A stretch of DNA of 64,000 nucleotides. Source: a virus. Lineage: Duplodnaviria; Caudoviricetes. Both the position numbers and the translations under genes were made by a program. The DNA is taken from IMG/VR virus record IMGVR_UViG_3300049141_000098, positions 128,001-192,000 of that record; one strand, given 5' to 3'. The notes beneath the pieces are model-generated. The model saw nothing but the letters and a program-made list of their open reading frames with translations, was not told where the DNA came from and did no database searches. Of this stretch, positions 1 to 64,000 are shown piece after piece (positions within the stretch are counted from its first letter, which is position 1; each line of letters starts with the position of its first letter).

Positions 1-2
1 AT

Positions 3-233
3 GGGATCGAGTTCGGACGGTTCGTTGACCAGTGGCGTCGCATGTACGCGGCACGTGGACGGCAATTCGGCGGAGACCGGGAGCTGCGGGACGCGCTGGA
101 GTCCATTCCGCAGTGGACGTGGATGCGAACCCCCGCCTCGCCAACGGTCCAGCGACCTGCTCCGGTCGCGATCCCCGAGGACACCACACAGATGAACCGT
201 TCGGGACTGAGGCAGTTCCTGCCCGCTGACTGA
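3..233 (+). CDS. Hypothetical protein, 5' end outside window
   Basis: Frame open from position 3 (GIEFGRFVDQWRRMY...) to TGA 231-233, followed by a terminator hairpin. Confidence 0.6.
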   Translation, partial: GIEFGRFVDQWRRMYAARGRQFGGDRELRDALESIPQWTWMRTPASPTVQRPAPVAIPEDTTQMNRSGLRQFLPAD

Positions 234-249
234 GCGGCTGGGCGTTCAC

Positions 250-284
250 GAAACCCCCTGGAGGGTTGCTCCCCAGGGGGTTTC
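250..284 (+). terminator. Intrinsic terminator hairpin
   Basis: GAAACCCCCTGG / CCAGGGGGTTTC inverted repeat just after a stop codon. Confidence 0.7.
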
Positions 285-299
285 TCCTACCCCTACCTT

Positions 300-380
300 A
301 GATTGTGTCTAAAAGTTGCAACTCCGAGGATCTCGAAAATTGTAATTGTGATCATGGATGTGACTGTGTCAGGATGGTCT
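300..380 (+). promoter_or_regulatory. AT-rich putative promoter of the Phd-antitoxin-toxin unit
   Basis: Locally AT-rich; several TGTG(A/T) words; -10-like CAGGAT at about 370. Confidence 0.35.
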
Positions 381-416
381 TACCCCCGCAAAGGGGGCTC
401 GGGAAGGGGAAGATCA

Positions 417-2177
417 ATGAATGCACAGCCTGAGACGATGGCCCTGACGGCCTTCCGCAGTGAACTCACCGACGTCATCGGACGGCTCGATGAAACAGGC
501 CCAGTACGGCTGAAGAACCACGGCAGCGTCGTCGCCGAGATCCGCTCGGCCACCCCAGAGGGCGACCGGCGGTACGCCGCAGGCATCCTGGAGGCGTTCT
601 TCTACCTCGAAGAGAAGTGCAGTACCGGGCTCACCGGAAATCTGGTCAATGTCGGCGTCGACACGCTGGAGGCGCTGATCGAGCTGGCGAGCCGTCACAA
701 GGCGCTCATGGAAACCGGCGTCACCTTCGACCCCTATCCGGAGCACACTCTCCCTGAGAGCGGACCCCTGACGGTCGACGAAGCCCTGGCACGCCTCTAC
801 TTCGGCGACAACTATCCGGACGCCACCGATGATCCGTACGCCTGGTTCGAGACCTGCACCATCCTCCAGGCTGAAGCCGCACACCGGGGTTTGGACGCCG
901 AGCTGCCCTACCCCAACGCCTACGACGAGGACGAGCCCACCTTCGTCGAGCTGGCTATCTCCTCAGGTCACACCCCGCAGAGTCTGCTTCAGTTCGGGGT
1001 AAACGCCCTCGATCAGGGCGTACCCCTGAAAAGCCTGGCGGACCTCCTCGGCGAGAACGCCGTCCCTGCGGACGTCGTCTCCATGAAGGGCTATGACGAG
1101 TACTGGTTCACCCGGCTGACCGAGGCGGGGTTGCCTCACGGTGAGGCCGTGTCCCTTTACCGGGCCGGACGGAGTGGCGAAGTCGGTGACGCAATCGTTC
1201 TGGCCAGTGCTGGAATCCGCGCAGCCAAGGAGATCGAAGAGCTGCTCGACTCCAAGATCAACCTGTCGCTGGTGACCCGTGCTCACAGTGACGGCCTGAC
1301 CCCCGAGCAGTGGCGCGAGCGAGTCCCGCTGATTCAACATCTCAAGTACGAGAAGAGTGGGAATCTGCCCTTCGGTCTTCTCGTCGAGGCCGTCGAGGAG
1401 AAGGTGTCACTGGTTCGCTGGGACAAGAGCAATCTGCCCATCGAAGGGGAGAACTCGCGACGCTCCTTCCACGCAGACAGCAGTGAACGGCAGAAGATGT
1501 ACCCATGGGTGCACGTCTACCCCGATGGCGTCCTCGACCTCGCCCGTGCTGGTATCTCCCCCTCATTCATCATCGCTTTCGGTAAGCTGATGCGGCACCA
1601 CTTCAGCGACACCAGCTCCTCGGAAGAGTTCATCGCCAGCGCGATCGAAGCTCACGCCAAGGGCCTGACCGCTGACATGGCGAACGCCATGTCCCGCCTG
1701 GAGTCCAAGCAGCCGAAGTTCACTCCGGATCAGCTTGCTTCCGTCCTGAAGGAGGGCCTGTCCAGCACGGGTCAGGCGCATCACCTGGCCGACTGCTACG
1801 CCGACCCGGAGCAGTGGATCAAGGATCTGCGCGCCCGGCGCGAAGGGCAGTTGATGACGGACGCCTTCGTTGCCACGATGGAGCACACCGAGGCCTGGCA
1901 GGTCGTCAAGGATGCGGCCTGGGAGATGAAGGGCCTCATCAAGGCACGGGCGTTTAACGGAGGGGTCTACCTGAAGGAGATCGTCGAGAAGTTCACAGCC
2001 GGTGATCCTCTCAACGACTACGAACTGATGATTCTTCTCAGCCGCGCCGCGCACGCCTTCGGTGATCTCAGCTACCTGCCGAGGAGGTGGCGTGACAAGC
2101 ACGAGGGGCAGGCGGATGCCGTCCGCCAGCTCGCCAAGAGCTTCGACAAGGCCCACCGTCCCGTCGTGGGCAACTGA
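417..2177 (+). CDS. 586-aa protein: N-terminal Phd/YefM-like DNA-binding domain fused to a helical repeat region
   Basis: RBS GGGAAGGGGAAG before ATG 417; ETMALTAFRSELTDVIGRLDETGPVRLKNHGSVVAEI fits the Phd/YefM N-terminal pattern; about 8 x-x-G-(L/I/V/H)-(T/S/P) helical units downstream. Confidence 0.65.
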   Translation: MNAQPETMALTAFRSELTDVIGRLDETGPVRLKNHGSVVAEIRSATPEGDRRYAAGILEAFFYLEEKCSTGLTGNLVNVGVDTLEALIELASRHKALMETGVTFDPYPEHTLPESGPLTVDEALARLYFGDNYPDATDDPYAWFETCTILQAEAAHRGLDAELPYPNAYDEDEPTFVELAISSGHTPQSLLQFGVNALDQGVPLKSLADLLGENAVPADVVSMKGYDEYWFTRLTEAGLPHGEAVSLYRAGRSGEVGDAIVLASAGIRAAKEIEELLDSKINLSLVTRAHSDGLTPEQWRERVPLIQHLKYEKSGNLPFGLLVEAVEEKVSLVRWDKSNLPIEGENSRRSFHADSSERQKMYPWVHVYPDGVLDLARAGISPSFIIAFGKLMRHHFSDTSSSEEFIASAIEAHAKGLTADMANAMSRLESKQPKFTPDQLASVLKEGLSSTGQAHHLADCYADPEQWIKDLRARREGQLMTDAFVATMEHTEAWQVVKDAAWEMKGLIKARAFNGGVYLKEIVEKFTAGDPLNDYELMILLSRAAHAFGDLSYLPRRWRDKHEGQADAVRQLAKSFDKAHRPVVGN

Positions 2178-2204
2178 GGAACCCTCAAGGAAAGGGGAAG
2201 GACA

Positions 2205-2423
2205 GTGAAGTTCTCGAAGAAGGTCGCCCTCGGGGTTGCTCTGGCGGCCGGTGCCGCGTGGGCTGTGTATCGAGCGAAGGTTCGCGCTGATCAGGCCTGG
2301 TTCCGGACGCCGGAGTGGCAGGCCGGTGAGCGCGAGGCCGACCAGGAGCTGAAGGACGGCAAGGGTGTGATCTTCGACAGTCCGGAGGACATGTTCACGG
2401 TGGTGGATCGTGCCGACATTTGA
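2205..2423 (+). CDS. Antitoxin-like protein with N-terminal hydrophobic helix
   Basis: RBS GAAAGGGGAAGG; DQAWFRTPEWQAGEREADQELKDG matches the C-terminal motif of AbrB/MazE-type antitoxins; overlaps next gene by 14 nt. Confidence 0.7.
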   Translation: MKFSKKVALGVALAAGAAWAVYRAKVRADQAWFRTPEWQAGEREADQELKDGKGVIFDSPEDMFTVVDRADI

Positions 2424-2739
2424 GCAGACTCCGCGCTTCCTTAAGGACCTCAAGCGTCTGGATTCGCAGAGTCTGGAACGCTTCAAGCAGGTTGTTCTGG
2501 AGCAGTTCGTGCCGGACGTCGATGCCGGAACCTTCCGCAAGTCGCTGCGAGTGAAGCAGATGCAGGGCACCCCGAAGGGGCAGGTCGTCTACGAGATGAC
2601 GTGGGCCCACGACGGCCGGGCCACCTTCCAGTATGGCGAGGAGATCAAGGACGGCGTTCCGCATGTCATCTGGCGTCGCGTCGGCACCCACAGCGCGCTC
2701 AACATCGTGCCGGGCAGGATGAGCAAGTTCAGCGGTTGA
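2410..2739 (+). CDS. RelE/YafQ-superfamily toxin (putative ribosome-dependent mRNase)
   Basis: MPTFEQTPRFLKDLKRL...LRVKQMQG...YEMTWAHDGRATFQYG...HVIWRRVGTH, typical of actinobacterial RelE-like toxins. Confidence 0.75.
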   Translation: MPTFEQTPRFLKDLKRLDSQSLERFKQVVLEQFVPDVDAGTFRKSLRVKQMQGTPKGQVVYEMTWAHDGRATFQYGEEIKDGVPHVIWRRVGTHSALNIVPGRMSKFSG

Positions 2740-2895
2740 TCTGGTGTCCTGCGGAACGTGCGCCGCCGAGCATGAGGACGGGCGACGGTTTCACTGGAAT
2801 TTCATTCCTCAAAACTGCTACAGAACAGCAAAGTTCTGCGCTAGAGTTGAAGAGTCAGCCGATGAACCGAGGTTGAGCGGCGAGTCGGCTGACGT

Positions 2896-2971
2896 AGGGG
2901 TGTAGCTCAGTTGGCCAGAGCGCCGGTCTCCAAAACCGGGTCTGTCGCGAGTTCGAATCTCGCCTCCCCTG
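2896..2971 (+). tRNA. trnW: tRNA-Trp (CCA)
   Basis: Cloverleaf; anticodon arm CCGGT-CTCCAAA-ACCGG; T loop TTCGAAT; no encoded CCA end. Confidence 0.92.
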
Positions 2972-3011
2972 CTGATCCCCGGGGTGCCACCCCCGTCTCC
3001 CCGGGGATCGC

Positions 3012-3085
3012 CGGGATGTAGCGCAGCTTGGTAGCGCGTCCGCTTTGGGAGCGGAAGGCCGTGGGTTCAAATCCCGCCATCCCGA
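3012..3085 (+). tRNA. trnP: tRNA-Pro (UGG)
   Basis: Cloverleaf; TCCGC-TTTGGGA-GCGGA; T loop TTCAAAT. Confidence 0.93.
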
Positions 3086-3118
3086 CTGGCGATCAGTAAG
3101 ATCTGGTTGCTCGGCACC

Positions 3119-3214
3119 GTGCACGGCCCGCTAGCGCGGCTCATGTCCCGACATACTGGAAAGAGCGACAGCGCGGGGCAAGCCGTGAAGAGTGTGCGAA
3201 CACGGCGCACCTCT
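3119..3214 (+). ncRNA. Structured spacer RNA of unknown type
   Basis: CACGGC/GCCGTG outer stem with nested GCTC/GAGC and ATGT/ACAT helices, then GAG-GTGCG/CGCAC-CTC hairpin. Confidence 0.3.
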
Positions 3215-3232
3215 CGCCCACAACTGAACAGC

Positions 3233-3359
3233 TCTTCCGTAGTCCAGCGGCCTAAGACAGTGCGGTCGTGGGGATCGAGACCCCAGAGGTTAAAACCTCG
3301 AACCGCTTCGGCGGAATGGCCCCGACGCACTAACGCGGGTTCAAATCCCGTCGGAAGAG
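3233..3359 (+). ncRNA. tRNA-like RNA with a 61-nt three-hairpin insert in place of the anticodon loop
   Basis: Acceptor TCTTCCG/CGGAAGA, D arm, anticodon stem GTGCG/CGCAC, 4-nt variable loop, T arm GCGGG-TTCAAAT-CCCGT. Confidence 0.8.
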
Positions 3360-3367
3360 AATCACAT

Positions 3368-3447
3368 GAGGTCAGTGACGGAATTGGTAGACGTTGGTGA
3401 GGGTGCACGCCAAGCCCCTCGTGCGGGTTCGAACCCCGCCTGATCTC
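3368..3447 (+). ncRNA. Atypical tRNA-like RNA (His-like G-1:C73, distorted anticodon arm)
   Basis: Acceptor AGGTCAG/CTGATCT plus G-1:C73; D arm ACG-GAATTGGTAGA-CGT; T arm GCGGG-TTCGAAC-CCCGC; no regular 7-nt loop with U33. Confidence 0.6.
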
Positions 3448-3450
3448 CTG

Positions 3451-3508
3451 AACCCCGAGGACTCTGTCCTCTTTCTCAGGGCGTCGTCCAAGGGAGTTCT
3501 CGGGGTTT
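3451..3508 (+). terminator. Long hairpin, possible terminator or processing site
   Basis: AACCCCGAG / CTCGGGGTT followed by TT. Confidence 0.4.
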
Positions 3509-3533
3509 TCACATACAGCGAAAGGGGTGGGGT

Positions 3534-3872
3534 ATGGGTGCAGGTCACAACCTTCTGCACATCACGGTGGACAAAGAGGCAGTGCACGAGCGCTTCCCCG
3601 ATCTCGATGCCCGGATCGCCGACCACATCAAGCAGTGGCGCGACTCGGTCGAGCCGGGCACTACGGTCACCATCAACAAGATGATGAACTGCTCCAGCAC
3701 CTGTGGCTGCTCGGCCGACGGCCAGTCGACCAAGTGCACGGGCGCGGGGCACGGCATGCCAGCCGAGATCGTGTTGGGCTTGGTCTTCCCGCCCGATGGA
3801 GGCCCGTGCTCGATCGAGGGTGTGAAGGGCATCGCAGACACCACGCCGAAGCAGATCCAGCGCACCGCGTAA
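3534..3872 (+). CDS. Hypothetical protein (Cys-rich centre)
   Basis: RBS GAAAGGGGTGGGG; 112-aa ORF inside the tRNA cluster. Confidence 0.7.
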   Translation: MGAGHNLLHITVDKEAVHERFPDLDARIADHIKQWRDSVEPGTTVTINKMMNCSSTCGCSADGQSTKCTGAGHGMPAEIVLGLVFPPDGGPCSIEGVKGIADTTPKQIQRTA

Positions 3873-3960
3873 CGAACGGGGATGCCCACGTGGTAGCCCT
3901 GTCATGAGAGTGATCCGTCCGCGATTTCGAGGCAGAGGGCATTCGAATCAAGGAGGGATC

Positions 3961-4128
3961 ATGACGGAGAACAAGCTGCGCCGTACGTGTTCGCACTGCG
4001 GAGTGGTCGGTGAAGTGGGCGTCGACATCTTCTGGATTACGGACCCCTACATTGAGGAGATTGAAGGCGAGGTCGTCAAGCAGTGACTTCACGAGCATTG
4101 TGCAGATGAAATCGCTGACGAGATCTAA
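3961..4128 (+). pseudogene. Small Zn-ribbon-like phage protein interrupted by an in-frame TGA at 4084-4086
   Basis: RBS AAGGAGGG; MTENK...CSHCG...DPYIEEIEGEVVKQ-TGA-LHEHCADEIADEI-TAA in one frame. Confidence 0.6.
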
Positions 4129-4170
4129 AACTCTCCACCGGGAAGGCCGCCCCGGAACATTAGCGGCCAT

Positions 4171-4243
4171 ACCCCCGTAGCTCAGCGGATAGAGCAGACG
4201 CCTTCTAAGCGTCGGGTCGCAGGTTCAAATCCTGTCGGGGGTG
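4171..4243 (+). tRNA. trnR: tRNA-Arg (UCU)
   Basis: Cloverleaf; GACGC-CTTCTAA-GCGTC. Confidence 0.93.
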
Positions 4244-4396
4244 CGACGGTGCACGGCTCGGACTCATACTCCGCCCCGTGTATGGAGGATCAGGTGGCGG
4301 TGGGAGGTCAGCCACTACCCCAGGATCCCCTGACCCCTGGAGGCGAGTGACCTCTCCCTCCGGGGGTTCCGGTAGAACGGAAGGAGAGGAGGAAGC

Positions 4397-4777
4397 GTGG
4401 GGTGCTCTCACAGGAGTGAGGGTTTGAACTTCACTCACCGCGACGTCCCCGAAGCCGTTGCCTACGCCAAGGGGAAGTACTACACGGACGGCGTGAAGCG
4501 ATTCTTGTACTACTGCGCCAGCTTGGAATGCTACGGCCGGGATGACAATATCCATGTCGGCAGGGGCAAGCTCAGCGGTAAACTGAATCGAAGGTTGAAC
4601 GTCGACTTGGTCAACTTCTACACGCACTGGGAAACGTTCGGCACAGGGGGAAAGAAGAGGGATCTCGTGGGACTCCAGACGCGCAGGCGTCGAGCACGAG
4701 TCCTCAAGCAGCTTCCCTATCTGAGGTGGGAAGATGACGGAGGGCCGTCGAGGATAGGGCCGAAACACAGCCCGTAG
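4397..4777 (+). CDS. Hypothetical basic protein
   Basis: RBS AAGGAGAGGAGG before GTG; 126 aa. Confidence 0.5.
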   Translation: MGCSHRSEGLNFTHRDVPEAVAYAKGKYYTDGVKRFLYYCASLECYGRDDNIHVGRGKLSGKLNRRLNVDLVNFYTHWETFGTGGKKRDLVGLQTRRRRARVLKQLPYLRWEDDGGPSRIGPKHSP

Positions 4778-4793
4778 GAAAACTCAATAGCGA

Positions 4794-4866
4794 GCATCCG
4801 TAGCTCAGTTGGTAGAGCGCCTGACTCTTAATCAGGCTGTCGCTGGTTCGAGACCAGCCGGATGCA
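4794..4866 (+). tRNA. trnK: tRNA-Lys (CUU)
   Basis: Cloverleaf; CCTGA-CTCTTAA-TCAGG. Confidence 0.93.
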
Positions 4867-4973
4867 CGGGGTGGTATGCACTGCGGCAGACTTCCCCTGC
4901 AAAAGACAAGATCCGCAATTCCGGTGAGCATCCGGGTTACACCTGCTCAGGGCTGGCATCCCTAACTGCCGTG

Positions 4974-5047
4974 GGGCCTGTAGCTCAGACAGTCAGAGCG
5001 CCGGAGTGAAATCCCGGAGGTCGGTGGTGCGAAACCATCCGGGCCCA
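4974..5047 (+). tRNA. trnF: tRNA-Phe (GAA), somewhat degenerate
   Basis: Cloverleaf with loop GTGAAAT; D loop lacks GG; T loop TGCGAAA. Confidence 0.7.
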
Positions 5048-5050
5048 CAA

Positions 5051-5138
5051 GTCGGACGACGAGCCGCTAACGCTGATCTACTGTGACGGGTGGATCGCAG
5101 GCGAAGGCGGCCCCTGCGGGGAAGCGCCGTCGTCCGGC
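5051..5138 (+). ncRNA. Multi-stem structured RNA of unknown type
   Basis: 11-bp closing stem GTCGGACGACG/CGTCGTCCGGC enclosing GCCGC/GCGGC and GATCTAC/GTGGATC. Confidence 0.45.
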
Positions 5139-5159
5139 TGTCAACAATTCCATATTCAA

Positions 5160-5231
5160 TCCCCGGTAGTTCAACTGGCAGAACACCGGCCTCTGGAGTC
5201 GGGAATCCTGGTTCAAATCCAGGCTGGGGAG
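5160..5231 (+). tRNA. trnQ: tRNA-Gln (CUG)
   Basis: Cloverleaf; CCGGC-CTCTGGA-GTCGG. Confidence 0.92.
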
Positions 5232-5372
5232 CGGCCGGTAGCTCAGGTTCGAATCCTGGATCAGACTGCGGTCTGAGTAGTGTAGGGAAGCACGCCAGCA
5301 AATGGGAGGTCTGGGTTCGAGCCCCAGTCGCGGCTTCGGTCGTGATGGTGTAATTGGCAGCACGCTCATCAA
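5232..5372 (+). pseudogene. Run of tRNA fragments and a degenerate Cys-like tRNA
   Basis: TAGCTCA fused to T arm AGG-TTCGAAT-CCT; second body with CCA-GCAAA-TGG and T arm CTGGG-TTCGAGC-CCCAG; isolated 5' half GGTCGTGATGGTGTAATTGGCAGCAC. Confidence 0.5.
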
Positions 5373-5445
5373 TCCTCGATAGCTCAATTGGCAGAGTACG
5401 GCACTGTTAATGCTGGGGTTACTGGTTCGAGTCCAGTTCGGGGAG
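5373..5445 (+). tRNA. trnN: tRNA-Asn (GUU)
   Basis: Cloverleaf; CGGCA-CTGTTAA-TGCTG. Confidence 0.92.
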
Positions 5446-5540
5446 CGAGGGAGCCTTCAGGCTCACCAGGGTCAAGCGGGCCCCTGACCGTTCGAGTCGG
5501 CAGAAAAGCCCGCCCAGAACCCTTCGGAAAGGGAACGAGA

Positions 5541-5735
5541 ATGGGTGAAAGGCTTGACCGGATCAAGCGGGTTATCAACCCGCCAGTCACTGCCGAGTGG
5601 ATCGACACGGTGGTAACGCAGCGCAGCGAACAGGCCGACGAGATCGAAGAATCGAAGGGCCCGAAGGCGGCGCAGCGGCATCGCGAGAAGACCGGCAGGA
5701 TGGTAGGGAAGATGTTGCGAAGAGGCGTCATCTGA
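5541..5735 (+). CDS. Hypothetical protein
   Basis: RBS GAAAGGGAA before ATG 5541; 64 aa. Confidence 0.65.
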   Translation: MGERLDRIKRVINPPVTAEWIDTVVTQRSEQADEIEESKGPKAAQRHREKTGRMVGKMLRRGVI

Positions 5736-5742
5736 CCGACCC

Positions 5743-5860
5743 GGGCGGGTGCCAGAGCGGCCTATTGGACCGGACGCAATCCGGTTGATCCGTCTGAGCC
5801 TCGGCGTACGGCAACGAGGCTCGTCAGCGGTGATCGTGGGTTCAAATCCCACCCCGTCCA
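5743..5860 (+). ncRNA. tRNA-like RNA with 50-nt variable arm and a shrunken GCA (Cys-like) anticodon loop
   Basis: Acceptor GGGCGGG/CCCGTCC; D arm CCAG/TTGG; CCGGA-CGCAA-TCCGG; long hairpin 5786-5835; T arm GTGGG-TTCAAAT-CCCAC. Confidence 0.8.
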
Positions 5861-5886
5861 CAACGCTTGCGCCCAGGCGGAGCGAT

Positions 5887-5980
5887 ACAGCAGAGCAACA
5901 CGTGCTCGCCGTGTACGACTTGACGCATCTAGGGGACCCTCCTCTCCACTCTGCGAGAGGGTGGGGCCGACGGAAGCTGT
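5887..5980 (+). ncRNA. Possible structured RNA downstream of the tRNA cluster
   Basis: ACAGC/GCTGT closing stem with GAGC/GCTC and CCGT/ACGG inner helices. Confidence 0.25.
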
Positions 5981-6004
5981 GAACCTTCGGAAGGGATGAA
6001 GAGG

Positions 6005-6277
6005 ATGGACGCAGGGAGCCTGGACCGGCACATCACCGGGAACTGGGGAGAGGACTCTGTCGCACCGGAGTTCGTCGCAGCGCGAGAGCTGGGCGACTTC
6101 GAGGCGAGCGCCGAGGTCGTCATCGACGCCGCGCCGCAGACCGACGAGAAGTGCATCCCCGTGACGGTGGAGAAGGTGTCGATCACCTCCGGCATGGTGT
6201 ACGTGACGACGAAGGAGCTGGCCTGGCCCCTCGTCATCCCGGAGGATGACACCGTCTGGTTCGCCGACGAGAACTGA
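6005..6277 (+). CDS. Hypothetical acidic protein
   Basis: ORF with high GC3 and RBS. Confidence 0.65.
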   Translation: MDAGSLDRHITGNWGEDSVAPEFVAARELGDFEASAEVVIDAAPQTDEKCIPVTVEKVSITSGMVYVTTKELAWPLVIPEDDTVWFADEN

Positions 6278-6284
6278 TTCACCC

Positions 6285-6500
6285 GTGACTCACCTCAGTG
6301 AGGCCCTGGAGCGGCACCTCGCATCGACTCCGCGCCTTGCGGACGACCTGCCCGAACTGGTCGGGTCGCAAGAGCTGGCTGATGCCATGCTGCGCGGTCG
6401 GCATCAGGCGAATTTGTACGAGGCGACCTTGTTGGCGGCGTACTGCAAGACGTCGGTGAAGGATTTCTTCGAGCTGGACAGCACCAAGAAGGGAAACTGA
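6285..6500 (+). CDS. Small protein, possible XRE-like HTH
   Basis: GTG 6285; C-terminus ATLLAAYCKTSVKDFF resembles the end of XRE domains. Confidence 0.5.
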   Translation: MTHLSEALERHLASTPRLADDLPELVGSQELADAMLRGRHQANLYEATLLAAYCKTSVKDFFELDSTKKGN

Positions 6501-6769
6501 TGGAGCAGGGCCGGATTACCGTCAAGGGATCAATCGAGTTTCGTGATGCGGCGATAGAGCTGTCCAAGAAGGGGAGCGAGGTGTACGCCAGCCTTGCCGG
6601 ATCCGCGAAGACGTACCGAATCCTCACCGGCACGATGAGTCGGGTCACCGTGGAGGATCTCTTCTCAGCAGACCACCCGCCAATCCTGATGGAGGACTTC
6701 GCCACAGCGCTCGTCATCGCGGACAAGAACGGCAAGGACGTGCCGACCATCGACGTCTTCACACCCTGA
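6500..6769 (+). CDS. Hypothetical protein
   Basis: TGATG-coupled ORF. Confidence 0.7.
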   Translation: MEQGRITVKGSIEFRDAAIELSKKGSEVYASLAGSAKTYRILTGTMSRVTVEDLFSADHPPILMEDFATALVIADKNGKDVPTIDVFTP

Positions 6770-6783
6770 TCGGGGACGGGCCG

Positions 6784-7293
6784 GTGTACATTCCGCCGTC
6801 GTTGCGGCTCAAGGATCCGGCGCTGATCGAGCGATGGGAAAGGCTGGCTGTGTACGCGCGGGCAGTCCCGCCGCGACCCGCCATCATGCGCTACACCAAC
6901 TCGCTGCATCCCGAGTGGGTGCTGACGGGTCACCGCGCCAAGGGCATGGCTTCCGCAATCTTCTTCACCCGGGGCGAGGCTCACGACTTCGACGCCTTCG
7001 ACGAGGTGGAAGCGGGTGGAGAGTTTCACAGCGTGACCACCGAGTACAAGGTCAGCGAGAGAACCCCGTTCGTCATCCGCCGCGTCGATGCCACCCACCT
7101 GCGCGTAACCGAGGATGGCGACGATCTCGAACTGGCGTCAAACCAGAAGCAGGGTCTGGTAGGTCTCCTTCGATCCACACTGGGAGCCCAGAAGGCGGGG
7201 CTGCTCAAGCCTGACGCGCAGGAGCTGGACGAGCTGCTGGCGTTCCTGGAGCACGCCAGTGCAGACGTCGAAGAGGGTGTCCTCGGGCCGTAA
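6784..7293 (+). CDS. Hypothetical protein
   Basis: 169-aa ORF, high GC3. Confidence 0.7.
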   Translation: MYIPPSLRLKDPALIERWERLAVYARAVPPRPAIMRYTNSLHPEWVLTGHRAKGMASAIFFTRGEAHDFDAFDEVEAGGEFHSVTTEYKVSERTPFVIRRVDATHLRVTEDGDDLELASNQKQGLVGLLRSTLGAQKAGLLKPDAQELDELLAFLEHASADVEEGVLGP

Positions 7294-7363
7294 GACAGCC
7301 CGAGCGGAGAGCAGTACTGGCTGCCGGAAAGAGTCCGGCGGCTGACTTCGGAAAGGAAAAGAG

Positions 7364-7549
7364 ATGGGACGTTACGACGGCGGGCATGCGCCCGTGGACA
7401 GTTCGAGCTGGGACCAGCCGGTCAGCTCGATCAAGGACGGTGAACCCCACCCGGAGCCCGCCCGCAGCCGCAACGGCCAGCGTGAGGTCACTCCCGACCC
7501 GTACACCCAGGACAGCCCGCACGTGAAGCGGAACTTCGGGAAGCAGTAG
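7364..7549 (+). CDS. Hypothetical protein
   Basis: RBS GGAAAGGAAAAGAG; 61 aa. Confidence 0.65.
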   Translation: MGRYDGGHAPVDSSSWDQPVSSIKDGEPHPEPARSRNGQREVTPDPYTQDSPHVKRNFGKQ

Positions 7550-7594
7550 CGCGCCGTAGCTGCACGGCCGGACGGCAATAGGCCGAAAACATCA

Positions 7595-7626
7595 CAACAG
7601 CCACCCTCGAAAGGGGGTGGCTGTTG
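7595..7626 (+). terminator. Hairpin terminator
   Basis: CAACAGCCACCC / GGGTGGCTGTTG. Confidence 0.6.
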
Positions 7627-7683
7627 GCGTATTACCAGGTAGATTCTCCTACCAGTAACACTGCGAACGTTCGGAGAACAGAC

Positions 7684-7890
7684 ATGCCTTTGGGCACCGT
7701 GAAGTGGTTCAACGCCGAAAAGGGCTACGGCTTCATCCAGCAGGACGACGGCGGTGCCGACGTCTTCGTGCACTACAGCGCCATCCAGATGGACGGATAC
7801 CGCGCCCTCGAAGAGGGACAGCGCGTCTCCTTCGAGACGCAGCGTGGACGGAAGGGCATCGAGGCACAGGGTGTGACCCCCGCGTCGTGA
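7684..7890 (+). CDS. cspA: Cold-shock domain protein
   Basis: [15 protein letters not shown] (RNP1) and DVFVHYSAI (RNP2). Confidence 0.95.
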
Positions 7891-8465
7891 CCACGTACGC
7901 CCCGACGCGTGCGAGCTGGGACGACTGGGCCCTTGGCCTTGCATACGCCGCAGGGCCCGGTCCGACCGGCCGCGCAGACTGCACGAGAAGGCGCGTAGGT
8001 GCAGTCATCGTCGAACCTCAGCGTCATCGAGTCATAGGGCTCGGGTACAACGGCTCCGAGCCTGGCGGCCCGAGCTGCCTGAAGGGCGAATGCCCGAGGG
8101 GACGACACTTCCGGCAGGCTGAGCCGTACATGCGCGAGTGTGCCCATTGCGGAGACGATGACAGCTTCTGCTCCGATTGTCGTTACCTCTTCAAGTGTGC
8201 ATGCGGTAACGCATGGCCCTGCCCGGATTCAGTGCCACCTGGAAGCTCCTACGACACCGGGCCGGGGGCATGCATCAACGGCCACGCAGAGCAGAACGCG
8301 CAGGCGAACGTCACGGCGCCAGAGTGGCTGAAGGGCGCCACGCTGTACGTCACCGAGGAGCCCTGCGGGGGGTGCGTGCGGCAGATTCGGACCACCACTG
8401 AGATCGTGGCGATCGTATGGCCCCACGGGAGGCTCGACTTCGAGCGTCCAGGGCTGGACAAGTAG
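7887..8465 (+). CDS. dCMP (deoxycytidylate) deaminase, ComEB-like, with Cys-rich insertion
   Basis: [21 protein letters not shown] and PCGGC motifs; GTGA overlap with the csp gene. Confidence 0.9.
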
Positions 8466-8470
8466 ACAGA

Positions 8471-8496
8471 ACGAGGGCCCTCCAGGGGACCCTCGT
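8471..8496 (+). terminator. Hairpin terminator
   Basis: ACGAGGG / CCCTCGT after the deaminase gene. Confidence 0.55.
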
Positions 8497-8509
8497 TCCA
8501 TATCCACGT

Positions 8510-8521
8510 TGGCCTAGGCCG
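8510..8521. promoter_or_regulatory. Palindromic operator-like motif, copy 1
   Basis: TGGCCTAGGCCG, intergenic, just before -10-like GATACT. Confidence 0.65.
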
Positions 8522-8584
8522 TGATACTCTCGAAGAGTCAACAGCCTTGCCAGCAAGGTGACTTCGGAAAGGGAAAGAGGCGTC

Positions 8585-9019
8585 GTGGACGCGATCGAAG
8601 TGAGCAGGAAGCTCCGGGAGAACGACAACGGTGAGCTGATCTTGTTCGTCGGGCCCGACTACCAGCGCATGCAGGTGCGGGCGCGCATGGCAGGTTTCCC
8701 AACCCGGCAGGCCAGCCGCACGGAAGACGTTCAGGCCCTCAAGGAAGAGATCGCCGCCAGCGGCAAGTCGCTCATCCTTCTCGCCTCCGCGCCGGAGGTG
8801 GAAGGGTCTCTCGACCGCAGTGCGTTCGCGGATCTCGCCCACCTCGCCTACGGCTCTGACCGAGTCGTCTACTTCGGCGTCGAGTCATCCGTCGTCATCC
8901 ATCCCCTGCCCGCCAGCACTCGACTGACAGCCCGCCATGGCGCTCTGCACGTGCATCAAGCCGTCGACACTGTCGCGCCCGGAGAGACGGTGGTCGGACT
9001 GTCGGTGAACCACCTGTGA
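8585..9019 (+). CDS. Hypothetical protein
   Basis: RBS GAAAGGGAAAGAGG before GTG 8585. Confidence 0.7.
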   Translation: MDAIEVSRKLRENDNGELILFVGPDYQRMQVRARMAGFPTRQASRTEDVQALKEEIAASGKSLILLASAPEVEGSLDRSAFADLAHLAYGSDRVVYFGVESSVVIHPLPASTRLTARHGALHVHQAVDTVAPGETVVGLSVNHL

Positions 9020-9282
9020 GCGATCCGGGTATCAGCCCAGCCCAGGTGTCCGTCGTCCTCGACGCGATGATCCATGACTTCCAGGCCATGTTCCCCGGCA
9101 TCGGACGGGACACGGCCACGCTGTGCCTCATCACCATGAGCGAGGTCATGCGCGACTGCGGCGCCGCCAACGAAGCTGAGACTCTCTTCCTGAACCGCAT
9201 CGAGGAAGCCGAAGGCAGGCGAGAGGCTTGGGCTCTCGATGTACGACGAGCAGTGAAGAGCAAGGAAAGGGGAGGCTCGTGA
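9016..9282 (+). CDS. Hypothetical protein
   Basis: GTGA-coupled ORF. Confidence 0.7.
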   Translation: MSDPGISPAQVSVVLDAMIHDFQAMFPGIGRDTATLCLITMSEVMRDCGAANEAETLFLNRIEEAEGRREAWALDVRRAVKSKERGGS

Positions 9283-9554
9283 CAGAGCCCATCGGGAACC
9301 CAAACTTCGACAGCGAGAAGGCCATGGAGGGGATTGACCAGATCCTCACCTCGATTGAGGACGGCTACGGTCTGACTCGCGATGAGGCTTTCCAGTGCCT
9401 CAAGGAGATGGCCCTCGCGCTCACGGAGTTCCGTCCAGGAGACCCAGGCTTGGAAGCCAGCTTCCACAATGGAGTCTTTGACTGCGTGAACGACTTCCAG
9501 ACCTGGGCGGAGAAGGTTGACCGGGCGATCCGGAGCTGGGGTGACGAGGCGTGA
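9279..9554 (+). CDS. Hypothetical protein
   Basis: RBS and GTGA overlap. Confidence 0.7.
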   Translation: MTEPIGNPNFDSEKAMEGIDQILTSIEDGYGLTRDEAFQCLKEMALALTEFRPGDPGLEASFHNGVFDCVNDFQTWAEKVDRAIRSWGDEA

Positions 9555-10267
9555 GCGACATCCATGACCCCGACCGGTACATCGGCCGCTACGTCACCCT
9601 GGCCGAAGACGATGAGAGCGCCGCAGGGTTCCTGGTGGACGTGACTGACGACGTGAGGTACGAACCTCGGCCGGTTCGCTGGGTCGCTCTCGACTGGGGT
9701 CAGGGCTGGCCCGTCAGCGCCGACACCACGATCACCGTGGCGCCCGAGCCGCCCGTCGAGCCTGAGCCGGACAACGTGCAGAACCCGATCGACGTGATGC
9801 ATCGGGCGATGCATGCCGGGGGTGACTGCACCGAGGGCACGCACTGCATCAAGTCGACCTACGCCTACGCCGCGTTGCGGGCTTTCCGGGGGTGGCAGGA
9901 GAGGCAATCCGACCGGTACTGGGTCCATCACTATGTCGATCGCGTGAAGGCCAGCCCGGATGACGACAGTCTCGCTTCGAACCTCATCCGAGAAGCGAAG
10001 TCCGAAGGCGCCCCCCTCGCACATCATCGACCGCATGCAGTCCCTCGTGGACTGGCGCAAGAAGGAGCAGGCGTGAACGAGGTGTACCGCAGCAGGCGCC
10101 TTGCTGCGCGGGAGGCCGAGGTAGTGGCGGAGTTCCTTCATCCCACCACGGACGCCCCGATGGTGACCTGGTATCAGACAAGCACCATCGGTGGCGAGGA
10201 GCCGGAGTTCTACTCCGCCAGCAAGAAGGAGTTCTTGTCGTGGTTCGAGCTGAAGAGGCAGTCGTGA
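9551..10267 (+). CDS. Hypothetical protein, C-terminus DUF1653-like
   Basis: Coupled ORF; EVYRS...HPTTDAPMVTWYQ...FYSASKKEFLSWFE pattern. Confidence 0.55.
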   Translation: MSDIHDPDRYIGRYVTLAEDDESAAGFLVDVTDDVRYEPRPVRWVALDWGQGWPVSADTTITVAPEPPVEPEPDNVQNPIDVMHRAMHAGGDCTEGTHCIKSTYAYAALRAFRGWQERQSDRYWVHHYVDRVKASPDDDSLASNLIREAKSEGAPLAHHRPHAVPRGLAQEGAGVNEVYRSRRLAAREAEVVAEFLHPTTDAPMVTWYQTSTIGGEEPEFYSASKKEFLSWFELKRQS

Positions 10268-10494
10268 AGGACATCCGCTGCATCGAGTGCGGCAAGGTGC
10301 CCGGCGAGATCGGTGAGTACATCGACGCAGGCCGTGAGAACGGCGTGACGCCAGAGCTGTACGTCGAGCAGGAGGAAGGGACGTACAACCCGGAGAACGG
10401 CCACTTCCTGTGCACCGACGACTTCATCGCGATGGAGATCCGCACGGGCCGCCGCCTCGTCGGCAACAACGGAAGAGCCTGGACGGCGCCGTAG
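10264..10494 (+). CDS. Small Cys-containing phage protein
   Basis: GTGA overlap; CIECGK...EEGTYNPENGHFLCTDD. Confidence 0.7.
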   Translation: MKDIRCIECGKVPGEIGEYIDAGRENGVTPELYVEQEEGTYNPENGHFLCTDDFIAMEIRTGRRLVGNNGRAWTAP

Positions 10495-10549
10495 GCAAGC
10501 AGAAGAGCAGGCGTTACGACCTGGTCAGTCAGGCGGAAAGGGGAGGGGC

Positions 10550-10924
10550 ATGCAAGGCGTCACCTATCGACAGGAGATCGAGGCGGCGCGCGACCGGCTG
10601 CGCTCAACGGCCAGGGCCGCCACCGACGCACCGTGGGAGAAGGTTGTCGACCGCCACCAGAGAGGTGTTAGGACGCACAGCGTCTGGTCCGAGAAGAGGG
10701 ACCGATATGTCGCTGAAGTGACCGACACTGAGGAAGACGCTCGCTACATCCAGCTCATGGACTCCCTCTCCGGCCTCATGGTCGCCGACCTGATGACCTC
10801 CTTCCTGGAGACATGCGACGACGACCTGGATGCGAGCAGCGGTCATGAAGAATGCAATGCGGCCGACTGTCAGATCGCGGCCTTCATGACGCTGGCCTTT
10901 CGAATCAACGGGATGAACCCGTGA
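10550..10924 (+). CDS. Hypothetical protein
   Basis: RBS GAAAGGGAGGGG. Confidence 0.7.
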   Translation: MQGVTYRQEIEAARDRLRSTARAATDAPWEKVVDRHQRGVRTHSVWSEKRDRYVAEVTDTEEDARYIQLMDSLSGLMVADLMTSFLETCDDDLDASSGHEECNAADCQIAAFMTLAFRINGMNP

Positions 10925-11052
10925 GTGGCGGCCGGATCGTGGGACTGTCCGTCGCGCTGGCGCCTGCAATCTGCGGCATTCTGCTCGGCCTGGGGTGGAT
11001 CGCGTATCGACTGCACCTGCATTTCACCGAAGGGGAGGGTGACGATGCCTGA
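10921..11052 (+). CDS. Small membrane protein
   Basis: GTGA overlap; one hydrophobic helix IVGLSVALAPAICGILLGLGWIAY. Confidence 0.6.
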   Translation: MSGGRIVGLSVALAPAICGILLGLGWIAYRLHLHFTEGEGDDA

Positions 11053-11479
11053 GACCGATATTCCCCGGTATGAGATCGCCGAGCACGCCCTGAACAAGAT
11101 CGGCGAACTGCTGGACGAGTGGGAAGGTTCCGACTGGTCACGCACGGGCCCCGCCCAGGAGGTTCGGGGGATCGTGGACATTGCCAGGGCGCGCCTGCAC
11201 ATGGCGAAGCAGCAGCGGAACTATCGGCGGCGGCCGACATGGCTGGCTAGGGTGACCTCCAGCGTCTACGGGCGGGGATTCATGAAGCCCGGGGAGTTCG
11301 GCAAGGACCCCGATCCGCACCTGTGCTTCACCGTGGAGATCACGGACGGTACGAAGACCGCACGAGGCACGAGGGTGGAAGTCCAGGCTCCCGACAGCGA
11401 GATGGAATTCCTGGCCATGCAGATTCACAACATGGTCGAGCTGCGGCAGAGGCTGAAGGCGGAGGAGAGTGGATCATGA
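11045..11479 (+). CDS. Hypothetical protein
   Basis: RBS GAAGGGAGGG before ATG 11045. Confidence 0.65.
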   Translation: MPETDIPRYEIAEHALNKIGELLDEWEGSDWSRTGPAQEVRGIVDIARARLHMAKQQRNYRRRPTWLARVTSSVYGRGFMKPGEFGKDPDPHLCFTVEITDGTKTARGTRVEVQAPDSEMEFLAMQIHNMVELRQRLKAEESGS

Positions 11480-11679
11480 GTAGGCCTCTCCCCTGCCCTG
11501 GCTGCGGCGGTGAGCGTAAACCCCGGACGTACCTGTGCGGAAACTGCTGGTGGCTGCTCAAGCCTTGGGTTCGCGAAGCACTACGACGACGCGACAACCT
11601 TGCCAGAGTTCGGCTGCTGCAACTCCGCAAGCGCATCGCCGACGGCATCCCCCTTGAAAACTTGGAGGTCACGCGATGA
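11476..11679 (+). CDS. Small Zn-finger protein
   Basis: CPGC...YLCGNCW; ATGA overlap. Confidence 0.7.
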   Translation: MSRPLPCPGCGGERKPRTYLCGNCWWLLKPWVREALRRRDNLARVRLLQLRKRIADGIPLENLEVTR

Positions 11680-12233
11680 CGGAGTGCACTTGCTCCCCTG
11701 TGGGTGGCATGTCGCAGTGCATCCGCAGCGCGACCTGCCCTGCGCACGATGGGGGCATGTGCGCACAGTGGGGAGATCACGACCCCATGGGCCTCCTCGA
11801 CCCCAACCGCGAGTGGCCGCGCCAGGGTGACCTAGTGACGGCCAAGTCCGGGAGCGTGGAACGGACCGGCAAGCTGGTCGACTTCCACATCATCCAGACC
11901 TCCCCCGGGAACGAGTACGCGATCACCATCTCGACCATCCGGAAGCCGGATTGGGGCATGTACTGCCGACATGGTCTGAAGATCGTTGAAGCAGAACCCG
12001 CCGAGCATACGCTTCAGGGACCCCGACCGCTCTGCACCCTCGGAATAGGCGACTGGAGCCATCGGTGCGCCGAGAGCAGGTACTGCCCGGCTTGCTATCC
12101 GACTGGCCGCAAGGTGCAGCCGTGGCCCTGTCAGGAAGACGGCTGCACCGAGGCCGATTTCGAGCGGGAGCAGCAGGTGGAGATCGAGGAGTACTACGAA
12201 AGTCTGGCCGAACATGCTCGGGCCGACTGGTGA
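11676..12233 (+). CDS. Hypothetical Cys-rich protein
   Basis: ATGA-coupled ORF. Confidence 0.6.
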   Translation: MTECTCSPVGGMSQCIRSATCPAHDGGMCAQWGDHDPMGLLDPNREWPRQGDLVTAKSGSVERTGKLVDFHIIQTSPGNEYAITISTIRKPDWGMYCRHGLKIVEAEPAEHTLQGPRPLCTLGIGDWSHRCAESRYCPACYPTGRKVQPWPCQEDGCTEADFEREQQVEIEEYYESLAEHARADW

Positions 12234-12249
12234 GAAGAGGAGTCGCGTC

Positions 12250-12933
12250 GTGACCTGCGAGTGGATCCCGGGAGAGGCCATTCTAGGCTGTGACTGGGAT
12301 AGAAGCTGCCCGGTTCACGGAGAGGAGCCGCCAGACCCGGCGGAAGGGGAGGGTGAGATGAGCACTCGCGTATTTACCCGCGAGGAACTGGACGCGATGC
12401 ATCTTCCAGATTGCTGGCGTCCGGCGTGGAATTACGAGCGCCGAGAAGGAGAGGCCACCGCTCTTCACCTGGAATGGCACGAGGAGAAGCGCTGGTCGAC
12501 CGTCTGGCGACTGATCTTCAAGGCACCCGACGACGGCAAGATCTACGAGATCTTCTACCGCGAGGGCTCCACCGAGAATCAGGAGGACAGTGACCCCTGG
12601 AACGACGAAGACCGAGTGACGGCAACAGAGGTTGAAGCGCGACCCGTTGTGCGCTCTGAGTGGCGGCCAGTCCGACGCGGTCTAGTGCAACTCGGCAATG
12701 CCCTAGTCGACGCCGAGTGCGTCCGACCATTTCCGCCAGCGCAAGGCATTGCCGACGAGGTAGCGCACGGATGTTGGGAGCCGAACTTTGTCTGGCTGAG
12801 GGAGAAGGCGAAGGAGCTACGTCTTCTCCATGCTGGGATATTCGCCCCCGACACTGGCCTGCCTGAGATGCTCGTGACCTATCTCGACCGCGCCGAGGCC
12901 GCTGCCAAGCGGGGCAAGGAGAAGTTGGCATGA
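12250..12933 (+). CDS. Hypothetical protein
   Basis: ORF; alternative start at 12358. Confidence 0.6.
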   Translation: MTCEWIPGEAILGCDWDRSCPVHGEEPPDPAEGEGEMSTRVFTREELDAMHLPDCWRPAWNYERREGEATALHLEWHEEKRWSTVWRLIFKAPDDGKIYEIFYREGSTENQEDSDPWNDEDRVTATEVEARPVVRSEWRPVRRGLVQLGNALVDAECVRPFPPAQGIADEVAHGCWEPNFVWLREKAKELRLLHAGIFAPDTGLPEMLVTYLDRAEAAAKRGKEKLA

Positions 12934-13223
12934 GGTACGGAACCTACTTCGAGAACTCGGGCGCGCCTACCGAGGTCGAGCGTGGCACGTACTGCCCAGA
13001 CGGCGAGAAGATCGCCGAGTTCCCGGCTGGTCGACCGCAGGAGATGCAGGTCATCGAGCCATGGCCTTGCGAGAAGCCGTGGTGCACTCGGGAGAAGTTC
13101 GATCAGGCCCGCGCCGAAATGGAGGCGGAGCTGGCCGATGCGGACAAGCACGCCTGGGGATGTATGAGTGGCCCCGGGCATGAGGGCCCCTGCGATGGAG
13201 ATACCCGGCCGGAGTATCTGTAG
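12930..13223 (+). CDS. Hypothetical protein
   Basis: ATGA-coupled ORF. Confidence 0.65.
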   Translation: MRYGTYFENSGAPTEVERGTYCPDGEKIAEFPAGRPQEMQVIEPWPCEKPWCTREKFDQARAEMEAELADADKHAWGCMSGPGHEGPCDGDTRPEYL

Positions 13224-13265
13224 GGCTTCAGAGAGGGCGAAACGGAAAGGGGAGGGTGAGTTGAG

Positions 13266-14099
13266 ATGGGGCGTCAGCGGCCCGCGAACTCGACGGTTCG
13301 TCACGGCAACCCCGCGTGTGTCAATTATGGTTGCAAGGAGGCTGAATGCATAGAAGCTTCCCGGGTCTACAAGAGGGAGAACGACAGGGCGCGGCGAGAG
13401 GGCGTCAGGGCTACGGTCGATACCGCCGAGGCGGTGAAACATATTCACGAGCTGATGAAATTCGATATGCCCATTCCGGACATGGAAAAGATCTCCGGGG
13501 TGCATTCGAAAACGTTCGTGAAAATACTCAACGGCCGGTGCGAGCGCATCCACTGGGTCACCGAAGAAGCCATCCTCGGCATACCCGTACCGGAGACCGG
13601 GTGGGAGTCTTCGGCTGACTGCTACGTCAATGCCATCCCGGCAACTCGACGGCTACAGGCACTGGGTGTACAGGGTTTCACCGTGCCCGTTCTCTCGACG
13701 GAAATGAACGTGGAGCAGAGCGTCATCAACTCCGTCCGGTCCGGGCGGAGGCTCCGTATTCGAATGAAGACCATGCGCTCCATCAGGCGGGCTCATGACC
13801 GGCTCTATGACGCTGACCCTCTGGACTACGGAGTGTCGCGCGGGGATCTGACTCGCGCTCTTCGATTCGCCGAGAAGCAGGGTTGGTATCCAACTGAAGC
13901 GTGGGCCGATATCGATGACCCAGAATGCGAGCCGATCCTCAAGACACCTCGCTACATTTCTCTCACGGAGGATGCTCGGGAGCTGATAGAGCAGCAGGAT
14001 TACACGCTGGAACAGGCAGCCGGACGCCTGGGTGTCACGGTGAATGCAATCCAGAAGGCAAGGGCCAGGTATCGAGAGAACATGGCGAAAGCGTCGTGA
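13266..14099 (+). CDS. HTH DNA-binding protein with N-terminal Cys motif
   Basis: HGNPACVNYGCKEAEC; C-terminal YTLEQAAGRLGVTVNAIQKAR HTH. Confidence 0.7.
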   Translation: MGRQRPANSTVRHGNPACVNYGCKEAECIEASRVYKRENDRARREGVRATVDTAEAVKHIHELMKFDMPIPDMEKISGVHSKTFVKILNGRCERIHWVTEEAILGIPVPETGWESSADCYVNAIPATRRLQALGVQGFTVPVLSTEMNVEQSVINSVRSGRRLRIRMKTMRSIRRAHDRLYDADPLDYGVSRGDLTRALRFAEKQGWYPTEAWADIDDPECEPILKTPRYISLTEDARELIEQQDYTLEQAAGRLGVTVNAIQKARARYRENMAKAS

Positions 14100-14350
14100 C
14101 CGAGAATTCTGGTCGGCTGCTGGTCTGCACTCGCTGTGGCAGTCCAGCAGCCGTCGCCGAGGACACCGAAGGATGGGTCGACTGGGGTCTGGCCATTGTC
14201 GATGAAGACGGCGTGGTTCGGCCGCAGAGTGTGGACCCTGAAGGGATCACCGCCGTCACGAACATCCTCCGAGTGCGCGCATGCTGCACCAACCCGGAAT
14301 GCGAGTACCAGTGGACGCTCCGGCGTCGATTCGACCCCACGAGGATCTGA
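14096..14350 (+). CDS. Small Zn-ribbon protein
   Basis: CTRC ... CTNPEC; GTGA overlap. Confidence 0.65.
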   Translation: MTENSGRLLVCTRCGSPAAVAEDTEGWVDWGLAIVDEDGVVRPQSVDPEGITAVTNILRVRACCTNPECEYQWTLRRRFDPTRI

Positions 14351-14367
14351 CCAGGCAGGGAGGGAAC

Positions 14368-15183
14368 GTGGCGACACCGACGAAGATGACCACGCCGGAG
14401 CTGAACGAGGCGCTGCATGCGCACTTCATCCGCCCCGAGGACCGGATCGACCAGGCTAGGGCTGGAGCCGTCTACCTCACCGAGGTCACGGCACCCAACA
14501 GCAACCGGCGAGCAGACGCTGTGCACATCGGACTGTGGTCCTCGCGCGGCGCCGGACGGATAGACGTGTGCGAACTGAAGATCAGTCGCGACGACTTCCG
14601 GCGAGAGCTGGACAAGCCGGAGAAGGCGGAGGCCTGGTGGCCCTACTGTGACGCCTTCTGGATCGTGGCCCCCTCTGTTGAGGTGGCGCCGCCGGAGGAG
14701 CTGCCGGACGGCTGGGGGCTGATGGTCCCCGGTCCGCGCGGGCGGCGCTTCAAGAAGATCGTCGAACCGAAGAAGGACGAACCGGCAAAGATCACGCTGC
14801 CTCTGCTGCTCACCCTCCTCAAGAACACGGAGACAACGCGCACCAACGCCCTGCACCAGCAGGGGAAGAAGCTGCGACAGGAGGCGTACGAGCGCGAGCA
14901 GCGAGCGCTGGCGCGACGTCAGGCCAACACCTCCTCGGGGCGTCGCGTGGAGGCCCTGGATCGCCTGGAGGAGGTGTTGGGGTTGAAGCTGGACGACTAT
15001 CCGTGGGACGGCCGGATCACCCCGGAGACGGCCGCCGAGAGCCTGAAGACCTTCATGCAGGGGCAGGCCGCCGTTGACAATGCCAAGAAGGATGCCGAGC
15101 ACATGGTGCGCGAGCTGGACCGGGTTGCCAAGCAGGCGGGTGAGCAGGCCGATGCCTTGCGCAAGACTCTGGGGATCGGGTGA
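14368..15183 (+). CDS. MmcB-like PD-(D/E)xK nuclease domain with coiled-coil tail
   Basis: RRADAVHIGLW...ELKISRDDFRRELDKPEKAEAW...WIVAP...GWGLM. Confidence 0.75.
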   Translation: MATPTKMTTPELNEALHAHFIRPEDRIDQARAGAVYLTEVTAPNSNRRADAVHIGLWSSRGAGRIDVCELKISRDDFRRELDKPEKAEAWWPYCDAFWIVAPSVEVAPPEELPDGWGLMVPGPRGRRFKKIVEPKKDEPAKITLPLLLTLLKNTETTRTNALHQQGKKLRQEAYEREQRALARRQANTSSGRRVEALDRLEEVLGLKLDDYPWDGRITPETAAESLKTFMQGQAAVDNAKKDAEHMVRELDRVAKQAGEQADALRKTLGIG

Positions 15184-15239
15184 CGACCCGCCCCCTGCGG
15201 GGCTGGCGCTTTGTGTGAACTCTGCAAGGAGAATCGGGA

Positions 15240-15596
15240 ATGGAACCGCAATCGGTGAAATGCAACTTCTATGTACGAACCCCATCGAAGGATGACAAGT
15301 TCCACTACGACCGCGTCTCCATCAAAGGGCAGCCCGGAAGTGATGGCAGCTTGTCCACATTCCACCCTCCGGTAGTCGACGATCGCGTATTGCTGATCGA
15401 CCAGCACGGCCAAGTCCCCGATGGGGTCTACCGGGTCATCGAGCGGGGCTGGCTCCCCGTTGCCTACGGCTCGGCATCATGGCCGCATGGCGCACCAAGT
15501 GCTCAAACGGGCCCAACCCTGAATCTGCTCGTCGAGGAGTGCGACGGGATGTTCATGAACGAGTCCGATCTGCCGTCACCGTTCGGAGGGGACTGA
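15240..15596 (+). CDS. Hypothetical protein
   Basis: RBS AAGGAG. Confidence 0.65.
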   Translation: MEPQSVKCNFYVRTPSKDDKFHYDRVSIKGQPGSDGSLSTFHPPVVDDRVLLIDQHGQVPDGVYRVIERGWLPVAYGSASWPHGAPSAQTGPTLNLLVEECDGMFMNESDLPSPFGGD

Positions 15597-15597
15597 C

Positions 15598-15921
15598 ATG
15601 GGGGCATACGCCAGCATCTGCATCGTCTACGGGGTGGCCATCGACATCGAGGCCTCCGCGCTGGATTGGTGGGACCTGCCGGAAGAGGGAGAGGTGACCG
15701 GCATGGGCGTGGGGCTGTACGGAGGCTTCAAGAATCAGCACTTAATCATCTCTAGCACCCTGGAGAGTCTGGAACCGAGTGACGTGAAGGCCGTGCAGCC
15801 GTACCAGGCGGCCAGCGACCCCTACCTGACGTGGGACGCCATGCTCGTCGCGACGGCCGAGGATCTGAAGGTCCCCATCGTGGGTCAACCCGGCTGGCTC
15901 TTCAGTTTCGACGAAAGCTGA
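15598..15921 (+). CDS. Hypothetical acidic protein containing a TTA codon
   Basis: ORF; TTA at 15742-15744. Confidence 0.65.
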   Translation: MGAYASICIVYGVAIDIEASALDWWDLPEEGEVTGMGVGLYGGFKNQHLIISSTLESLEPSDVKAVQPYQAASDPYLTWDAMLVATAEDLKVPIVGQPGWLFSFDES

Positions 15922-15928
15922 GGGCGTG

Positions 15929-16363
15929 ATGGCAGAAGCCGAACCCTGGTGGATGGTCGGCTGCGACGGCTCGGTTCCTCACTTCTACCAGGCGCGGACA
16001 GGGAGGTCTGCCGTGGCGAAGTTCCGGGCCAACCTGATCGAGATGGAACGGGGCGGCGCGGGCGTCAGCCTCAAGGACGCCCGCTACATCGTCAGGGCAT
16101 TGGAGCCCCAGGTCATCGACGGTCCCCTGACGGCGCAGGAGGCTTACGACGTCGACCTTGGCTGGCTGTGGGCCACCGCCATGTGCGATCAGCATCTCGG
16201 TGCTGAGGTGATCCCCAGCGGTCCGGCCACCCGGGGGCAGGCCGTCGACTGCATCGGGGAGGATCAGGTGATCCGCATGGAACGCTCGGCACGCAAGAGG
16301 TACCGGCTGAACGGATGCGGCCAGGGGAAAGGCGCGGTGTCATCCGATGCGCAGCAAGCTTAA
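15929..16363 (+). CDS. Hypothetical protein
   Basis: ORF with RBS. Confidence 0.6.
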   Translation: MAEAEPWWMVGCDGSVPHFYQARTGRSAVAKFRANLIEMERGGAGVSLKDARYIVRALEPQVIDGPLTAQEAYDVDLGWLWATAMCDQHLGAEVIPSGPATRGQAVDCIGEDQVIRMERSARKRYRLNGCGQGKGAVSSDAQQA

Positions 16364-16559
16364 GCGCTGGATCGAGCGCGATGAGGGCCACAGAGACAAC
16401 CCGTGGCATCACGAGTTGGTGCACTGGCTCTACGGTCCGGCAGCCTGGGGTCGCAAGTGCTACCGGGTCAGGTACCCATGGCTGCATGTGCACCTGATTC
16501 CCGGCCGCTGGTTGGACCGGGCATGCGCGCGAGCGGAAAGGGAGAAGAGGTATGAGTGA
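16347..16559 (+). CDS. Hypothetical basic protein
   Basis: ORF coupled to the next gene. Confidence 0.55.
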   Translation: MRSKLKRWIERDEGHRDNPWHHELVHWLYGPAAWGRKCYRVRYPWLHVHLIPGRWLDRACARAEREKRYE

Positions 16560-17067
16560 AGCGGGTGACGACAGCGCTCTGGAAGAGGCGCTGCTGCGAC
16601 AGTGGCGGCCTGAGAGGGCCGACACGCTCGAAGGAGCGCGAGATCAGATCGAGCAGCTCATGCTTCCGGGGTTGATGCGAGGCGGTCTGAGCGCCGCAGA
16701 GGTGCGCGTCGAGGCCATGAACGTGCTGGCGCGCTTCGAGCGGAAGTCCTCCGAGAGGATCCTCACTGGCATCGTGGAGGGACCGAGGGAGGCCTGTCGC
16801 AGCACCCAGCACTGCGCCTATCACGGCTGGTGTCACCGCTGTGACCCCAAATTCGCTGCCTTGATGAACGAGATTAACCACATCATCCAGTCTGCTTCGA
16901 GCGACCATCATGCCTGGGGCCCGCTTTATGAGCAGATCGGCAAGGTGCTGCACGGCAGTGCCGAGGTGATCCTGGCTGTCGAGCTGGCTGAAGCCCGGGA
17001 GACGCAGCAGCGGCTGGAGCGACAGCTTCGCGAAGTCAAGCACCGGATTGAAGGGCTGGAAAAGTAG
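16552..17067 (+). CDS. Hypothetical protein
   Basis: RBS GAAAGGGAGAAGAGG. Confidence 0.7.
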   Translation: MSEAGDDSALEEALLRQWRPERADTLEGARDQIEQLMLPGLMRGGLSAAEVRVEAMNVLARFERKSSERILTGIVEGPREACRSTQHCAYHGWCHRCDPKFAALMNEINHIIQSASSDHHAWGPLYEQIGKVLHGSAEVILAVELAEARETQQRLERQLREVKHRIEGLEK

Positions 17068-17069
17068 AA

Positions 17070-17097
17070 CAGGCCGGGGGTTCCGACCCCCGGCCTG
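17070..17097. terminator. Hairpin between convergent genes
   Basis: CAGGCCGGGGG / CCCCCGGCCTG. Confidence 0.65.
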
Positions 17098-17135
17098 CTG
17101 CTATCTCGTATTAGTGCCGGTCCTTGGGAAGCTGG

Positions 17136-17852
17136 TCACTCACCTGCTCCGGCTTGTTCGGCCTGGCGCACCTGCTCTCGGGTGCTCCCTCCGGGCATGC
17201 GGGCACGCTGGAGTTGATACTCCAGCTCCGGCAGAGCCTTGCGCTTGCGCGCCAGAACCTTCGGCAGGACCGGATGACTGCGCTCCATGCTCACCCATCG
17301 CTCGTACAGGGCGATGCGCGCCTCCAGGATCCGCTTACGTTCTACGGCGGCCCCAACCCGGTCATCGCCGAACGTGCCTGAATCGACCTTGAGTTGCGCA
17401 TCGCGCAGGCGCTGCACCTCTACTGGCACAAAGGCGGGTGTCAGGACGGTGGTGCGCAGGGCGGGCAGGCCGCCCGACTTGTTCTCGATGAGCTGGTCCG
17501 GCTCCGCTTTCGGGTAGTCAGGCTGCCGGTCGAAGCGTGCAGCCCCTGGTCGCCGCACGGCGGAGGCGGGCTGGAAGCCCCCCAGGAAGATGGCCAAGGG
17601 GCGATCGTTGTTCATTCCGCGCACCGAGGCGATCTTCAGGTCGGCCAGGGTCCTGGTGATGTGCTTGGCCTCGACGGCGCCGAGAGCGGTGCCATTGCGG
17701 TCTGGCAACTGGGCAAGGTCGCGAGACGTGACCGGCTGCCTGGTCGCAAACGACCACGCAAGAAGTGCCAGGACGGAAACTTCTTCCTGGTCGAGCTGTC
17801 CGAAGATCCGAGGTGACGGCGGCACACCTGTCCAGCCTTGCTTCCCGTTCAC
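17136..17852 (-). CDS. Possible winged-helix DNA-binding protein
   Basis: RBS GGAAAGGGGAG before GTG 17852; VTSRDLAQL...HITRTLADL pattern; divergent from operator at 18028. Confidence 0.5.
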   Translation of the reverse strand: MNGKQGWTGVPPSPRIFGQLDQEEVSVLALLAWSFATRQPVTSRDLAQLPDRNGTALGAVEAKHITRTLADLKIASVRGMNNDRPLAIFLGGFQPASAVRRPGAARFDRQPDYPKAEPDQLIENKSGGLPALRTTVLTPAFVPVEVQRLRDAQLKVDSGTFGDDRVGAAVERKRILEARIALYERWVSMERSHPVLPKVLARKRKALPELEYQLQRARMPGGSTREQVRQAEQAGAGE

Positions 17853-18027
17853 GCTCTCCCCTTTCCTCGTCCCTGGCGATACAGGGATCAGGGTAAGCAT
17901 CATAACCGCCCTGACCTGGCCTCGTCACGCTCCGTTCCAGGCATGAGAAGTGTCACGAATGAGCTACAGCGAAGTGGCCCATGCCATCAAAACAGCTCTG
18001 GCACAGACGTGTTCATGTCCGATAGAC

Positions 18028-18039
18028 TGGCCTAGGCCG
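18028..18039. promoter_or_regulatory. Palindromic operator-like motif, copy 2
   Basis: TGGCCTAGGCCG in a divergent intergenic region. Confidence 0.65.
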
Positions 18040-18080
18040 AACAGGAAAGGCGGCCGAAGAAACTTCGGAAAGGACAAAGC

Positions 18081-18227
18081 GTGATGCTCGAATTTCGCTC
18101 CGGAACTGAACGAAGCGACGGGGGTGGGGAAAGCTCCGGCGGAGTCCCTGCGGGAAACCGAGGGCAGGGATCCGGCAACAGCGGTAAGTCCGTCAAGGAC
18201 TGGAAGGCGGGACGGGGGCCGCAGTGA
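18081..18227 (+). CDS. 48-aa Gly/Ser-rich micro-ORF
   Basis: RBS GGAAAGGA before GTG; codon usage weak. Confidence 0.35.
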   Translation: MMLEFRSGTERSDGGGESSGGVPAGNRGQGSGNSGKSVKDWKAGRGPQ

Positions 18228-18283
18228 GCAACATGCAGAAGGTCGAGGAGCTGCCCACCATCAAGGCCGTCGCCGCTGACTAA
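18224..18283 (+). CDS. 19-aa micro-ORF MSNMQKVEELPTIKAVAAD
   Basis: GTGA coupling; nearly all codons end in G/C; followed by a terminator. Confidence 0.4.
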   Translation: MSNMQKVEELPTIKAVAAD

Positions 18284-18302
18284 CGGCACATCGCGCAAAG
18301 CG

Positions 18303-18340
18303 AAGAACCCGCCCCTCCGTCAGCAAGGGCGGGTTCTTTT
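18303..18340 (+). terminator. Intrinsic terminator
   Basis: AAGAACCCGCCC / GGGCGGGTTCTT followed by a T run. Confidence 0.8.
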
Positions 18341-18394
18341 GCGCGCTCATGACTACCCTGTGGTCTTGATGGTGATCCAAAAACAGGAGGCCCG

Positions 18395-19240
18395 ATGGCC
18401 AACGGATACGACACCCATTCGCTGGCGGCGACCAATCTGAACGAGGCCGCCTCCAGCTCCGATGTGGCGCCCATGACGGCAGTCCGGGATAAGCGCTTCA
18501 CCCGTACCGGCATCGGCTTTCGCAGTCAGGCCACGGAAGCCGCCATGCGGGACTACCCGGGCGGTGTCGCCAGCCGCAAGCGTGGCCAGGTGGACGAGTC
18601 CAAGCTGCCATGGGAAACCGCCCAGGAGGCCACCTCGCCGCAGATCCGGCCGAGGGATACCCTGCCTCCCTCCGGCATGCGAGAGGCCCTGCCGCCGTGG
18701 CTGAGGGGCAAGGACGAGGAAGAGCAGAAAGAGGCCCTGCCGCCCTGGCTCCAGGACAAGAAGGACGCCGAGAGCAAGGACGACGAGGAACGGGAGTCTG
18801 CCCGCACCGGCGTCCGCGAGAGCTGGTTCGAAGACGATGGCGAAGCCCTCGCTTGCAGCAACGGCTTCCCCGACGAATGGCAGGCACGTAACGCCCTGTC
18901 CACGCTGGCGCAGTTCGTGGACGGGGGCACGCTCAAGGCCATCCAGAACCAGATCAAGCAGACCTATCCCGGCGTAGACCGCGAGGAGGGTGCCAATGCG
19001 TCCGTTCCGACTTACGTGGGCGAAGCGCAGGGGAACCTGGCGGAAGCGCCCCTCGACGCCAAGAAGCGCAACAATCTCGACAGCTCCGATTTCGCACTTC
19101 CAGGCAGGAAGTACCCCATCGACACCCCGGAGCGCGCCCGCTCGGCGCTGGCGAGGGTGAAGCAGTTCGGTTCGCCGGAAGACCAGCGCAAGGTCAAGAC
19201 AGCCGTGCAGAAGAAGTACCCGAACATGAAGACCGACTGA
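18395..19240 (+). CDS. Acidic protein with C-terminal DUF6582-like domain
   Basis: KKRNNLDSSDFALPGRKYPIDTPERARSALARV; two EALPPWL repeats. Confidence 0.7.
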   Translation: MANGYDTHSLAATNLNEAASSSDVAPMTAVRDKRFTRTGIGFRSQATEAAMRDYPGGVASRKRGQVDESKLPWETAQEATSPQIRPRDTLPPSGMREALPPWLRGKDEEEQKEALPPWLQDKKDAESKDDEERESARTGVRESWFEDDGEALACSNGFPDEWQARNALSTLAQFVDGGTLKAIQNQIKQTYPGVDREEGANASVPTYVGEAQGNLAEAPLDAKKRNNLDSSDFALPGRKYPIDTPERARSALARVKQFGSPEDQRKVKTAVQKKYPNMKTD

Positions 19241-19244
19241 CAAA

Positions 19245-19287
19245 GAGACTCCGCCTGGGTGCGAGGTGCAACTCAGGCGGAGTTCTC
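19245..19287 (+). terminator. Hairpin terminator
   Basis: GAGACTCCGCCTGGG / CTCAGGCGGAGTTCTC. Confidence 0.6.
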
Positions 19288-19520
19288 AAGGGTGAGCCCA
19301 GGTCAGGTGAGGCCACCCCTCCGTACACCCATCGTTCCAGTCACGTGACGGCTGGGGCAACGGTTGAGGGTGGGTGTGTTGCGTCGAAGGCGCAGAAAAG
19401 CCAAGGGCCCGCATCCTTGGGCTGGGTGAAGTCGGCCTGGATGCGGGCTTGAGGTGATCGTAGCGAAACAAAGGAGGCTTTCGACACGAATGTAAAGCTT
19501 GTAGGGGGATTCGGGCGGTC

Positions 19521-19817
19521 TTGATTAGGTATGGAGTAACAAGAGAGCAGTATGTCGAGATGTTGCGTCAGCAGGGTGGCGGTTGTGCCATCTGCGGCGG
19601 CATGGACCTTGGCAAGAGATCTGGCTTCAAGCTCAGCGTGGACCACTGTCACGAGACCAACATCATCCGTGGTTTGTTGTGCAGCAACTGCAACTTGGCG
19701 ATTGGGTATTTTCGGGACAGGCCCGATTTATGCCGTGCAGGGGCTGTATATCTTGAACAAGAGCGAGAGGGTGCTCCCTTGATTGCGAACGGCGTAAGAG
19801 TTTCCGGGGCTCACTAA
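19521..19817 (+). CDS. Endonuclease VII-family HNH nuclease, probably N-terminally truncated
   Basis: YGVT...QQGGGCAIC...LSVDHCH...IRGLLCSNCNLAIG; TTG start; lower GC than flanks. Confidence 0.8.
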   Translation: MIRYGVTREQYVEMLRQQGGGCAICGGMDLGKRSGFKLSVDHCHETNIIRGLLCSNCNLAIGYFRDRPDLCRAGAVYLEQEREGAPLIANGVRVSGAH

Positions 19818-19853
19818 TCTTGGTGGAGTGAACTAAGCTCTACCGGTGAAACG

Positions 19854-20174
19854 GTGAACATGAAGCACATGCGACGGTGGGGCGCTGTATACATTCTGAT
19901 CGCCTTGTGGGCCGGATCATGGGCTGCTCAAGCTTGGGCCATGCAGCCGGTGATTGAAAAGCAGGGATGGACTGAGTTCTGGGCAGCAACTTTTGAGAAC
20001 CTTCAGTCGGAGTGGGCTCAGCTCGTCTTCCAGGCAATCCTGTTGCTCGGTGCCAAGCACTGGCTCTTCCAGGCGGATGCCCGCGACCTGGAGCGAGTTG
20101 AGGAGAAGATCGATCGACTACTCGGCAACGAATCCGGCAACAAGGGCGTGCCGGTCAGTCGACCCGTGAAGTGA
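19854..20174 (+). CDS. Membrane protein, DUF6766-like
   Basis: Two hydrophobic segments; FWAATFENLQSEW motif. Confidence 0.65.
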   Translation: MNMKHMRRWGAVYILIALWAGSWAAQAWAMQPVIEKQGWTEFWAATFENLQSEWAQLVFQAILLLGAKHWLFQADARDLERVEEKIDRLLGNESGNKGVPVSRPVK

Positions 20175-20700
20175 ACCGCCGGACGAGGTCGTCAGGAACC
20201 GCGATGAACTTGCAGTTCGCCCAGCGGCAGATGTCCCTGGGGGCCGCGCCGTACTGGATGTAGGAGGCCGTGTCAGCGAAGCGGTCCCGGGCGAACTGCT
20301 CGGCGTCGAAGTCGATTCCGGACTCCTCGTGGCTGACCCTCTCTTGCTCCACGTTCCTGGCCCACTCTTCGTCTGTGCAGGCCCACTCGCGGCGCTCGTG
20401 AACGAGGAGGATGCCGGATGCCTGGACCTGCCAGTCTCGGTCCGTACGGAACGAGGTCGTCAGTTCCATGACCAGGTCGCCGACGCGCGGGTTGTACATC
20501 CGCTCGAAAGCGGCATCCCGGTCAGCGAACCGGGCGTGCAGGATGTCGTCGTACCGCTCCCGGGTCAGGGAGATCAACTCCAGCCTGCGGTCGACCGAGG
20601 CATCGTCCAGGGTCAGCAGATGCCCTTCGTCCAGGTCTCGGCCCTGAACTCCTTCATGGGGCTGGAGGTACTGTGTGGAAGACGTCATTCTTGTCACCAT
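20155..20700 (-). CDS. Hypothetical protein
   Basis: RBS before ATG 20700; convergent with the + gene block. Confidence 0.65.
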   Translation of the reverse strand: MVTRMTSSTQYLQPHEGVQGRDLDEGHLLTLDDASVDRRLELISLTRERYDDILHARFADRDAAFERMYNPRVGDLVMELTTSFRTDRDWQVQASGILLVHERREWACTDEEWARNVEQERVSHEESGIDFDAEQFARDRFADTASYIQYGAAPRDICRWANCKFIAVPDDLVRRFTSRVD

Positions 20701-20744
20701 TCCTCTCCGTTTCCTGGGATGAATTCTACCCGGAAAGGTGACAG

Positions 20745-20918
20745 TCAGAGCTTCCACATGCGAGTTCGGTGCCGCGTGGCAACGAACGAGGTCGGGGACG
20801 GCTTGATGTGATCAGGCCACCAGTTTTTCGGTTCGAATCGGGTAGCCCGGCCCGTTGTTCCGCCGTGGAAAGCCTGGGCATCTGCGGTGCAAGCCTGAGT
20901 TTCAGGAGTGCTGGCCAT
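20745..20918 (-). CDS. Hypothetical protein
   Basis: RBS GAGGAGGGG before ATG 20918. Confidence 0.4.
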   Translation of the reverse strand: MASTPETQACTADAQAFHGGTTGRATRFEPKNWWPDHIKPSPTSFVATRHRTRMWKL

Positions 20919-21120
20919 CGTGCCCCTCCTCGGTGCGCTTCCAGGGGTAATCGTTCTCCGCCGCCCATTCGGCCAGCTCCGCACTGTCGCCACCCCAGTG
21001 GGCCCCCAGGATGCGGAGAGGGGCTACCTTCTCGCCGGGCATGAGCTGATTGTAGATGTCCGGCTGAGAGCTTCGGCATGTATGAACGAGGCCGCCGGGG
21101 CGGAACGTCGTATCGCTCAT
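20902..21120 (-). CDS. Hypothetical protein
   Basis: ATGA overlap with upstream micro-gene. Confidence 0.55.
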   Translation of the reverse strand: MSDTTFRPGGLVHTCRSSQPDIYNQLMPGEKVAPLRILGAHWGGDSAELAEWAAENDYPWKRTEEGHDGQHS

Positions 21121-21263
21121 TCGCCAAACTCCTTTGCCCATTCGATGAACTGATACAGCTCATACAGCATGACAGCCCCCTGTATGCAGAGGAACAGAGC
21201 GACAGACATCAAGGTGGTGGCCAGCGCGCCAAGAAGAATGCGCAGTGGCGACGGCGTAGGCAT
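21117..21263 (-). CDS. 48-aa membrane peptide (absent from ORF track)
   Basis: MPTPSPLRILLGALATTLMSVALFLCIQGAVMLYELYQFIEWAKEFGE; ATGA-coupled to the next gene. Confidence 0.55.
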   Translation of the reverse strand: MPTPSPLRILLGALATTLMSVALFLCIQGAVMLYELYQFIEWAKEFGE

Positions 21264-21589
21264 CGGCGGTCCCGCGAGAAAAGAGAGGGTGAATGATCAA
21301 CGCCATGTTACTGCGAGTCCGGCCTTGAAAAGACTCTGGCAGCAGCACCGGAAGGAGTGCCCGCGCGGAGTAAAAATGAGCGCCGAGGCCGAGGTGACCT
21401 GCCGCCAGAAGGTGCCAACCGTGAGCCGTCGCCTCGATGCTGGTGTCGGTGGCGGTATCGACGAGCGTGTTGGCGGCAGGCCTCAGGGGAGCGAACGGCG
21501 TCGAGGCCCACTGCCTGCCCGAAGGTGCAGCCACGCCGACGGTCAGGGTAGTTGTGAAGATTGCAGTGGAGCAGGTTCTGCCGTTGTCA

Positions 21590-21660
21590 TATGCATGATT
21601 TCCCACTCATAGTGCACATAAAATAGAGCTAGAACCAAACCGAAAAAGGAAAGGAGTGGG
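21590..21660. promoter_or_regulatory. AT-rich divergent promoter region
   Basis: CATAGTGCACATAAAATAGAGCTAGAA between oppositely oriented genes. Confidence 0.45.
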
Positions 21661-21662
21661 GC

Positions 21663-21956
21663 GTGACGATGAGTATGGCGACTGGGGTCTTGGCGAAGGG
21701 TGCGATGGAGGCGGCACTTTCGTTCGCCGAGTTGAGCTGGAACGACCTCAAGCGCGGACCGCACCCCGACGACGGACACGACTGCCTCTACGTGGAGGCC
21801 GACATACAGCAGTACAGCCAGTTCTTGACGGCCCTCGCCGTTCAGTACAGGACGGCCGACCGGCTGCTCTTCATGACTGACCAGGTGCGGCTCCAGCATG
21901 ACGACCAGGGAGACACCAGGTTCTGGCTGCCCGGGGTGGAGGTCACTGGCCGGTGA
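21663..21956 (+). CDS. Hypothetical protein, lone + strand gene in the - block
   Basis: RBS GGAAAGGAG; own terminator at 21963-21990. Confidence 0.7.
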   Translation: MTMSMATGVLAKGAMEAALSFAELSWNDLKRGPHPDDGHDCLYVEADIQQYSQFLTALAVQYRTADRLLFMTDQVRLQHDDQGDTRFWLPGVEVTGR

Positions 21957-21962
21957 ACGAAC

Positions 21963-21990
21963 GAAGGGGGCATCACCGGGTGCCCCCTTC
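21963..21990 (+). terminator. Hairpin terminator
   Basis: GAAGGGGGCA / TGCCCCCTTC. Confidence 0.6.
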
Positions 21991-22000
21991 TCGGTGCCGC

Positions 22001-22198
22001 CTACGCCTGGCGGGCGTCGCCTTCCGGGCAATCCTCATCGGCGGCTCGCAAGTCGGCCAGAAGGTCCTCCCCCAGGGTGCGGGCGTCCGCGATGGCCAGT
22101 TCCACGTCAGTGATCATCAAGACCAGCTCCTCTGGAGTCCTGCCCCGGAGGCGCCTCATGATCTCCGCAAATCCCGTCGCCTTCTCTTCGTCACTCAT
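22001..22198 (-). CDS. Hypothetical protein
   Basis: ATG 22198; high GC3. Confidence 0.55.
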   Translation of the reverse strand: MSDEEKATGFAEIMRRLRGRTPEELVLMITDVELAIADARTLGEDLLADLRAADEDCPEGDARQA

Positions 22199-22273
22199 GC
22201 GAGGAGGCTCCGAGCGTCCTTGCGGGAGACCTGTTTCGTTACCCAGCACAGTCCACCCCCCGGGGCCCCTGCG

Positions 22274-22795
22274 TCATTCCCCCCGCTTCCTGCGCTTGCG
22301 GCTGCCTGGCGCGTTGACCGTCTCTTCCCAGCCGTCGGGCACATTTGGCTGCACGCCGATCAGGAGCACCCAACCACCCCGCTCCACACCCTCCTCCTGG
22401 AGGATGTCGTCCAGCTTGCCGACAGGTTCCCCTTCTTCGCCGATGACCGTGCCGTCCTGATCGAAGCCGACCACCTCGACGGAGCTTTCACCTCCGCCGG
22501 GCTTAGTGCGAAAGACCACGTCAGGGGCGTAGTCCCAGACGGCGAAGAACTCGTTCGGTGACCACTCCCCACGGCCTCCCGAGTTGACCCGGAAGGCCGC
22601 GTTCTTCACGGAGTCCATGCGGTTCTTCGGGAAGGCCGCATCCGCAACGAGCATCGTGGGGTTGGCGACCAGGGCCGCTTCCTTCGTCGTGTATGACGAA
22701 GGTCCCTTCGGAGGCTTCCTCAGGTACACACCACGAATGCGAGCCACTGGGCCAACTCCTTCGGAGACGGAAACGATGCAGGATGCTACCCGCAC
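22274..22795 (-). CDS. Hypothetical protein (start uncertain)
   Basis: ORF with high GC3 in its 3' two-thirds. Confidence 0.55.
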   Translation of the reverse strand: MRVASCIVSVSEGVGPVARIRGVYLRKPPKGPSSYTTKEAALVANPTMLVADAAFPKNRMDSVKNAAFRVNSGGRGEWSPNEFFAVWDYAPDVVFRTKPGGGESSVEVVGFDQDGTVIGEEGEPVGKLDDILQEEGVERGGWVLLIGVQPNVPDGWEETVNAPGSRKRRKRGE

Positions 22796-22816
22796 TGAGC
22801 AGCGCCTGCACCTACC

Positions 22817-23107
22817 CTAGGCTGCCAGGAGATCACCCGAAAATTCAGGGAGGAACAGGGGCAGCTTCAAGAACGGAAGCGACCGGAAGTCCCCAGAGGG
22901 ATTGGCTGGACGCAGGGTGTCTCCCGTGGGGTACATGAAGCCTTCGGCAGCATCCCAGGCCTCGTCCTCCGTGGTGAACAGGACCCCACCCAGTCTCTCT
23001 ATCGCAGCGGCCGTCACCGGGCCGACGGGGTAAGGCTCAAGCCCCCGGATGAAGAGCGGGAAGTCCCGCGCAGTCCAGAGGTTGTGACGAACCAGGGTGT
23101 AGGTCAT
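22817..23107 (-). CDS. Hypothetical protein
   Basis: RBS GGAAAGGGGA before ATG 23107. Confidence 0.7.
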   Translation of the reverse strand: MTYTLVRHNLWTARDFPLFIRGLEPYPVGPVTAAAIERLGGVLFTTEDEAWDAAEGFMYPTGDTLRPANPSGDFRSLPFLKLPLFLPEFSGDLLAA

Positions 23108-23135
23108 CGCTGTTCCCCTTTCCGGAGGTGCTCGA

Positions 23136-23348
23136 TCAGACCGTGATGGTCTCGATGCTGCGCACCGGCCCCTCGGCCGGTGGGATGTCGTCGCAGTCGA
23201 TGCGGTACCAGAGCTGGCGCCTGAGATCATCCAGGGCTTCTTCTCTGGTGTCTCCGCTGCCGGTGAGCCCCGTCCGGGGCTCCTTTGCGATCACGCCGTG
23301 TCGTCCGTAGTCGAGAACATCGACAGTGAACTCCACCGTATTCTCCAT
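23136..23348 (-). CDS. HicB-like antitoxin domain, no HicA neighbour
   Basis: GVIAKEPRTGLTGSGDTREEALDDLRR matches the HicB G-x-T-x-EEA motif. Confidence 0.6.
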   Translation of the reverse strand: MENTVEFTVDVLDYGRHGVIAKEPRTGLTGSGDTREEALDDLRRQLWYRIDCDDIPPAEGPVRSIETITV

Positions 23349-23374
23349 CTCTTAGGGGGTTACGGTAGCACGAA

Positions 23375-23399
23375 AAAGGACCCCCATCGGGGGTCCTTT
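23375..23399 (-). terminator. Intrinsic terminator
   Basis: AAAGGACCCC / GGGGTCCTTT. Confidence 0.65.
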
Positions 23400-23434
23400 C
23401 CGTGTTAAATCTGCGCCTGAAAACGGTTAGCCGG

Positions 23435-23848
23435 TCAGCTTCCCTGCTCCAGGAACTTCAGCTCGTCCAGAGCGCGCCTGTGCTGCTTCCTGTAGCGCGT
23501 CTCGTCTCGCTCGGCCTTGGCCGCCGCCTCCAGGTGCTTCTCTTTCCGCTCCTTCGCGTCCGCTTCGGCCGCGACGAGGCGGGCGATCTCCGCCCGCTTG
23601 ATCTCAGCTTCGGAGCGAGTGCCGGAGTTCTCCTGGATCCACTTGATGAAGTCGTCCAGCTCGGTGGCGACGAAGTACTTCGTCTTGCCGAACTTCTTCG
23701 CGACCTCAGGGATGCGGTTGGCGTATCTCGTGAAGTGCGAAGAGAGAGACTGGGCGGTGATCGCGGTTCTCTTCTCGAAGTCCGCGCGCGTTTCCAGCTC
23801 GTCCTCGCGACCTCTGAACTCTGGGCGCAGCCACTCAACCCCAGCCAT
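23435..23848 (-). CDS. Xis/MerR-like HTH protein with coiled-coil tail
   Basis: TRADFEKRTAITAQSLSSHF...TKYFVATELDDFI; TGATG-coupled to the ParB-like gene. Confidence 0.55.
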   Translation of the reverse strand: MAGVEWLRPEFRGREDELETRADFEKRTAITAQSLSSHFTRYANRIPEVAKKFGKTKYFVATELDDFIKWIQENSGTRSEAEIKRAEIARLVAAEADAKERKEKHLEAAAKAERDETRYRKQHRRALDELKFLEQGS

Positions 23849-24957
23849 TACGCAACCTTCTCCTGGTGGAACTTACGGACGTCGTCAGCACGCCAGACCT
23901 CAGGCAGGTCGGAGTGCTCGGACACCGAGCGAAGCTGAGACAGCTCCGTGATGCCCGGCCCTTCCCTGCGCTCCTCCCACATGCGGTAGTCCAGCCAGAT
24001 CTGCATGGCTCGGCGCACGTGCCCCACCTGCTGGCGCCGTTCGAGGTCAGTGACCGACTTGCTGCCTCCACTGCGCACCAGGTACAGCTTGCGAAGCAGG
24101 AACCTCGGGTCCTTGCCCTTGTCTCCGATGCTGGGGAAGCCTTCGCTGTAGCCCGGCTTCAGGCCGCTGAGGAAAGACTGGACGTGATACACGTCGGCCC
24201 CGGCGGCGAGAGCCATCATCGTGGACGCAGCGAGCGCGCTGAGCGGGATCCTGCTGGCCGCAGCCTGGACCACTTCCCGCATCCAGCTTCCGCCGTTCTC
24301 CCAACTCTCATGGAAGAACGGCCAGTCGTGCACCAGGTCGTAGATTTCTTGGTTGGTCGCGTCGGAGATCTGCCACTCGCTCTTCTCGACCCCGTAGATC
24401 ACCGGCAGGATGAGCTTGGCCGCCGCAGCGCAATAGTGCGCATACGGGACATCTCCGAGAAGCTGGCCCGCGTTGCGTCCACGGTTGGTATCCGTAACCG
24501 CGAACGTATCCCACTGCCCGTTCACCGTGACGGGAACCCAGATGGACTTCTTGGCCAGGAACGCTGCGGCGGCCCGGTGCTGTCCGTCCAGCAGGAAGCC
24601 TTCGCGCGTGAAGACCATAGGTGAAGCGATGCGAGGGTTCCATTCGTCGTCCTGGATGGTCCGGATCAGACCCTTGTTGTTGCGGGAACCCTTGAGGGCG
24701 GCCATCAGGAACGACCGATTGCTGGTCATCTTGTCGTGCTTGAGGCGCTTCGGCATCACGCCGAGCCGGATCACTCGGTACCTGAGGATGTCCCCAGCCA
24801 TCTCTGGCGTGATTTCCTGCGCCTTGTGAGGGAAGGGCATGTCCTTCGGGTGACCCCGGGGAATCTCAGGGAGCGGGAACTTGGACTTGCGGGGATCGGA
24901 GACGAACTCGAACCCGAGCACCTTCTCGATCGCACTTCCGGCGTCATCATGCGCCAC
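23848..24957 (-). CDS. ParB/Srx N-terminal-domain protein
   Basis: ITPEMAGDIL, NR, EWNP, GFLLDGQHR motifs; RBS GGAAAGGAG before GTG 24957. Confidence 0.75.
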   Translation of the reverse strand: MAHDDAGSAIEKVLGFEFVSDPRKSKFPLPEIPRGHPKDMPFPHKAQEITPEMAGDILRYRVIRLGVMPKRLKHDKMTSNRSFLMAALKGSRNNKGLIRTIQDDEWNPRIASPMVFTREGFLLDGQHRAAAAFLAKKSIWVPVTVNGQWDTFAVTDTNRGRNAGQLLGDVPYAHYCAAAAKLILPVIYGVEKSEWQISDATNQEIYDLVHDWPFFHESWENGGSWMREVVQAAASRIPLSALAASTMMALAAGADVYHVQSFLSGLKPGYSEGFPSIGDKGKDPRFLLRKLYLVRSGGSKSVTDLERRQQVGHVRRAMQIWLDYRMWEERREGPGITELSQLRSVSEHSDLPEVWRADDVRKFHQEKVA

Positions 24958-25123
24958 GTGTATCTCCTTTCCAAGAACACTACTTGAATCAAACATCGTT
25001 ACGGCGGGCGCCGTCAACACCGTCGTCTTTGCGGTGTTGACGGCCGTGATGCTCTAGTCCAGAATCCGGTCCACGATCTTGCCGAAGGCGTTGCCGATCA
25101 TGTCGCCAGCCCCCTCCGCCAGG

Positions 25124-25309
25124 TCACTGATGCGCCCACCCAGCCTCGACTGCCTGCCCCTCCGCCCCGGGTCTCGTCCGGGGCGGAGGGGAATCGCCGT
25201 GATCCTTCTGGTGGGCGGCAAGAGCGAAGTCCGCAAGCTTGTCATCCATGTCGAACGGCTTGCCGCAGACAGGGCAGTGGTAGATGTTCTCGCCCTCGCC
25301 CTCGCTCAC
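25124..25309 (-). CDS. Small C2H2-like protein
   Basis: CPVC...HQKDH; GTGA overlap. Confidence 0.55.
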   Translation of the reverse strand: MSEGEGENIYHCPVCGKPFDMDDKLADFALAAHQKDHGDSPPPRTRPGAEGQAVEAGWAHQ

Positions 25310-25764
25310 GCCTCCCCCGCCCCTTCGGAGGCGCCCTGATTCGTGAGACCGGCCTGGCGGATGATGTGCCGAGCCAGGCGAACCGTCTCGGGTCCGCCCA
25401 CGCGATTCAGCAGATCCAGGTTCATGCGGCCCACTCGGGACAGGGACTTGAAGACGTCCGACAGCAGCGCCGCAGTCCCCGGATCCCTCATGAGTCGGTC
25501 CGACTCCCCGCAGAGCAGCAGTGCCGCCTTCTCCAGGTCGCTCTGGCCGGACTCACCGACAGGTCGCTCCAGATCCACGAGGCCGGTTAGGCCGTGGGGT
25601 TCGGGACGGCGCCAGACGCCGTCATCCCCCTTCTCGAACTCGGAAATGCACACCCAGTTCCCGCTGTAGAGCTTTGTACCGTGGTCGTCGCTGAAGCCGT
25701 CAATCGTCGTCCGACGCCCTCGGTCGATCAGCGGGTCACCCTTCGTGGGCTCAGGCCGGTCCAT
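25306..25764 (-). CDS. Hypothetical protein
   Basis: RBS GGAAAGGGGAGG. Confidence 0.7.
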   Translation of the reverse strand: MDRPEPTKGDPLIDRGRRTTIDGFSDDHGTKLYSGNWVCISEFEKGDDGVWRRPEPHGLTGLVDLERPVGESGQSDLEKAALLLCGESDRLMRDPGTAALLSDVFKSLSRVGRMNLDLLNRVGGPETVRLARHIIRQAGLTNQGASEGAGEA

Positions 25765-25813
25765 GTCCCTCCCCTTTCCGTTTCGCTCAGTCGTGGCGGT
25801 ATGAGCACAGATG

Positions 25814-26146
25814 TCAGGCGGTCAGGCCGAGGCGTACGTATTGCCAGTTGACCTGGCCAAACGCCTCAAGGACCGACAGGGTGTCATCGTGATCGGCAAG
25901 CGCGCCGGATACCTTGTCGAGAAGGCGAACCGCGTCACGCGTGAGACGACGGCGCTCTTCGGAGGAAAGAGAGGTGCGGTCGAAGAGCAGCCGCGTGAGG
26001 TACACCCTCACCTCTTCGCCGGTTTCGTCCAGCTTCGCGTAGTTGCAGGCGGTATCGAAGAACCTGGAGTCGTTCTCGATCCAGACGGAGATGCTGTGAG
26101 TCGGCCAGTTCTGCCCATCGTACGGACCCTCGTTCGGGTTGGTCAT
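25814..26146 (-). CDS. Hypothetical phage protein (NWxT...W..ND...VNW pattern)
   Basis: RBS GGAAAGGAAG; ORF. Confidence 0.65.
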   Translation of the reverse strand: MTNPNEGPYDGQNWPTHSISVWIENDSRFFDTACNYAKLDETGEEVRVYLTRLLFDRTSLSSEERRRLTRDAVRLLDKVSGALADHDDTLSVLEAFGQVNWQYVRLGLTA

Positions 26147-26214
26147 ACCCTTCTTCCTTTCCGATTCCGGCGCCCTTCCGGGCGCCCTCCAGTCCTCTTC
26201 GAGCGGCTTCCAGG

Positions 26215-26248
26215 GGGCTTCCAGGTTGGAATTCCAACCTGGAAGCCC
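26215..26248. repeat. Perfect 34-bp palindrome without spacer
   Basis: GGGCTTCCAGGTTGGAA-TTCCAACCTGGAAGCCC. Confidence 0.95.
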
Positions 26249-26256
26249 AGGTCAGG

Positions 26257-26613
26257 TCACCTCTGCGGGTCCCAAGCGGTACTGCTCTTGTGACAGTCCA
26301 CGTACGCCTGCGGCGACCAGTCCTCTTCGGAGAGGAAGCCAATCTCCTTCTGGCGCTGAACCCACATCAGGTAGTGGGCTCGCCAGTTGCCGACGATCGC
26401 CCACTGGTGATCTGGCCAGTCGTGCTCGATGCTTCGCTTGTGACCTTCGGCGGACCGCCACGGGTTGGGCCGGTCGTCGGTCTCCTCGAAGTACGAGTTC
26501 ATGAGGCCGCCCCTGCGGGGCAGGTCGTCCTCCAGCAGAACGGCGAGGAGCTGCACCTTGCCAGGAACGGTGCCGTTCACATCGGCGAGAGTCGGCTTAC
26601 CCTTCGGCTGCAT
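26257..26613 (-). CDS. Hypothetical protein
   Basis: RBS before ATG 26613. Confidence 0.65.
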   Translation of the reverse strand: MQPKGKPTLADVNGTVPGKVQLLAVLLEDDLPRRGGLMNSYFEETDDRPNPWRSAEGHKRSIEHDWPDHQWAIVGNWRAHYLMWVQRQKEIGFLSEEDWSPQAYVDCHKSSTAWDPQR

Positions 26614-26782
26614 GGCTGTCCTTCTCTCCACTCAGGCCTGTCATCACGGGCGTCCAGCTCTTGACGCCCTTCACGGTCGGCGCCTCTGCCAGCGCCTTCC
26701 GGTTCGCCTCCTGGGCGGAACCGGCTTCCACGAACACCTCTGCTGAGGCGTGCCCGTGCAGAACAACTCGGTACAGCGACAT
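26597..26782 (-). CDS. Hypothetical protein
   Basis: RBS GGAGAGGAGAGG. Confidence 0.55.
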   Translation of the reverse strand: MSLYRVVLHGHASAEVFVEAGSAQEANRKALAEAPTVKGVKSWTPVMTGLSGEKDSHAAEG

Positions 26783-26807
26783 CAGATCCTCTCCTCTCCG
26801 TAACTGC

Positions 26808-27494
26808 TCACCGCCCTTGCAGCGTCTTCCTTCGGCAGCGCTCGACGGCTGCCCTCAGACGCTTCTCGGAGACGCCCTGCTCCTTCGGGAGCCCTCTTTC
26901 GTAGGCCTGAGCTAGCTGCTCATCCCGGGTTCCATCGGGCGGCGCAAACAGGGGTTCGCCCGGGTCGTCCCTCAATTCCGCCAGGCCGTTGGCGATCGTC
27001 CAGGCGACCAAGGGGCGATACCCCTCCAGGCGGTCGTATGCGTCGTCCCAGTCCTCGGCGACGAGCTGAGCCGTCAGCTCCAGGAATGGGAAGGCATGCG
27101 CGATCCGTCGCCAATCATCGTTCACTTCACCGACTTTGGGCCACTTCCCGAGCAGAGCCATTCCTGGGCAGTGCACCTGACCGCCCCAGCTCACCCACCC
27201 GTGTGGACCGTCCACGCTGAACGAGGCGATCTGATCGTTGTAAACGTAGTGAGGGTCAAGGGCGCCGAGGCCTTCGGCCACCGCGTCCCACTCGTCGTAC
27301 CAGCCATCATCACCCAGCTTCGAGGTCACGCCGAACGCGCGACGCACCATCGAGTTGACCTTGCGCTCATTGCAGGTCACTCCCCCATGGAACGACGTGG
27401 TACGGAGGATGACCAGGTCAGCCTGCTCCGGTCGGATGTTCTTGCCTCGCACTATCAGACGCGGCCACTTCGGTAGTTTCACTTCGTACGACAT
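26808..27494 (-). CDS. Hypothetical protein, paralog of 43387-44109
   Basis: LPKWP...ILRT...GWVSWGG...KWP...HAFPFLELTAQL shared with the paralog. Confidence 0.75.
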   Translation of the reverse strand: MSYEVKLPKWPRLIVRGKNIRPEQADLVILRTTSFHGGVTCNERKVNSMVRRAFGVTSKLGDDGWYDEWDAVAEGLGALDPHYVYNDQIASFSVDGPHGWVSWGGQVHCPGMALLGKWPKVGEVNDDWRRIAHAFPFLELTAQLVAEDWDDAYDRLEGYRPLVAWTIANGLAELRDDPGEPLFAPPDGTRDEQLAQAYERGLPKEQGVSEKRLRAAVERCRRKTLQGR

Positions 27495-27505
27495 GAGCCC
27501 TCCTC

Positions 27506-27874
27506 CTACAGCTCGCCTTCGAGCACGGCCAGGATCTTCTCCAGGACGGGGACGGGCTGCTTCTTGCGCCAGACCTCGACACCGTGAGCCCGCAGGGCGG
27601 CCTCGACTTCATCGCGGGTCTGCTCCAGCTTCCAGTCCTCCGGTTTCCACAGCTCGCTGTGGCCGTAGCCGTCGTTGATGATGCCGTTTTCGATCCTGTA
27701 CGCGTGAGTCCCGAACTCCGGCTTGCCTTCCTGCTTCAGGACGTGCACGAGCTTGGTGCCGACCTTGTGCACGATGCGGGTGCGCGGCTTCTGGTCCCGA
27801 GCCTTGCGCTGGAGGTCGCTCCGGTCCACGAGCAGCAGCTCATCCCCCGGCTGGACGCCCTTCAGGCTTCCCAT
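27506..27874 (-). CDS. Hypothetical small beta-rich protein
   Basis: ORF with RBS. Confidence 0.7.
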   Translation of the reverse strand: MGSLKGVQPGDELLLVDRSDLQRKARDQKPRTRIVHKVGTKLVHVLKQEGKPEFGTHAYRIENGIINDGYGHSELWKPEDWKLEQTRDEVEAALRAHGVEVWRKKQPVPVLEKILAVLEGEL

Positions 27875-28158
27875 CGCTCCCCCAGCAGGTCATCGATCTT
27901 GTCGTGGAATGAACGGTGCGCATTCAGGTGCACTACGGAATCTTCGTGGTGTGTTCCGTCGTGTAGGACGAGGGCGCCACACTCCTTGCAGGAGGTCACG
28001 GCCCAGCCGCTGGGATATGACTCCACGCCCTCGAAGCCACCCCGCGCCGAAGGCTCCAGCGCTTCTGTGAACCATTCGTTGAACCACAAGCTGAAGCAGT
28101 GCCGCGCCCCCAACTTGGGGTCGACCCGTTTCTCGCTCCAGGTCGTGTCATGGAGCAT
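27862..28158 (-). CDS. Hypothetical protein (CKEC motif)
   Basis: ORF with RBS GAGGAGG. Confidence 0.6.
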   Translation of the reverse strand: MLHDTTWSEKRVDPKLGARHCFSLWFNEWFTEALEPSARGGFEGVESYPSGWAVTSCKECGALVLHDGTHHEDSVVHLNAHRSFHDKIDDLLGERWEA

Positions 28159-28167
28159 GTCGCCTCC

Positions 28168-28503
28168 TCAGAAGCCCTGGCTGATCCAGCGCACGCCATA
28201 CAGGCCGGACTGGACATTCTGGCCGGTGTGCTCGACGAGCACCCGGTAGTGCCACTTGCAGTGCCTGCACTGCTCCGACCAACCGCCTTGCCTCTTGGCC
28301 AGATCGGACGTGATGCCGTTGAAGCTCAGGCGCCGGGTGTGAGTGACGCAGCAGGGGGAGGTGGTGATGATCCTCGGCTCGTCACTGAAGGCAGCCTCCA
28401 GGATGGCAGGGCGAACCACCGCCACACCCTTCCGGCTGGCGCTGTAGTTGTCGTACTCCTCGCCGATCAGGTAGACGTCCTTGCGTTCGGTCACGTTGTT
28501 CAC
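28168..28503 (-). CDS. Hypothetical Zn-binding protein
   Basis: RBS GGAAAGGG before GTG; CC...CRHC; ORF track extends it to 28671. Confidence 0.6.
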   Translation of the reverse strand: MNNVTERKDVYLIGEEYDNYSASRKGVAVVRPAILEAAFSDEPRIITTSPCCVTHTRRLSFNGITSDLAKRQGGWSEQCRHCKWHYRVLVEHTGQNVQSGLYGVRWISQGF

Positions 28504-28755
28504 CCTTTCCGATTCGTCAAGTCGGGAGCTAGCAGCCTTTACAGTGCTCCCAGTCGCCACGCTGGACGCGCGGGCAATGCTCCTTGCAGTGCACGCGGAT
28601 GCGTTCACCGTCATAGTCTTCTCGCACTTCACAGGCACACCCCGGATCGTTCTCTCTCTCCATGGGGTCACCCCTTTCCGAGCCCTTCACTGACGGCCAT
28701 CGTCAGGCGCAGCGTCACTGCGCGACCGGGCTGGCTGCCCGGTTTCGGCCTCGGG

Positions 28756-29139
28756 TCAGTCGCTCTTGGAGTCGATCTCGGCCACGCGTTTGGCCAGTCG
28801 AGTCACCTGGGTACGCGCATCCCTGACGGCTTCGTCGAGGACGTAGAGCAGTCCCTCACGCATCTGGTGGGGCGAGGTGATGTCGGCGCCATGCTCGACG
28901 CTTGCCAGTTCGACGCCATCCAGGGATACCGTGCCAACGAGGATCACGTCCTTGCTGCTGAACTCCAGGGCTTGGATGGCGCCCCGGTAGTACGGGACGT
29001 CGTCCTGCGTGGCCTGTCGGATGAGTACGTTGACCACGAAGCCCTTGTGCAAGAAGCGGGCTCGGCCGTCGATATCCCATCGGAAGCCGGGGTCGAGGTC
29101 CGGGCTCGGATGTAGCTGGCGCCAGCGCTGATCGGTCAC
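28756..29139 (-). CDS. Hypothetical protein
   Basis: GTGA-coupled ORF. Confidence 0.65.
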   Translation of the reverse strand: MTDQRWRQLHPSPDLDPGFRWDIDGRARFLHKGFVVNVLIRQATQDDVPYYRGAIQALEFSSKDVILVGTVSLDGVELASVEHGADITSPHQMREGLLYVLDEAVRDARTQVTRLAKRVAEIDSKSD

Positions 29140-29456
29140 GACGCTTCCTCGCTGCCTTGGGGTACGGCCTTCCGCCCCTTTTCGGTGACGACCTTGTGGT
29201 TGTCCGGATCGAAGATCACGTAGTAGTAGTGCTCGTCCTCGCCGACGATCCAGCCGAGGACGTAGCGGCCGTCGTCCTTCTGGTGATCCTTGTCCAGTTC
29301 GCCCGCCAGGGACGTGAGACCGGACATGACGAACGTCCGATACCAGGCGTCTCGGGCGCGGTCTCGGGCCTCCTCGGGCGCTGTGTAGCCGTCGTACAGG
29401 TCGGTGGAGTCAACCACCAGCTTCTCGTAGTCGTTCGCCTGCTCGGTGCTGCTCAC
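29136..29456 (-). CDS. Hypothetical acidic protein
   Basis: RBS GGAAAGGGG. Confidence 0.7.
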   Translation of the reverse strand: MSSTEQANDYEKLVVDSTDLYDGYTAPEEARDRARDAWYRTFVMSGLTSLAGELDKDHQKDDGRYVLGWIVGEDEHYYYVIFDPDNHKVVTEKGRKAVPQGSEEAS

Positions 29457-29794
29457 GCTCGTCCCCCTTTCCGCAGTTCCTCTTGAATCTCATCGGACGG
29501 CTCGATGTGAACGTCTCCTCCCGCGTCCCGGTTGGCCGCGAGGGGCATCCGGACCAGTTCCGTCATCGTCCACTGTGAGCCGATCGCCAACGGAAGCCCT
29601 TTCGAGTTCTCGTGGACGGGCACTCCGTCGGCGTCGTAGACGGTCCACACCCACGCCCCCAGAGCTGACCTGTTCCAGCCGGAGTACGAGCCTGCGGCGC
29701 GACCCAGCCAGGCGCCCTCCGGAATATCCAGGTCGGGAAACGCCTGCCGGATCTTCTCCAGCAGGCGCTCCGACACCTTCCGCCGAACCGTCAT
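29453..29794 (-). CDS. Hypothetical protein
   Basis: ATGA-coupled. Confidence 0.6.
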   Translation of the reverse strand: MTVRRKVSERLLEKIRQAFPDLDIPEGAWLGRAAGSYSGWNRSALGAWVWTVYDADGVPVHENSKGLPLAIGSQWTMTELVRMPLAANRDAGGDVHIEPSDEIQEELRKGGRA

Positions 29795-30123
29795 GACCGA
29801 GGGCGGCGTCCCATGGACGCAATCTCCTGGAGCATCTGCTCCTTCTCGGCCAGGATCTTCGCCCGGTCGAGGCCGAAGTGCTCGTAGATGAGGCGCGTCA
29901 GCTCCTCTCCTCGCACCGCTTGCACCGCAGTGCACTCTTCGGTGCCCTCGAAGACGGCAGCGCGCGTGGTCACCGTCTTGCCAAACTCGATGTCCCTGTC
30001 CTGTGCGAACTCCACGAAGGCGCGGATCGCATCGATCTGCCCGAGCACTTCGCGCTGCTTCTGGTGCTCTGGGTAGCGACTCGCAGGCCCCGTAGTGATG
30101 TCCACGTAGGCAGCCTCACTCAT
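29791..30123 (-). CDS. Hypothetical protein
   Basis: RBS GGAAAGGAG. Confidence 0.65.
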   Translation of the reverse strand: MSEAAYVDITTGPASRYPEHQKQREVLGQIDAIRAFVEFAQDRDIEFGKTVTTRAAVFEGTEECTAVQAVRGEELTRLIYEHFGLDRAKILAEKEQMLQEIASMGRRPRS

Positions 30124-30158
30124 GGCTCTCTTCTCCTTTCCGTTAGGTGTCGCTTGGG

Positions 30159-30518
30159 TCAGCGATTCACGGCCGTGATGTGGCCGTAGCCGCTGATCCT
30201 TACCTCGATCCCAGCAGCATCCAGAGCAGCCCGGGTCTGCTGAATGAGGGCGTCACGCTCACCCTGTCGCACCTCGTCCGGGACGCCAGTGCGCCCGATG
30301 ATCGCGATGTCGATGACCTTGCCGCCCTCTTTCACTGCCGTCGGGAAGCTGTAGCCGGAATGAGTGCAGTAGAACCCCAGTTCGTCATCCCATCCGGTCT
30401 CGGCCTGTGGCACGTGTGCTGCGCTGAGGGCCTCGACCACATTGCTCCGGAAGAGCACACCCTTTGTGGCGACAGTCCGCATCATGCGCTCCGATGCCGC
30501 TTCGTACTCGTTGTTCAC
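30159..30518 (-). CDS. Hypothetical protein
   Basis: RBS GAAAAGGGGAGAGGGG before GTG 30518. Confidence 0.65.
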   Translation of the reverse strand: MNNEYEAASERMMRTVATKGVLFRSNVVEALSAAHVPQAETGWDDELGFYCTHSGYSFPTAVKEGGKVIDIAIIGRTGVPDEVRQGERDALIQQTRAALDAAGIEVRISGYGHITAVNR

Positions 30519-30537
30519 GTCCCCTCTCCCCTTTTCG

Positions 30538-30885
30538 CTACAGGTACGTTGAGCCTGACCGCTGGTCGTTGCGGGCCTGATCCATCTGCTCCTCCTTGCT
30601 GAAGGGGCGGAACAGCCAAGCGGCAGCGAAGACAGCGGCGAAGGCGCAGCCCAAGACAACGGAACCGGTCAGGTTGGACAACTCGTCAGCGTGAGGGCTC
30701 TTGTCGGTAGCGAACGCGACGTACACCACCACCTGCAAGACACCGAAGGCAATGGCCGCCTTGATGTCGCCGCCCTTCTTCGTCTTCAGCGCTCGCCAGG
30801 CGAACGGCACCGCCAGCAGCAGTCCGGCCGAGAGGAACGGAATGAGTGCCGCGACGATCTGAGCCTTGCGAGTGTTCAGTCCCAT
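30538..30885 (-). CDS. Membrane protein, about 3 TM helices
   Basis: Three hydrophobic segments. Confidence 0.7.
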   Translation of the reverse strand: MGLNTRKAQIVAALIPFLSAGLLLAVPFAWRALKTKKGGDIKAAIAFGVLQVVVYVAFATDKSPHADELSNLTGSVVLGCAFAAVFAAAWLFRPFSKEEQMDQARNDQRSGSTYL

Positions 30886-30999
30886 CACAGGGACCCCCCT
30901 TGAGTGTTCGCTGATTCTGGCGACGCGCGATCCAACGTCGTGCGCCGCCATGACATTCTGGCGTGAATTCAGCCCGAGGTAGGGCCGATCTCGCCTGGT

Positions 31000-31377
31000 T
31001 CAGGCTGGATCGACCCGAGGAGTGCGCGCGAAGTCCTTCAGGTCCGGTTGCGTTGCACCGTATGTTCGATCCCAGTAGGAACGAGGGGCGCTGTGCTGTA
31101 CGTACATCCAGACCCGGACGTTCGCGTAGATGACGGCCGTGAGGTCAACCAGTCCCGCGCAGACGACGCCATCCTGATCGAGGACGATCGCGTCCTCAGG
31201 GCTTGCCTTCCAGAGGCCCGCGCGCATCTCCTGGACGAGGTCGACGATGATGCCGCTGTCCCTCAGCCGCGTCTCCACGAACTCAAGAGGCACACCGGCC
31301 AGCCATCGTGCGGCCGTAGCAGGATCCACCAGCTCCCGGACCGCCTCGGCTCCCTCGCACATCTCGCCCTCACTCAT
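31000..31377 (-). CDS. Hypothetical protein
   Basis: ORF overlapping the upstream stop. Confidence 0.6.
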   Translation of the reverse strand: MSEGEMCEGAEAVRELVDPATAARWLAGVPLEFVETRLRDSGIIVDLVQEMRAGLWKASPEDAIVLDQDGVVCAGLVDLTAVIYANVRVWMYVQHSAPRSYWDRTYGATQPDLKDFARTPRVDPA

Positions 31378-31657
31378 CTCGGGCGAGAAGGGGACGTACC
31401 TCGCGCCCGGTTGGCGATCCAGGCTGCCATCCTGGAGGGTCGTCGTCGCGCAGCAACGCGCCAGCCAGGAGGCCAGCCAGCCGCAGCCGGAAGATTTCCT
31501 CCCAGTCCTCGGTGTCGTACTGCGTCAGCACGTCCTCGGGGGCGTACAGAACCGGTACGCCGAGGATCTCCAGTGCGACCACCGGGTTGCCCTTGCGGTC
31601 GGTCGTCTCACCGACCTGGATCAAGTCCTGGATCTCACGTACGTTGATCGATGCCAT
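31370..31657 (-). CDS. Hypothetical protein
   Basis: RBS GAGGAGAAGGGG. Confidence 0.65.
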   Translation of the reverse strand: MASINVREIQDLIQVGETTDRKGNPVVALEILGVPVLYAPEDVLTQYDTEDWEEIFRLRLAGLLAGALLRDDDPPGWQPGSPTGREVRPLLARDE

Positions 31658-31729
31658 CCCCTTCTCCTCTCCCTGTGCGGCCCGGCGGTCAGCGCGTGAA
31701 GTCTGCGCCGCCGGGCCGTCGTTGTGTAC

Positions 31730-32227
31730 TTACTGCCAGTCCGACGGGTGCTCGAATCCTGCCGTCAGGCTCTCGTCCAGCAGGGTGAAACCGTCGATGA
31801 ATGACCGAAAGTCCGGCGGGATCCGGTCGCCCTGATGGTGTTGCGCAAGATCCCGCAGGCTCACGAGGATCTTGTCGATCTGCTGCCGAGTGAGACCCTC
31901 GGTCTGCCCCTCGCGCAACTCCCGCTGAACTCTTCCCACCACCATGGCCGCGTCACTTCGCTTGCCGTTGTGTGCGACATCGACCCGGCCTGCGTAGGGC
32001 TTCCAGGTGAAGTCGGCGCCGAAGCTGCGCGCGGCCAGCGTGATGACGCCGTACTCGCCGCCCGTATCGATCCCGAGGTGGCCACTGCCGTCCTTGGCTG
32101 GAACCTCCGTCACCCTCCCCTTCCAGGTAGGGGGCTGTCGGTTCGTTCGCCGCTCTCGCAGGGACTCGCTCATTACCTCCTGAACCAGGATCGTGTCGCC
32201 AAGCGACGGCCACGCCTTCTCGCTCAC
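31730..32227 (-). CDS. Hypothetical protein
   Basis: RBS GGAGGGAGAAGAGGG. Confidence 0.65.
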   Translation of the reverse strand: MSEKAWPSLGDTILVQEVMSESLRERRTNRQPPTWKGRVTEVPAKDGSGHLGIDTGGEYGVITLAARSFGADFTWKPYAGRVDVAHNGKRSDAAMVVGRVQRELREGQTEGLTRQQIDKILVSLRDLAQHHQGDRIPPDFRSFIDGFTLLDESLTAGFEHPSDWQ

Positions 32228-32245
32228 CCTCTTCTCCCTCCTTGC

Positions 32246-32551
32246 TCAGTAGAACTCGGGGAACTTGCGGCGGACCAGATCGGCCGCCCACTGCCGCAGA
32301 GCGTCCTGGAAGTCGTCGTCGTCCACGTCGTCCGTCCACCAGTGCCGATCGTCGGCTCGATACCGCAGGCAATCGTCCACGAGTTCGAGGATCTTCTGCT
32401 TCGACAGCTCCGGGAGCGATCCGTCATCGGCGAGATCGTGGTCCCGGTACTTCAGACAGAGAATGCTTTCGAAGTCTTCCGCTCCCAGACGGAAGGTCAC
32501 CCGACGGTCGATCCTCTTCTTTCCGTCCCCTGACAGGGTCGGCTTCAGCAT
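32246..32551 (-). CDS. Hypothetical acidic protein
   Basis: ORF with RBS. Confidence 0.65.
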   Translation of the reverse strand: MLKPTLSGDGKKRIDRRVTFRLGAEDFESILCLKYRDHDLADDGSLPELSKQKILELVDDCLRYRADDRHWWTDDVDDDDFQDALRQWAADLVRRKFPEFY

Positions 32552-32552
32552 G

Positions 32553-32813
32553 TCAGGCGTCCTTACTCTCTAGATCCATCACCATCCGAAGCAGGTCGCC
32601 CCAGCGGGCCGGGCTGGTCAGTGCGTCCTGCATGACGAGGACGGTGACGAACCGGTACGCCGTGCGGTTGGAATGACCAGCCCGTGCGGCGAACGCGATG
32701 GCGGCGACGATGCCCTCGCTGCCGACGACGAGATGCCGCATGCCGTCGATGGATGTCAGAGTCAGCGGCAGCATGCCGCACCCATCACACTTCTCCTGGG
32801 TTGTCTCGTTCAC
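32553..32813 (-). CDS. Hypothetical protein
   Basis: GTG 32813 with RBS. Confidence 0.6.
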   Translation of the reverse strand: MNETTQEKCDGCGMLPLTLTSIDGMRHLVVGSEGIVAAIAFAARAGHSNRTAYRFVTVLVMQDALTSPARWGDLLRMVMDLESKDA

Positions 32814-32827
32814 CGGCGTCGCCCCTT

Positions 32828-33202
32828 CTAGTCCCGGCCGCAGGTGCAGGCGTTCGGCTCGCTGACCTGGAAACCGAACCGACGACCCGCCTCGTCGTAC
32901 CCCTCCTTGTAGAGGTCGTCGCCCTCGCACTCCGGGGAGTGACCGGCCCTCACGTGGCGCTGCTTTGCCTGGAAGTTGCAGGCGCTGGCCTTGATGTAGG
33001 GCTCATCCGCTGTCGCCCGCTGACTCTCGGAGTAGGCACCGGCCGTGACGACCTCGATGCAGAGGTTGTAGAAGGCGCCATCGGACAGGTCCGGCAGCTT
33101 CTGTGCCCACGCTCGAATGCGGTACTGCTCAGCCTCCGTCGCCTTCTCGAAGTCGTGCATGGCGCCCGGCCCGATCAGGTCGGACAGTGTCTCGTCAGTC
33201 AT
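32828..33202 (-). CDS. Hypothetical protein, tandem paralog of 33195-33590
   Basis: Shared IRxW...RH..AGH...C.GD.LY..GY...CTCG. Confidence 0.7.
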   Translation of the reverse strand: MTDETLSDLIGPGAMHDFEKATEAEQYRIRAWAQKLPDLSDGAFYNLCIEVVTAGAYSESQRATADEPYIKASACNFQAKQRHVRAGHSPECEGDDLYKEGYDEAGRRFGFQVSEPNACTCGRD

Positions 33203-33590
33203 CCTTCTTCTCCAGTCCGCAAGTGCAAGGTGTCGCCGGTCCGGGTTGATGCCGCTGTTCACGGAGTGCCTGGTTGTAACCCTTGGTGTACAGGGTGTCT
33301 CCACGGCAAGAGGCGTCATGTCCGGCCTCTTGATGGCGGCGCCGCCCTTCGTCGGCGCAGATATCCGCCCTGGCGTGCGTGCCCCAGGCGTTGCCCCGGT
33401 AGCCGTTCATGATGGCGGAGTCGAGGATCCGTGAGGCGCATTCGATCACGAACTCCCGGTCCGGCATCTCGCGGAGCTGTGGCACCCACTCCCGGATCTT
33501 GGGCTTGTCATAGCCCGGGGCTCTCCGGTAGTTCTGCATGGACACGACGCTGATCGAGGACTCCAGCTCCTCCTCGGTGATACTGGTCAT
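33195..33590 (-). CDS. Hypothetical protein, tandem paralog of 32828-33202
   Basis: Same shared motif. Confidence 0.7.
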   Translation of the reverse strand: MTSITEEELESSISVVSMQNYRRAPGYDKPKIREWVPQLREMPDREFVIECASRILDSAIMNGYRGNAWGTHARADICADEGRRRHQEAGHDASCRGDTLYTKGYNQALREQRHQPGPATPCTCGLEKKDD

Positions 33591-33922
33591 CAGGCCTGAT
33601 ACCTCGGAGCCGTCTTCTCCAGGTAGTCGACCCAGAGACCCGGACTCTCACCTTCACCGTCGTTGAGGTACGGAGAACGCAGTTCGTCGAAGGCCTGTCG
33701 CGCCTCCCGGGTCTCACCCATGTAGCGCCGCACGTCGGCGGGCGCCTTCCAGGAGGTGGTCGGGGGCAGGCAGTCACATCGAACGCCGTTGTTGCGCAGG
33801 CTGGGGCAGCTCGACCCGTGCTCCTCCGGGGCTACCTCAATGAAGTCCATCTCCCGAAGAACCTGAAGCTTCTGTTCGGGTGACAGTCCCCTGAAGTCGA
33901 TGTTGTGCTTGAACTCGGCCAT
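33590..33922 (-). CDS. Hypothetical protein
   Basis: RBS; TGATG coupling. Confidence 0.65.
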   Translation of the reverse strand: MAEFKHNIDFRGLSPEQKLQVLREMDFIEVAPEEHGSSCPSLRNNGVRCDCLPPTTSWKAPADVRRYMGETREARQAFDELRSPYLNDGEGESPGLWVDYLEKTAPRYQA

Positions 33923-33962
33923 CGCTTCCGTCCCCTTCCTTTCCGTTACGCCGTTGTGATGT

Positions 33963-34175
33963 TCAGTCCACGAGCCACGCGACGGCGCGCCCCTGCCGGG
34001 CCCCAGGAGAGTAGAGCCATCCGGTCATGAATCTCCGGCCGTCCTCGGTGGTGACCATGCAGTCATGCTTGGTCTTATGAGGTCGCACCGAGACGATCTG
34101 TGCCCGACGGCGGATCAGGCCACTGCGGGAGTAACGCTCGATGAGGAACCCGTCCTCGGTGAACACGGCCATCAC
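33963..34175 (-). CDS. Hypothetical protein
   Basis: GTGA-coupled ORF. Confidence 0.55.
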   Translation of the reverse strand: MMAVFTEDGFLIERYSRSGLIRRRAQIVSVRPHKTKHDCMVTTEDGRRFMTGWLYSPGARQGRAVAWLVD

Positions 34176-34681
34176 GCACGCTCCAGGATGCCAATCTTGG
34201 CGGCATCCTCGATCGTCATTTCGGTGCCGTTGTAGTGCACGGTGATCCCGCTGTGCCTACGGATGTCGAAAATGCATCCCACTGGGACCGTCAGGTGAAC
34301 CCCAGGCCCCTTCCGCTGCACCGGAGCCCCATCGACCGTGACCCGTGCACCGTCCCCAGTGACGGCGAAGTTGATGTTCCCACCCGAGACGACGGAGCGC
34401 TCTCCCGCAGCCGTAACGGATCCACCAGAGATCGACGACCCCCGATGAGAACCGAAGAGCCTGGTGACCCAGGAGATTGTGCTGGGCCTACCTACGGCGA
34501 TGCGCATCTCCCGACCTCCAGCGCCACCTGGCCCAGCGTGTGCCCCTAAGCCCCGGTCGGCCAGTACGTGCACCCGCCGGTGCGTGGCGTCCGGCTGAAC
34601 TGTGATCTCCACCGGGAGATCGGGTGCCTCAACTCGAATGGGCCCTGCTCCGGGTCGGTGGTGCGACTGGATCAGCTCCAC
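34172..34681 (-). CDS. Hypothetical protein
   Basis: RBS GAAGGGGAAGG. Confidence 0.6.
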   Translation of the reverse strand: MELIQSHHRPGAGPIRVEAPDLPVEITVQPDATHRRVHVLADRGLGAHAGPGGAGGREMRIAVGRPSTISWVTRLFGSHRGSSISGGSVTAAGERSVVSGGNINFAVTGDGARVTVDGAPVQRKGPGVHLTVPVGCIFDIRRHSGITVHYNGTEMTIEDAAKIGILERA

Positions 34682-34699
34682 GATCCTTCCCCTTCTTGA

Positions 34700-35077
34700 T
34701 CAGTCATTGGTGCCAAGTGCCAGTCGGCAGCCCAGCGTGAAGTGTTCAAGCGCGGCGTTCACTTCCTCCTCGGACCCGCCCCCGCGCGAGCGCGCGATGG
34801 CGGCGTCCCGGAAAGTCAGCATGCGGGCCTGGAGTTCACGGTTGCAGTGCAGCAAGGCGGTCTGGACAGCCCTGTCCAAGTCCCGGACGGGATCGGCGCT
34901 GTCGACCGTCAGGAAGGGCTGGTAGGCGACAGACCCCTTGGTGAGGACGTCGATGAAAGCCTCTTCCGCGCTGACGCTGTACTGCGGTTCGGCCTCTCCG
35001 ATCAGACGCGGCTCTTGCGGCCTCGCTGTGCTGACTTCCTTCACCCTGCGCAGCCGGTCCAGAAACTTCACAGCCAC
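34700..35077 (-). CDS. Hypothetical protein
   Basis: ORF with RBS. Confidence 0.6.
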   Translation of the reverse strand: MAVKFLDRLRRVKEVSTARPQEPRLIGEAEPQYSVSAEEAFIDVLTKGSVAYQPFLTVDSADPVRDLDRAVQTALLHCNRELQARMLTFRDAAIARSRGGGSEEEVNAALEHFTLGCRLALGTND

Positions 35078-35081
35078 CCTC

Positions 35082-35573
35082 TCACGTGTCCAGGAAGGTC
35101 AGCAGGCGCACGGAGTTGCCGAAGGCGACCTTCAGGCGGTCCATGAGCAGGATTCCGGTAGGCGTGAGGTCGTCCCAGGTCGCCTCCCAGAACGCGCCGC
35201 CGTCTCGGGCCGCGAGCGTGCGACCGGTTGACCCCATGTCGGCCGCGAAGAGTACGGGAATCGACAGAGCTTCCTGAGAGATCAGCGATCGCACCATCGA
35301 TGCCTTCGCCGGGTATCCGTTCTGCTCCAGCAGGCGTGCTGCGTGATCCCGCGCCGCCTCGTCCTCGATCTGCCCCTTCGAGCCGCCCCAGAAGTCGCGA
35401 AGGTCGCTGACAGCGGCATCCGGCCGAGTGATGACGATGAAGTTCTCGATGGTGCACTTGTCTGGGTGGTCGTGGGGTCGAGGCAGTGCCGCCATGACGT
35501 ACATGCCGCCCCCTTCACCCGCATCCACCCACTCGGCGCCGGGTTCGGGGAAGCGGATCAACTCGTTGGTCAT
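35082..35573 (-). CDS. Hypothetical protein
   Basis: RBS GGAAGGAG; first gene after operator copy 3. Confidence 0.7.
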   Translation of the reverse strand: MTNELIRFPEPGAEWVDAGEGGGMYVMAALPRPHDHPDKCTIENFIVITRPDAAVSDLRDFWGGSKGQIEDEAARDHAARLLEQNGYPAKASMVRSLISQEALSIPVLFAADMGSTGRTLAARDGGAFWEATWDDLTPTGILLMDRLKVAFGNSVRLLTFLDT

Positions 35574-35609
35574 GTCTTCTCCTTCCGCTGTGCGAATCCT
35601 ACCAGCATT

Positions 35610-35621
35610 TGGCCTAGGTCA
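35610..35621. promoter_or_regulatory. Palindromic operator-like motif, copy 3
   Basis: TGGCCTAGGTCA; -10-like TAGGAT 9 nt beyond the 10-bp core on the - strand. Confidence 0.65.
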
Positions 35622-35634
35622 TAGAGAAAAGAGA

Positions 35635-35664
35635 GAAGGGCGGCCTCGGTTGAGACCGCCCTTC
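35635..35664 (-). terminator. Intrinsic terminator
   Basis: GAAGGGCGG / CCGCCCTTC followed by a pyrimidine run on -. Confidence 0.65.
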
Positions 35665-35674
35665 GAGGTGTCAC

Positions 35675-35881
35675 TTACTCCCCTTCGGCTTCTCCGCCGC
35701 CCAGGAGAACTGCGCTGGCGTGGACGCCCAGGGCTTCACTGACCGCGCCATCTCGCAAGCGCCGACCGTGCAGGCCGTACGCATCCTCCAGGGCTTCGCG
35801 TTCAGTCGCGGCTTCGACCTCGTAGGTGAACTCGCTACGAGCCACGCCGTATGCCGTGACTCTCCACTTGTTGAGGCTCAT
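35675..35881 (-). CDS. Hypothetical protein
   Basis: ATGA-coupled; similar in pattern to 26597-26782. Confidence 0.6.
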   Translation of the reverse strand: MSLNKWRVTAYGVARSEFTYEVEAATEREALEDAYGLHGRRLRDGAVSEALGVHASAVLLGGGEAEGE

Positions 35882-36258
35882 CGGTCCATTCCTTGACGTT
35901 CCGTTACGTTCATCAACCGCGCACCGGGCGGCGGGGCGGCGACGTTCATGATGCCGGAGCCGTGACAGAAGCCTGCGGAGTCCAGTCGCCAGCGGGCCCG
36001 ACTCACGGGTGGGTACGGCGAAAGCTCCAGGCGGTCCTCTGCGGTCCAGACATCGACAACGCGGGGCGGTGCACCATACTGCCGCCGGGCATGGTCGCAT
36101 ACGAGCTGAAGGGTCACGAAGCGGCGCAGATCGGCGTCCGTGAGGCGGTCATCCTCGGGCAGTGCGGGGCACTCGACCTCGAAGGCAATCTTTTCCACCC
36201 CTACCTGCTGCCCTCCGGCGAACCACCTGAGGCGAGCATCTCCCTGCCAGGTCTCCAT
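35878..36258 (-). CDS. Hypothetical protein
   Basis: ORF. Confidence 0.55.
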   Translation of the reverse strand: METWQGDARLRWFAGGQQVGVEKIAFEVECPALPEDDRLTDADLRRFVTLQLVCDHARRQYGAPPRVVDVWTAEDRLELSPYPPVSRARWRLDSAGFCHGSGIMNVAAPPPGARLMNVTERQGMDR

Positions 36259-36260
36259 GA

Positions 36261-36686
36261 TCAGTCCTCAAACCGGAACAGCCAGATGCCGTACTGGTTG
36301 TTGACGACGGTGAAGCCCTGCTCCTTCTTGTCATGCTGATAGATGCCGGACAGGTGCTCCTGGATCTGCTTCCGCAAGCCCTGGGACTTGATGACGCCGT
36401 CCGTCATGTCCCAGTAGCCCTCGTAGTTGACCGAGACCAGGTGGTTGTCATCGTCATACCGTTCGACCTGCGCCAGCATCGCCTCGATGATGTCGTCCTC
36501 GGTCAGGGACTGACCGGCCTTCTCCATGTCGGCCCCCCGGCGCACCAGGCGCCCCCACAGAGCCTCGGCTGCCGCCCGGATGTCGTACTGATCGGCCCTT
36601 TGGAGCTTGGCGTAGCTGGAGTAACTGCTGTCGGCCGCCGCCTTGGCGAACTCGTCAGCGAACTCGCTCATCCCGTAGTTCCGCAT
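36261..36686 (-). CDS. Hypothetical acidic protein
   Basis: RBS GGAAAGGGAGAAGG. Confidence 0.7.
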   Translation of the reverse strand: MRNYGMSEFADEFAKAAADSSYSSYAKLQRADQYDIRAAAEALWGRLVRRGADMEKAGQSLTEDDIIEAMLAQVERYDDDNHLVSVNYEGYWDMTDGVIKSQGLRKQIQEHLSGIYQHDKKEQGFTVVNNQYGIWLFRFED

Positions 36687-37081
36687 CGTTCCTTCTCCCT
36701 TTCCGTGTTCCGTCTATCGACTGCGATCCACTCGGATCCGATCGAGTCGACCTCCAGGTCTTGCACATACTTCCAGACCGGCTCGCTCCTGTCCCGGGGA
36801 TCCAGGGCGGTCTTGCCCTGGGGGGTGAGTATCGAGTACTCCCTGAAGTTGGCTTGCGTCACCCGACGTTGGCCCAGCGGCTGCACTCCAGGGGCCAGGG
36901 CTCCCAGTTCGGCGTCAGCTCGCACCCACAGCCCGCCATCCTCATCGACGCCGACGTCACGGCCGTGGATCCACTGAGGTTGCGCAGCGGATCCCCCGAG
37001 GAGTTCTTCTGGAGTCACCTTTAGCCCCTTTCCGGAAACACTAAGAGGGCGCCAGTCTGGCACCCTCTGTGTATAGGTCAA
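36668..37081 (-). CDS. Hypothetical protein (start uncertain)
   Basis: ORF. Confidence 0.5.
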   Translation of the reverse strand: MTYTQRVPDWRPLSVSGKGLKVTPEELLGGSAAQPQWIHGRDVGVDEDGGLWVRADAELGALAPGVQPLGQRRVTQANFREYSILTPQGKTALDPRDRSEPVWKYVQDLEVDSIGSEWIAVDRRNTEREKERCGTTG

Positions 37082-37093
37082 GACCCCGTCGCA

Positions 37094-37177
37094 TTACTCC
37101 TGCGGCGGGCGGGGCCCCGGCTTCGGGGGGTTCGTAGCCCCCGGCGTCCTCTGCGGCAGTGCTGGCTTGTTGGTCAT
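37094..37177 (-). CDS. 27-aa Pro-rich micro-protein MTNKPALPQRTPGATNPPKPGPRPPQE
   Basis: Double RBS GGAAAGGGAAGGACGAAAGG; first ORF after operator copy 4. Confidence 0.55.
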   Translation of the reverse strand: MTNKPALPQRTPGATNPPKPGPRPPQE

Positions 37178-37212
37178 CCTTTCGTCCTTCCCTTTCCGAA
37201 CCCCTCCATTAT

Positions 37213-37224
37213 CGGCCTAGGCCA
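37213..37224. promoter_or_regulatory. Palindromic operator-like motif, copy 4
   Basis: CGGCCTAGGCCA; -10-like GATAAT directly adjacent on -. Confidence 0.65.
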
Positions 37225-37256
37225 GTGTATCGCGACTCCCGCCGAATATCACCCAA

Positions 37257-37595
37257 TCAGTCGGCGGGGCGGAAGAACTTCAGGTCATTCGTGACGAACA
37301 GCCATCCGTCCCAGAGGAAGCCCGCCTCGACGTCCGTCACGCGTGCCCCCGTTTCACTTGTGATGACAAGGGCTCGGTCCCCAGCGGCGACCTTCAGACG
37401 GACCTGGTCGTCCGCAGGGTCCATGCGGTGAGGCTTTTCCTCCACCGTGCCAACGGCGGCGAACCGTAGAGACTTCACTCCCCAGGTGACCTTGACTCGA
37501 TCGCCTCTTCGAACCTGTCCGCGAGGGATGCGAGTCCACCCGCTGTCACTCTCGCTCACGCGTATCAACCTTCCTTGATTCACAGCTAGACGCAC
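37257..37595 (-). CDS. Hypothetical SH3/KOW-like protein (start uncertain)
   Basis: VRRGDRVKVTW pattern. Confidence 0.55.
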   Translation of the reverse strand: MRLAVNQGRLIRVSESDSGWTRIPRGQVRRGDRVKVTWGVKSLRFAAVGTVEEKPHRMDPADDQVRLKVAAGDRALVITSETGARVTDVEAGFLWDGWLFVTNDLKFFRPAD

Positions 37596-37664
37596 GGGTC
37601 GTAGTGACGTCCCGCACCCTGAGAGTCGCGCCGCAGTCTCCCGAATCCCACCCGTCGACCCCAG

Positions 37665-38009
37665 TCAGTCCAGGCCGTCCCCCGGGAAGCGAGGTGCGGG
37701 AGTTTCGTCCTCCTTGTGCACCAGGTGCCCTGACTTCCTTAGGTACGGATCGATCTCCTTGGCGGCGAGCGTCAGCCCCTGCCCCACACCGGCACCATGC
37801 TTGAGCACCGCGTCGTAGTGGAGATCGAGTACGCGGGCCGCCGCCCGATGCAGGGCTTGCTCCTCGGTCCTGTCGAGATACCAGTCCAGGTCCCGGCAGT
37901 CCGTGTCCGGCTGGTCGGTCTCCAGGATGCACTTGCCCTGGCAGCGCTTGATGTGCAGCCTGTGCCGGGCGCTGACTACGTTCGTCACCTTGTCTTCTCC
38001 TTCATTCAT
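37665..38009 (-). CDS. Hypothetical protein
   Basis: ATG 38009 overlapping upstream stop. Confidence 0.6.
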   Translation of the reverse strand: MNEGEDKVTNVVSARHRLHIKRCQGKCILETDQPDTDCRDLDWYLDRTEEQALHRAAARVLDLHYDAVLKHGAGVGQGLTLAAKEIDPYLRKSGHLVHKEDETPAPRFPGDGLD

Positions 38010-38256
38010 GACCGGCCCAGTCCCGGAACAGCTTGAGTGCCAGCTCGATCGTTCCGACCTGTGCGCGCAGGATGACCTTTCCGGCCGCCTCGCAGACCAG
38101 GGACTGCCAGTCGTCATCGACCCCGTCATCTTCCAGGATCCAGTAGCGCGCCCCGTCCGGCTTGCTGGCGACCGGTACGTCCGCCTTGGACTCGGCGCCG
38201 CCCCACAGGCAGTACTCCGGGCCCCAGTCGTCCTTGCAGGGGCACTTAACTGGCAT
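38002..38256 (-). CDS. Hypothetical protein
   Basis: ORF. Confidence 0.6.
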   Translation of the reverse strand: MPVKCPCKDDWGPEYCLWGGAESKADVPVASKPDGARYWILEDDGVDDDWQSLVCEAAGKVILRAQVGTIELALKLFRDWAGHE

Positions 38257-38257
38257 A

Positions 38258-38494
38258 TCAGGTGCCTTCCTCGCGGCCCACCTGAGTCTCGGCCGCCTCC
38301 AGCACCGCCATCAGGTCCCGGCGGTCCATGGCGTACATCGGGTAAGGCCAGCCTGGCGACAGGAATGCTTTCGAACTTCCGATCTCACTAGCCACGTTCA
38401 GAACCTCCGGATGCAGCTCCAACCAGAGCTTGATCCGACCGATCGCTGCGGCCAGGTCCCGGCCGGGGTGAAGCTCCGGGTTGCTCTCGGACAC
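38258..38494 (-). CDS. Hypothetical protein
   Basis: RBS GGAAGGGAGAAGGG. Confidence 0.6.
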   Translation of the reverse strand: MSESNPELHPGRDLAAAIGRIKLWLELHPEVLNVASEIGSSKAFLSPGWPYPMYAMDRRDLMAVLEAAETQVGREEGT

Positions 38495-38512
38495 ACCCTT
38501 CTCCCTTCCTCG

Positions 38513-39037
38513 CTAACTGTTGCCTGCCTTGCGAAGCGCCTCGTAGGCGTCCTGACGGAACCGCGCCCACTGCTCCTCGTGGAGAGCGCGCAGTCGCTCG
38601 TCAGCCGCCGCTGCGGCCTGCTCCCACAGCCGCTGGTCGATGTGATGTTCCTTGCGGTCGAGGATGGCGCGTGCCGTACGGGTCGTGACGTAGTACGTCG
38701 TACCGTGTTGCGCTCCCCCGATCTGGTGCCCCAACTCAGTCCACTCGTGGGACTTCTTGCCGATCAGCAGCCCGTCGCGTTCCATCCCGTCCACCAGCCG
38801 CTCAGTGGCCGGGTAGTTGATGACGGTGCGGGCCCAGGCAGTCGCCTGGTCGGCGCGCTGCCCGTCAGGTTGATGGCTGTACAGCCTGGCTGCTGCCACC
38901 AGGAGGGCTGGGCGCGTCATCGTGCTGTCCCGGGCCGCCGTGAGGATCACGATGATCTGCTCCTTGGTGGGCACCGGCTTCTCGGCGGGGAGTGGTCCCG
39001 GTTCCCCGGCTACCGTGTACAGCCTGGCCCGGCTCAT
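38513..39037 (-). CDS. Hypothetical protein, possible winged helix
   Basis: ATGA-coupled to the macrodomain gene. Confidence 0.6.
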   Translation of the reverse strand: MSRARLYTVAGEPGPLPAEKPVPTKEQIIVILTAARDSTMTRPALLVAAARLYSHQPDGQRADQATAWARTVINYPATERLVDGMERDGLLIGKKSHEWTELGHQIGGAQHGTTYYVTTRTARAILDRKEHHIDQRLWEQAAAAADERLRALHEEQWARFRQDAYEALRKAGNS

Positions 39038-39486
39038 CGTGACTCCGTGAAGTTGAAGAGCCAGGTCTCCATTGGGAGGTCGGCCATCTTCCCCGTGATC
39101 GCGTTCAGTACCTGGTGCTGCGGCAGTCCGCCGAGTCCGCATCCGAGCGGTGGAATGGCGATCGAGACCGGCCTGACCTGGTCACACCAGTCGACCATCG
39201 CTTCGATCCCGGCAGCCACGTCTGAGAACAGGGAGCGGTCCCGCCAGTGCCGCTTTGTCGGCACGCTGAGCATCACCCGGCCATTGGGGAGGACTGCCTC
39301 GTGGAGGACCCCCGGCTTCATCTTCCCGGCCCGGCAGAACTCCCGGTACTCGGCCACCTGGTCCGGCCAACGGTCCTGGAACGCCTTCGCGATCCCGGCC
39401 CCCGCGACGCCGACGCAGTTCACGGCGTTCACCAGCACGCAGCAGTTCGAGTCCAGCAGGTTGCCCCGCGTGTGATGCAGTGGCAT
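39034..39486 (-). CDS. Macrodomain ADP-ribosyl hydrolase, DarG/TARG1-like
   Basis: GNLL...LVNAVNCVGVAGAGIAKAF...PTKRHWR...SIAIPPLGCGLGGL. Confidence 0.9.
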   Translation of the reverse strand: MPLHHTRGNLLDSNCCVLVNAVNCVGVAGAGIAKAFQDRWPDQVAEYREFCRAGKMKPGVLHEAVLPNGRVMLSVPTKRHWRDRSLFSDVAAGIEAMVDWCDQVRPVSIAIPPLGCGLGGLPQHQVLNAITGKMADLPMETWLFNFTESR

Positions 39487-39488
39487 GG

Positions 39489-39695
39489 TCAGCCCTCCAG
39501 GATCTGGATCACGCGCTTCGCGGGGATGCGTACGCGAGCGCCCCGATCGAACCGGATGACCACATAGCCGCCCTCCTCGGTGAGCGTCTCCGGCTCCTGG
39601 AAGCCGAGTTCGGGCCCGAAGTTCTCGCGAGAACCCTTCCGGTATGTGCGCTCTCCCTTGGGGCCTTCGTAGGAAACTTCGAAATGCCTGCTCAT
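39489..39695 (-). CDS. Hypothetical protein
   Basis: ORF with RBS. Confidence 0.6.
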   Translation of the reverse strand: MSRHFEVSYEGPKGERTYRKGSRENFGPELGFQEPETLTEEGGYVVIRFDRGARVRIPAKRVIQILEG

Positions 39696-40000
39696 CCGTT
39701 CTCCCCCTCATGGTTGAGGCTATCCAGCCAGGCCAGGACGGCCTCGGCGTCCGTCTTGGTCAGCGTGGAGAGTGCCTCTTGGTAGATCTTGCTGGATTCG
39801 TCCGAGGTTCTGGCGAACCATCGCAAGAACCCGACCTGCATGGCTGAGCAGCCACGCTTCCCGATCGGCCTGAATCCGATCGTCGTCTCGTCGGTGAAGC
39901 CGACCCTCTTCCGGGGGCGTGCCGTCACCCCGTAGTCCCGGCCGTCCTCGAAGTGAATCACGCCGTCTACCCTTGCTCCGAAGTAGTCGTCAGGCGTCAT
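39692..40000 (-). CDS. Hypothetical protein
   Basis: RBS GAAGGAGGGG. Confidence 0.6.
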   Translation of the reverse strand: MTPDDYFGARVDGVIHFEDGRDYGVTARPRKRVGFTDETTIGFRPIGKRGCSAMQVGFLRWFARTSDESSKIYQEALSTLTKTDAEAVLAWLDSLNHEGENG

Positions 40001-40433
40001 ACCCACCCCCCTCCTTCGCCTCCTCGGTCTCGTCTGCCAATGCGAGCGGCTGCCCGTCAATCCACATCGCCGGATCACTCTCGTAGCTCTGGTTGTGCAC
40101 TTGCACCGAAGGAGCCCCGTCTGGCGCGTCCGTCAGGGCCTCGGCCAGCCACTGAAGCCAGTCGCCAGCAGTGACCATCATCGGACGATCGATCGCAAGT
40201 CCCGGCACCTGATCGTGCAGAGTCAGCTCGCCACGATCATCGGCTGCCGCCAAGAATCCCTTCACGGTGTAGGCGGCCAGCGGGTGCAGGCTGCCTGCTC
40301 GCCGTTCAGCGACCTCCAGCAGGTTGTCCAGCTCCACGCGGCCAGCGTCGGTGCGATGTACGGTCAGACACAGGATGGTGCCATCCCTGGCGACCACGTC
40401 CATGCTCAGCGTGATCGGCTCAACTGCCTTCAT
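39990..40433 (-). CDS. Hypothetical protein
   Basis: RBS GGAAAGGGGAAGG; follows operator copy 5. Confidence 0.65.
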   Translation of the reverse strand: MKAVEPITLSMDVVARDGTILCLTVHRTDAGRVELDNLLEVAERRAGSLHPLAAYTVKGFLAAADDRGELTLHDQVPGLAIDRPMMVTAGDWLQWLAEALTDAPDGAPSVQVHNQSYESDPAMWIDGQPLALADETEEAKEGGGYDA

Positions 40434-40458
40434 CTTTGGGTTCCTTCCCCTTTCCAAA

Positions 40459-40470
40459 TGGCCTAGGTCA
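40459..40470. promoter_or_regulatory. Palindromic operator-like motif, copy 5
   Basis: TGGCCTAGGTCA between a terminator and an RBS. Confidence 0.65.
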
Positions 40471-40479
40471 GAAGATACG

Positions 40480-40515
40480 GAAGCGGGGACCTGGCCGCAA
40501 CCAGATCCCCGCTTC
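40480..40515 (-). terminator. Hairpin terminator
   Basis: GAAGCGGGGA / TCCCCGCTTC. Confidence 0.6.
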
Positions 40516-40525
40516 CTGTGGTCGC

Positions 40526-40780
40526 CTACTCTGCGACTTTCCGGACTGACGCCATCGCGAGCAGAATGGCGTTCTCGTCGCCCGCTCGCAGCGCCTTCTC
40601 GACCTCCTTGCAGAAGGTCGGCGTGATGTCATCCGAACTCTCTGTGGCGCGCTTCCCGACAACGTCGGACACCAGCCGGGAAGCCCAGTCAACGACTTCC
40701 GCAGGCAGGCCCGGGAGCTTGCTATGAAGCCCAGTGCGCACCTCTGCCCGCACCTGATCCAAGGGGGGAATCTCGTTCAT
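40526..40780 (-). CDS. Hypothetical protein
   Basis: ORF with RBS. Confidence 0.65.
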   Translation of the reverse strand: MNEIPPLDQVRAEVRTGLHSKLPGLPAEVVDWASRLVSDVVGKRATESSDDITPTFCKEVEKALRAGDENAILLAMASVRKVAE

Positions 40781-40795
40781 TTGCGGCCCTCCTGG

Positions 40796-40918
40796 TCAGC
40801 CCTTCTTCGGGCAGTTCTTGTCGGAGCAGGTGTGCCAGACCGTCGTGGTCCGGCCGTTCACGGTATACGTCGCCTTGTAGCAGTCGATCGGTGCTGTCAG
40901 GTCACTCAGCTCAGTCAC
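40796..40918 (-). CDS. 40-aa protein (absent from ORF track)
   Basis: MTELSDLTAPIDCYKATYTVNGRTTTVWHTCSDKNCPKKG; RBS GGAAAGGGGAG. Confidence 0.55.
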   Translation of the reverse strand: MTELSDLTAPIDCYKATYTVNGRTTTVWHTCSDKNCPKKG

Positions 40919-40951
40919 GGTCCCGCTCCCCTTTCCCCTTCCACCCCAATA

Positions 40952-40963
40952 CGGCCTAGGCCA
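40952..40963. promoter_or_regulatory. Palindromic operator-like motif, copy 6
   Basis: CGGCCTAGGCCA, intergenic. Confidence 0.65.
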
Positions 40964-41031
40964 CTAGGGTACTGAGCGGAGGGAGCTGATCGCAATGGGT
41001 AACCGACCGCTACCGCGAAAGGATCAGCAGG

Positions 41032-41307
41032 TCACGACGCCTGGTCCGCCTGGAGCTTCAGGGCTTCCTCCAGCGCCTCCTTCGGGTTCTGGCCCTGGGT
41101 GACCAAGTCGTAGAACGTCGAGGCCTCCGTCAGGCCGAAGTGCCCGAGGATCCGCTCCAGCGCCTTGGTTGTGTGGTGGTAGACCGAGCCGCCGTTCCGG
41201 GGGTCATCGACCACCAGCTCGTGCACGTCGACCACGTTCCACCCGTACATCAAGTCGCAGAGCTGCTTGGCCGCAGCGAGCAAGTCGTACTTCTTCAGCG
41301 TGTCCAT
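41032..41307 (-). CDS. Hypothetical protein
   Basis: RBS GGAAAGAGAGAAG. Confidence 0.7.
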   Translation of the reverse strand: MDTLKKYDLLAAAKQLCDLMYGWNVVDVHELVVDDPRNGGSVYHHTTKALERILGHFGLTEASTFYDLVTQGQNPKEALEEALKLQADQAS

Positions 41308-41479
41308 CGTCTTCTCTCTTTCCGTTCCTGTTTCACGGTTTTGTGTGCTCAGGTGACGACTACCGGCGACGCTGCTCCCGCTTGACGATGAGCATTGCGA
41401 GGATGGTGGCGAACGCGCGAATGACCTGCTCCATCAGTTCCTTCTCCCTCTCCGTGGCACCCTCAGTGCCGGATCTTGA

Positions 41480-41794
41480 CTACTTGCTCGCTCGTGCGGC
41501 CAGCCGCTCCGCCTTGAACTCCTCCAGGAAGGCGTCCACCGCCTCCTGCCAGCCGCCGAGGGGGATGCCCAGGGCAAGGGCCAGCATCCACTTCATGCCG
41601 TCGAGGCGGGCCTCCCGGCGGGTGATCTCCCTCTTGCCGGGCCGAGCGGACACCTGACCGTTCATGGCCGCCCACATCCCGTTGACCTCGCCCCGGATCT
41701 CCGAGGCCATGAGATGGCAGATTTCCTCGGGTGCCGCCGTCGCGGATGCGGAGAGCCACTTCCGGACCGTCTGCATCCCAGGCTTCTCAGTCAC
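41480..41794 (-). CDS. Hypothetical protein
   Basis: GTGA-coupled. Confidence 0.6.
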   Translation of the reverse strand: MTEKPGMQTVRKWLSASATAAPEEICHLMASEIRGEVNGMWAAMNGQVSARPGKREITRREARLDGMKWMLALALGIPLGGWQEAVDAFLEEFKAERLAARASK

Positions 41795-42198
41795 GCTGTT
41801 CGCCCCGCCCTCTTTGCCGCTTCGCGCTGCTGCTTGCGCCATTCCTTCAGTTCGGCCTTGATCCTGTCGTTCACGTCCGCCGGAATCCAGGTGTCCCTGA
41901 AGCCGGAGGGGACCCATTTCTCTACGCCCAGCCCCCTCTTCGAGGCCCACTCGATGGCGGCCTCCAGGTGCGCACGGCGGCTCTCCGCGAGCGTGCCGCC
42001 GTGCCGGACCCGGATCTCCTTGGACTTCCGGCGTTCTCCGTCACGGAAGAACACAACCTCGGAGCGGTGATCGCTGTAGCCGATCGCATGCGGATGGTGG
42101 ATGTTGAAGTAGATTACGGGGCACTGGAATTGTTCGCCCAGCTCCCAGGCATTGACCAGGTTGAACGCGGCCCGCATGTCGTCGGTGTACTTGCTCAC
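41791..42198 (-). CDS. Hypothetical basic protein
   Basis: GTGA-coupled. Confidence 0.65.
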   Translation of the reverse strand: MSKYTDDMRAAFNLVNAWELGEQFQCPVIYFNIHHPHAIGYSDHRSEVVFFRDGERRKSKEIRVRHGGTLAESRRAHLEAAIEWASKRGLGVEKWVPSGFRDTWIPADVNDRIKAELKEWRKQQREAAKRAGRTA

Positions 42199-42434
42199 CG
42201 CAGTCCCTCCGGAATCTTCTCCTCGATCTCTTCGGCGATGTCCTGGGTGGCCTGCCAGCTCGCGGCGTGCTCGTCGCAGCACCGGGGCTCGGGGTCCTGT
42301 GACTTCACCTCAGTGGCAATATCCCGCAGGACCTCGGCCACCAGCTTCACGGTTGGACACGGCCACGGCTCGTGGCACCAGATGCAGTGCACGCTGGGCC
42401 CCCAGTCGGTCGGCTGGTGATCTTTCCAGCTCAT
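42195..42434 (-). CDS. Small protein with CxxCxxxWPC motif
   Basis: H...CIWCHEPWPCPT, a common actinophage motif. Confidence 0.7.
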   Translation of the reverse strand: MSWKDHQPTDWGPSVHCIWCHEPWPCPTVKLVAEVLRDIATEVKSQDPEPRCCDEHAASWQATQDIAEEIEEKIPEGLR

Positions 42435-42703
42435 CTCGTCTCCCTTCCGAATCGCAGGTCCAGGCGTTGTGCGATGTTGCGCACGATCGACGCCTCTTGC
42501 CCCATGTAGGTCTTGCGCAGGAGGTCGGCCTGCTCATACAACTCCCCGACCACCTTGATGACGGCCTGCTCTTCCGTGTAGTGCCGCAGTTGCAGCACTG
42601 GACCATCCCCGAAGACCGATCGCATGAAGGCGATCATCTGCCCGGGGGTCACACCGTCCGGACTCGGCATCCGGACGGTGACCTCACGCCAGTCGTCAGT
42701 CAT
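42431..42703 (-). CDS. Hypothetical protein
   Basis: ATG 42703. Confidence 0.6.
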   Translation of the reverse strand: MTDDWREVTVRMPSPDGVTPGQMIAFMRSVFGDGPVLQLRHYTEEQAVIKVVGELYEQADLLRKTYMGQEASIVRNIAQRLDLRFGRETR

Positions 42704-42956
42704 AGACGTACTCGTCGACCCGCTCCAGGCCGGACTCGATGAGTACGAGATTCCTGCGCAGCTCATCGATCTGCTCCTCGATCCGCTTCTTGCGGTTCAG
42801 GAGGTGATCACGCATCCACTGTCGAGCCAGCTCGATCAGGCGCTCCTTGTCACCCCAGTAGTCCTCGTACATGATCGCGAAGTCGTAGGGGTCGTGAAGT
42901 CCGTGCCTCCGGGCCCACTCGTAGGTCTGGTTTCGTTCGACGCTGTCGCCGTTCAT
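42696..42956 (-). CDS. Hypothetical coiled-coil protein
   Basis: ATGA-coupled. Confidence 0.6.
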   Translation of the reverse strand: MNGDSVERNQTYEWARRHGLHDPYDFAIMYEDYWGDKERLIELARQWMRDHLLNRKKRIEEQIDELRRNLVLIESGLERVDEYVYD

Positions 42957-43390
42957 CCCTCGACCCTCACACCCTCGTGGGCCCGGCAGCGGGGCACGCC
43001 GGGGCACTTGCTGAACACCGGGAGCATCGCCCCGTAGAAGTTGGCCTGAGTCCTGTCCGGCTGCTCGTGCAGCGGGCACACCAGCGTGCTGGGGAAGTAA
43101 CCGCTCCACTGCTCGTGATCCGGGTCCAGCTCATTCAACAAGCCCTCGGCGAGCTGAATGAGATCCCTAGGGACGTTGCCCCGCTTTGCTACCGCATGAC
43201 GGAAGTTGGTACGCAGGTAGTCGACCGCTTCCCGCATGCCCGCCTCGGCGCTGCGCCGCTGGTAGTTGAGCACGCTCTCGTGGCAGAACAGCTCGCTGAT
43301 CACGCGATGCATGTCCGTCACGTTCGCCCAAGACCCCGGCGTCCGAACCTTGGCTTCACCCCAGCCATCCATGTCCATGTCGGTGCTCAC
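42953..43390 (-). CDS. Hypothetical protein
   Basis: GTGA-coupled. Confidence 0.65.
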   Translation of the reverse strand: MSTDMDMDGWGEAKVRTPGSWANVTDMHRVISELFCHESVLNYQRRSAEAGMREAVDYLRTNFRHAVAKRGNVPRDLIQLAEGLLNELDPDHEQWSGYFPSTLVCPLHEQPDRTQANFYGAMLPVFSKCPGVPRCRAHEGVRVEG

Positions 43391-44109
43391 CCGTTCCTCT
43401 CCTTCGCCTCGTTGATGGCCTGGCGCAGGGTCTCGATGTCGACCCCGCGTTCGGTCTCTTCCGTGATCTCCTCCGGCTCGACCACCGGCATGCGCACCGG
43501 CCAGAGACGGAAGCCCGGCTGCGGCAGCAGCTCAACCCGGCCGTCTTCGACAACCCACGTGAGAAGCGGCCAGCGCTCCTCGAAACGCTCAGGGTCCTTG
43601 TAGCTGGAGAGCTGCACCGTCATGGCCAGCCTCGGCCACGTCCGTGCGATCAACGCCAGCTCCTGGTTGAGGTCGTCCAGCTTGGGCCACTTGGCATCCA
43701 GGTCGGTGCCGTAGGTTCCGATCGAGCCGTCCCAGTTGCACCAGCCGGAGGGCAGCTCGAACCTGGACGCCGTCACCCGGTCATTGCCCAGGTACTCCAG
43801 GTCCAGGATTCCCAACTCCTCTCGGAGCCGTTCCCGCTCCTCGTATGGCAGCCAGTCGTTGTGGTCCCCCAGGGCTACTCCGTAGGCGGTGCAGACGGCC
43901 TGCCCCCATTCCTCACTTCGGGAGGGGAGCAGGCGACTCGGATCCGTGGTTCGCAGGCAGATCTCCCGGCCCAGCTCGGGACTCACGCTCTGACCCGCCA
44001 CCTGGAGCGTCGGCCACTTCGGCAGCTCCCGTTCGACCGGCAGGCTCGCCAGGTTCTCCCTCACCCACTCCAGCAGCACGTGCTTCGTCACGTCGCCCTC
44101 CCCGGCCAT
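43387..44109 (-). CDS. Hypothetical protein, paralog of 26808-27494
   Basis: LPKWP...CLRT...GWCNWDG...KWP...RTWPRLAMTVQL. Confidence 0.75.
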   Translation of the reverse strand: MAGEGDVTKHVLLEWVRENLASLPVERELPKWPTLQVAGQSVSPELGREICLRTTDPSRLLPSRSEEWGQAVCTAYGVALGDHNDWLPYEERERLREELGILDLEYLGNDRVTASRFELPSGWCNWDGSIGTYGTDLDAKWPKLDDLNQELALIARTWPRLAMTVQLSSYKDPERFEERWPLLTWVVEDGRVELLPQPGFRLWPVRMPVVEPEEITEETERGVDIETLRQAINEAKERNG

Positions 44110-44570
44110 CAGGCTGCGCCGTCAGCGAGGTGGATGACCGTCTCGTTGTTCGTCCGGTACTCGATGGGGATGTGCTGGCCTTCCGTCATCGAGCCGCGCT
44201 TGGTCTCGACGATGTGCTCCACGGGCCGACCCTCGTCATCCCAGGTCCACACACTCGACGACACGGCGTAAGACCCCGAGATCTCGGCCATCTCGCAGGC
44301 CTTGGCGTACTCGGCCAGCGTGCCGATCTGGGGAGCCACCTCGTCAAGGTCCCGCATCGTCCAGACGTAGCGGACTGGCTCTCGCTCGATGCCGCCCGAG
44401 AATCGAGGTTCCTCTCCCTGCTCACGATGCTTGGCGAGGTGCGCCCGGTGGTGCTCATCGAACCAGTCCAGCTCGCGCCCGTTCGCGCTCGCCGCCGCGC
44501 CCCGGTGTGACCCGTCGGGGTAGTGCAGCCGGTCGAAGTCGTCATGCCGCTCACCCTTGATGTGCCCCAT
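44109..44570 (-). CDS. Hypothetical protein
   Basis: RBS GGAAAGAGAGAAGAG. Confidence 0.65.
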   Translation of the reverse strand: MGHIKGERHDDFDRLHYPDGSHRGAAASANGRELDWFDEHHRAHLAKHREQGEEPRFSGGIEREPVRYVWTMRDLDEVAPQIGTLAEYAKACEMAEISGSYAVSSSVWTWDDEGRPVEHIVETKRGSMTEGQHIPIEYRTNNETVIHLADGAA

Positions 44571-44617
44571 CGACTCTTCTCTCTTTCCGTTTCGCTTCCG
44601 ATGCTCCGCTGGACGAC

Positions 44618-44857
44618 CTACTTCGCCACGATGAACTCGTAGCCGGTGTCGGTGGTCTCGCCGGTCCAGTTGACGGCCGCGCCATCGAGCCACTGCTTCA
44701 CTGCCTCGGTATGCGCCACCAGCTTGTCCGGCGAGACGATCGCCCGTCGCTCGACGAGGTGCCAGTCAGCCGTCTTGCCGTTGATGACCTGCTCCACGAG
44801 GATGCGGAACTCGCCCTCGCGCGTGCGGAACACCTCGGTCTTCTCCGTCACGTTCAT
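44618..44857 (-). CDS. Hypothetical protein
   Basis: RBS GGAAGGGG. Confidence 0.6.
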   Translation of the reverse strand: MNVTEKTEVFRTREGEFRILVEQVINGKTADWHLVERRAIVSPDKLVAHTEAVKQWLDGAAVNWTGETTDTGYEFIVAK

Positions 44858-44936
44858 CCCCTTCCATCTGCCACGGTGGCAGTTCGGCACGTGCACGGAA
44901 ACTCCATGCACGACCGGACTGAGACTGGGGCTGGTC

Positions 44937-45218
44937 CTACTCGTCGGGGGCCACATAGTAGGGCGCGTAAGCACCCATCTCGATCAGCCGAATGTCGATG
45001 GCCCGGGTAGTCCTGACGACCAGGTCCGGGTTCTCGTTGGCGGCGAACACGGGTCGCTCCGCCCGGTTCACATCGTTGGCGATCTCGTGCCGGAGCTTGG
45101 ACTTGATCTGCTCGACGAGGTAGCGAACCTTGTTCTGATGGGACTGCTCACTACTCAGCGTGCCCACCATGTGGAGCAGCAGCTCCTCGGGGTCCTCCCG
45201 GGTGCCGTTCTGCATCAT
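44937..45218 (-). CDS. Hypothetical protein
   Basis: RBS GGAAAGGGAAAAGAG. Confidence 0.65.
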   Translation of the reverse strand: MMQNGTREDPEELLLHMVGTLSSEQSHQNKVRYLVEQIKSKLRHEIANDVNRAERPVFAANENPDLVVRTTRAIDIRLIEMGAYAPYYVAPDE

Positions 45219-45243
45219 CTCTTTTCCCTTTCCGAAGTCCGTT

Positions 45244-45579
45244 TCAGTCACCCTCTGCGAGATGGGCAGCCAGTGCGACCTCCATCTCTTGAGCGGTTCC
45301 GATCAGCCGTTCCGACGCGCTGTTTACAGTGAGCCTGTCGGCGCCCTGCCTCCGGCTCTCGGTGCCGTTGATGTCGGCCACGAGCGTCTCCATATACCGC
45401 GAGAGCAGCCGGTAACGGGCCCACCACTGGCTCGCCCCGTTGACCACCAGCTCGTCGATGACGCCCCTGGTTTCGGACAGCCATGCGTCGAACGTGGTCG
45501 GATCGTCCGGCCAGGGCTTGAGGCAGCCGATCTCGTAGTCGTCGAATCCGACGCCGATCGTGACGGGGATCTCCTTCAC
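45244..45579 (-). CDS. Hypothetical protein
   Basis: GTGA-coupled. Confidence 0.6.
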   Translation of the reverse strand: MKEIPVTIGVGFDDYEIGCLKPWPDDPTTFDAWLSETRGVIDELVVNGASQWWARYRLLSRYMETLVADINGTESRRQGADRLTVNSASERLIGTAQEMEVALAAHLAEGD

Positions 45580-46073
45580 GCCGTAGCTCTCCGCGCCTTC
45601 TCGAAGGCGGCGTTCTCGGCGTCGCGAAGCAGCTCCTCGAACGAGCGACCGACGGCCCACGCCTCGTTCACACGACCGTGGAAGAAGTGGTCGGCGACCT
45701 GTGAAGCCAGGGGCACAGTGCTCATCGTGAGGGACGACCAGTTGAAGCCCCACAGGATGCCCTCCTGGTACTCCTCCAGAGCCCAGTGGTGGGCGTATCC
45801 CTGCGAGCAGAACATGCCGCAGAAGCGCTCGGCGTCCTCCCTGGAGGCGACGCGATAGAAGGGCTTGAGGGTGACCGGCTTGTGATTGCCGTCGTCGACC
45901 TCGGGGGCGCCGACCTTGGTGGGGTAGTAGACCACCAGGCCGCCCATGCTGGGGCTGATCGAAATCGACAGCTCCCACTCTCCCTCGCTGGCCATCATCT
46001 CCGGCTGCTTGGCGTACGGCCATGCCGAGTTCCAGCGGACACCGGGGGGTCGCTCGAAGGCGCGTCCAGCCAT
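45576..46073 (-). CDS. Hypothetical protein
   Basis: RBS AAGGAGAAG. Confidence 0.65.
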   Translation of the reverse strand: MAGRAFERPPGVRWNSAWPYAKQPEMMASEGEWELSISISPSMGGLVVYYPTKVGAPEVDDGNHKPVTLKPFYRVASREDAERFCGMFCSQGYAHHWALEEYQEGILWGFNWSSLTMSTVPLASQVADHFFHGRVNEAWAVGRSFEELLRDAENAAFEKARRATA

Positions 46074-46244
46074 GTGAATCTTCTCCTTGATTCCGAAATT
46101 ACTGCTCTTTGTGATCTCTTGCGCTGCGCCGGGCGTCACCCCACCGTGCAGCGATCCTTCCAGACACCGTCCCGGCGGGCCGGGCGTTCATCCAGGATTT
46201 CAGCCAGCTTTCCTCGAACTCCCGAGACAGCTTCAGTGTTCGTT

Positions 46245-46448
46245 CTAGCGACTCCCGGCGCCACGCTCCGATATAGCACCCTGCTGAGCCATGCGGCGCA
46301 GTCTGGATGAGTGGTCCTTCAGCTCCTCCAAGCTGAGCCCACGACGGAATTTGGCGCGCAACCTGGACTGTGCCCACAAGGCTTCGAACTCCCTCGCCGT
46401 GTCCTGCGGGCTCCGCTGGGACGGCTCACTCGGATTGGCTGTCTCCAT
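46245..46448 (-). CDS. Hypothetical protein
   Basis: ORF with RBS; overlaps alternative ORF 46099-46377. Confidence 0.4.
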   Translation of the reverse strand: METANPSEPSQRSPQDTAREFEALWAQSRLRAKFRRGLSLEELKDHSSRLRRMAQQGAISERGAGSR

Positions 46449-46470
46449 CCGAGTATCGTCCCCTACATAC

Positions 46471-46773
46471 TCACGCCTTGTCTTGAATTCTCACCGCAAT
46501 GATCTGCTTGGCGGTCACCCCCGGCACCAGTTCGCCGCCGTCGGCCAGTACTTCGAAGGATTCGCCGCCAGGTCGAATGCCTTCGATGTGGCCTCGGTAG
46601 AAGTGGCCGGTGGAATCCCGCACGGCGACCTGGGCGACGCTCCCCTCCGGCTTGTTCTCGATCAGGATCTTCAGTGCCGTGTAGTCGAGCGCGCCCGTGA
46701 ACTCCCGGAAATACTTGAGCTTTTCCAGAGTTCGCCCCAGCTCCGTCTCCAGGATCTGCATCTGACTCGGCAT
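46471..46773 (-). CDS. Hypothetical protein
   Basis: RBS GGAAAAGGGGAGG. Confidence 0.7.
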   Translation of the reverse strand: MPSQMQILETELGRTLEKLKYFREFTGALDYTALKILIENKPEGSVAQVAVRDSTGHFYRGHIEGIRPGGESFEVLADGGELVPGVTAKQIIAVRIQDKA

Positions 46774-46865
46774 GCCGTTCCTCCCCTTTTCCGTTTCTCG
46801 CGCCCACGCTGAGAGCACTCCGCGTGCGGTCGGTTTCCCGGCCGCCACGGGGCGCCATCAGTGCG

Positions 46866-47162
46866 TCATCTGTTCCGCTGCCACGGCTGCGGAAGCTCCC
46901 CGCCCCACGACAGGCGCTCATCCAGCGCCTCGATGAGGTCGGCGAGCTGTGCTCCCAGCTCTGCCGCCACCTCAAGGTCCCGGTTTGACGTCATGATGCT
47001 TCGGATCTCCCGGATGGTTTCCAGGATCTCGTTCGCCGTGGCCTCCGGCTTAACGTCGTCCACTCTCTTCACCTCTCCGACTGGTCGATATCGATACGAA
47101 ACGAGTCCCGCTCGGTCCCGCACACGCAATTCTCTGGAGAGCAGTAGCAGCCCTCTTCCCAC
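46866..47162 (-). CDS. Hypothetical protein (start uncertain)
   Basis: ORF. Confidence 0.5.
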   Translation of the reverse strand: MGRGLLLLSRELRVRDRAGLVSYRYRPVGEVKRVDDVKPEATANEILETIREIRSIMTSNRDLEVAAELGAQLADLIEALDERLSWGGELPQPWQRNR

Positions 47163-47202
47163 CAGCGTCGCTGCGGCGGCCTGTCATCACCCTGCTGGCC
47201 GC

Positions 47203-47583
47203 TCACCGCACGTAGTCCTTCATCTCGGGGAAGGCGGCGACGACCAGCTCGGTCAGCCACTTCCTTGCCTGCTCCTGCTCGTTGAAGCTGAGGCTGGGGT
47301 AGTCACCCCACGTGGCCAGATTTGCTGTGCCCCAGTGCTTGAGTTCTTCCCGGTAGATGTCGGCGATCTGGCGCTGAGTCAGCTCGGTCGGAAGCTCCTC
47401 CGGACGGTCGCCCTGGCGCTCGTCGTCCGGAGTGAGCCGGTTGCGGTAGTACTGGCTTCCCAGACCGTCGACCAGGTCGTGCACTTCGGGCTGAACCAGG
47501 ATTGAGAGGTTCAGCCAGGCCACCGGGCGCGTGCTCCCGTCGGAAAGCTCATCCTTACCCTTGCGCACCTTGATGCCAGCCAC
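47203..47583 (-). CDS. Hypothetical protein
   Basis: RBS GAAAGGGGAG before GTG 47583. Confidence 0.7.
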   Translation of the reverse strand: MAGIKVRKGKDELSDGSTRPVAWLNLSILVQPEVHDLVDGLGSQYYRNRLTPDDERQGDRPEELPTELTQRQIADIYREELKHWGTANLATWGDYPSLSFNEQEQARKWLTELVVAAFPEMKDYVR

Positions 47584-47597
47584 CCGTTTCTCCCCTT

Positions 47598-47981
47598 TCA
47601 GTCTGATTCGGCGATTGCTGCCTGAGCGATGAAGTTGCGGGCCGCGTTCTCGGCGATCTGCTGTGTGAGACCGTAGATGCCGCTGTTGGCGAGCTTGCTC
47701 GTGAGGATCCAATCGATCTGGGCTTTCCGAGTGTCCCGGATGCGGTCGAGTACCTTGTCGTCGTTGTAGGCACTGTTTCCGACGGCATCGAGGGCAAGGG
47801 ACCCCTCGTAGAGGCTGTACAACGCGCGAGCGGCGTAGAAGTCAACGAAGTGGTCGCCGTCCAGCTCCATCGGCCGGTCGGCCAGGATCGTTCGCAGGTT
47901 CTCCAGCTTCGCGGTGTACCCCTTGTGGGCATTGCTTGCGTAGCGGCGCACCATGGCCGCCCGGGTGGTCTTGTCGAGCAC
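47598..47981 (-). CDS. Hypothetical protein
   Basis: RBS GGAAGGGAGAAGG; first gene after operator copy 7. Confidence 0.7.
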   Translation of the reverse strand: MLDKTTRAAMVRRYASNAHKGYTAKLENLRTILADRPMELDGDHFVDFYAARALYSLYEGSLALDAVGNSAYNDDKVLDRIRDTRKAQIDWILTSKLANSGIYGLTQQIAENAARNFIAQAAIAESD

Positions 47982-48168
47982 TTACCTTCTCCCTTCCATC
48001 AAACTCTGTGTCGCGGGTTCGTTGCATGCTGCCGCCGTCCGGCTTCTCGCCCAGATCTAGCGGCCAGAGAGGCTGGATGGACGCTCAGCCTCCCGCGTCC
48101 AGCGTCAGGATCAGACCGTAACGCAGGCCACTGACAACGCTGTTCTGGCTGTAGCACTTCAGCTCTTA

Positions 48169-48180
48169 TGACCTAGGCCA
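48169..48180. promoter_or_regulatory. Palindromic operator-like motif, copy 7
   Basis: TGACCTAGGCCA, just downstream of a terminator on -. Confidence 0.65.
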
Positions 48181-48196
48181 TCGTACAGAACAAAGA

Positions 48197-48223
48197 AGGG
48201 GCTCGCCATGAGGCGAGCCCCTC
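48197..48223 (-). terminator. Intrinsic terminator
   Basis: GGGGCTCGCC / GGCGAGCCCC with T-rich tail on -. Confidence 0.65.
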
Positions 48224-48227
48224 TGGG

Positions 48228-48659
48228 TCAGCCGATGTAGGTCACGCCATGAGTCCCGTCAGCCGGGTCGTGCAAGTCCTCCCAGGGAATGGTGAGGATC
48301 CCCAGCATGAGCTTGCCGTACTTGCCGAAATTCCGGTCGTCCTCGTTCGGCTCACCGTCGTCGTCGTAGTTGTTCGCCAGGGCGTACTCATGAGCCGACA
48401 TCACCGCCTCGTGCAGCAGGAGGGCTTCGCTGACGGTCAGGGTCAGCTCGTCCGGCAGTGCGGCATCGTGGTTGTACTCCTGACAGACGTCGGCGTAGAC
48501 CTCCGCCCTCTCGTCATCGAGGTGAACGCCCTGGTCGGAGCCGTGCGCCACGGCGGTACGCAGGATGTCCCACAGTGTGATCTCAGTGCCGCCAAGGCGG
48601 ATTTCCTTCAGGTTGTAGCGGAACCGGTCAGTGTCGGCCGGGGGTGTGCGCACCGCCAT
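48228..48659 (-). CDS. Acidic hypothetical protein, tandem paralog of 48663-49103
   Basis: PADTDRFRYNLKEIRLGG...ANNY...FGKYGKLML. Confidence 0.75.
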   Translation of the reverse strand: MAVRTPPADTDRFRYNLKEIRLGGTEITLWDILRTAVAHGSDQGVHLDDERAEVYADVCQEYNHDAALPDELTLTVSEALLLHEAVMSAHEYALANNYDDDGEPNEDDRNFGKYGKLMLGILTIPWEDLHDPADGTHGVTYIG

Positions 48660-48662
48660 AAG

Positions 48663-49103
48663 TCAGCTCTCCAGCTTCTCGAATCCGTGACTGCCGTCGT
48701 CGGTGAAGGTCAGAGCCTCCCACGGCCACGCCAGCGCGTGCAGCATGAACTTCCCGTGCTGCCCGAACGTCCGGGCGTCATCGTCCTGCTCGTCGTCGGC
48801 GCCGTAGTTGTTCTGGTCGGCGTACTCCCAGGCCGACACGCAGGCGTCGTACAACTCGCGAGCCTGGGCGACCGTGAGGTCCAGCCACATGCCGTTCTGC
48901 ACATCGACGCGGTACCGCCAACACGTCTCGGCGAACTCGGCCGCCCGTCCGGCGTCGTCGTGCACGCCTTCGTCGTCACCAAGCATGCAGGCGTACTCCA
49001 GCATCTCCCGCAGCGTGGGACCTCCGAGTCCAGTACCGCCGAGCTGGATCTCGTCCAGGCGGTAACGGTAGCGGTCGGTCTCGGCAGGCATGGTGCGAAG
49101 CAT
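48663..49103 (-). CDS. Acidic hypothetical protein, tandem paralog of 48228-48659
   Basis: PAETDRYRYRLDEIQLGG...QNNY...FGQHGKFML. Confidence 0.75.
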   Translation of the reverse strand: MLRTMPAETDRYRYRLDEIQLGGTGLGGPTLREMLEYACMLGDDEGVHDDAGRAAEFAETCWRYRVDVQNGMWLDLTVAQARELYDACVSAWEYADQNNYGADDEQDDDARTFGQHGKFMLHALAWPWEALTFTDDGSHGFEKLES

Positions 49104-49117
49104 GATTTCCCCCTTGG

Positions 49118-49444
49118 CTAGAGCCACTGAATGGTGTCGGCCCGAACGAGGAACGGGCGCTGTCGCTCTTCTTCCGGAACGTTCGTGCAGTTCGGATCGT
49201 CGCAGCAGCCATCACCACACATTGGATCGGCGCAACGCTCCGGCTCCGGAATCTCGACCTGCACCCGAACCCGGGTCTTCAGCTCAATGGCCTCAGCGAG
49301 GAGAGGAAGCCAGTCATCGCTCCCCCAGAAGGCGCCGGGGCTCCCCTCGATGGTGAAGGCAGCGATAGTCCCACTGTCGTCCTCGCGGTCGTGCGCCCAT
49401 GCCTTTGCGACCAGGCCTTCGTGCGTCTCTGCCTTCACGGTCAT
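49118..49444 (-). CDS. Hypothetical protein
   Basis: RBS GGGAGAGGG. Confidence 0.6.
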   Translation of the reverse strand: MTVKAETHEGLVAKAWAHDREDDSGTIAAFTIEGSPGAFWGSDDWLPLLAEAIELKTRVRVQVEIPEPERCADPMCGDGCCDDPNCTNVPEEERQRPFLVRADTIQWL

Positions 49445-49496
49445 GATCCCTCTCCCTGTCCGAACTTCGAAGGGCCTGCCCATCGGCAGGCCCCCA

Positions 49497-49685
49497 TCAC
49501 GTCACCTTCGCGGGCCGGTGCCCATCGCGAACGTACAGACCGGTGCCTGCGATGTACTGGCAACTCGGGTCGTACTCGTCGGCGTAGAGGTCAACGACTT
49601 CACCCCGGTGAGTGCTCTGCCCGACGAAGGCCCGCCTGTCCTTGCAGGCCTCGCACCACTTCTTCGGGTCGGCCTGAAGCATCAC
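49497..49685 (-). CDS. Small Zn-ribbon protein
   Basis: CEAC motif; GTGA overlap. Confidence 0.55.
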   Translation of the reverse strand: MMLQADPKKWCEACKDRRAFVGQSTHRGEVVDLYADEYDPSCQYIAGTGLYVRDGHRPAKVT

Positions 49686-49900
49686 CCTTCACTCACCCCG
49701 CCTTCGTCCGTGAGCGATGTCCCCCAGTTGGCCTCGAAAGCGGCGTCCCGAGTCATCCGGACTCGGCCGGTCAGCTTCCCAGGCACCTCTTCATCCCCGG
49801 TGGCGGCGATCCGGTAGTCGGTGGCGTCCCACTCCACCTGGAAGGCCACCCCAGGGGCGACCCGCACCCAGCCGGTGCCCTTGCTGTCGTCGCCGTACAT
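49682..49900 (-). CDS. Hypothetical protein
   Basis: RBS AAGGGGAGG. Confidence 0.55.
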   Translation of the reverse strand: MYGDDSKGTGWVRVAPGVAFQVEWDATDYRIAATGDEEVPGKLTGRVRMTRDAAFEANWGTSLTDEGGVSEG

Positions 49901-49917
49901 CAACCCCAGCCCTCCCC

Positions 49918-50166
49918 TTACGACTTGTTGTACTGCGGATCCGGACTGCTCCCCCACAGACTCAGCACTCGACCGTCCTTCAGCACCAACGAGCAGGTTT
50001 CTCGCTGACCGGCGTTCACCGAGTTCCACATCTGAAGGGCCTGCTGCTTGGCATCGTCGGCGGCTTCGCCGAGCGTGATCAGGATCGCCGTGACGGCGGC
50101 CATGACCTCGCCGCCGTCGTACAGGGTGACCTGTACGGCATGGCCGATGCGATAGTCCCAGCTCAT
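49918..50166 (-). CDS. Small protein, tandem paralog family member 5
   Basis: ATGA-coupled; ends LKDGRVLSLW. Confidence 0.65.
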   Translation of the reverse strand: MSWDYRIGHAVQVTLYDGGEVMAAVTAILITLGEAADDAKQQALQMWNSVNAGQRETCSLVLKDGRVLSLWGSSPDPQYNKS

Positions 50167-50390
50167 GCGCGTTCCCACTCTCGATCGATCCGGACCCAGG
50201 TCTCCTCGGCCACCCACTGGTGGTGAATCAGAGCGGCCGTGGCTCCCCGCTGCGCCTGCTGTCCACGCTTCCGAGCCTCCTCGGCCGACGCTCCGAGACC
50301 CAGAGCAATGCCGGTTACGAGGGCCGTCAGGGCTGCCTCGCCGGTTACCAGCGTCCGCTCCCCGTTCATCGTCATGCTGTAGTCCGTCAC
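50163..50390 (-). CDS. Small protein, tandem paralog family member 4
   Basis: GTGA-coupled. Confidence 0.6.
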   Translation of the reverse strand: MTDYSMTMNGERTLVTGEAALTALVTGIALGLGASAEEARKRGQQAQRGATAALIHHQWVAEETWVRIDREWERA

Positions 50391-50632
50391 GCCCGCACCT
50401 CCTCTGTCCACATGCGAACCTGCCGAGAGTCCGACAGTGTCATCGTCAAGCCGTCCGGCGCCCCCACTGTCATCAGGCAATCCACTGCCCCCTCGACGGC
50501 GTCGGCCGCTTCCTTGGGGTTCCAGCCACCGCCCAGCAGAATGCCGTAGAGGAGGGTATTCAGCTCGTCCGCAACCATGACGCTGATAGGGGTCCGCATT
50601 TCGTCCCCAACCGTGACCTTGCACAACCTCAT
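50387..50632 (-). CDS. Small protein, tandem paralog family member 3
   Basis: ATGA-coupled; LSDSRQVRMW. Confidence 0.65.
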   Translation of the reverse strand: MRLCKVTVGDEMRTPISVMVADELNTLLYGILLGGGWNPKEAADAVEGAVDCLMTVGAPDGLTMTLSDSRQVRMWTEEVRA

Positions 50633-50874
50633 GCCCCCTCCTCCCACCAGGCCCGGACCCAGTCCCCATCGGGACGAACGTCAGTGACCTTGTTGTCCGG
50701 GGCGAACCGGCCACCCTTGCCCAGACGCAAGGCCGTGGTGCGGGCGGTCGAGTCGGCGCTCCCCTCGCTCCATCCGTGCTCCGTGAGCAGGGCGGTCAGG
50801 TGTGTCTGAACTTCTTCCGGCGTGCTCATTTCGCGCGGCTCATCGGCGCCGACCTGGATCACGTAGGTCTTCAC
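50629..50874 (-). CDS. Small protein, tandem paralog family member 2
   Basis: GTGA-coupled. Confidence 0.65.
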   Translation of the reverse strand: MKTYVIQVGADEPREMSTPEEVQTHLTALLTEHGWSEGSADSTARTTALRLGKGGRFAPDNKVTDVRPDGDWVRAWWEEGA

Positions 50875-51119
50875 TCGTCACCCTCCCCCGGCTGCACGAC
50901 GCTCAGCCGCAGAACCCGGCCGTCCTCCAGCCTCTCCACGGGCTCGTCCTTGGACTTCACGACAGAGTCGACCAGCTTGTTGACCCGGTCCCGAGCCTGC
51001 CAGCCCGGGACGCCCTGACCGATCATGAGGCCGAACAGCATGGCCCACAGTCGGCCGCTGTCGTTGGTGGTGTACTCCAGGCCGCCGTCGATCTGCACCC
51101 AGTAGTGCTCTTCGTTCAC
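50871..51119 (-). CDS. Small protein, tandem paralog family member 1
   Basis: RBS GGAAAGGAG; LEDGRVLRLSV. Confidence 0.65.
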   Translation of the reverse strand: MNEEHYWVQIDGGLEYTTNDSGRLWAMLFGLMIGQGVPGWQARDRVNKLVDSVVKSKDEPVERLEDGRVLRLSVVQPGEGDE

Positions 51120-51193
51120 TTTTCTCTCCTTTCCGTTCCGGTGGTCCACCAAGGGACACGGGCTGCGCCCGTATCCCCTAGAAGCTGACCGGC

Positions 51194-51427
51194 TCAGTGA
51201 TGCGCAAGGCGGGCAACGTACTGTCTGCCCGAACTGCGCATGTTGTCCGCCACAGGGGCGACCGCGACTTCCATGGCGCATCCCGGACAGGAGACCTTCT
51301 CGCCTTGCTCGTAGGGCCCCGGGTCGGGCGTCCACGGGCCCATCCCGTTGAACGGATCGACCGGCTGCGTCCAGCGGCTCACTGTTCCACCGCTGCGCAC
51401 ACAGGGTTCCTGCGTCCCCTCAGCCAC
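51194..51427 (-). CDS. Small Cys-containing protein
   Basis: CPGC motif. Confidence 0.55.
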   Translation of the reverse strand: MAEGTQEPCVRSGGTVSRWTQPVDPFNGMGPWTPDPGPYEQGEKVSCPGCAMEVAVAPVADNMRSSGRQYVARLAHH

Positions 51428-51707
51428 GACCTACCTCGCCCCAGTTGTCACGGAGCCAGATCAGCTCGGCGATCATCTTGTCCAGCTCGTCGCGATTGAG
51501 GTCCACGGTGTGCCCGTTGCAGCCGTCGGCGTACTCCGGCACGCCCTCTGCCTTCGTGACGAACGTGAGGGTGTCGACTCCGTGATAGCCCTGATACAGG
51601 TCGAGCGAGTACCTGTCCTCCGAGCCGTACGGCCGCAGGTATGTCCACTTCAGGCCCATCGGGCCGGTCGGCTCGTCCTTCTTGTCGCCCACGTTCTCTC
51701 CTTCCAT
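51420..51707 (-). CDS. Hypothetical protein
   Basis: ORF with RBS. Confidence 0.6.
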   Translation of the reverse strand: MEGENVGDKKDEPTGPMGLKWTYLRPYGSEDRYSLDLYQGYHGVDTLTFVTKAEGVPEYADGCNGHTVDLNRDELDKMIAELIWLRDNWGEVGRG

Positions 51708-52040
51708 TCAGATCTCCATGCGGTACCGGACGACTCCCGCCCGGCTCCCGGTGCGAACGGTGGCCCACACGCTGTCTTCGTCAGCATTTGTCTCGACGAA
51801 GCAAGGGACCGGAAATTCCATGTCTGGAGTCTTGATCAGCAGGTGATCCCAGGCGTCGTCCTCGTCCATGTCGCCGTGCCAGATCTGACCCAGCAGATCA
51901 CTCACCCGCTCCGGGTGCATAAGTCCGGTCGAGCCGTCGCGTGCGACGGCAATGAAGATGGTTGGCACCCTTTTAGCATCGGCCCAGACTGCCGCATGCA
52001 GCTCCGTCTTGCCGTTGATGAGGAGTGGAATTCCTGCCAT
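51708..52040 (-). CDS. Hypothetical protein, tandem paralog of 52064-52381
   Basis: Shared IWxGD...W..LLI.T..M..PVPC.VE. Confidence 0.7.
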   Translation of the reverse strand: MAGIPLLINGKTELHAAVWADAKRVPTIFIAVARDGSTGLMHPERVSDLLGQIWHGDMDEDDAWDHLLIKTPDMEFPVPCFVETNADEDSVWATVRTGSRAGVVRYRMEI

Positions 52041-52063
52041 GGCTCTTCTCCTTCTTCGTGTTC

Positions 52064-52381
52064 TCAGATCTTCATCGCGTACAGGGCGACACCGTCTGCG
52101 CCACGGAATACCGCCGTGTGATCCGTGGCGTTCGGATCACGCTCGACGGTGCACGGCACCGGGAGCGGCATGCGATCGGTCATGATCAGAAGGGCAGTCC
52201 ATGTGTCCGCAGGCAGATCGCCCCGCCAGATGGCGGCGATCATCTTGGCCACATGGTCCCGGTCGAACATCCCGAGATCGCCTTCCTGGACCATCAGGAA
52301 CACTGCGTCGGCGCGCTCTGGATCCCACCACGCCTCGACTGGGGAGCCGTCACTGGCGGTCTTGATGTGAATGCTGCTCAC
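52064..52381 (-). CDS. Hypothetical protein, tandem paralog of 51708-52040
   Basis: Same shared motif. Confidence 0.7.
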   Translation of the reverse strand: MSSIHIKTASDGSPVEAWWDPERADAVFLMVQEGDLGMFDRDHVAKMIAAIWRGDLPADTWTALLIMTDRMPLPVPCTVERDPNATDHTAVFRGADGVALYAMKI

Positions 52382-52402
52382 GCCTTTGTCTCTCCTCGCG
52401 TC

Positions 52403-52741
52403 TCAGTGTTCGCCGAGGTATCGCACGGCGTGCATCAGCTCTTCCGTGTGCTGGGTTACCGCGAAGGCGCGACGCTCATCCTCGGGAGTGAACCCGTCGG
52501 GCTCCTCGGTGGTCACCGCCGTCTGATACTCCGTCGCCAGGCTGGTCAGGTCGATGTACGTCTCCACCTGACCTGGCGACAGAGACGGCGTTCCCGGCTC
52601 CTTGAACTTGGCCTGCATCTCTTCTGCGGCCAGCCGCAGAGCGGGGATCTCCTCTCCGCTGGCGATGCGAGCCACCTCGATCAGCAGCTCCCGGATCGTG
52701 AAGCCGGAGAGCGCCCCCGGGTGGTCGATGCCGATGCTCAC
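52403..52741 (-). CDS. Hypothetical protein
   Basis: GTGA-coupled. Confidence 0.65.
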   Translation of the reverse strand: MSIGIDHPGALSGFTIRELLIEVARIASGEEIPALRLAAEEMQAKFKEPGTPSLSPGQVETYIDLTSLATEYQTAVTTEEPDGFTPEDERRAFAVTQHTEELMHAVRYLGEH

Positions 52742-53028
52742 TTCTTGTCCCCTTCCGACCAGACGGCCAGGTTCTCGTGACGATCGAACAACTCACTGGT
52801 TTCACCCCGGGTCAGGTTTTCCCACGCCTCGATGGCCCTCCAGGGCTTATCGAGGCCAGCCGCGAGCATGAGGTGCGCGCAGAACGTGAGGTCACCTACC
52901 ACATGGTTGTGCGTGATGACGAAGCAGGCATATCCCGCCCCCTGAGGCAGGTCCCTCAGCCATCCCAGGAACACACCCTTAACGACGGGGTCTCCCTCGA
53001 TCCGGCGAGGCATCTCCTTGACGTGCAT
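52738..53028 (-). CDS. Hypothetical protein
   Basis: RBS before ATG 53028. Confidence 0.6.
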   Translation of the reverse strand: MHVKEMPRRIEGDPVVKGVFLGWLRDLPQGAGYACFVITHNHVVGDLTFCAHLMLAAGLDKPWRAIEAWENLTRGETSELFDRHENLAVWSEGDKK

Positions 53029-53101
53029 ATCTCTCTTCTCTTTCCTCCCGAGCTGACAGGACTCCACGGCGTCCCCAAAATGGAGGCGCCGCAGGCTCCC
53101 G

Positions 53102-53533
53102 TCAGAACGGTGCTTGCTGCTTCTCGGGAGTGAAGGGGCTCCCCTCCATCGTCTTCACCTCGAAGTTGCTCCGCCGCAAATCCATGACGGCGTAACCCAC
53201 CAGCTCCTCGACCACGTCGGCGAGGTCATCCCGGTCGATTCGGCCGTCCGGCATCTCGCCCCACTCGACACCGTCTCGCTTCTGCCGGGCGCCGACGTGA
53301 TCGACGAGATCCTCCCCCAGGGGTGTGACGGTGACCGTCACGAACTGCCAGCTCCCGCGCGCGAGGCTGAGCTGTTCCGTTGCGGTGTAGGCGTCGTAGT
53401 CCTTGGTCAGCAGGTCATCGTCGGGGGTGAGTTCCACCTTGAAGTCCATGTTCTCGACTCCCCAGGTCCCGCCCCGAACCGTCCACCAGTCGATCATGTT
53501 CATGCTCTTCATCCTCTCCGTTTCCACTGACAA
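53102..53533 (-). CDS. Acidic hypothetical protein (start uncertain)
   Basis: ORF, high GC3. Confidence 0.65.
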   Translation of the reverse strand: MSVETERMKSMNMIDWWTVRGGTWGVENMDFKVELTPDDDLLTKDYDAYTATEQLSLARGSWQFVTVTVTPLGEDLVDHVGARQKRDGVEWGEMPDGRIDRDDLADVVEELVGYAVMDLRRSNFEVKTMEGSPFTPEKQQAPF

Positions 53534-53561
53534 CGGGCCTCACCCGTCCGTCATCAGTTGG

Positions 53562-53774
53562 TCAGACCACGATCTGGCCCGTCCCTCCGCCCAGTCCCCA
53601 TTTCACGATCTGGGCCTGGGTGTAGAACGTCTGAAGGCCATCGCGGGTCTTCCGCGCCTCCTGCAACTCGGCCTGTTCGGTCTCCAGTTGCTCGATGACC
53701 GTGTGCGCCCGCCACTCCGCCCCCTTGGAGGCGTCGTACGGCTCACTTGGAACGTAGACCTGCACCTCGTACAC
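53562..53774 (-). CDS. Hypothetical protein
   Basis: RBS AAAGAGGGGAG. Confidence 0.6.
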   Translation of the reverse strand: MYEVQVYVPSEPYDASKGAEWRAHTVIEQLETEQAELQEARKTRDGLQTFYTQAQIVKWGLGGGTGQIVV

Positions 53775-53863
53775 GCCCGTCTCCCCTCTTTGTTCTGACT
53801 CCTGACGGCCAACTCCCCGGCGGCCGGACCCGAAGGACCGGCCGCCAGAGGGATGAGTCAGAC

Positions 53864-54064
53864 TTAGATCTCGTCCACTGTGACCCGGAAGCGGCGCACG
53901 GCCTCTCGGTCGGTGGGGCTGTACGGATCGTCGGTCACGACCTCGATCACCACGCCCGGCTCGGCGGGGTCCGGGCCAACCAGCTCTGCCGATTCGATTC
54001 CTTCCGGGCCGTACTTCCCGAGCAGTGCTTTCTGGATTGCGTACCGAAGCTCGATCTTGTTCAC
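53864..54064 (-). CDS. Hypothetical protein
   Basis: RBS GAAGAAGGG. Confidence 0.6.
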   Translation of the reverse strand: MNKIELRYAIQKALLGKYGPEGIESAELVGPDPAEPGVVIEVVTDDPYSPTDREAVRRFRVTVDEI

Positions 54065-54107
54065 CCTGCCACCCTTCTTCTGTGCGGACCGAACGTTGCC
54101 GGTTGCG

Positions 54108-54578
54108 TCAGTCCTCTTCGAAGAGGTAAACGGTGTCGGCCGAACCCGTGGTCGCCGCCTCGATGAAGACCAGATGGTTCACCCACGGAGAACCGGACTC
54201 GGCGAAGTCGTCCCAGTTGAAAGAGTCCATGCCGCCGGACTCGTCCAGCACCTCCCAGAGCTTGCCCAGGTCGAACTCGTCGTGCTCGGCGTGGGCCTTG
54301 AGGACTGCACCCTTCTCGTGGCCTGACCCCTTGAAGGTGCGCTCAGCGAAGCCCTCGACCTCATGGACGTTCACGTGCTCGCTCAGGTGGTCCTCGACGA
54401 AGTCGGCCAGGGCGATGACCATGTCGGGGCCGTGCTTCTCGTTCAGCTCACCGAGGGCGTTGACCCAGTCCTGGAGGTCTTCGTCCCCTTCGGCGGGCTC
54501 CTCGGCGTCGATCTCGTAGCCGCTGTACAGCAGTCCGTTGATGACCTCGACGGCCAGCTTCTTCGTGAGCTTGTCCAC
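54108..54578 (-). CDS. Highly acidic protein, ArdA-like anti-restriction DNA-mimic candidate
   Basis: Very D/E-rich; FAERTFKG...DSFNWDDFAES...VFIEA...TVYLFE resembles the ArdA C-terminal pattern. Confidence 0.5.
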   Translation of the reverse strand: MDKLTKKLAVEVINGLLYSGYEIDAEEPAEGDEDLQDWVNALGELNEKHGPDMVIALADFVEDHLSEHVNVHEVEGFAERTFKGSGHEKGAVLKAHAEHDEFDLGKLWEVLDESGGMDSFNWDDFAESGSPWVNHLVFIEAATTGSADTVYLFEED

Positions 54579-54597
54579 GTGCCCTTCTCCTTTTTCC

Positions 54598-55044
54598 TCA
54601 GAACTTCGGGGCGTCGCTCCAGTTGGCGACGTGCCCGTTCTCGTCGTTGCACCACGGCCCCGGGTAGGCGAACTTCGGGTTCGTCGTGATCCAGTAAGGA
54701 TCGATCCTGTACAGATCCCAGCGAACCTGCCCCCACTGCTGACCCTGGTCGTTCTTGCGCTGAAGAGACGTCATCAATTCCCGGGCGACCGGCTCGAACC
54801 TGTTCCAGAAGGGGTGTCGGGAGTCGTCGACGGTCTCGTTCTCTCGGTCAAGATCTTTCAGCGTCCCAACCGACGCACCCAGCCGGATCAGGATCTCACC
54901 GACCAGGCAGCAGGGGCTCCCGTGCCGGGCGTACCGGCCGCGCAATCCACTGTTGGCCGCTTCGTCCCGACGGCCAGGGTCGGAGTCGACAACCTCGTTC
55001 ATGACCCGGACTACGTCATCCAGGGTGTAGCGGTAGCGAGGCAC
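54598..55044 (-). CDS. Hypothetical protein
   Basis: ORF. Confidence 0.65.
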   Translation of the reverse strand: MPRYRYTLDDVVRVMNEVVDSDPGRRDEAANSGLRGRYARHGSPCCLVGEILIRLGASVGTLKDLDRENETVDDSRHPFWNRFEPVARELMTSLQRKNDQGQQWGQVRWDLYRIDPYWITTNPKFAYPGPWCNDENGHVANWSDAPKF

Positions 55045-55046
55045 GG

Positions 55047-55337
55047 TCAGTACTCCCGATCCTGGTCAATGCGTACAAGGTCAGTGTCGTCCGGGTCGAT
55101 CCCCAGAGCCCGCATCCACCGCTTCACGGCCTTCAGTGCACTTCTGTCGGTGCCATAGAAGTCCGCCCGAGTCGTCTGGCCGTCCCGGTCCTTGTCGCCG
55201 TACGAGTCCTCGACGTACCAGCGGCTCTCCGTGTGCTTGCCGATCAGCGCCTGCGGAGACTCGGGGAATCCGTGATCACCCGTGATCAGGGCGAGTCCTC
55301 TGCCAGGCCCTGTCATGTCCAGCTTGACGACGATCAC
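55047..55337 (-). CDS. Hypothetical protein
   Basis: GTGA-coupled. Confidence 0.6.
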   Translation of the reverse strand: MIVVKLDMTGPGRGLALITGDHGFPESPQALIGKHTESRWYVEDSYGDKDRDGQTTRADFYGTDRSALKAVKRWMRALGIDPDDTDLVRIDQDREY

Positions 55338-55564
55338 GCCCGCTCCTTCCGCAGCCGGACCTCCCGGCCGTCGGGCAGGTTGAAGCTGCACGGAGCGTGT
55401 TCGTTGTGCATGCGGGGCAGATCCTCCCAGAGCTGACCTGTGGCTTCGTCGCTGAACTGGGCGCCTTGCAGCAGACCTGCCAGGAAGTACCGAAACTCCT
55501 CTTCCTTCGGCGTACGCAGTGACAGCGCTCCGTCGATCTCGATGATGTTGAAGACCTTCTGCAC
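55334..55564 (-). CDS. Small protein, dispersed member of the 49.9-51.1 kb paralog family
   Basis: IEIDG...FLAGLLQG...LPDGREVRL; follows operator copy 8. Confidence 0.65.
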   Translation of the reverse strand: MQKVFNIIEIDGALSLRTPKEEEFRYFLAGLLQGAQFSDEATGQLWEDLPRMHNEHAPCSFNLPDGREVRLRKERA

Positions 55565-55616
55565 CTCGTCCCCTCCTTCCCGAGTCCCGGACCCTCCCCG
55601 GGCCCCTGCATCCTAC

Positions 55617-55628
55617 TGACCTAGGCCA
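55617..55628. promoter_or_regulatory. Palindromic operator-like motif, copy 8
   Basis: TGACCTAGGCCA; -10-like TAGGAT 2 nt beyond the 10-bp core on -. Confidence 0.7.
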
Positions 55629-55664
55629 CTTTCGTCCATCGAACTGCCGTCGAGTGCAGGACAC

Positions 55665-55916
55665 TTACTCCATGTCGGCGATCTTCACGATGACGCGAGG
55701 AGAACCCCACTCCAGCTTCCGGTCATGCGGCGGCGGATAGTCGGCCTTCTCGTCATGTTCCAGCAGGACCATCCCGCCAGGACCGCCTAGCTCCCGGACC
55801 GTGCAGAGCATGCCGCCCTTCCAGCCGAGCGCCTTGCCGCCCGTTCTGCCCCCTTCCACCCTGAAGTACTCGACGCGGTCCTCGACATTCAGCGGTGCTC
55901 CGTTCCGGTCCTTCAC
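55665..55916 (-). CDS. Small SH3/KOW-like protein
   Basis: KDRNGAPLNVEDRVEY pattern. Confidence 0.6.
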   Translation of the reverse strand: MKDRNGAPLNVEDRVEYFRVEGGRTGGKALGWKGGMLCTVRELGGPGGMVLLEHDEKADYPPPHDRKLEWGSPRVIVKIADME

Positions 55917-56287
55917 TGCGTCTCCTCGCCCTTAGTACGGTTGAACCGGGGGTTACTCCCCAGGCTTTTGAACACGGCCTCCCATGGATTCGGAAGCTCC
56001 CGGTCCAGGGCCAAAACCTCGAACTCCCAGAGGTCGAAGAAGTCCGTCACCCACAGTTCGCTGCGACGCGAAGCGCGGGCGATCCGGCGGCTGACCTCCC
56101 CTTCAGGGTGACCGTCGGGGAACTCTTCGAGTACGGCGTCCAGTACGCGCACGTGAAGGTCCAGTAGCGCATGGACCGCCCCGATCTCCATCTCGAAGTG
56201 AGCAGCCAGACGCTGCTCGATGATCTCCTGCCGGGTCCCGGCGACCGTCTCGCCGGGACCGCAGGTACACGCCAGCTCAGCGGCCAC
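55913..56287 (-). CDS. Hypothetical protein
   Basis: ORF. Confidence 0.6.
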   Translation of the reverse strand: MAAELACTCGPGETVAGTRQEIIEQRLAAHFEMEIGAVHALLDLHVRVLDAVLEEFPDGHPEGEVSRRIARASRRSELWVTDFFDLWEFEVLALDRELPNPWEAVFKSLGSNPRFNRTKGEETQ

Positions 56288-56795
56288 GCTGGACCACCTT
56301 GCAGGTGCACGGCGAGCCGATCGGCTCCGGGCAGACCTGCCGGTCCGACTCGGCCAGACCCCAGGCTCCAGAGGCGGACGTCCAGCCGCTCTCGTAGACC
56401 GTGTCGGGGTCGTGAACCCGGTACCGGTTGTTCGGGTGGAAGCCCTTCACGGTGGCGTGTACGTAGATGTACGGCTCAGTCACGTCGCCCACCAGGGCGC
56501 AACGGATCAGCTCCGTGTTCATCTCGTCCAGCCATGCCAGCCGATCCCGGTCTTCCGCGAGATCGGCGTGCAGCATGTTGACGCGGTCGATGTCCACACC
56601 GTTGCTGGCCAGGGTCTCCCAAGCCATGCCGTTCCGGTTCTCAGGGGAAACCAGGTCGGAGATCCAGGCGCCGAGTTCCGTGTCGCCGTACCCGAACTCG
56701 TCTCCGTGGGCGATCTCCCGCAGGAACTCCGCCAGCGCGGGTTCGCTCCAGACCCAGTGGATCAGTTTGATCGTCGTCTGGTTCACGTATCTCAT
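56277..56795 (-). CDS. Hypothetical protein
   Basis: RBS GGAAAGG before ATG 56795. Confidence 0.65.
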   Translation of the reverse strand: MRYVNQTTIKLIHWVWSEPALAEFLREIAHGDEFGYGDTELGAWISDLVSPENRNGMAWETLASNGVDIDRVNMLHADLAEDRDRLAWLDEMNTELIRCALVGDVTEPYIYVHATVKGFHPNNRYRVHDPDTVYESGWTSASGAWGLAESDRQVCPEPIGSPCTCKVVQRGR

Positions 56796-56861
56796 CCTTT
56801 CCGGTCCCGTATGCACTGGAGAACAGGGTTCACCCTGTTCTCCCGAACGCACCGGCAGGGG

Positions 56862-57833
56862 TCAGCGACCCTCGCGCCGGGCCTTGTCGACCTCCTTGAC
56901 GGCCTTCTTCCGCAGCGGCTCGATCACCGCATCGATCTCCCCCTGCGTCGGCTCCGCGCCGATCGCCAGACCGCTCTCCTTCCAGGCCACCGCGCGGGCA
57001 AGGTGTTGGATGTTGCGCTCATGAGCGCCGTCCTCATCACCCCAGGCGTACTGATACCAGCACTCCTGCTTCAGCTCCGTACGAGCCGTGCGCAGCGTCT
57101 TGATGACGGACCCGGTCTGCTGGCCGTCACGGTTCACCTCCTCCCGCAGGGGAGTGCCGTCGGGCAGGGTGATGACTCCGGCCGCCGCCTTGGCCTTCTT
57201 CTCTTCCCGCTTGACGCGCTCCGCCTCTCGCTGCTCGGCCCGCTTCTCCTCTTCGGGTGTGAGCAGTGTCGACTCTCCCGCCTTCAGCCCCTTGGCTACG
57301 GGGGCCGAGGGATAGCACACCGTGCATGCCCGATCCTTGATCAGGTCGACGATCTCCGTCTCGCCCATCCCGGACAGTCGCCAGAATCGGTGCATCGAGG
57401 TTCGCTTACCGCCCCGGTGGCAGGTGGTGCACCGGTTGGTCTTGTGCGCGTGCCCGTCGGTGACCAGGAACGACCGGGTCCACCTGCCCCGACGCTGCCA
57501 CTCTGTCTCGAACTTGTCCTCGACCTTGGTCACTTCGTCGATCATCGCGAGGGCGTCTTCGTAATTCCGCAGGAGCACGGCCGCCGGTCCCTGGGGGCTT
57601 TCCTTGGCCTGAGCGGTCACCTTGTCGAGCGCCTCACGGAAGGGCAGGTACGCGCGGTTGCGGTAACGATCCCCGGTGGCCTGCGTCTCGATACGTTCCT
57701 CGGCGACGTACCTGCGGTGGTACGCCAGGTCCATCATCGAATCCACAGCACCCAGCAGCTCATCCACCTGGGGCGGGGTCATCCCCTGCAACTGCTCAGG
57801 CGTGGTCGCTTCGGCTTCCTTGTACGTCTTCAC
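56862..57833 (-). CDS. Conserved actinophage protein with H-x-H...CxxC...CTVCYP metal-binding motif
   Basis: RSFLVTDGHAHKTNRCTTC...RLSG...ACTVCYPSAPV; RBS GGAGAGGGG. Confidence 0.75.
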   Translation of the reverse strand: MKTYKEAEATTPEQLQGMTPPQVDELLGAVDSMMDLAYHRRYVAEERIETQATGDRYRNRAYLPFREALDKVTAQAKESPQGPAAVLLRNYEDALAMIDEVTKVEDKFETEWQRRGRWTRSFLVTDGHAHKTNRCTTCHRGGKRTSMHRFWRLSGMGETEIVDLIKDRACTVCYPSAPVAKGLKAGESTLLTPEEEKRAEQREAERVKREEKKAKAAAGVITLPDGTPLREEVNRDGQQTGSVIKTLRTARTELKQECWYQYAWGDEDGAHERNIQHLARAVAWKESGLAIGAEPTQGEIDAVIEPLRKKAVKEVDKARREGR

Positions 57834-57901
57834 GTTTCCCCTCTCCGATCCGATGTGCACTGGAGGGCGGGCCCAAGGCCCGCCCTCCCGAACGCACCGG
57901 C

Positions 57902-58333
57902 TCAGAACCGCTCGCCGTCCCAATCGATGTCCCGCTCGCCGTTGAAGCGGCGAATGCATTTCAGGGCGTCAGCTTCGGCTTCCCGGGTCTTCTCGTCGTC
58001 GCTCCCGACGTAGGGGGCGGCATCGAGCGTCTTGTACCGGTAGTCGCACCAATTCTCCGTGTCACCGGGGTAGTTGACGTCGTCGCAGATCATGAACTCG
58101 ATCTGCATTTCGATCGTGAGCTTGCTCATGTCAAACTCGCAACCGTGAAACGTCTCGACCGAGCCATTCCGAGTCAAGATCTCGACCTCCGGCGCCATCG
58201 GATAGGCGGTCACCGTCAGTAGCCGCCCCGGCTTGTCCGTGTGCCTGAACCGAATGTGCGCAGCCTTCCCGACCTGAAGCGGGGAGTAGTCACCGTTGTC
58301 TGTCCAGGGCGCCGCGTGCAGTACCCAGCCCAT
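57902..58333 (-). CDS. Hypothetical protein
   Basis: RBS GGAAAGAGGG. Confidence 0.7.
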   Translation of the reverse strand: MGWVLHAAPWTDNGDYSPLQVGKAAHIRFRHTDKPGRLLTVTAYPMAPEVEILTRNGSVETFHGCEFDMSKLTIEMQIEFMICDDVNYPGDTENWCDYRYKTLDAAPYVGSDDEKTREAEADALKCIRRFNGERDIDWDGERF

Positions 58334-58353
58334 CCCGTCCCTCTTTCCGTTCC

Positions 58354-58890
58354 TCAGTCGTTCGGCCGCGTGCGGCCGTCCCAGACCAGGTACTTGTTGA
58401 TGTTGGTCACCTGATCCTGAAGCCATCGTCTGGCGTGTTCGGTGGCCAGCCGGACCTCCTCCGGGAGCCCCTCCACCCTGTATCCGAGGTCGCTCCCGAC
58501 CCAGGCGTACGTGACCACCTCGTCGCTGGAGTCGTAGACGTCGCCGTCCATCCGGCCGTCCATCCGGTACGAGTACTGCGCCTCTACGTCCACCGTTCCC
58601 GGCTTCCAGGAGCAGGTCAGGTGCTCCTCCGGCATCGGGGCGAACCAAGCCGCAAGGCTATCGCCGTAGCGCTCGACAACCTCCGTCATGTGCGGGCACT
58701 CCGGATCCGGCTCCTGTACGTCCATGTACGTCTTCGCCGTGGCGTAGACGTTGATCTCGAACCGGGCCTCCGGGCAGTCGTCGCTGCGGAAGCGAGCCGA
58801 GATTGCAGGACCAATCTGGATGTCACCCCCGACGTCTCCAGCGTCCTCCATGACCGGTCCGTCGAGAACCCAGTCGGCAGCCTTCTGCAT
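58354..58890 (-). CDS. Acidic hypothetical protein
   Basis: RBS GGAAGGGAGAAG. Confidence 0.7.
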   Translation of the reverse strand: MQKAADWVLDGPVMEDAGDVGGDIQIGPAISARFRSDDCPEARFEINVYATAKTYMDVQEPDPECPHMTEVVERYGDSLAAWFAPMPEEHLTCSWKPGTVDVEAQYSYRMDGRMDGDVYDSSDEVVTYAWVGSDLGYRVEGLPEEVRLATEHARRWLQDQVTNINKYLVWDGRTRPND

Positions 58891-58910
58891 GATCTTCTCC
58901 CTTCCGTCCT

Positions 58911-59264
58911 TCAGTCTGCGTGCAGGGTGAGAACGTACGTGAAGTACGGACTTGCGCCCACGCCCTTCGGCCAGCCCTCTGCTGCCGGTGTGCGGGCGAC
59001 GTAGTTCTCCTTGAACTCCCGACCCAGCAGGGTCAGCTCCTCATCCACACCGCCATCCTTCGCCCGGTCGACCCACTCGAAGGGACCCTCTTCCCACACG
59101 ATGGCGAACGGGTAGGTGGGGGTCTCGACCACCTCGCCGTTCCGGTAGACGAACGGCTTCCAGTTCTCCACCAGCTTCGGCTCCGGCTCACCGGCGTCGA
59201 TGTAGACCTTGAACTGTTGCTTGATGCAGGCCAGGGCCTGCTCCGCCTGCTCCCTCGTGATCAC
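58911..59264 (-). CDS. Hypothetical protein
   Basis: GTGA-coupled. Confidence 0.7.
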   Translation of the reverse strand: MITREQAEQALACIKQQFKVYIDAGEPEPKLVENWKPFVYRNGEVVETPTYPFAIVWEEGPFEWVDRAKDGGVDEELTLLGREFKENYVARTPAAEGWPKGVGASPYFTYVLTLHAD

Positions 59265-59740
59265 AAGCTTCGCATCCTCTCCCCATTGAACCGCTTGCCG
59301 CGCCCCGCCTTACCATCCGGAATGACCTCGTACCAGCCGTCGAAGTACTCGCCGCCGGGGCGCATCATTCCGTCATCCATGAACTGACCCGGCTCGACGA
59401 TGCCCGTCCGGCGGTCGTAGTCCAGGACTTCCAGGTTCGGCACGATCGGCTTGCGATCCGAGGTGAAATCAGCCTTCAAGATCCGGTAACGCATGTCAGC
59501 CTCGGGGACGTGATGGATGGCGCCGACCCGGCAGCCAGCCATGAAGTAGGCGAGTCGGGTCGCCTCCATCGCCTGCATCCCGCGCTTCCACAGGTCGTGC
59601 TCGATGGCCTCAGTGGCGCCGATGACCTCACCGAATACGTTGCCGAAAGTCCGGAGGTCTCCGTCAAACTTCTTACCGAGACTCTTGATCGTCGTCGCAT
59701 CATCACCCTGCTGCGAGATCACGACGTACCGCTCGGGCAT
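59261..59740 (-). CDS. Hypothetical protein
   Basis: RBS GGAGGAGGGG before ATG 59740. Confidence 0.7.
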   Translation of the reverse strand: MPERYVVISQQGDDATTIKSLGKKFDGDLRTFGNVFGEVIGATEAIEHDLWKRGMQAMEATRLAYFMAGCRVGAIHHVPEADMRYRILKADFTSDRKPIVPNLEVLDYDRRTGIVEPGQFMDDGMMRPGGEYFDGWYEVIPDGKAGRGKRFNGERMRSL

Positions 59741-59914
59741 GTCACCCCTCCTCCCGAAGGGGCGGCCGGTCACTCCAGCCGCCCCAAGCGCCGTGTCAGA
59801 TGTTGTGCTTCCGGCGGATCTCGTCAGCCTGCTTGCCCAGATCCTCGCTCTTCGGGTCGGCCGCCAGCAGCAAGTCCCTCACCGTTCCATCTCCTTTCCG
59901 TATCGCCCCTCGCA

Positions 59915-59970
59915 GGCGACACTCCCGGGCGCCCGGCGCGAACCGGGCACCCTAGGGCGCCTCCCGTCAG
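59915..59970 (-). repeat. Structured intergenic repeat, copy A
   Basis: On -: TGACGGGAGGCGCCCTAGGG-[TGCCCGG ttcgcg CCGGGCG]-CCCGGGAGTGTCGCC. Confidence 0.85.
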
Positions 59971-60209
59971 AGGACAGTCACCCAGCGGTGGCACGTGATG
60001 AGCACGTGGTCGTAGTCGCCGGAGGTTGCCTCGGTCTGGAAGGCGTCACCCTCCTTCTCAGCCTTCGTGCGGTCCCAGCCCTCTACGTCGATGAGGTGCC
60101 GGATCAGGCCCTTCCGGACCTTCCGGAAGATCGCAACAGCGTTGCCGTCGACCCCCGTCAGTTCCACCTCACACTCGGGGTACTTCACACCCGTCTGGTT
60201 GTCGCTCAC
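59967..60209 (-). CDS. Small conserved phage protein
   Basis: VELTGVDGNA...EATSGDYDHVL...WV motif. Confidence 0.75.
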   Translation of the reverse strand: MSDNQTGVKYPECEVELTGVDGNAVAIFRKVRKGLIRHLIDVEGWDRTKAEKEGDAFQTEATSGDYDHVLITCHRWVTVL

Positions 60210-60238
60210 GTTTCTCCCCTCTCCGTATCGCCCCTGAT

Positions 60239-60294
60239 GGCGACACTCCCGGACCGTCGACCGGAGTCGACGACCCTAGGGCGCCTCCCGTCAG
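60239..60294 (-). repeat. Structured intergenic repeat, copy B
   Basis: On -: TGACGGGAGGCGCCCTAGGG-[TCGTCGAC tccg GTCGACGG]-TCCGGGAGTGTCGCC. Confidence 0.85.
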
Positions 60295-60629
60295 GTCTGC
60301 GAGCCCTCCCGGATCACGTCGGCGATGAAGTCGCCCAGCTCCGCCTTGTCCTGCGGCAGCTCGCCGTCCGGCGACAGCTTCTTCAGCAGCTCCACGACCA
60401 GGTGCGCAGCCTGATCCCGTCGCAGCGCCACGGCCTGACCAGATCTCCCGTAGGGGCCGGGGTAAGGGAATGAGAACTTCCCGTGTCCGCACAGACCATC
60501 CAGGACGATGTCGAACTCCTCCACCAGCCGAGCAGCCCGCTCGTTGTGCTTGCTGCGCAGGGTCTCGGCGTACTCGGCTGCCGTGGCAACCTGCACACGC
60601 CCCTCTCTCATTCCTTCACTGGTCAGCAC
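60291..60629 (-). CDS. Hypothetical protein
   Basis: RBS GAGAGGGGAAGAG. Confidence 0.6.
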   Translation of the reverse strand: MLTSEGMREGRVQVATAAEYAETLRSKHNERAARLVEEFDIVLDGLCGHGKFSFPYPGPYGRSGQAVALRRDQAAHLVVELLKKLSPDGELPQDKAELGDFIADVIREGSQT

Positions 60630-60654
60630 TCTCTTCCCCTCTCCGTAAGGATTC

Positions 60655-61206
60655 TCAGTCGGTCCCGAACACCTCAGGGCGCTCAACTTTCCACTGGATC
60701 CAGACCTTGTCCGGATGCTCGGTGCCGACGTGATGCACCAGATCCATCACCTGGTCCAGACGCAGCGGACCGGGCGCCTTGGCGTACTCGTACGGAGTGC
60801 CTCGACTGGAGGGCGGACCAGGGACGAAGGTGTGGCCAGACGTCCAGGATGACTTGCCGTAACCCCAGTCGCCAGGCCCGAACTTGATGAACACCGTGGC
60901 GCTGTTGCAATCGACGTCCAGCGGCCTGGCATCCAGTTTGGTCATGTCGTATCCGTGCACGGTCTGCCAGTAGTGCCTGTGATAGGCGATGAACGAGACC
61001 AGTTGCTGCACCTCGTGATCGGTGGGTCGTTCCGCAGAGGCGAACGGCCATGGCGGATCCCATTGCTCGCCGGTGTCGGCGAGGGTTCCGAGAAAGGCGC
61101 CCGTGTAGTGCCACGTGGGCCTGAAAGATGTCACCACCGGGATGCGCAGGGCGGTGAGGGGGTCGTGTTCGAGAGCGTCCGTCCCGAATGGCCAGTTGCT
61201 CGTCAT
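60655..61206 (-). CDS. Hypothetical Trp/Pro-rich protein
   Basis: RBS GGAAAGGGAGAAGG. Confidence 0.75.
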   Translation of the reverse strand: MTSNWPFGTDALEHDPLTALRIPVVTSFRPTWHYTGAFLGTLADTGEQWDPPWPFASAERPTDHEVQQLVSFIAYHRHYWQTVHGYDMTKLDARPLDVDCNSATVFIKFGPGDWGYGKSSWTSGHTFVPGPPSSRGTPYEYAKAPGPLRLDQVMDLVHHVGTEHPDKVWIQWKVERPEVFGTD

Positions 61207-61221
61207 CCTTCTCCCTTTCCG

Positions 61222-61566
61222 TCAGACCTTCGGACCGGCGAAGATCGAGAGCCCCTGTGGCGTTCCGCCTGCACCGCAGATGCCGCAGAACCCGCCGCGA
61301 TGCGCATGCGGAATCAGCTCCGGAGCCTTCTCCAGAAACTCCTCCCGAACCCATCGGAGCGGGTGGTCACCCATCTTGAACAGCTCGTAGGCGGCCGAGT
61401 ACACCCCGTCGATGCCGACCAGGTCGTAACCCCGGACGTACCCTTCCAGGAACGGGAGCCTGGAACCCGCTTCCGGATTCGACGACGTGTCAATCCGCAC
61501 GTAGTCGCCGTCCTGGTACTTCAGCGGATTGCCGTTCGGGTCCCGCCAGACCTCACGCTCACTCAC
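61222..61566 (-). CDS. SH3-like hypothetical protein
   Basis: LKYQDGDYVRI pattern. Confidence 0.65.
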   Translation of the reverse strand: MSEREVWRDPNGNPLKYQDGDYVRIDTSSNPEAGSRLPFLEGYVRGYDLVGIDGVYSAAYELFKMGDHPLRWVREEFLEKAPELIPHAHRGGFCGICGAGGTPQGLSIFAGPKV

Positions 61567-61672
61567 TCGTCCCCGCCTCCGCTTGGTGATCCCTGCGATT
61601 CCGTTGTGGACACTCCTGACCCTTGATCAGGAGCTTCTTGCAGTACCGGCATCGCTCGAAGTACTTGCTCAC
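61559..61672 (-). CDS. 37-aa Zn-ribbon peptide
   Basis: MSKYFERCRYCKKLLIKGQECPQ... Confidence 0.5.
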   Translation of the reverse strand: MSKYFERCRYCKKLLIKGQECPQRNRRDHQAEAGTSE

Positions 61673-61685
61673 CGACTCACCCCGT

Positions 61686-62105
61686 TCAGATCTGCCGTGT
61701 GTGCGCCGAGTTGGCGGGCAGACAAGCCGGAGTGTTCCGGTCCCACGTGAAGCATCCGTCGCAGTACGCGTCTTCGGCATCGGCGTAAGCGTGGTCATCC
61801 GGCAGTACGAGACGACCACATCCGCCCTCGCAGGGGCAGATATGAGGGGCGTTTTCCACTGCGTCGACGCGGAAATGCAGCCCCGTCCCCGTTTCCACCG
61901 ACTCTTTGCCGAGGCCCTTGCTCATGACCTGCTCGGCGTATCGGTTGGCGACCTCCGGGTGCATCCACCCATCACGGTTCCGCAGTGCCCAGTACGCGAG
62001 CGTGAACAGCCTCCCCCTGGGGAGCGGTTCGGACACCGTGGCCTTGCCGTACTTCGCCTCCCCCTCGGGGGGCTGAATGATAGACAGGACGAAACCCGCT
62101 CCCAT
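61686..62105 (-). CDS. Hypothetical Cys-containing protein
   Basis: RBS GGGAAGGGAGAAGG. Confidence 0.65.
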   Translation of the reverse strand: MGAGFVLSIIQPPEGEAKYGKATVSEPLPRGRLFTLAYWALRNRDGWMHPEVANRYAEQVMSKGLGKESVETGTGLHFRVDAVENAPHICPCEGGCGRLVLPDDHAYADAEDAYCDGCFTWDRNTPACLPANSAHTRQI

Positions 62106-62120
62106 CGCCTTCTCCCTTCC

Positions 62121-62462
62121 CTACTGGTCCTTGATGCCGTTCAGTGCGGCGCGAGCGACGGCGGGGGGAATGTGCGCCCCCACCAGAGCGCCGTACGCCC
62201 ACAGCCACGGGTCCTGATTGACGTCGAGCACGCCGTCCATCACTCGCTGCTCCAGGTAGAAGTAGTTGAGATCGCCATACGTCCCGAGGCCCCCAGCCTC
62301 GAAGAATCCGTCCAGCAGCGTCTCCGCGTACTCCCGGAACGACTCCGCCCCCGTCTTCCAGTCGGCGGCGACCAGCTCCCGGGCCTTGTCCATGAATCCG
62401 GGGGTCTTCGTCAGCTCATCGAAGAGCACGTCCCCGAGATACCGCTGCACCCTTCCGTTCAC
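62121..62462 (-). CDS. Hypothetical protein
   Basis: RBS GGAAAGGAGAAGAGGG. Confidence 0.7.
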   Translation of the reverse strand: MNGRVQRYLGDVLFDELTKTPGFMDKARELVAADWKTGAESFREYAETLLDGFFEAGGLGTYGDLNYFYLEQRVMDGVLDVNQDPWLWAYGALVGAHIPPAVARAALNGIKDQ

Positions 62463-62482
62463 CCTCTTCTCCTTTCCGTGAC

Positions 62483-62785
62483 CTACTTGAAAGCCTGGTA
62501 GGCGTGCCCTCGCGCGAACCGGCCGTCGGCGGGCCATCCGTCGTACTTGGCGGCCACGAACCGAGGCTCTTCGAGGTTTCGCGCCACCGCCCATTCTTCT
62601 GCGGCCTGCCTTGCCAGCCGGGCGGTGAGGCTGAGCCTCTCGGCAGGCGACAAGGCATCCGAGGGGCCTTCCACCTCAATCCAAACCGCTTCCCAGGCTC
62701 TTGTATCGTCCCGTGTCACCGTGGGCTGATCGTCCTCCAGCCTCACGGCCCAGCCTTCCGGGATCTCTACTCGATCAGATGTCAC
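62483..62785 (-). CDS. Hypothetical protein
   Basis: ORF with RBS after repeat C. Confidence 0.6.
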   Translation of the reverse strand: MTSDRVEIPEGWAVRLEDDQPTVTRDDTRAWEAVWIEVEGPSDALSPAERLSLTARLARQAAEEWAVARNLEEPRFVAAKYDGWPADGRFARGHAYQAFK

Positions 62786-62812
62786 GCTTGCTCCAGCCTC
62801 TTCTGATTGACC

Positions 62813-62870
62813 GGCGACACTCCCGGACCCCCGGCGCGTGGCCGGTGGCCCTAGGGCGCCTCCCGCTCAG
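62813..62870 (-). repeat. Structured intergenic repeat, copy C
   Basis: On -: TGAGCGGGAGGCGCCCTAGGG-[CCACCGG ccacgcg CCGGGGG]-TCCGGGAGTGTCGCC. Confidence 0.8.
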
Positions 62871-63250
62871 GAGTTGAAGATGGTCCCCCAGTATTCCTTC
62901 ATGGGGGCCGCATCCTTCAGGTCGATATGCGGCCCCTGCCGAGGCTCCGGGTCCGGACCTTCCTGGTCGTGCGTGCAGCCGACGTACTCGTCCCCATACT
63001 TCAGGCCGTGCCGAATGAACGTTCCGCACGTGGCGCAGAACTCACACGAGTCGGACTCGCCGAGGATGACGACCTCTACCGTGGTGTCGTCCCCGAGGTC
63101 CAGTTCTCCCGGGTCGTTGCTGTCGAGTCCGGCCAGCACTTTCGACGGGACGCCGATGCTCTCCAGGACGACCGTCGCACAGTGCTCGTCACCGCACAGT
63201 GCGTACGCCGTGTTGGTGTATCCAGCGTGCGTGATCAGCACCTCGTACAC
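62867..63250 (-). CDS. Acidic Cys-rich hypothetical protein
   Basis: RBS GAGAGGAGAAG. Confidence 0.7.
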   Translation of the reverse strand: MYEVLITHAGYTNTAYALCGDEHCATVVLESIGVPSKVLAGLDSNDPGELDLGDDTTVEVVILGESDSCEFCATCGTFIRHGLKYGDEYVGCTHDQEGPDPEPRQGPHIDLKDAAPMKEYWGTIFNS

Positions 63251-63272
63251 AGCTTCTCCTCTCCGGTCCCGG

Positions 63273-63719
63273 TCACCCGAACTGCGGGTGCACCAGGTAG
63301 GGCCTCATGTGCGTGGCGGCACAGTCGTCGCAGACCCGGCCGACGTACTGGGCGATCTCATTCCCGGCCCCCGGTCCCATGTGAGGATGGCCGCCCTTGC
63401 CATCGAAGTGGGACTCGTGCTCGCAGTTGCACCGCTCGTACACGAGACGCGCAACCCGGTCCCAGTCGAGGCGGTGGAAGGTGTCCCGGTCGAGGCACTC
63501 CTTCAGATCGAGCACCTTGCGGGCGTCGTGCGACGGCTCGGAGTTCAGGTTGAAGCCGCCGTAAGGCGCCCCAAACAGCAGGAACTCGACCCAGCAGGGG
63601 AAGAGATGCGTCTTGTCCCGTTCGTCGACCTCGATGATCCGACGAGCCCTGGCCAGCAAGGCCTTCTCGTCGTATAGCCAATTGACAAGATCGTCAATAA
63701 GCATTCCGTCCACCGTCAC
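63273..63719 (-). CDS. Hypothetical protein
   Basis: RBS GGAAAGGGGAG before GTG 63719. Confidence 0.65.
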   Translation of the reverse strand: MTVDGMLIDDLVNWLYDEKALLARARRIIEVDERDKTHLFPCWVEFLLFGAPYGGFNLNSEPSHDARKVLDLKECLDRDTFHRLDWDRVARLVYERCNCEHESHFDGKGGHPHMGPGAGNEIAQYVGRVCDDCAATHMRPYLVHPQFG

Positions 63720-63765
63720 CCGTTCTCCCCTTTCCATGTCACCACTCGCGACATCCGCGTGCGGC

Positions 63766-63999
63766 CTACTTGATTTCGTGGTTGACCGGGAGGATGACGG
63801 CTCCCTCGGGGTCTCCGATCTCCCGGTACTCACCATCCCCGAGCCAGGGCGTGTACCTCATGTGGACACCCTGTTTGCCGTCATACTTGGCGACTGCGCT
63901 GCACTCGCGCCTGAGCTGGGAGCCGATGTCGGCCCGCCCCCAGACGGCCGCCTCGATCTCGTGCACGACGGGGTTCTGGTGCACCATCACCCGCAGAGC
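63766..63999 (-). CDS. Hypothetical protein, 5' end possibly outside window
   Basis: Frame open to the window edge. Confidence 0.5.
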   Translation of the reverse strand, partial: ALRVMVHQNPVVHEIEAAVWGRADIGSQLRRECSAVAKYDGKQGVHMRYTPWLGDGEYREIGDPEGAVILPVNHEIK

Positions 64000-64000
64000 G

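Follow-up and report, generated by a model that had tools for sequence, protein, structure and literature searches.

At least three of five non-decoding RNAs in the tRNA array of a jumbo phage are kept in their shape by natural selection, as comparison of a small set of 3–4 closely related lineages per element shows. The phage has a genome of 260 kb, comes from soil and has Streptomyces-type bacteria as hosts. Our window is a stretch of 64,000 nucleotides of this genome; positions refer to this stretch and all features lie on its + strand. The array consists of seven decoding tRNA genes and five genes for tRNA-shaped non-decoding RNAs, here called A, B, C, U1 and U2, and the set of features expected of a decoding tRNA (a 5-bp anticodon stem and 7-nt loop with U33 and purine 37) is absent from all five. 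The initial annotation had proposed selection for non-decoding mimics. Our comparison bears this out for C and for the dimer formed by U1 and U2, and A and B lie outside that result.

Why phages carry tRNAs is an old question, and the current answer, that they make up for tRNAs which host defences destroy, concerns decoding tRNAs only. Selected non-decoding RNAs in a tRNA operon point to tRNA mimicry in the conflict between phage and host, or in RNA surveillance. The explanation that we propose, to which we give about an even chance, is a single long operon that yields seven tRNAs, some small proteins and five non-decoding tRNA-derived RNAs that would work via their tRNA-shaped body.

The tRNA array and its operon

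ARAGORN and the Rfam tRNA model (Infernal) recovered exactly the seven tRNAs listed in the initial annotation, at 53–72 bits. These are tRNA-Trp (CCA; 2896..2972; 61 bits in Rfam), tRNA-Pro (TGG; 3012..3086), tRNA-Arg (TCT; 4171..4244), tRNA-Lys (CTT; 4794..4867), tRNA-Phe (GAA; 4974..5048), tRNA-Gln (CTG; 5160..5232) and tRNA-Asn (GTT; 5373..5446). tRNA-Phe, which is 96–99% conserved among the relatives, lacks GG in its D loop and has an unusual T loop (TGCGAAA). Twelve tRNA-type T arms lie inside the 3-kb array versus four convincing ones in the remaining 257 kb, all four at the rsr locus; hence, their clustering in the array is not due to chance.

Ahead of the first tRNA lies a promoter/operator-like block (2812..2847), an imperfect inverted repeat followed by TAGAGT, which the alignment shows to be conserved across five phages, among them the distant Satis and JustBecause. 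A scan for the sigma-70 consensus gave no match in this block, for which we infer a promoter or operator role. No terminator-like site was found between 2600 and 6400, where 2.4 were expected. Together with the conserved block upstream of the array, this fits a single transcription unit.

All blocks of open reading frames (ORFs) are bordered by a tRNA or a tRNA-like element, in the orders B-ORF112-ORF41-Arg, Arg-ORF126-Lys, Asn-ORF64-C and C-ORF93. ORF112 (112 aa; 3534..3872) is conserved in all relatives. Neither this ORF nor ORF126 (126 aa; 4397..4777) or ORF93 (93 aa; 5996..6277, 3' of C) belongs to a known family, and a family search with the ORFs neighbouring the non-decoding RNAs returned no match to any family. 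ORF64 (64 aa; 5541..5735) has an in-frame TAG in the relative G002 and is deleted in the relative R4, so by this comparison it is dispensable.

Element C

C (5743..5860) is an open class II (Tyr-like) tRNA frame. Its 118 nt include a variable arm of 50 nt with two stems, and a 5-nt Y+GNRA loop closed by a stem of 6–7 bp. C scores 37.4 bits as a tRNA, above the Rfam threshold, with a fold z of −3.2. It is present in four of the five related lineages (the window, M1, R4 and G002) and missing in NP. In the relatives C invariably lies between ORFs, and it is retained where the adjoining ORF is truncated or deleted.

In an alignment adjusted manually to fit the fold, 110 of 111 cells in the 37 pairs of C are paired, with eight pairs doubly compensated and one broken. 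The window and G002 copies differ by 20 stem substitutions and yet keep 36 of the 37 pairs, versus 23.4 expected (0 of 20,000 random trials). Moreover, the loop stays Y+GNRA in all four lineages, as CGCAA, UGCAA or CGUAA. The initial annotation had reasoned that loss of the decoding loop reflects selection rather than random decay. The compensatory changes across relatives support this argument, and show at the level of sequence comparison that C is held in its fold by selection.

We rejected C as a tmRNA. It scores 23 bits against the 47-bit threshold of RF00023, ARAGORN reports no tmRNA, and G3:U70, the mark of an alanine-type acceptor, occurs in the window copy only, with G3:C70 in M1, R4 and G002. 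Read by eye, the 118 nt showed no tag frame with a terminal stop. In the literature, we found no published description of a C-like RNA.

A permuted dimer between tRNA-Gln and tRNA-Asn

Near position 5266, the initial annotation had seen a degenerate tRNA. Comparative alignment replaces this by two tandem circularly permuted tRNA-like modules with sealed acceptors: U1 (5234..5299), sealed by TGCG, and U2 (5302..5369), sealed by TTCG. Read as a decayed linear tRNA, the element pairs just 11 of 21 acceptor cells. The order in U1 is anticodon-stem strand, T arm, sealed acceptor stem, D arm and other anticodon-stem strand. Neither module has any anticodon loop, and their 5-bp end stems lie flush with the adjoining tRNAs.

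The dimer is kept in three lineages and is missing from M1 and R4. U1 is retained in G002 and NP; its tetraloop in G002 is wholly different (TGCG to GACA) and its stem is retained. U2, which has a D arm like those of Y-RNA heads, shows three doubly compensated pairs over three phages. Across the 42 pairs of the dimer, 120 of 126 cells are paired (random-substitution P = 5e-5 and 2e-4). Treated as six units, the modules have 95% of cells paired and nine pairs changed on both sides, while slid controls reach at most 46%.

R4 carries an orphan half of U2 that is only 75.6% identical, versus 90–95% for its flanks, which is a divergence ~3 times that of the flanks. Because it decays fast, unlike the intact dimer, this half serves as an internal decay control. 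Uncompensated changes in all arms, the mark of a pseudogene, are found in the orphan half and not in C or U1-U2. Here too, the compensatory changes and the decay control in R4 argue for selection rather than decay, and the comparison shows the dimer to be held in its fold by selection.

Relation to Y RNAs and Ro60

In kind, the permuted modules match the tRNA-like heads of Y RNAs, a class that is already known (Chen et al., 2014; PMC4201824), and the phage itself has a Ro60/Rsr gene and three Y RNAs, about 50–51 kb upstream of the array. For these modules, the description as a candidate new system in the initial annotation was thus overstated. Like YrlA-type Y RNAs (RF02553; PMC4201824), U1 and U2 have the permuted order of T arm, sealed acceptor and D arm, end on the anticodon-stem side, and share D-arm sequence with Y-RNA heads. 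The D arm of the dimer is near-identical to that of the second Y RNA of this phage and of a Y-RNA-like cluster in Nonomuraea. At nine phage loci, a model built from U1 and U2 matches the Y-RNA heads next to rsr (28–50 bits); it also matches junctions of tandem identical tRNA genes (40–45 bits).

In contrast to YrlA-type Y RNAs, in which the 5' and 3' ends with their conserved boxes form a Ro60-binding handle, U1 and U2 have no handle. Furthermore, they form a head-to-tail dimer between two tRNA genes instead of lying beside rsr, and score below the Rfam gathering score of 69 bits; the YrlA model gave no match at 5233–5372 even at E ≤ 10. The conserved UGGUUAACC box of the Ro60 handle occurs three times in the phage, always at the rsr locus and never in U1-U2. 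A, B and C differ from these Y RNAs in having normal open topology.

The sealed dimer might be part of the Ro60/Y-RNA system of the phage, not binding Ro60 itself but providing extra heads for whatever partner the Y-RNA heads engage, as a competitor or a second arm. This would agree with the shared topology and D arm, and with the presence of Ro60 in the window phage, G002, Satis and JustBecause. We consider it unlikely, given the missing handle, the restriction of the UGGUUAACC box to an rsr locus about 51 kb away, and the fact that Satis and JustBecause carry Ro60 without such a dimer. To our knowledge, the tRNA-like head of Y RNAs has no known function or partner, and a head of this type standing alone in this phage offers a natural route to studying it.

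Open frames A and B

As the initial annotation described, the RNAs at 3233, 3368 and 5743 are tRNA-shaped, with an abnormal anticodon region. They have a 7-bp acceptor, a D arm and a canonical T arm, and A, B and C all keep the canonical T loop and the GG of the D loop. The predicted fold of A (3233..3360) has a 7-bp acceptor, a class II-type 3-bp D stem with an 11-nt loop, and a T arm. Its anticodon loop is swapped for a three-hairpin domain of ~61 nt atop a 9-bp pedestal. A tRNA with a group I intron was rejected, as the insert is ~61 nt instead of ≥ ~200 nt and there was no Intron_gpI match at E ≤ 10. None of the relatives (G002, NP, M1 and R4) has a homologue of A. Its last 11 nt are all that remains in M1 and R4, an ORF-bearing segment takes its place in two relatives, and in a metagenome contig position 3086 is joined to 3350. 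Possibly, A is a variant of recent origin that the phage can do without.

B (3368..3447), reported by ARAGORN as 'tRNA-???', has a Leu-type D arm, an 8-bp acceptor (G-1:C73) and a 10-nt variable region. Its anticodon region forms either an 8-nt loop, in which U33 is missing, or alternatively a 7-bp hairpin. Both A and the window copy of B fall below the 29-bit threshold of the Rfam tRNA model, and the copy of B in M1 reaches 34.6 bits. B is 96–97.5% identical to the copies in M1 and R4, and each of its 2–3 changes is compatible with pairing. Because B hardly varies, a covariation test on it has low power; its anticodon region, the fold of which is a prediction, is invariant among the copies. 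The proposed selection for a non-decoding form is weakly supported for B, with these 2–3 changes, and unsupported for A, which occurs in this phage only and is replaced in its relatives.

Remnants, processing signals or decoders

The odd elements might also be neutral leftovers of a fast-rearranging array, that is, pseudogenes and recombination scars without function. The array is indeed a rearrangement hot spot, in which the set of tRNAs, the ORF insertions and the leftovers differ per relative; in G002, for instance, the 5' half of a tRNA-Met has turned into a plain hairpin. A, unique and replaced elsewhere, would suit such an origin. C is lost in NP, U1-U2 in M1 and R4, A in G002, NP, M1 and R4, and B in G002 and NP. 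Hence, no element is essential, since for each there is a relative that lacks it. However, C and U1-U2 retain all their stems despite many substitutions, the loop of C remains GNRA in four lineages, and the U2 half in R4 shows how fast a true remnant diverges. We therefore think it improbable that neutral leftovers account for these elements.

Alternatively, the tRNA shapes could be processing signals, at which cuts by RNase P and RNase Z set the ends of the interleaved small mRNAs. The borders of the ORF blocks and the position of C between ORFs in the relatives are consistent with this, as is a weak resemblance to the Rfam mascRNA at 5270–5334 (19 bits; 24 bits in G002). Plant mitochondrial t-elements (PMC1920247) and mascRNA are likewise tRNA-shaped, non-decoding and located at mRNA borders. 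They need only the features read by RNase P and RNase Z, whereas C keeps far more structure under selection. These enzymes require the acceptor-T minihelix alone, which leaves the selected D arm, the capped stem and the variable arm of C unexplained, and the sealed modules are flanked by two real tRNAs, at a place with no ORF that requires an end. There seems little likelihood that the elements are processing signals.

It is very improbable that B and C are unusual working decoders, B of His type or with a four-base anticodon and C reading Tyr or Cys codons with a contracted loop: B does have G-1:C73 and GUG within a loop that ARAGORN reads as a 4-base anticodon, and C exceeds the Rfam tRNA threshold and retains GUA and A73 in G002, but both lack U33, the most stable fold of B abolishes its 8-nt loop, a 5-nt loop on a 6–7-bp stem is unable to present an anticodon, and among lineages the middle 'anticodon' base of C varies (C or U) with GNRA retained, as does its discriminator (A or C).

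Possible functions of the non-decoding RNAs

The non-decoding RNAs probably work as tRNA look-alikes, judging from the structures that are preserved. In the proposed operon, the open frames A, B and C would go back to class II tRNAs whose anticodon loop has been replaced, distorted or capped, and the sealed, circularly permuted modules U1 and U2 would be of the Y-RNA-head type. Like tRNAs, all five would be excised from the transcript by RNase P and 3'-end enzymes of the host. They might then occupy proteins whose recognition of tRNA depends on the acceptor/T/D core or on the long variable arm instead of the anticodon. The most concrete candidate targets would be host tRNA-targeting toxins and defence enzymes, for example of the DUF1814/MenT-AbiEii type. 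Another could be the tRNA-surveillance machinery that the Ro60/Y-RNA system of the phage may also address.

The initial annotation had suggested decoys, carriers or scaffolds. By analogy, our leading guess is that the mimics act as decoys for proteins that recognise tRNAs by their body. MenT3 depends on the D/T core, the acceptor-T stem and the long variable arm of its tRNA, and the anticodon stem matters little to it (PMC11162799). A role in countering tRNA-targeting defences has been proposed or shown for phage tRNAs, and those with altered anticodon loops evade the anticodon nucleases of the host (van den Berg et al., 2023, PMC10264068; Azam et al., 2024, PMC11555353). Like the RNAs described here, these tRNAs lie in phage arrays and are changed specifically in the anticodon loop. 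They differ in that they still decode with 7-nt loops, whereas here the loop is abolished. A single mechanism may not suit both types of mimic, because a sealed module cannot act as a decoy where the enzyme requires a free 3' end.

Tentatively, and with considerable doubt, we suggest that Streptomyces jumbo phages express purpose-built non-decoding tRNA mimics from a tRNA operon as an RNA counter-defence, which would soak up those host enzymes that attack or inspect tRNAs at the body and acceptor end, such as toxins of the DUF1814/AbiEii-MenT type. The repertoire would then comprise class II frames of open topology, in which the anticodon stem is capped and the variable arm enlarged, together with Y-RNA heads without a handle. 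If true, such RNAs would form a new class of anti-defence RNA in phages.

The tRNA cluster of phage T4 encodes two stable non-tRNA species, the species 1 and 2 RNAs, of unknown function. The likeness lies in small stable RNAs that are co-transcribed and co-processed with phage tRNAs; the T4 species have no known sequence relation to our elements and are not known as class II frames or permuted modules. Irregular tRNA polycistrons and pseudo-tRNAs likewise contain clustered non-standard tRNA-like genes, some of them non-decoding, and some in phages or adjoining toxin-antitoxin genes, with the tRNA-Other of Bacillus cereus cited among them (Mukai et al., 2017; PMC5389517). These tRNAs have 8/4 and 9/3 acceptor/T branches, and no capped anticodon stem or giant variable arm.

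Experiments are feasible, as related tRNA-frame RNAs, so far unannotated, occur in cultured relatives: Satis and JustBecause, which are phages of Streptomyces, and a 253-kb relative harboured by Streptomyces sp. NPDC058947.

Spacers of the array

tRNA finders miss the non-decoding elements, so the 'spacers' of actinophage tRNA arrays may conceal many structured RNAs. The statement in the initial annotation that most spacers are strongly base-paired did not hold, as just two of eight fold better than shuffled sequences and the other six have z values of +1.0 to −1.9. One of the two, between tRNA-Phe and tRNA-Gln, contains a long branched hairpin (5050..5139; z −4.4), and 0 of 200 shuffles fold equally well. 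The other, between tRNA-Trp and tRNA-Pro, forms an 11-bp hairpin (2973..3011; z −3.9) that is 100% conserved in M1, and Satis has the same hairpin at this position.

Operon and genome setting

The virus record (259,646 bp, with direct terminal repeats and ~63% G+C), of which the window covers bases 128,001–192,000, carries seven ordinary tRNAs within positions 2896–5446 of the window: Trp, Pro, Arg-TCT, Lys, Phe, Gln and Asn. ARAGORN and Rfam were concordant on all seven, in agreement with the initial annotation. A T-arm scan of the genome found 12 tRNA-type T arms in this 3-kb array, and elsewhere only four convincing ones, all beside the gene of Ro60/Rsr, the Y-RNA-binding protein of the same phage. 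The five surplus T arms of the array are those of the non-canonical elements that the initial annotation had flagged as tRNA-shaped RNAs unable to decode. This observation proved real: elements of non-decoding anatomy are located together with the conventional tRNAs in one operon (2896–5980). Two details were wrong, concerning an element near 5266 and the spacers. Most spacers had been described as strongly base-paired, yet only two, at 5050–5139 (z −4.4) and 2973–3011 (z −3.9), form unusually stable hairpins, while the remaining six resemble their shuffles.

Upstream of tRNA-Trp lies a block at 2812–2847, in which TAGAGT comes after an imperfect inverted repeat. It is kept in five phages, distant ones included, and probably represents the promoter of the operon together with an operator. 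No terminator-like site was found within the operon. The small ORFs of the operon matched no Pfam or PHROG family, and neither RtcB nor a CCA-adding enzyme, sought as possible partners, is encoded in the phage genome.

The tRNA-Phe (4974–5048) has odd loops. Its T loop reads TGCGAAA, where G replaces the near-universal U55, and its D loop lacks GG. Despite these loops no other tRNA of the array is as well conserved (96–99% in relatives), and the D-loop GG is likewise missing from the tRNA-Phe copies of the cultured Streptomyces phages Satis and JustBecause.

Open tRNA frames

The elements A (3233–3360), B (3368–3447) and C (5743–5860) are open frames that keep the normal tRNA topology and a free acceptor end, unlike the permuted modules U1–U2 and the permuted heads of Y RNAs. 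In A, the 7-bp acceptor stem is perfect, the D arm follows the class II pattern (3-bp stem, 11-nt loop) and the T arm is normal; in the predicted fold, a 9-bp pedestal forms the anticodon arm and leads to a four-way junction that bears three hairpins. B has an acceptor stem of 8 bp (with G-1:C73) and a Leu-type D arm. ARAGORN assigns B an 8-nt loop with a four-base anticodon, lacking U33. The most stable fold of B, in contrast, forms a hairpin of 7 bp, and the 7-nt loop of this hairpin is a different one. A rival reading of such elements as odd decoders is improbable.

C, the most original element of the array, combines a class II D arm, a 6–7-bp stem that closes five bases only, and a 50-nt variable arm with two stems. 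Its fold clearly beats shuffled sequences (z −3.2) and is the only one to do so, the folding energies of A, B and U1–U2 (z −1.3 to −1.4) being indistinguishable from shuffles. Under lax filters C also exceeds the Rfam tRNA threshold (37.4 bits). Judged by their D arms, all three frames seem to derive from class II tRNAs: by comparison with known tRNA sequences, the arm of A looks Ser- or Tyr-like, that of B Leu-like and that of C Tyr-like. The match of the C arm to bacterial tRNA-Tyr is a lead rather than a test.

Several other identities were rejected. An alanine identity of B and C fails in the relatives, which have G3:C70, the pair G3:U70 being found only in the window copies. ARAGORN and Rfam argued against both a tmRNA and a group I intron. 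As for a reading as attachment-site (attP) fragments, each element is a complete frame rather than a 3′ piece of a tRNA.

Permuted dimer

The element near 5266, originally called a degenerate tRNA, actually consists of two tandem, circularly permuted modules, U1 (5234–5299) and U2 (5302–5369). Read linearly, its would-be acceptor stem is paired in only 11 of 21 cells, whereas the permuted reading of 5234–5369 pairs 120 of 126. Each module runs from an anticodon-stem strand through variable bases, the T arm, a tetraloop-closed acceptor stem of 7 bp, two bases, the D arm and one base to the second anticodon-stem strand. The tetraloops that seal the acceptor stems are TGCG in U1 and TTCG in U2. 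An origin as a by-product of tandem identical tRNA genes was rejected, because one tRNA would need two different acceptor stems, the linear reading is unpaired, and no anticodon loop lies between the halves.

Relatives and turnover of the array

The relatives compared here are G002, a 251-kb IMG/VR phage found via its Ro60 protein; NP, a contig of 253 kb from the Streptomyces sp. NPDC058947 assembly, and M1, three metagenome contigs of one type, both found via the small operon ORFs; and R4, a 27.6-kb contig. Other queries were less productive. The neighbouring 624-aa protein had no matches in viral contigs, and A+B and C as direct DNA queries against deposited phages gave nothing useful. An alignment of ORF93, a 93-aa operon ORF, against metagenomes yielded one true relative, which is without tRNAs, the other matches being to a short N-terminal motif. 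Satis and JustBecause have the array order Trp-Pro-...-Lys-...-Phe-Gln-Asn in common, and also encode Ro60. Because of this shared order and Ro60, and because NP sits in a Streptomyces assembly, a Streptomyces-type host is supported.

As a hot spot of rearrangement, the array has a different set of elements in every genome (window, M1, R4, G002 and NP). C is present in all of these except NP, and B in the window, M1 and R4 but not in G002 or NP. A is complete in the window only; M1 and R4 retain its last 11 nt, its place being taken by an ORF-bearing segment, and G002 and NP lack it. The U1–U2 dimer occurs in the window, G002 and NP, while M1 has a fragment only and R4 an orphan half of U2. 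G002 holds two extra elements on the minus strand of its locus L017: a tRNA-Met-like frame (4119–4205), in which a long GCAA-capped hairpin replaces the anticodon arm, and adjacent to this frame the 5′ half of a tRNA-Met that has become a 16-bp hairpin (about 3925–3990). Contigs from four rhizosphere runs gave alternative array arrangements only.

Just upstream of the operon, at 2205–2739, are overlapping small ORFs of 72 and 109 aa. This pair is kept in NP, M1 and R4 and apparently absent from the G002 stretch examined. Pfam gave no family for the 109-aa ORF, and PHROG gave none for either of the two.

Selection on structure

The initial annotation proposed that the repeated loss of only the decoding loop reflects selection for non-decoding mimics, and suggested covariation across relatives as a check. 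Compensatory changes and randomization tests bear this out for C and for the dimer, in comparisons that rest on few, closely related lineages. For C, three distinct copies were aligned segment-wise and fitted by hand to the fold, which the window and G002 copies each adopt independently. The 37 pairs are paired in 110 of 111 cells: eight have substitutions in both partners, four a compatible substitution in one partner, and one pair is broken. Between the window and G002, 20 stem positions differ while 36 of the 37 pairs are kept, against 23.4 under random placement, which never reached 36 in 20,000 trials. The inner helix of the variable arm contains four doubly compensated pairs, and the pair extending the anticodon stem is A-U, G-U or C-G depending on the lineage. 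The 5-nt loop is CGCAA, UGCAA or CGUAA, and hence a pyrimidine followed by GNRA in every copy.

Random-substitution tests of U1–U2 gave P = 5e-5 for G002 and P = 2e-4 for NP. Treated as six units, the modules are paired in 95% of cells, and in nine pairs both partners have changed; none of the shuffles attained their covariation score, and slid partners were at most 46% paired. In G002, the tetraloop of U1 is wholly different and its stem is retained. Judging from these substitution patterns, the structure of both C and the dimer is under selection. The orphaned 3′ half of U2 in R4 has only 75.6% identity to the window, versus 90–95% for the flanking tRNAs and spacers, and can be taken as an internal control of what decay looks like in this array.

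Selection on A and B is unproven. B has 96–97.5% identity in M1 and R4 and two stem changes, both compatible with pairing, which are too few to test. A has no homologue among the relatives examined, and for A the reading as a neutral remnant is likely. A further but unlikely alternative is that the elements act as mRNA-end processing signals.

C also persists where the upstream 64-aa ORF (5541–5735) is interrupted by an in-frame stop, as in G002, or deleted, as in R4 and contigs from three metagenome runs. At the stop in G002 (L017 about 2435, minus strand), TAG replaces the CAG of the window, and the frame is conserved downstream; this pattern would fit either a decaying ORF or a stop that is read through.

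Kinship with Y RNAs

The genome encodes a TROVE-domain Ro60/Rsr, and three tandem Y-RNA-like genes precede rsr (G000 80412–82600, equal to L002 4412–6600, minus strand). The same arrangement has been described in bacteria and mycobacteriophages (Chen et al. 2014, PMC4201824). Two of the three genes carry permuted tRNA-like heads, and one is a sub-threshold Rfam YrlA match. All three have a GUUACUUC box and a UGGUUAACC box in common, with a terminator after the last. The UGGUUAACC box, part of the handle (the Ro60-binding end stem of Y RNAs), is confined to the rsr locus, and no Ro60 handle motif was found anywhere in the window.

A covariance model built from U1 and U2 alone gave full-length matches to rsr-adjacent Y-RNA heads, both in this phage (34.8 and 32 bits) and in eight other phage loci (28–50 bits). 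It also matched a three-module Nonomuraea cluster, in which the D arm of the middle head is identical in sequence to that of U2. Thus U1 and U2 are Y-RNA-type heads without the Ro60 handle, sited in a tRNA operon. The model also scores the junctions of tandem identical tRNA genes (40–45 bits), and therefore shows kind, not family; we rejected it as a specific Y-RNA detector.

The Nonomuraea cluster (Nonomuraea sp. NPDC049758, L124 238–635, minus strand) comprises three tandem permuted modules with two sub-threshold Rfam YrlA matches. Near rsr, a tRNA-Arg (TCG; L002 7150–7221, minus strand) can be aligned to the tRNA model only if its anticodon loop is taken as irregular.

Possible function of the mimics

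The elements had been put forward as a candidate new RNA system; they are a variant of known tRNA mimicry, not a new category. RNase P and the 3′-end enzymes would process the mimics, which would act through their tRNA body, possibly as decoys for proteins that read this body. MenT3 offers a precedent. This actinobacterial toxin is a member of DUF1814, a family that also contains the abortive-infection toxin AbiEii. On class II tRNAs it depends on the acceptor-T stem, the D/T core and the long variable arm, and hardly on the anticodon stem (PMC11162799). The parts that MenT3 needs are those that C keeps and enlarges, which makes the decoy idea concrete. There is also a known link between phage tRNAs and the evasion of tRNA-targeting defences (PMC10264068, PMC11555353). 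U1 and U2, as sealed heads, cannot be decoys for enzymes acting on the 3′ end, and more likely would engage whatever a Y-RNA head engages.

Comparable unannotated RNAs in cultured relatives make this question open to experiment. The arrays of Satis (L041 5530–5762 and 6431–6525) and JustBecause (L046 1504–1672 and 2402–2497) hold two kinds of tRNA-frame RNA. In one, acceptor, D and T arms surround a 95–160-nt insert; in the other, a variable core is enclosed by just an acceptor stem and a T arm. Both display a few compensatory changes.

What the first reader, a model, noticed from the sequence alone, without database searches (positions are those of the whole stretch)
5743..5860. tRNA-like RNA with a 50-nt variable arm and a contracted Cys-type anticodon loop
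Seen: full acceptor, D and T arms. The anticodon arm is CCGGA-CGCAA-TCCGG (5-nt loop, or 7-nt ACGCAAT with GCA central and no U33). The variable region 5786-5835 folds as one long bulged hairpin (GATC/GATC, CCG/CGG, CTG/CAG, GAGCCTCG/CGAGGCTC). Known: class II tRNA variable arms are far shorter, and even tRNA-Sec and allo-tRNA arms are about half this size. Inference: a tRNA scaffold presenting an extra protein-binding stem, or a non-decoding mimic.
Basis: partly seen in the sequence, partly recalled or inferred. Interest (0 to 1): 0.75.

Follow-up and report, generated by a model that had tools for sequence, protein, structure and literature searches.

The report
Phage tRNA mimic with giant arm
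A group of giant soil phages, probably of Streptomyces, carries a conserved gene for a tRNA-shaped RNA that almost certainly cannot read codons and has a side arm more than twice the usual maximum length, so it is likely a tRNA look-alike built to dock onto something else.

Summary
Window 5743-5860 (+) folds as a full cloverleaf with a 5-nt "anticodon" loop and a 49-nt bulged variable arm. ARAGORN (default) and Rfam's tRNA model both miss it.

I found homologs in six other lineages: metagenomic contigs and a 251-kb sister phage. They sit at the same place, at the end of the tRNA array.

On six aligned copies, 95.5% of pair cells hold. 15 of 37 pairs changed on both sides, which 0 of 500 shuffles reach. 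The covariation is in the acceptor, T-stem and distal arm stem. The D-arm, the short hairpin stem and the arm's 11-nt loop are fixed in sequence.

The "Cys" label fails. The loop reads CGCAA, UGCAA, CGUAA or CCCAA and the discriminator is A, C or G. Ordinary tRNAs of the same arrays keep both invariant.

The scaffold looks derived from a class II, tRNA-Tyr-like gene whose anticodon arm lost 2 nt.

The arm loop carries a self-complementary hexamer (CGUACG, or CCAUGG in the sister phage). This suggests kissing-loop dimerisation.

Best reading: a selected, non-decoding tRNA mimic with an interaction handle; the partner is unknown. Two related phages lack it.

Earlier passes of this scan had already flagged other tRNA mimics in this array and in another giant phage.

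The parts
5743..5860 (+). whole tRNA-shaped RNA gene (118 nt; discriminator at 5860; no encoded CCA)
   Evidence: 142.8 bits to the family model
5743..5749 (+). acceptor stem, 5' strand (pairs with 5853-5859)
   Evidence: 4 of 7 pairs covary across six copies; G3-U70 occurs only in this copy
5752..5768 (+). D-arm: 4-bp stem, 9-nt loop AGCGGCCTA with the GG for the elbow
   Evidence: sequence nearly invariant in the family; same layout as E. coli tyrU
5770..5784 (+). shortened anticodon arm: 5-bp stem CCGGA/TCCGG and 5-nt loop CGCAA (15 nt instead of 17)
   Evidence: stem invariant, loop positions 1-3 vary; the 27:43 pair beneath it covaries A-U/G-U/C-G
5787..5835 (+). 49-nt variable arm: basal 3+3 bp with a UG bulge, CUG/CAG, a 3-nt 3' bulge, and a distal 7-bp stem
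   Evidence: distal stem: 6 of 7 pairs covary; basal part sequence-conserved
5804..5814 (+). 11-nt arm loop GCGTACGGCAA; positions 5805-5810 are the self-complementary hexamer CGTACG
   Evidence: identical in four stored copies and unchanged in the X3-X5 variant; CCATGG at the same offset in G001; TGTACG in L075
5836..5852 (+). T-arm GTGGG-TTCAAAT-CCCAC
   Evidence: 4 of 5 pairs covary
5853..5859 (+). acceptor stem, 3' strand
5541..5735 (+). 64-codon ORF ending 8 nt upstream; often but not always linked to the element
   Evidence: moves together with the element in G001; present without the element in L059; element present without it in X3-X5 and L079; no Pfam or PHROG family

Best explanation
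This is a functional gene for a non-decoding, tRNA-derived small RNA. It is carried by a clade of roughly 250-kb phages associated with Streptomyces. It descends from a class II, tRNA-Tyr-like gene. Two things were remodelled: the anticodon arm lost two nucleotides, and the variable arm grew into a rigid, bulged 49-52-nt helix.

Shown: the cloverleaf and the long arm are maintained by compensatory evolution. The D-arm, the short hairpin stem, the base of the arm and its 11-nt loop are held constant in sequence. The positions that define a decoding, chargeable tRNA (anticodon and discriminator) are free to vary.

Inferred: the RNA is transcribed with the tRNA operon and matured by the host tRNA enzymes (RNase P, 3' trimming, CCA addition), because the acceptor, T-arm and D/T elbow are canonical. 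It then acts as a tRNA look-alike, and its arm is a specific interaction module. The arm loop presents a self-complementary hexamer flanked by purines. The most concrete mechanistic proposal is therefore loop-loop (kissing) pairing that joins two copies into a two-headed tRNA mimic, or recognition of that loop by a dedicated protein. The partner or target (a tRNA-binding host defence or repair factor, or the phage's own Ro60) is not identified.
For: Seven distinct copies exist in syntenic position. They are G000 (this window), L060/61/62, the X3-X5 contig variant, G001/L039, L079, L077/78 and L075. The two full-length phages are only 68-77% identical in the neighbouring coding DNA.

Pair counts on six copies: 95.5% of cells paired; 15 of 37 pairs changed on both sides (27 cells); 0 of 500 shuffles reach this; slid controls give 2-4. 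RNAalifold independently recovers the same helices.

The short loop reads CGCAA, UGCAA, CGUAA or CCCAA, and the discriminator is A, C or G. tRNA-Pro, Lys, Phe, Gln and Asn of the same arrays keep their 7-nt anticodon loop and discriminator identical.

The anticodon arm is 15 nt against 17 nt in a real tRNA-Tyr, which otherwise aligns without gaps over positions 1-33 with 24 of 33 identical.

The loop hexamer is CGUACG or CCAUGG at the same offset. The chance of two independent loops doing this is about 0.0008, and the self-duplex energies are -9.2 and -10.4 kcal/mol.

Copy lengths of 118, 120 and 121 nt exclude a conserved reading frame across the element.
Against: There is no expression or processing data; no RNA run is on record for this DNA. 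Two related phages with the same tRNA array lack the element (L059, L072), so it is dispensable in some lineages. Five of the seven copies are close relatives, so much of the covariation rests on G001, L077, L079 and L075. The alignment used for the final counts was fitted to the model. The palindromic hexamer was noticed after the fact, and its persistence given the observed changes has a chance probability of about 0.11. Engineered tRNAs with aptamer hairpins on the variable arm can still translate (PMC7590224), so arm length alone does not exclude decoding.
Confidence: 0.6

Rival explanations
1. It is a working, if odd, decoding tRNA. If the closing A-U is read as a 32-38 pair, the loop becomes a 7-nt loop with positions 33-37 = C/U-G-C/U-A-A. 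That gives anticodon GCA (Cys) or GUA (Tyr). The giant arm then serves as an extra identity or recruitment handle.
For: The five unpaired loop bases equal the number of unstacked bases 33-37 in a normal anticodon loop. The X3-X5 variant even has U at the position of U33. G001 and L079 combine GUA, A73 and a long arm, which is the bacterial tRNA-Tyr identity set as I recall it. Neither G000 nor the G001 array region has a tRNA-Tyr or tRNA-Cys call. Aptamer-tagged tRNAs can translate (PMC7590224).
Against: The anticodon helix is one stacked layer (2 nt) shorter than in a real tRNA-Tyr. The 'anticodon' changes between GCA, GUA and CCA, and the discriminator between A, C and G, among close relatives. 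True tRNAs in the same arrays never change these positions. C at position 33 in five of the six stored copies is non-canonical.
Confidence: 0.12
2. It is a Y-RNA-like partner of the phage-encoded Ro60/Rsr protein. The tRNA body mimics tRNA as in YrlA, and the bulged arm carries the Ro60 binding site.
For: Both full-length phages that carry it encode a TROVE/Ro60 protein. G000 has a YrlA-like RNA next to rsr (32 bits). The array holds other tRNA mimics of YrlA type according to earlier notes. The arm base UGAUCCGU loosely resembles the vertebrate Ro60 contact GGUCCGA (PMC4201824).
Against: The published bacterial motif GNCGAAN0-1G is absent. The element lies about 50 kb from rsr. The basal arm motif does not recur near rsr/YrlA. 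Rfam YrlA does not hit the element. The topology is not permuted as it is in YrlA. Co-occurrence in two sister phages is phylogenetically a single observation.
Confidence: 0.12
3. It is a decaying class II tRNA pseudogene that picked up a hairpin insertion and has no function of its own.
For: It is lost or replaced in L059 and L072. The anticodon and discriminator drift. tRNA finders miss it.
Against: 15 of 37 pairs show compensatory double changes, and 95.5% of cells pair across lineages whose coding flanks are only 68-77% identical. The D-arm, short hairpin and arm loop are more conserved than neighbouring protein-coding DNA.
Confidence: 0.05
4. It is a cis-acting element, not a free RNA. 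One form is a tRNA-shaped processing signal: RNase P/Z cleavage would release the small upstream mRNA and the downstream mRNA. The other form is a DNA-level inverted repeat with a palindromic core, bound by a protein.
For: It starts 6 to 8 nt after the stop codon of a small ORF in G000, L061, G001 and L075, and 14 nt after it in L077. It is followed within about 140 nt by the next gene. No promoter-like or terminator-like sites were found in 2500-6600. The loop hexamers are palindromes in DNA too.
Against: A processing signal would need only the acceptor and T domain. It would not need a covarying 49-nt arm, a sequence-fixed 11-nt loop or a fixed short hairpin. G-U pairs, which count only in RNA, are kept at several positions. 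The element persists where the upstream ORF is deleted.
Confidence: 0.08

Closest known systems
Bacterial class II tRNAs, especially tRNA-Tyr (also tRNA-Ser, tRNA-Leu)
   Same: 7-bp acceptor and 5-bp T-stem. UUCRAAU T-loop. U8 and A14. A D-arm with a 9-nt loop AGCGGCC-type. A helix emerging at the variable-arm position. E. coli tyrU aligns without gaps over positions 1-33 with 24 of 33 identical, and G001's loop CGUAA is the Tyr loop CUGUAAA minus two bases.
   Different: The anticodon arm is 15 nt, not 17. The variable arm is 49-52 nt; the review consulted says only 'greater than 10 nt' for class II (PMC7609411), and class II tRNAs here total 82-91 nt. The anticodon and discriminator are not conserved.
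allo-tRNAs and selC*-type tRNAs (Mukai et al. 2017, PMC5389517)
   Same: Non-canonical long-armed tRNA-like genes found in soil metagenomes and phages.
   Different: Those have 8/4 or 9/3 acceptor/T geometry, 7-nt anticodon loops and shorter arms, and they decode. This element is 7/5 with a 5-nt loop. A looser relative in my search (L026) does look allo-tRNA-like.
YrlA, the tRNA-mimicking Y RNA bound by Ro60/Rsr (Rfam RF02553; Chen et al. 2014, PMC4201824)
   Same: It is a non-decoding tRNA mimic in bacteria and phages, and the two phages here encode Ro60.
   Different: YrlA is circularly permuted, with a closed acceptor and its ends at the anticodon side, and it carries the GNCGAA motif. This element has free acceptor ends and no such motif, and Rfam YrlA does not match it.
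tmRNA tRNA-like domain (Rfam RF00023)
   Same: An acceptor and T-arm with a long helix leaving from the variable-arm side. The Rfam tmRNA model matches the two ends (23 bits against a gathering score of 47).
   Different: G3-U70 is not conserved, since five of the six aligned copies lack it. A full D-stem and a short anticodon-side hairpin are present. There is no tag reading frame and there are no pseudoknots.
Engineered aptamer-tagged tRNAs (Mukai 2020, PMC7590224)
   Same: A hairpin module grafted on the tip of the variable arm. In that work a bulge in the V-stem blocked SerRS and a tightly binding protein sequestered the tRNA. This is the design logic proposed here.
   Different: Those are synthetic and retain a 7-nt anticodon loop for amber suppression.
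Retroviral dimerisation initiation site (kissing-loop hairpin)
   Same: A hairpin loop carrying a 6-nt self-complementary sequence flanked by unpaired purines. This is a functional analogy only, recalled from general knowledge.
   Different: There is no homology, and dimerisation has not been tested here.

Membership tests
Canonical decoding tRNA (Rfam RF00005) | Reaches the curated score of the tRNA covariance model or standard tRNA finders | tested here: not met
   No RF00005 hit even at E<=10 on this stretch. ARAGORN default gives none.
Canonical decoding tRNA (Rfam RF00005) | 5-bp anticodon stem with a 7-nt loop, U33, and an anticodon conserved among orthologs | tested here: not met
   The arm is 15 nt against 17 in tyrU. 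The loop reads CGCAA, UGCAA, CGUAA or CCCAA. Orthologous true tRNAs are invariant at these positions.
Canonical decoding tRNA (Rfam RF00005) | Acceptor, D and T arms with elbow nucleotides (GG in the D-loop, UUCRAAU in the T-loop) | tested here: met
tRNA-Ser / SerRS substrates | Long variable arm plus G73 discriminator (PMC7609411) | tested here: not met
   The discriminator is A, C, C, A, G, A, A across the copies. Every tRNA-Ser in the reference set I printed ends in G. The arm stem carries bulges of the kind that blocked SerRS in PMC7590224.
tRNA-Tyr (bacterial, class II) | GUA anticodon, A73 and a long variable arm (the identity set is recalled from general knowledge) | tested here: inconclusive
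   G001 and L079 have GUA-like loops and A73. G000 has GCA with A73, L061 and X3-X5 have GCA with C73, L077 has GCA with G73, and L075 has CCA with A73. The loop is 2 nt short in all copies. Charging is not testable here.
tRNA-Cys | GCA anticodon conserved; U73 (recalled from general knowledge) | tested here: not met
   GCA is not conserved, and no copy has U73.
tmRNA (RF00023) | G3-U70, a tag ORF, pseudoknots, and the gathering score of 47 bits | tested here: not met
   23 bits, on the ends only. G3-U70 is in 1 of 6 copies. ARAGORN finds no tmRNA.
YrlA / Y RNA (RF02553) | Permuted tRNA-like module, a terminal stem with the GNCGAA Rsr motif, and a gene next to rsr | tested here: not met
   No RF02553 hit on the element. 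The motif is absent. rsr is about 50 kb away.
allo-tRNA (8/4 or 9/3) | 12-bp acceptor branch split 8/4 or 9/3 | tested here: not met
   7/5 in all six copies.
New family defined here (model R1 / alignment A6) | 118-121 nt; 7/5 cloverleaf; invariant CCGGA-NNNAA-UCCGG hairpin; 49-52-nt arm with an 11-12-nt loop ending in CAA | tested here: met
   Six stored members score 63-143 bits, against no more than 48 bits for anything else searched.

The most novel reading that the evidence does not exclude
The RNA is a natural 'handle-bearing' tRNA mimic that dimerises through the palindromic loop of its giant variable arm. The result is a two-headed tRNA decoy that sequesters or bridges a tRNA-recognising host factor during infection, for example a tRNA-targeting defence nuclease or a tRNA-end-modifying toxin. 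This would be a mode of action not described for any tRNA-like RNA.
Probability: 0.15. Interest if true: 0.85.

Novelty: new variant of a known kind. Interest (0 to 1): 0.62.

Why it matters
Phage tRNA genes are usually read as codon-supply or as replacements for tRNAs destroyed by host defences. This is a conserved tRNA-derived RNA that keeps everything needed to be handled as a tRNA but has given up decoding. In its place it has a large, selected and sequence-specific appendage. It is a natural counterpart of the synthetic aptamer-tagged tRNAs. It adds a non-permuted type, with free acceptor ends, to the small set of known tRNA mimics (YrlA, tmRNA, viral TLS, mascRNA). It sits in an operon with several other mimics, which suggests that these Streptomyces-type jumbo phages run a whole toolkit of tRNA look-alikes. 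It is also invisible to standard annotation, so similar RNAs are probably being missed. The family model and the palindromic-loop prediction make the question directly testable in vitro.

Tried and rejected
- GenBank phages: blastn of the element, and of neighbouring element B, gave only generic T-arm or tRNA hits or nothing.
- IMG/VR: the 624-aa neighbour and an exact 20-mer found nothing. A pattern requiring the CGCAA loop found nothing.
- Metagenome contigs: two patterns found nothing. This is because most relatives differ in the D-loop or sit in collections reached only through proteins.
- Genome contigs: one hit, L055 in a Nitrospiraceae MAG, is a chance match inside coding sequence and was discarded.
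L059's full record is not held.
- Sequencing runs: no RNA holder is listed, so nothing can be said about expression.
- Stop-codon recoding was considered because of the in-frame TAG in G001's small ORF. It was rejected as a general feature: no other real gene in 19 kb has an in-frame stop, and the element has no CUA anywhere useful.
- Alanine identity via G3-U70 was rejected, since it occurs in only one copy.
- An obligate pairing of the small ORF with the element was rejected.
- Ro60 co-occurrence in five records with looser kin: none encodes TROVE.
- Phage-encoded CCA-adding enzyme: none found. T4-type RNA ligase: none found, but that search had no positive control.
- Pfam and PHROGs on ten neighbouring ORFs gave no family.
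- A kissing interaction between the 5-nt loop and the 11-nt loop showed no consistent complementarity across copies by inspection.
- Ancestor typing against phage class II tRNAs was uninformative.

Full report
**The object.** Window 5743-5860 on the + strand reads as a complete cloverleaf.
- The acceptor stem is GGGCGGG/CCCGTCC, followed by U8 G9.
- The D-arm has a 4-bp stem and a 9-nt loop AGCGGCCTA.
- A short hairpin CCGGA-CGCAA-TCCGG follows.
- Two unpaired U precede a 49-nt bulged hairpin at 5787-5835.
- The T-arm is GTGGG-TTCAAAT-CCCAC. The discriminator is A and no CCA is encoded.

The minimum-energy fold recovers the acceptor stem, the short hairpin, the long arm and the T-arm at -57.7 kcal/mol (it draws a shorter alternative stem in the D region), with z = -3.07. 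Standard tools do not call the element. ARAGORN default and Rfam tRNA are silent. Rfam tmRNA touches only the two ends at 23 bits. ARAGORN with introns allowed forces a poor 'tRNA-Pro plus intron' solution. At 118 nt it lies far outside the 82-91 nt of the class II tRNAs in all loci fetched here, where the longest of 128 tRNAs is 95 nt.

**Where it lies.** The window is part of a 259,646-bp virus record with terminal repeats and 63.6% G+C. The element closes a + strand tRNA array: Trp, Pro, Arg, Lys, Phe, Gln, Asn. Earlier passes of this scan had noted several other remodelled tRNA-like RNAs in this array. A 64-codon ORF ends 8 nt upstream, and a 93-codon ORF starts about 135 nt downstream. 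None of ten neighbouring ORFs belongs to a Pfam or PHROG family. The phage encodes a TROVE/Ro60 protein with a weak YrlA-like RNA beside it, about 50 kb away.

**Finding relatives.** Nucleotide searches of GenBank phages and exact or tight patterns in IMG/VR and metagenomes found nothing. A looser structural pattern asked for a Ser/Tyr-type D-loop followed 60-90 nt later by a T-loop. It returned 51 IMG/VR loci. One of them, L039, lies on a 251-kb contig (G001) and is a clear homolog in the same position of a syntenic array.

Protein searches with the two flanking small ORFs then led to more contigs. A covariance model built from the first three copies identified further members:
- L060/61/62 at 142 bits
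- L079 at 128 bits
- L077/78 at 123 bits
- L075 at 63 bits

Nothing else exceeded 48 bits. Laying Logan contigs of three rhizosphere runs on the window revealed a seventh variant.

Relatives of the 93-aa ORF also occur on 253-412-kb contigs in assemblies of Streptomyces isolates, which points to the host genus. Two relatives with the same array, L059 and L072, lack the element. In L059 the slot holds about 150 nt with no significant fold (z = -0.8), and only its first ~20 nt resemble the element's 5' end as I read the alignment.

**Is the fold selected?** G000 and G001 are 68-77% identical in adjacent coding DNA. On hand-curated structures of these two copies, 37 homologous pairs break down as follows:

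| Outcome | Pairs |
|---|---|
| Unchanged | 27 |
| Changed on both sides, still pairing | 7 |
| Changed on one side, still pairing | 2 |
| Broken | 1 |

On the six-member alignment, 95.5% of cells pair. 15 of 37 pairs have double changes (27 cells), which 0 of 500 shuffles reach, and sliding the partners gives only 2-4. RNAalifold on an independent MAFFT alignment finds the same helices, plus a covarying pair (A-U/G-U/C-G) under the short hairpin. This rules out a decaying pseudogene. Because the copies are 118, 120 and 121 nt long, it also rules out any reading frame through the element.

**What is fixed and what is free.**
- Covariation is concentrated in the acceptor (4 of 7 pairs), the T-stem (4 of 5) and the distal arm stem (6 of 7).
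- The D-arm, the stem of the short hairpin, the base of the arm (CG.CU / GU.AGCG) and the 11-nt loop (G......G.CAA) are nearly constant in sequence.
- The first three bases of the short loop vary: CGCAA, UGCAA, CGUAA, CCCAA. The discriminator is A, C or G.
- As a calibration, tRNA-Pro, Lys, Phe, Gln and Asn in these same arrays keep their 7-nt anticodon loop and discriminator identical.

The G3-U70 pair of the window copy, which would suggest alanine identity, occurs in only one of the six aligned copies. The RNA is therefore constrained as a shape with specific surfaces, not as a reader of a codon or a substrate of one synthetase.

**Origin.** A real E. coli tRNA-Tyr aligns without gaps over positions 1-33, with 24 identical and the same D-arm layout, A26, A31 and C32. 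Its anticodon arm has 17 nt where the element has 15. G001's loop CGUAA equals the Tyr loop CUGUAAA minus U33 and one A. In the reference tRNAs I printed from the fetched phage loci, Ser ends in G73 while Tyr and Leu end in A73. The review consulted names G73 plus the long arm as the SerRS marks. A class II, Tyr-like ancestor is therefore the best guess. I did not test host tRNA-Ser of actinobacteria.

**Can it decode?** The five unpaired loop bases could be read as positions 33-37 above an A32-U38 pair. The helix would still be one layer short, position 33 is C in five of the six stored copies (U only in the X3-X5 variant), and the 'anticodon' would switch between Cys, Tyr and Trp among relatives. 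Engineered tRNAs tolerate aptamer hairpins on the variable arm, so I do not use arm length as an argument. I give decoding about 0.12.

**The arm loop.** Positions 2-7 of the 11-nt loop are CGUACG in the G000-type copies and CCAUGG in G001. Both are perfect self-complementary hexamers at the same offset. They differ at four positions in a mutually compensating way. L075 has UGUACG, which is self-complementary with G-U.
- A random loop of this composition holds such a hexamer 7% of the time.
- Two independent loops have one at the same offset 0.08% of the time.
- Given that those four positions changed, the palindrome would survive 11% of the time.
- The self-duplexes are -9.2 and -10.4 kcal/mol.

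This is the layout of a kissing-loop dimerisation hairpin. It is a post hoc observation and remains an inference.

**Partners considered.** Ro60 is attractive because both full-length phages encode it. However, the published Rsr motif is absent, the arm motif does not recur near rsr, and five phage records with looser kin have no TROVE gene. The adjacent small ORF is not an obligate partner, because each occurs without the other. No phage CCA-adding enzyme was found, so maturation would rely on the host.

**Verdict.** This is a real, selected, previously undescribed family of non-decoding tRNA mimics with a giant variable arm. It is confined so far to a clade of Streptomyces-type jumbo phages, and its molecular partner is unknown. 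His 'mimic/scaffold' inference is favoured, and his 'Cys-type' label is not.

Noticed in passing
L057 (G001), reverse-complement coordinates ~8936-9128; homolog of window 5541-5735: The small ORF has an in-frame TAG in G001 exactly where G000, L061 and L059 have a sense codon (CAG in G000). The 19 codons after it still evolve like coding sequence, with 5 synonymous and 4 conservative changes. No other real gene in 19 kb has an in-frame stop.
   Followed up: partly
window 5447-5520: Between tRNA-Asn and the small ORF lie two hairpins. The second is a GCGGGC/GCCCGC stem enclosing a T-arm-like GACCG-TTCGAGT-CGGC (z = -1.9). The same sequence directly abuts the element in L079 and in the X3-X5 variant, where the small ORF is missing.
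   Followed up: partly
window 4974-5048: tRNA-Phe(GAA) has a non-standard T-loop (TGCGAAA) and an A-C mismatch closing its anticodon stem. G001 has the same sequence; L059's copy keeps the A-C mismatch and differs at a few positions (T-loop TGCGAAC), and L077 also has a tRNA-Phe call. The oddities therefore look selected.
   Followed up: partly
window 3232-3360 and 3369-3448: Two more remodelled tRNA-like genes. One has an 8-bp acceptor, a Ser/Tyr-type D-loop and a branched 60-nt insert in place of the anticodon loop; its kin include L003, L005, L012, L036, L037, L042, L045, L047 and L049. The other has a Leu-type body with an 8-nt loop.
   Followed up: partly
genome G000 81053-81277 (-), 82168-82278 (-), 82388-82507 (-): A TROVE/Ro60 gene (536-aa frame), a weak YrlA-like RNA (32 bits), and a further 120-nt tRNA-like candidate that ARAGORN calls only with introns allowed. 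tRNA-Arg and tRNA-Met lie next to them.
   Followed up: partly
L026:4935-5039 (-) (= L052): An 86-kb phage contig carries a long-armed tRNA-like gene with the same D-arm type. It has a normal 7-nt loop AUCGCGA (anticodon CGC) and what looks like a 9-bp acceptor with a 4-bp T-stem, which is allo-tRNA-like. It is the best non-family hit of model R1 (47.8 bits).
   Followed up: no
L004, L010, L026, L050 and window 5811-5815: The word GCAAC occurs in the expanded region of 5 of 7 scaffolds that share the G[GC]CAGAGCGGCCTA D-arm (0 of 5000 shuffles), against 3 of 19 other candidates. L004 also has a hairpin loop containing the palindrome GCUAGC. This may mark a wider superfamily.
   Followed up: partly
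L071, L073, L074 (Streptomyces isolate assemblies): More distant homologs of the 93-aa ORF lie on 272-412-kb contigs near RNA-repair genes (T4-type RNA ligase, Hen1 methyltransferase, PNKP-like phosphatase), as well as Lsr2 and an AcrVA2-like gene. These loci have no tRNA array.
   Followed up: no
L057 reverse-complement 7297-7383 (G001): An 87-nt 'tRNA-Gly(ccc)' call has the acceptor, D and T arms of the tRNA-Met seen in L059, but a rebuilt and enlarged anticodon region. It is another probable mimic.
   Followed up: no
window 5861-5995: The spacer downstream of the element is conserved in L061 and partly in L059 (GTGTACGAC, CTCTCCACTCTGCGAGAGGGTG) but shows no significant fold (z = -0.25). 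It may be a promoter or a translation-control region for the 93-aa ORF.
   Followed up: partly
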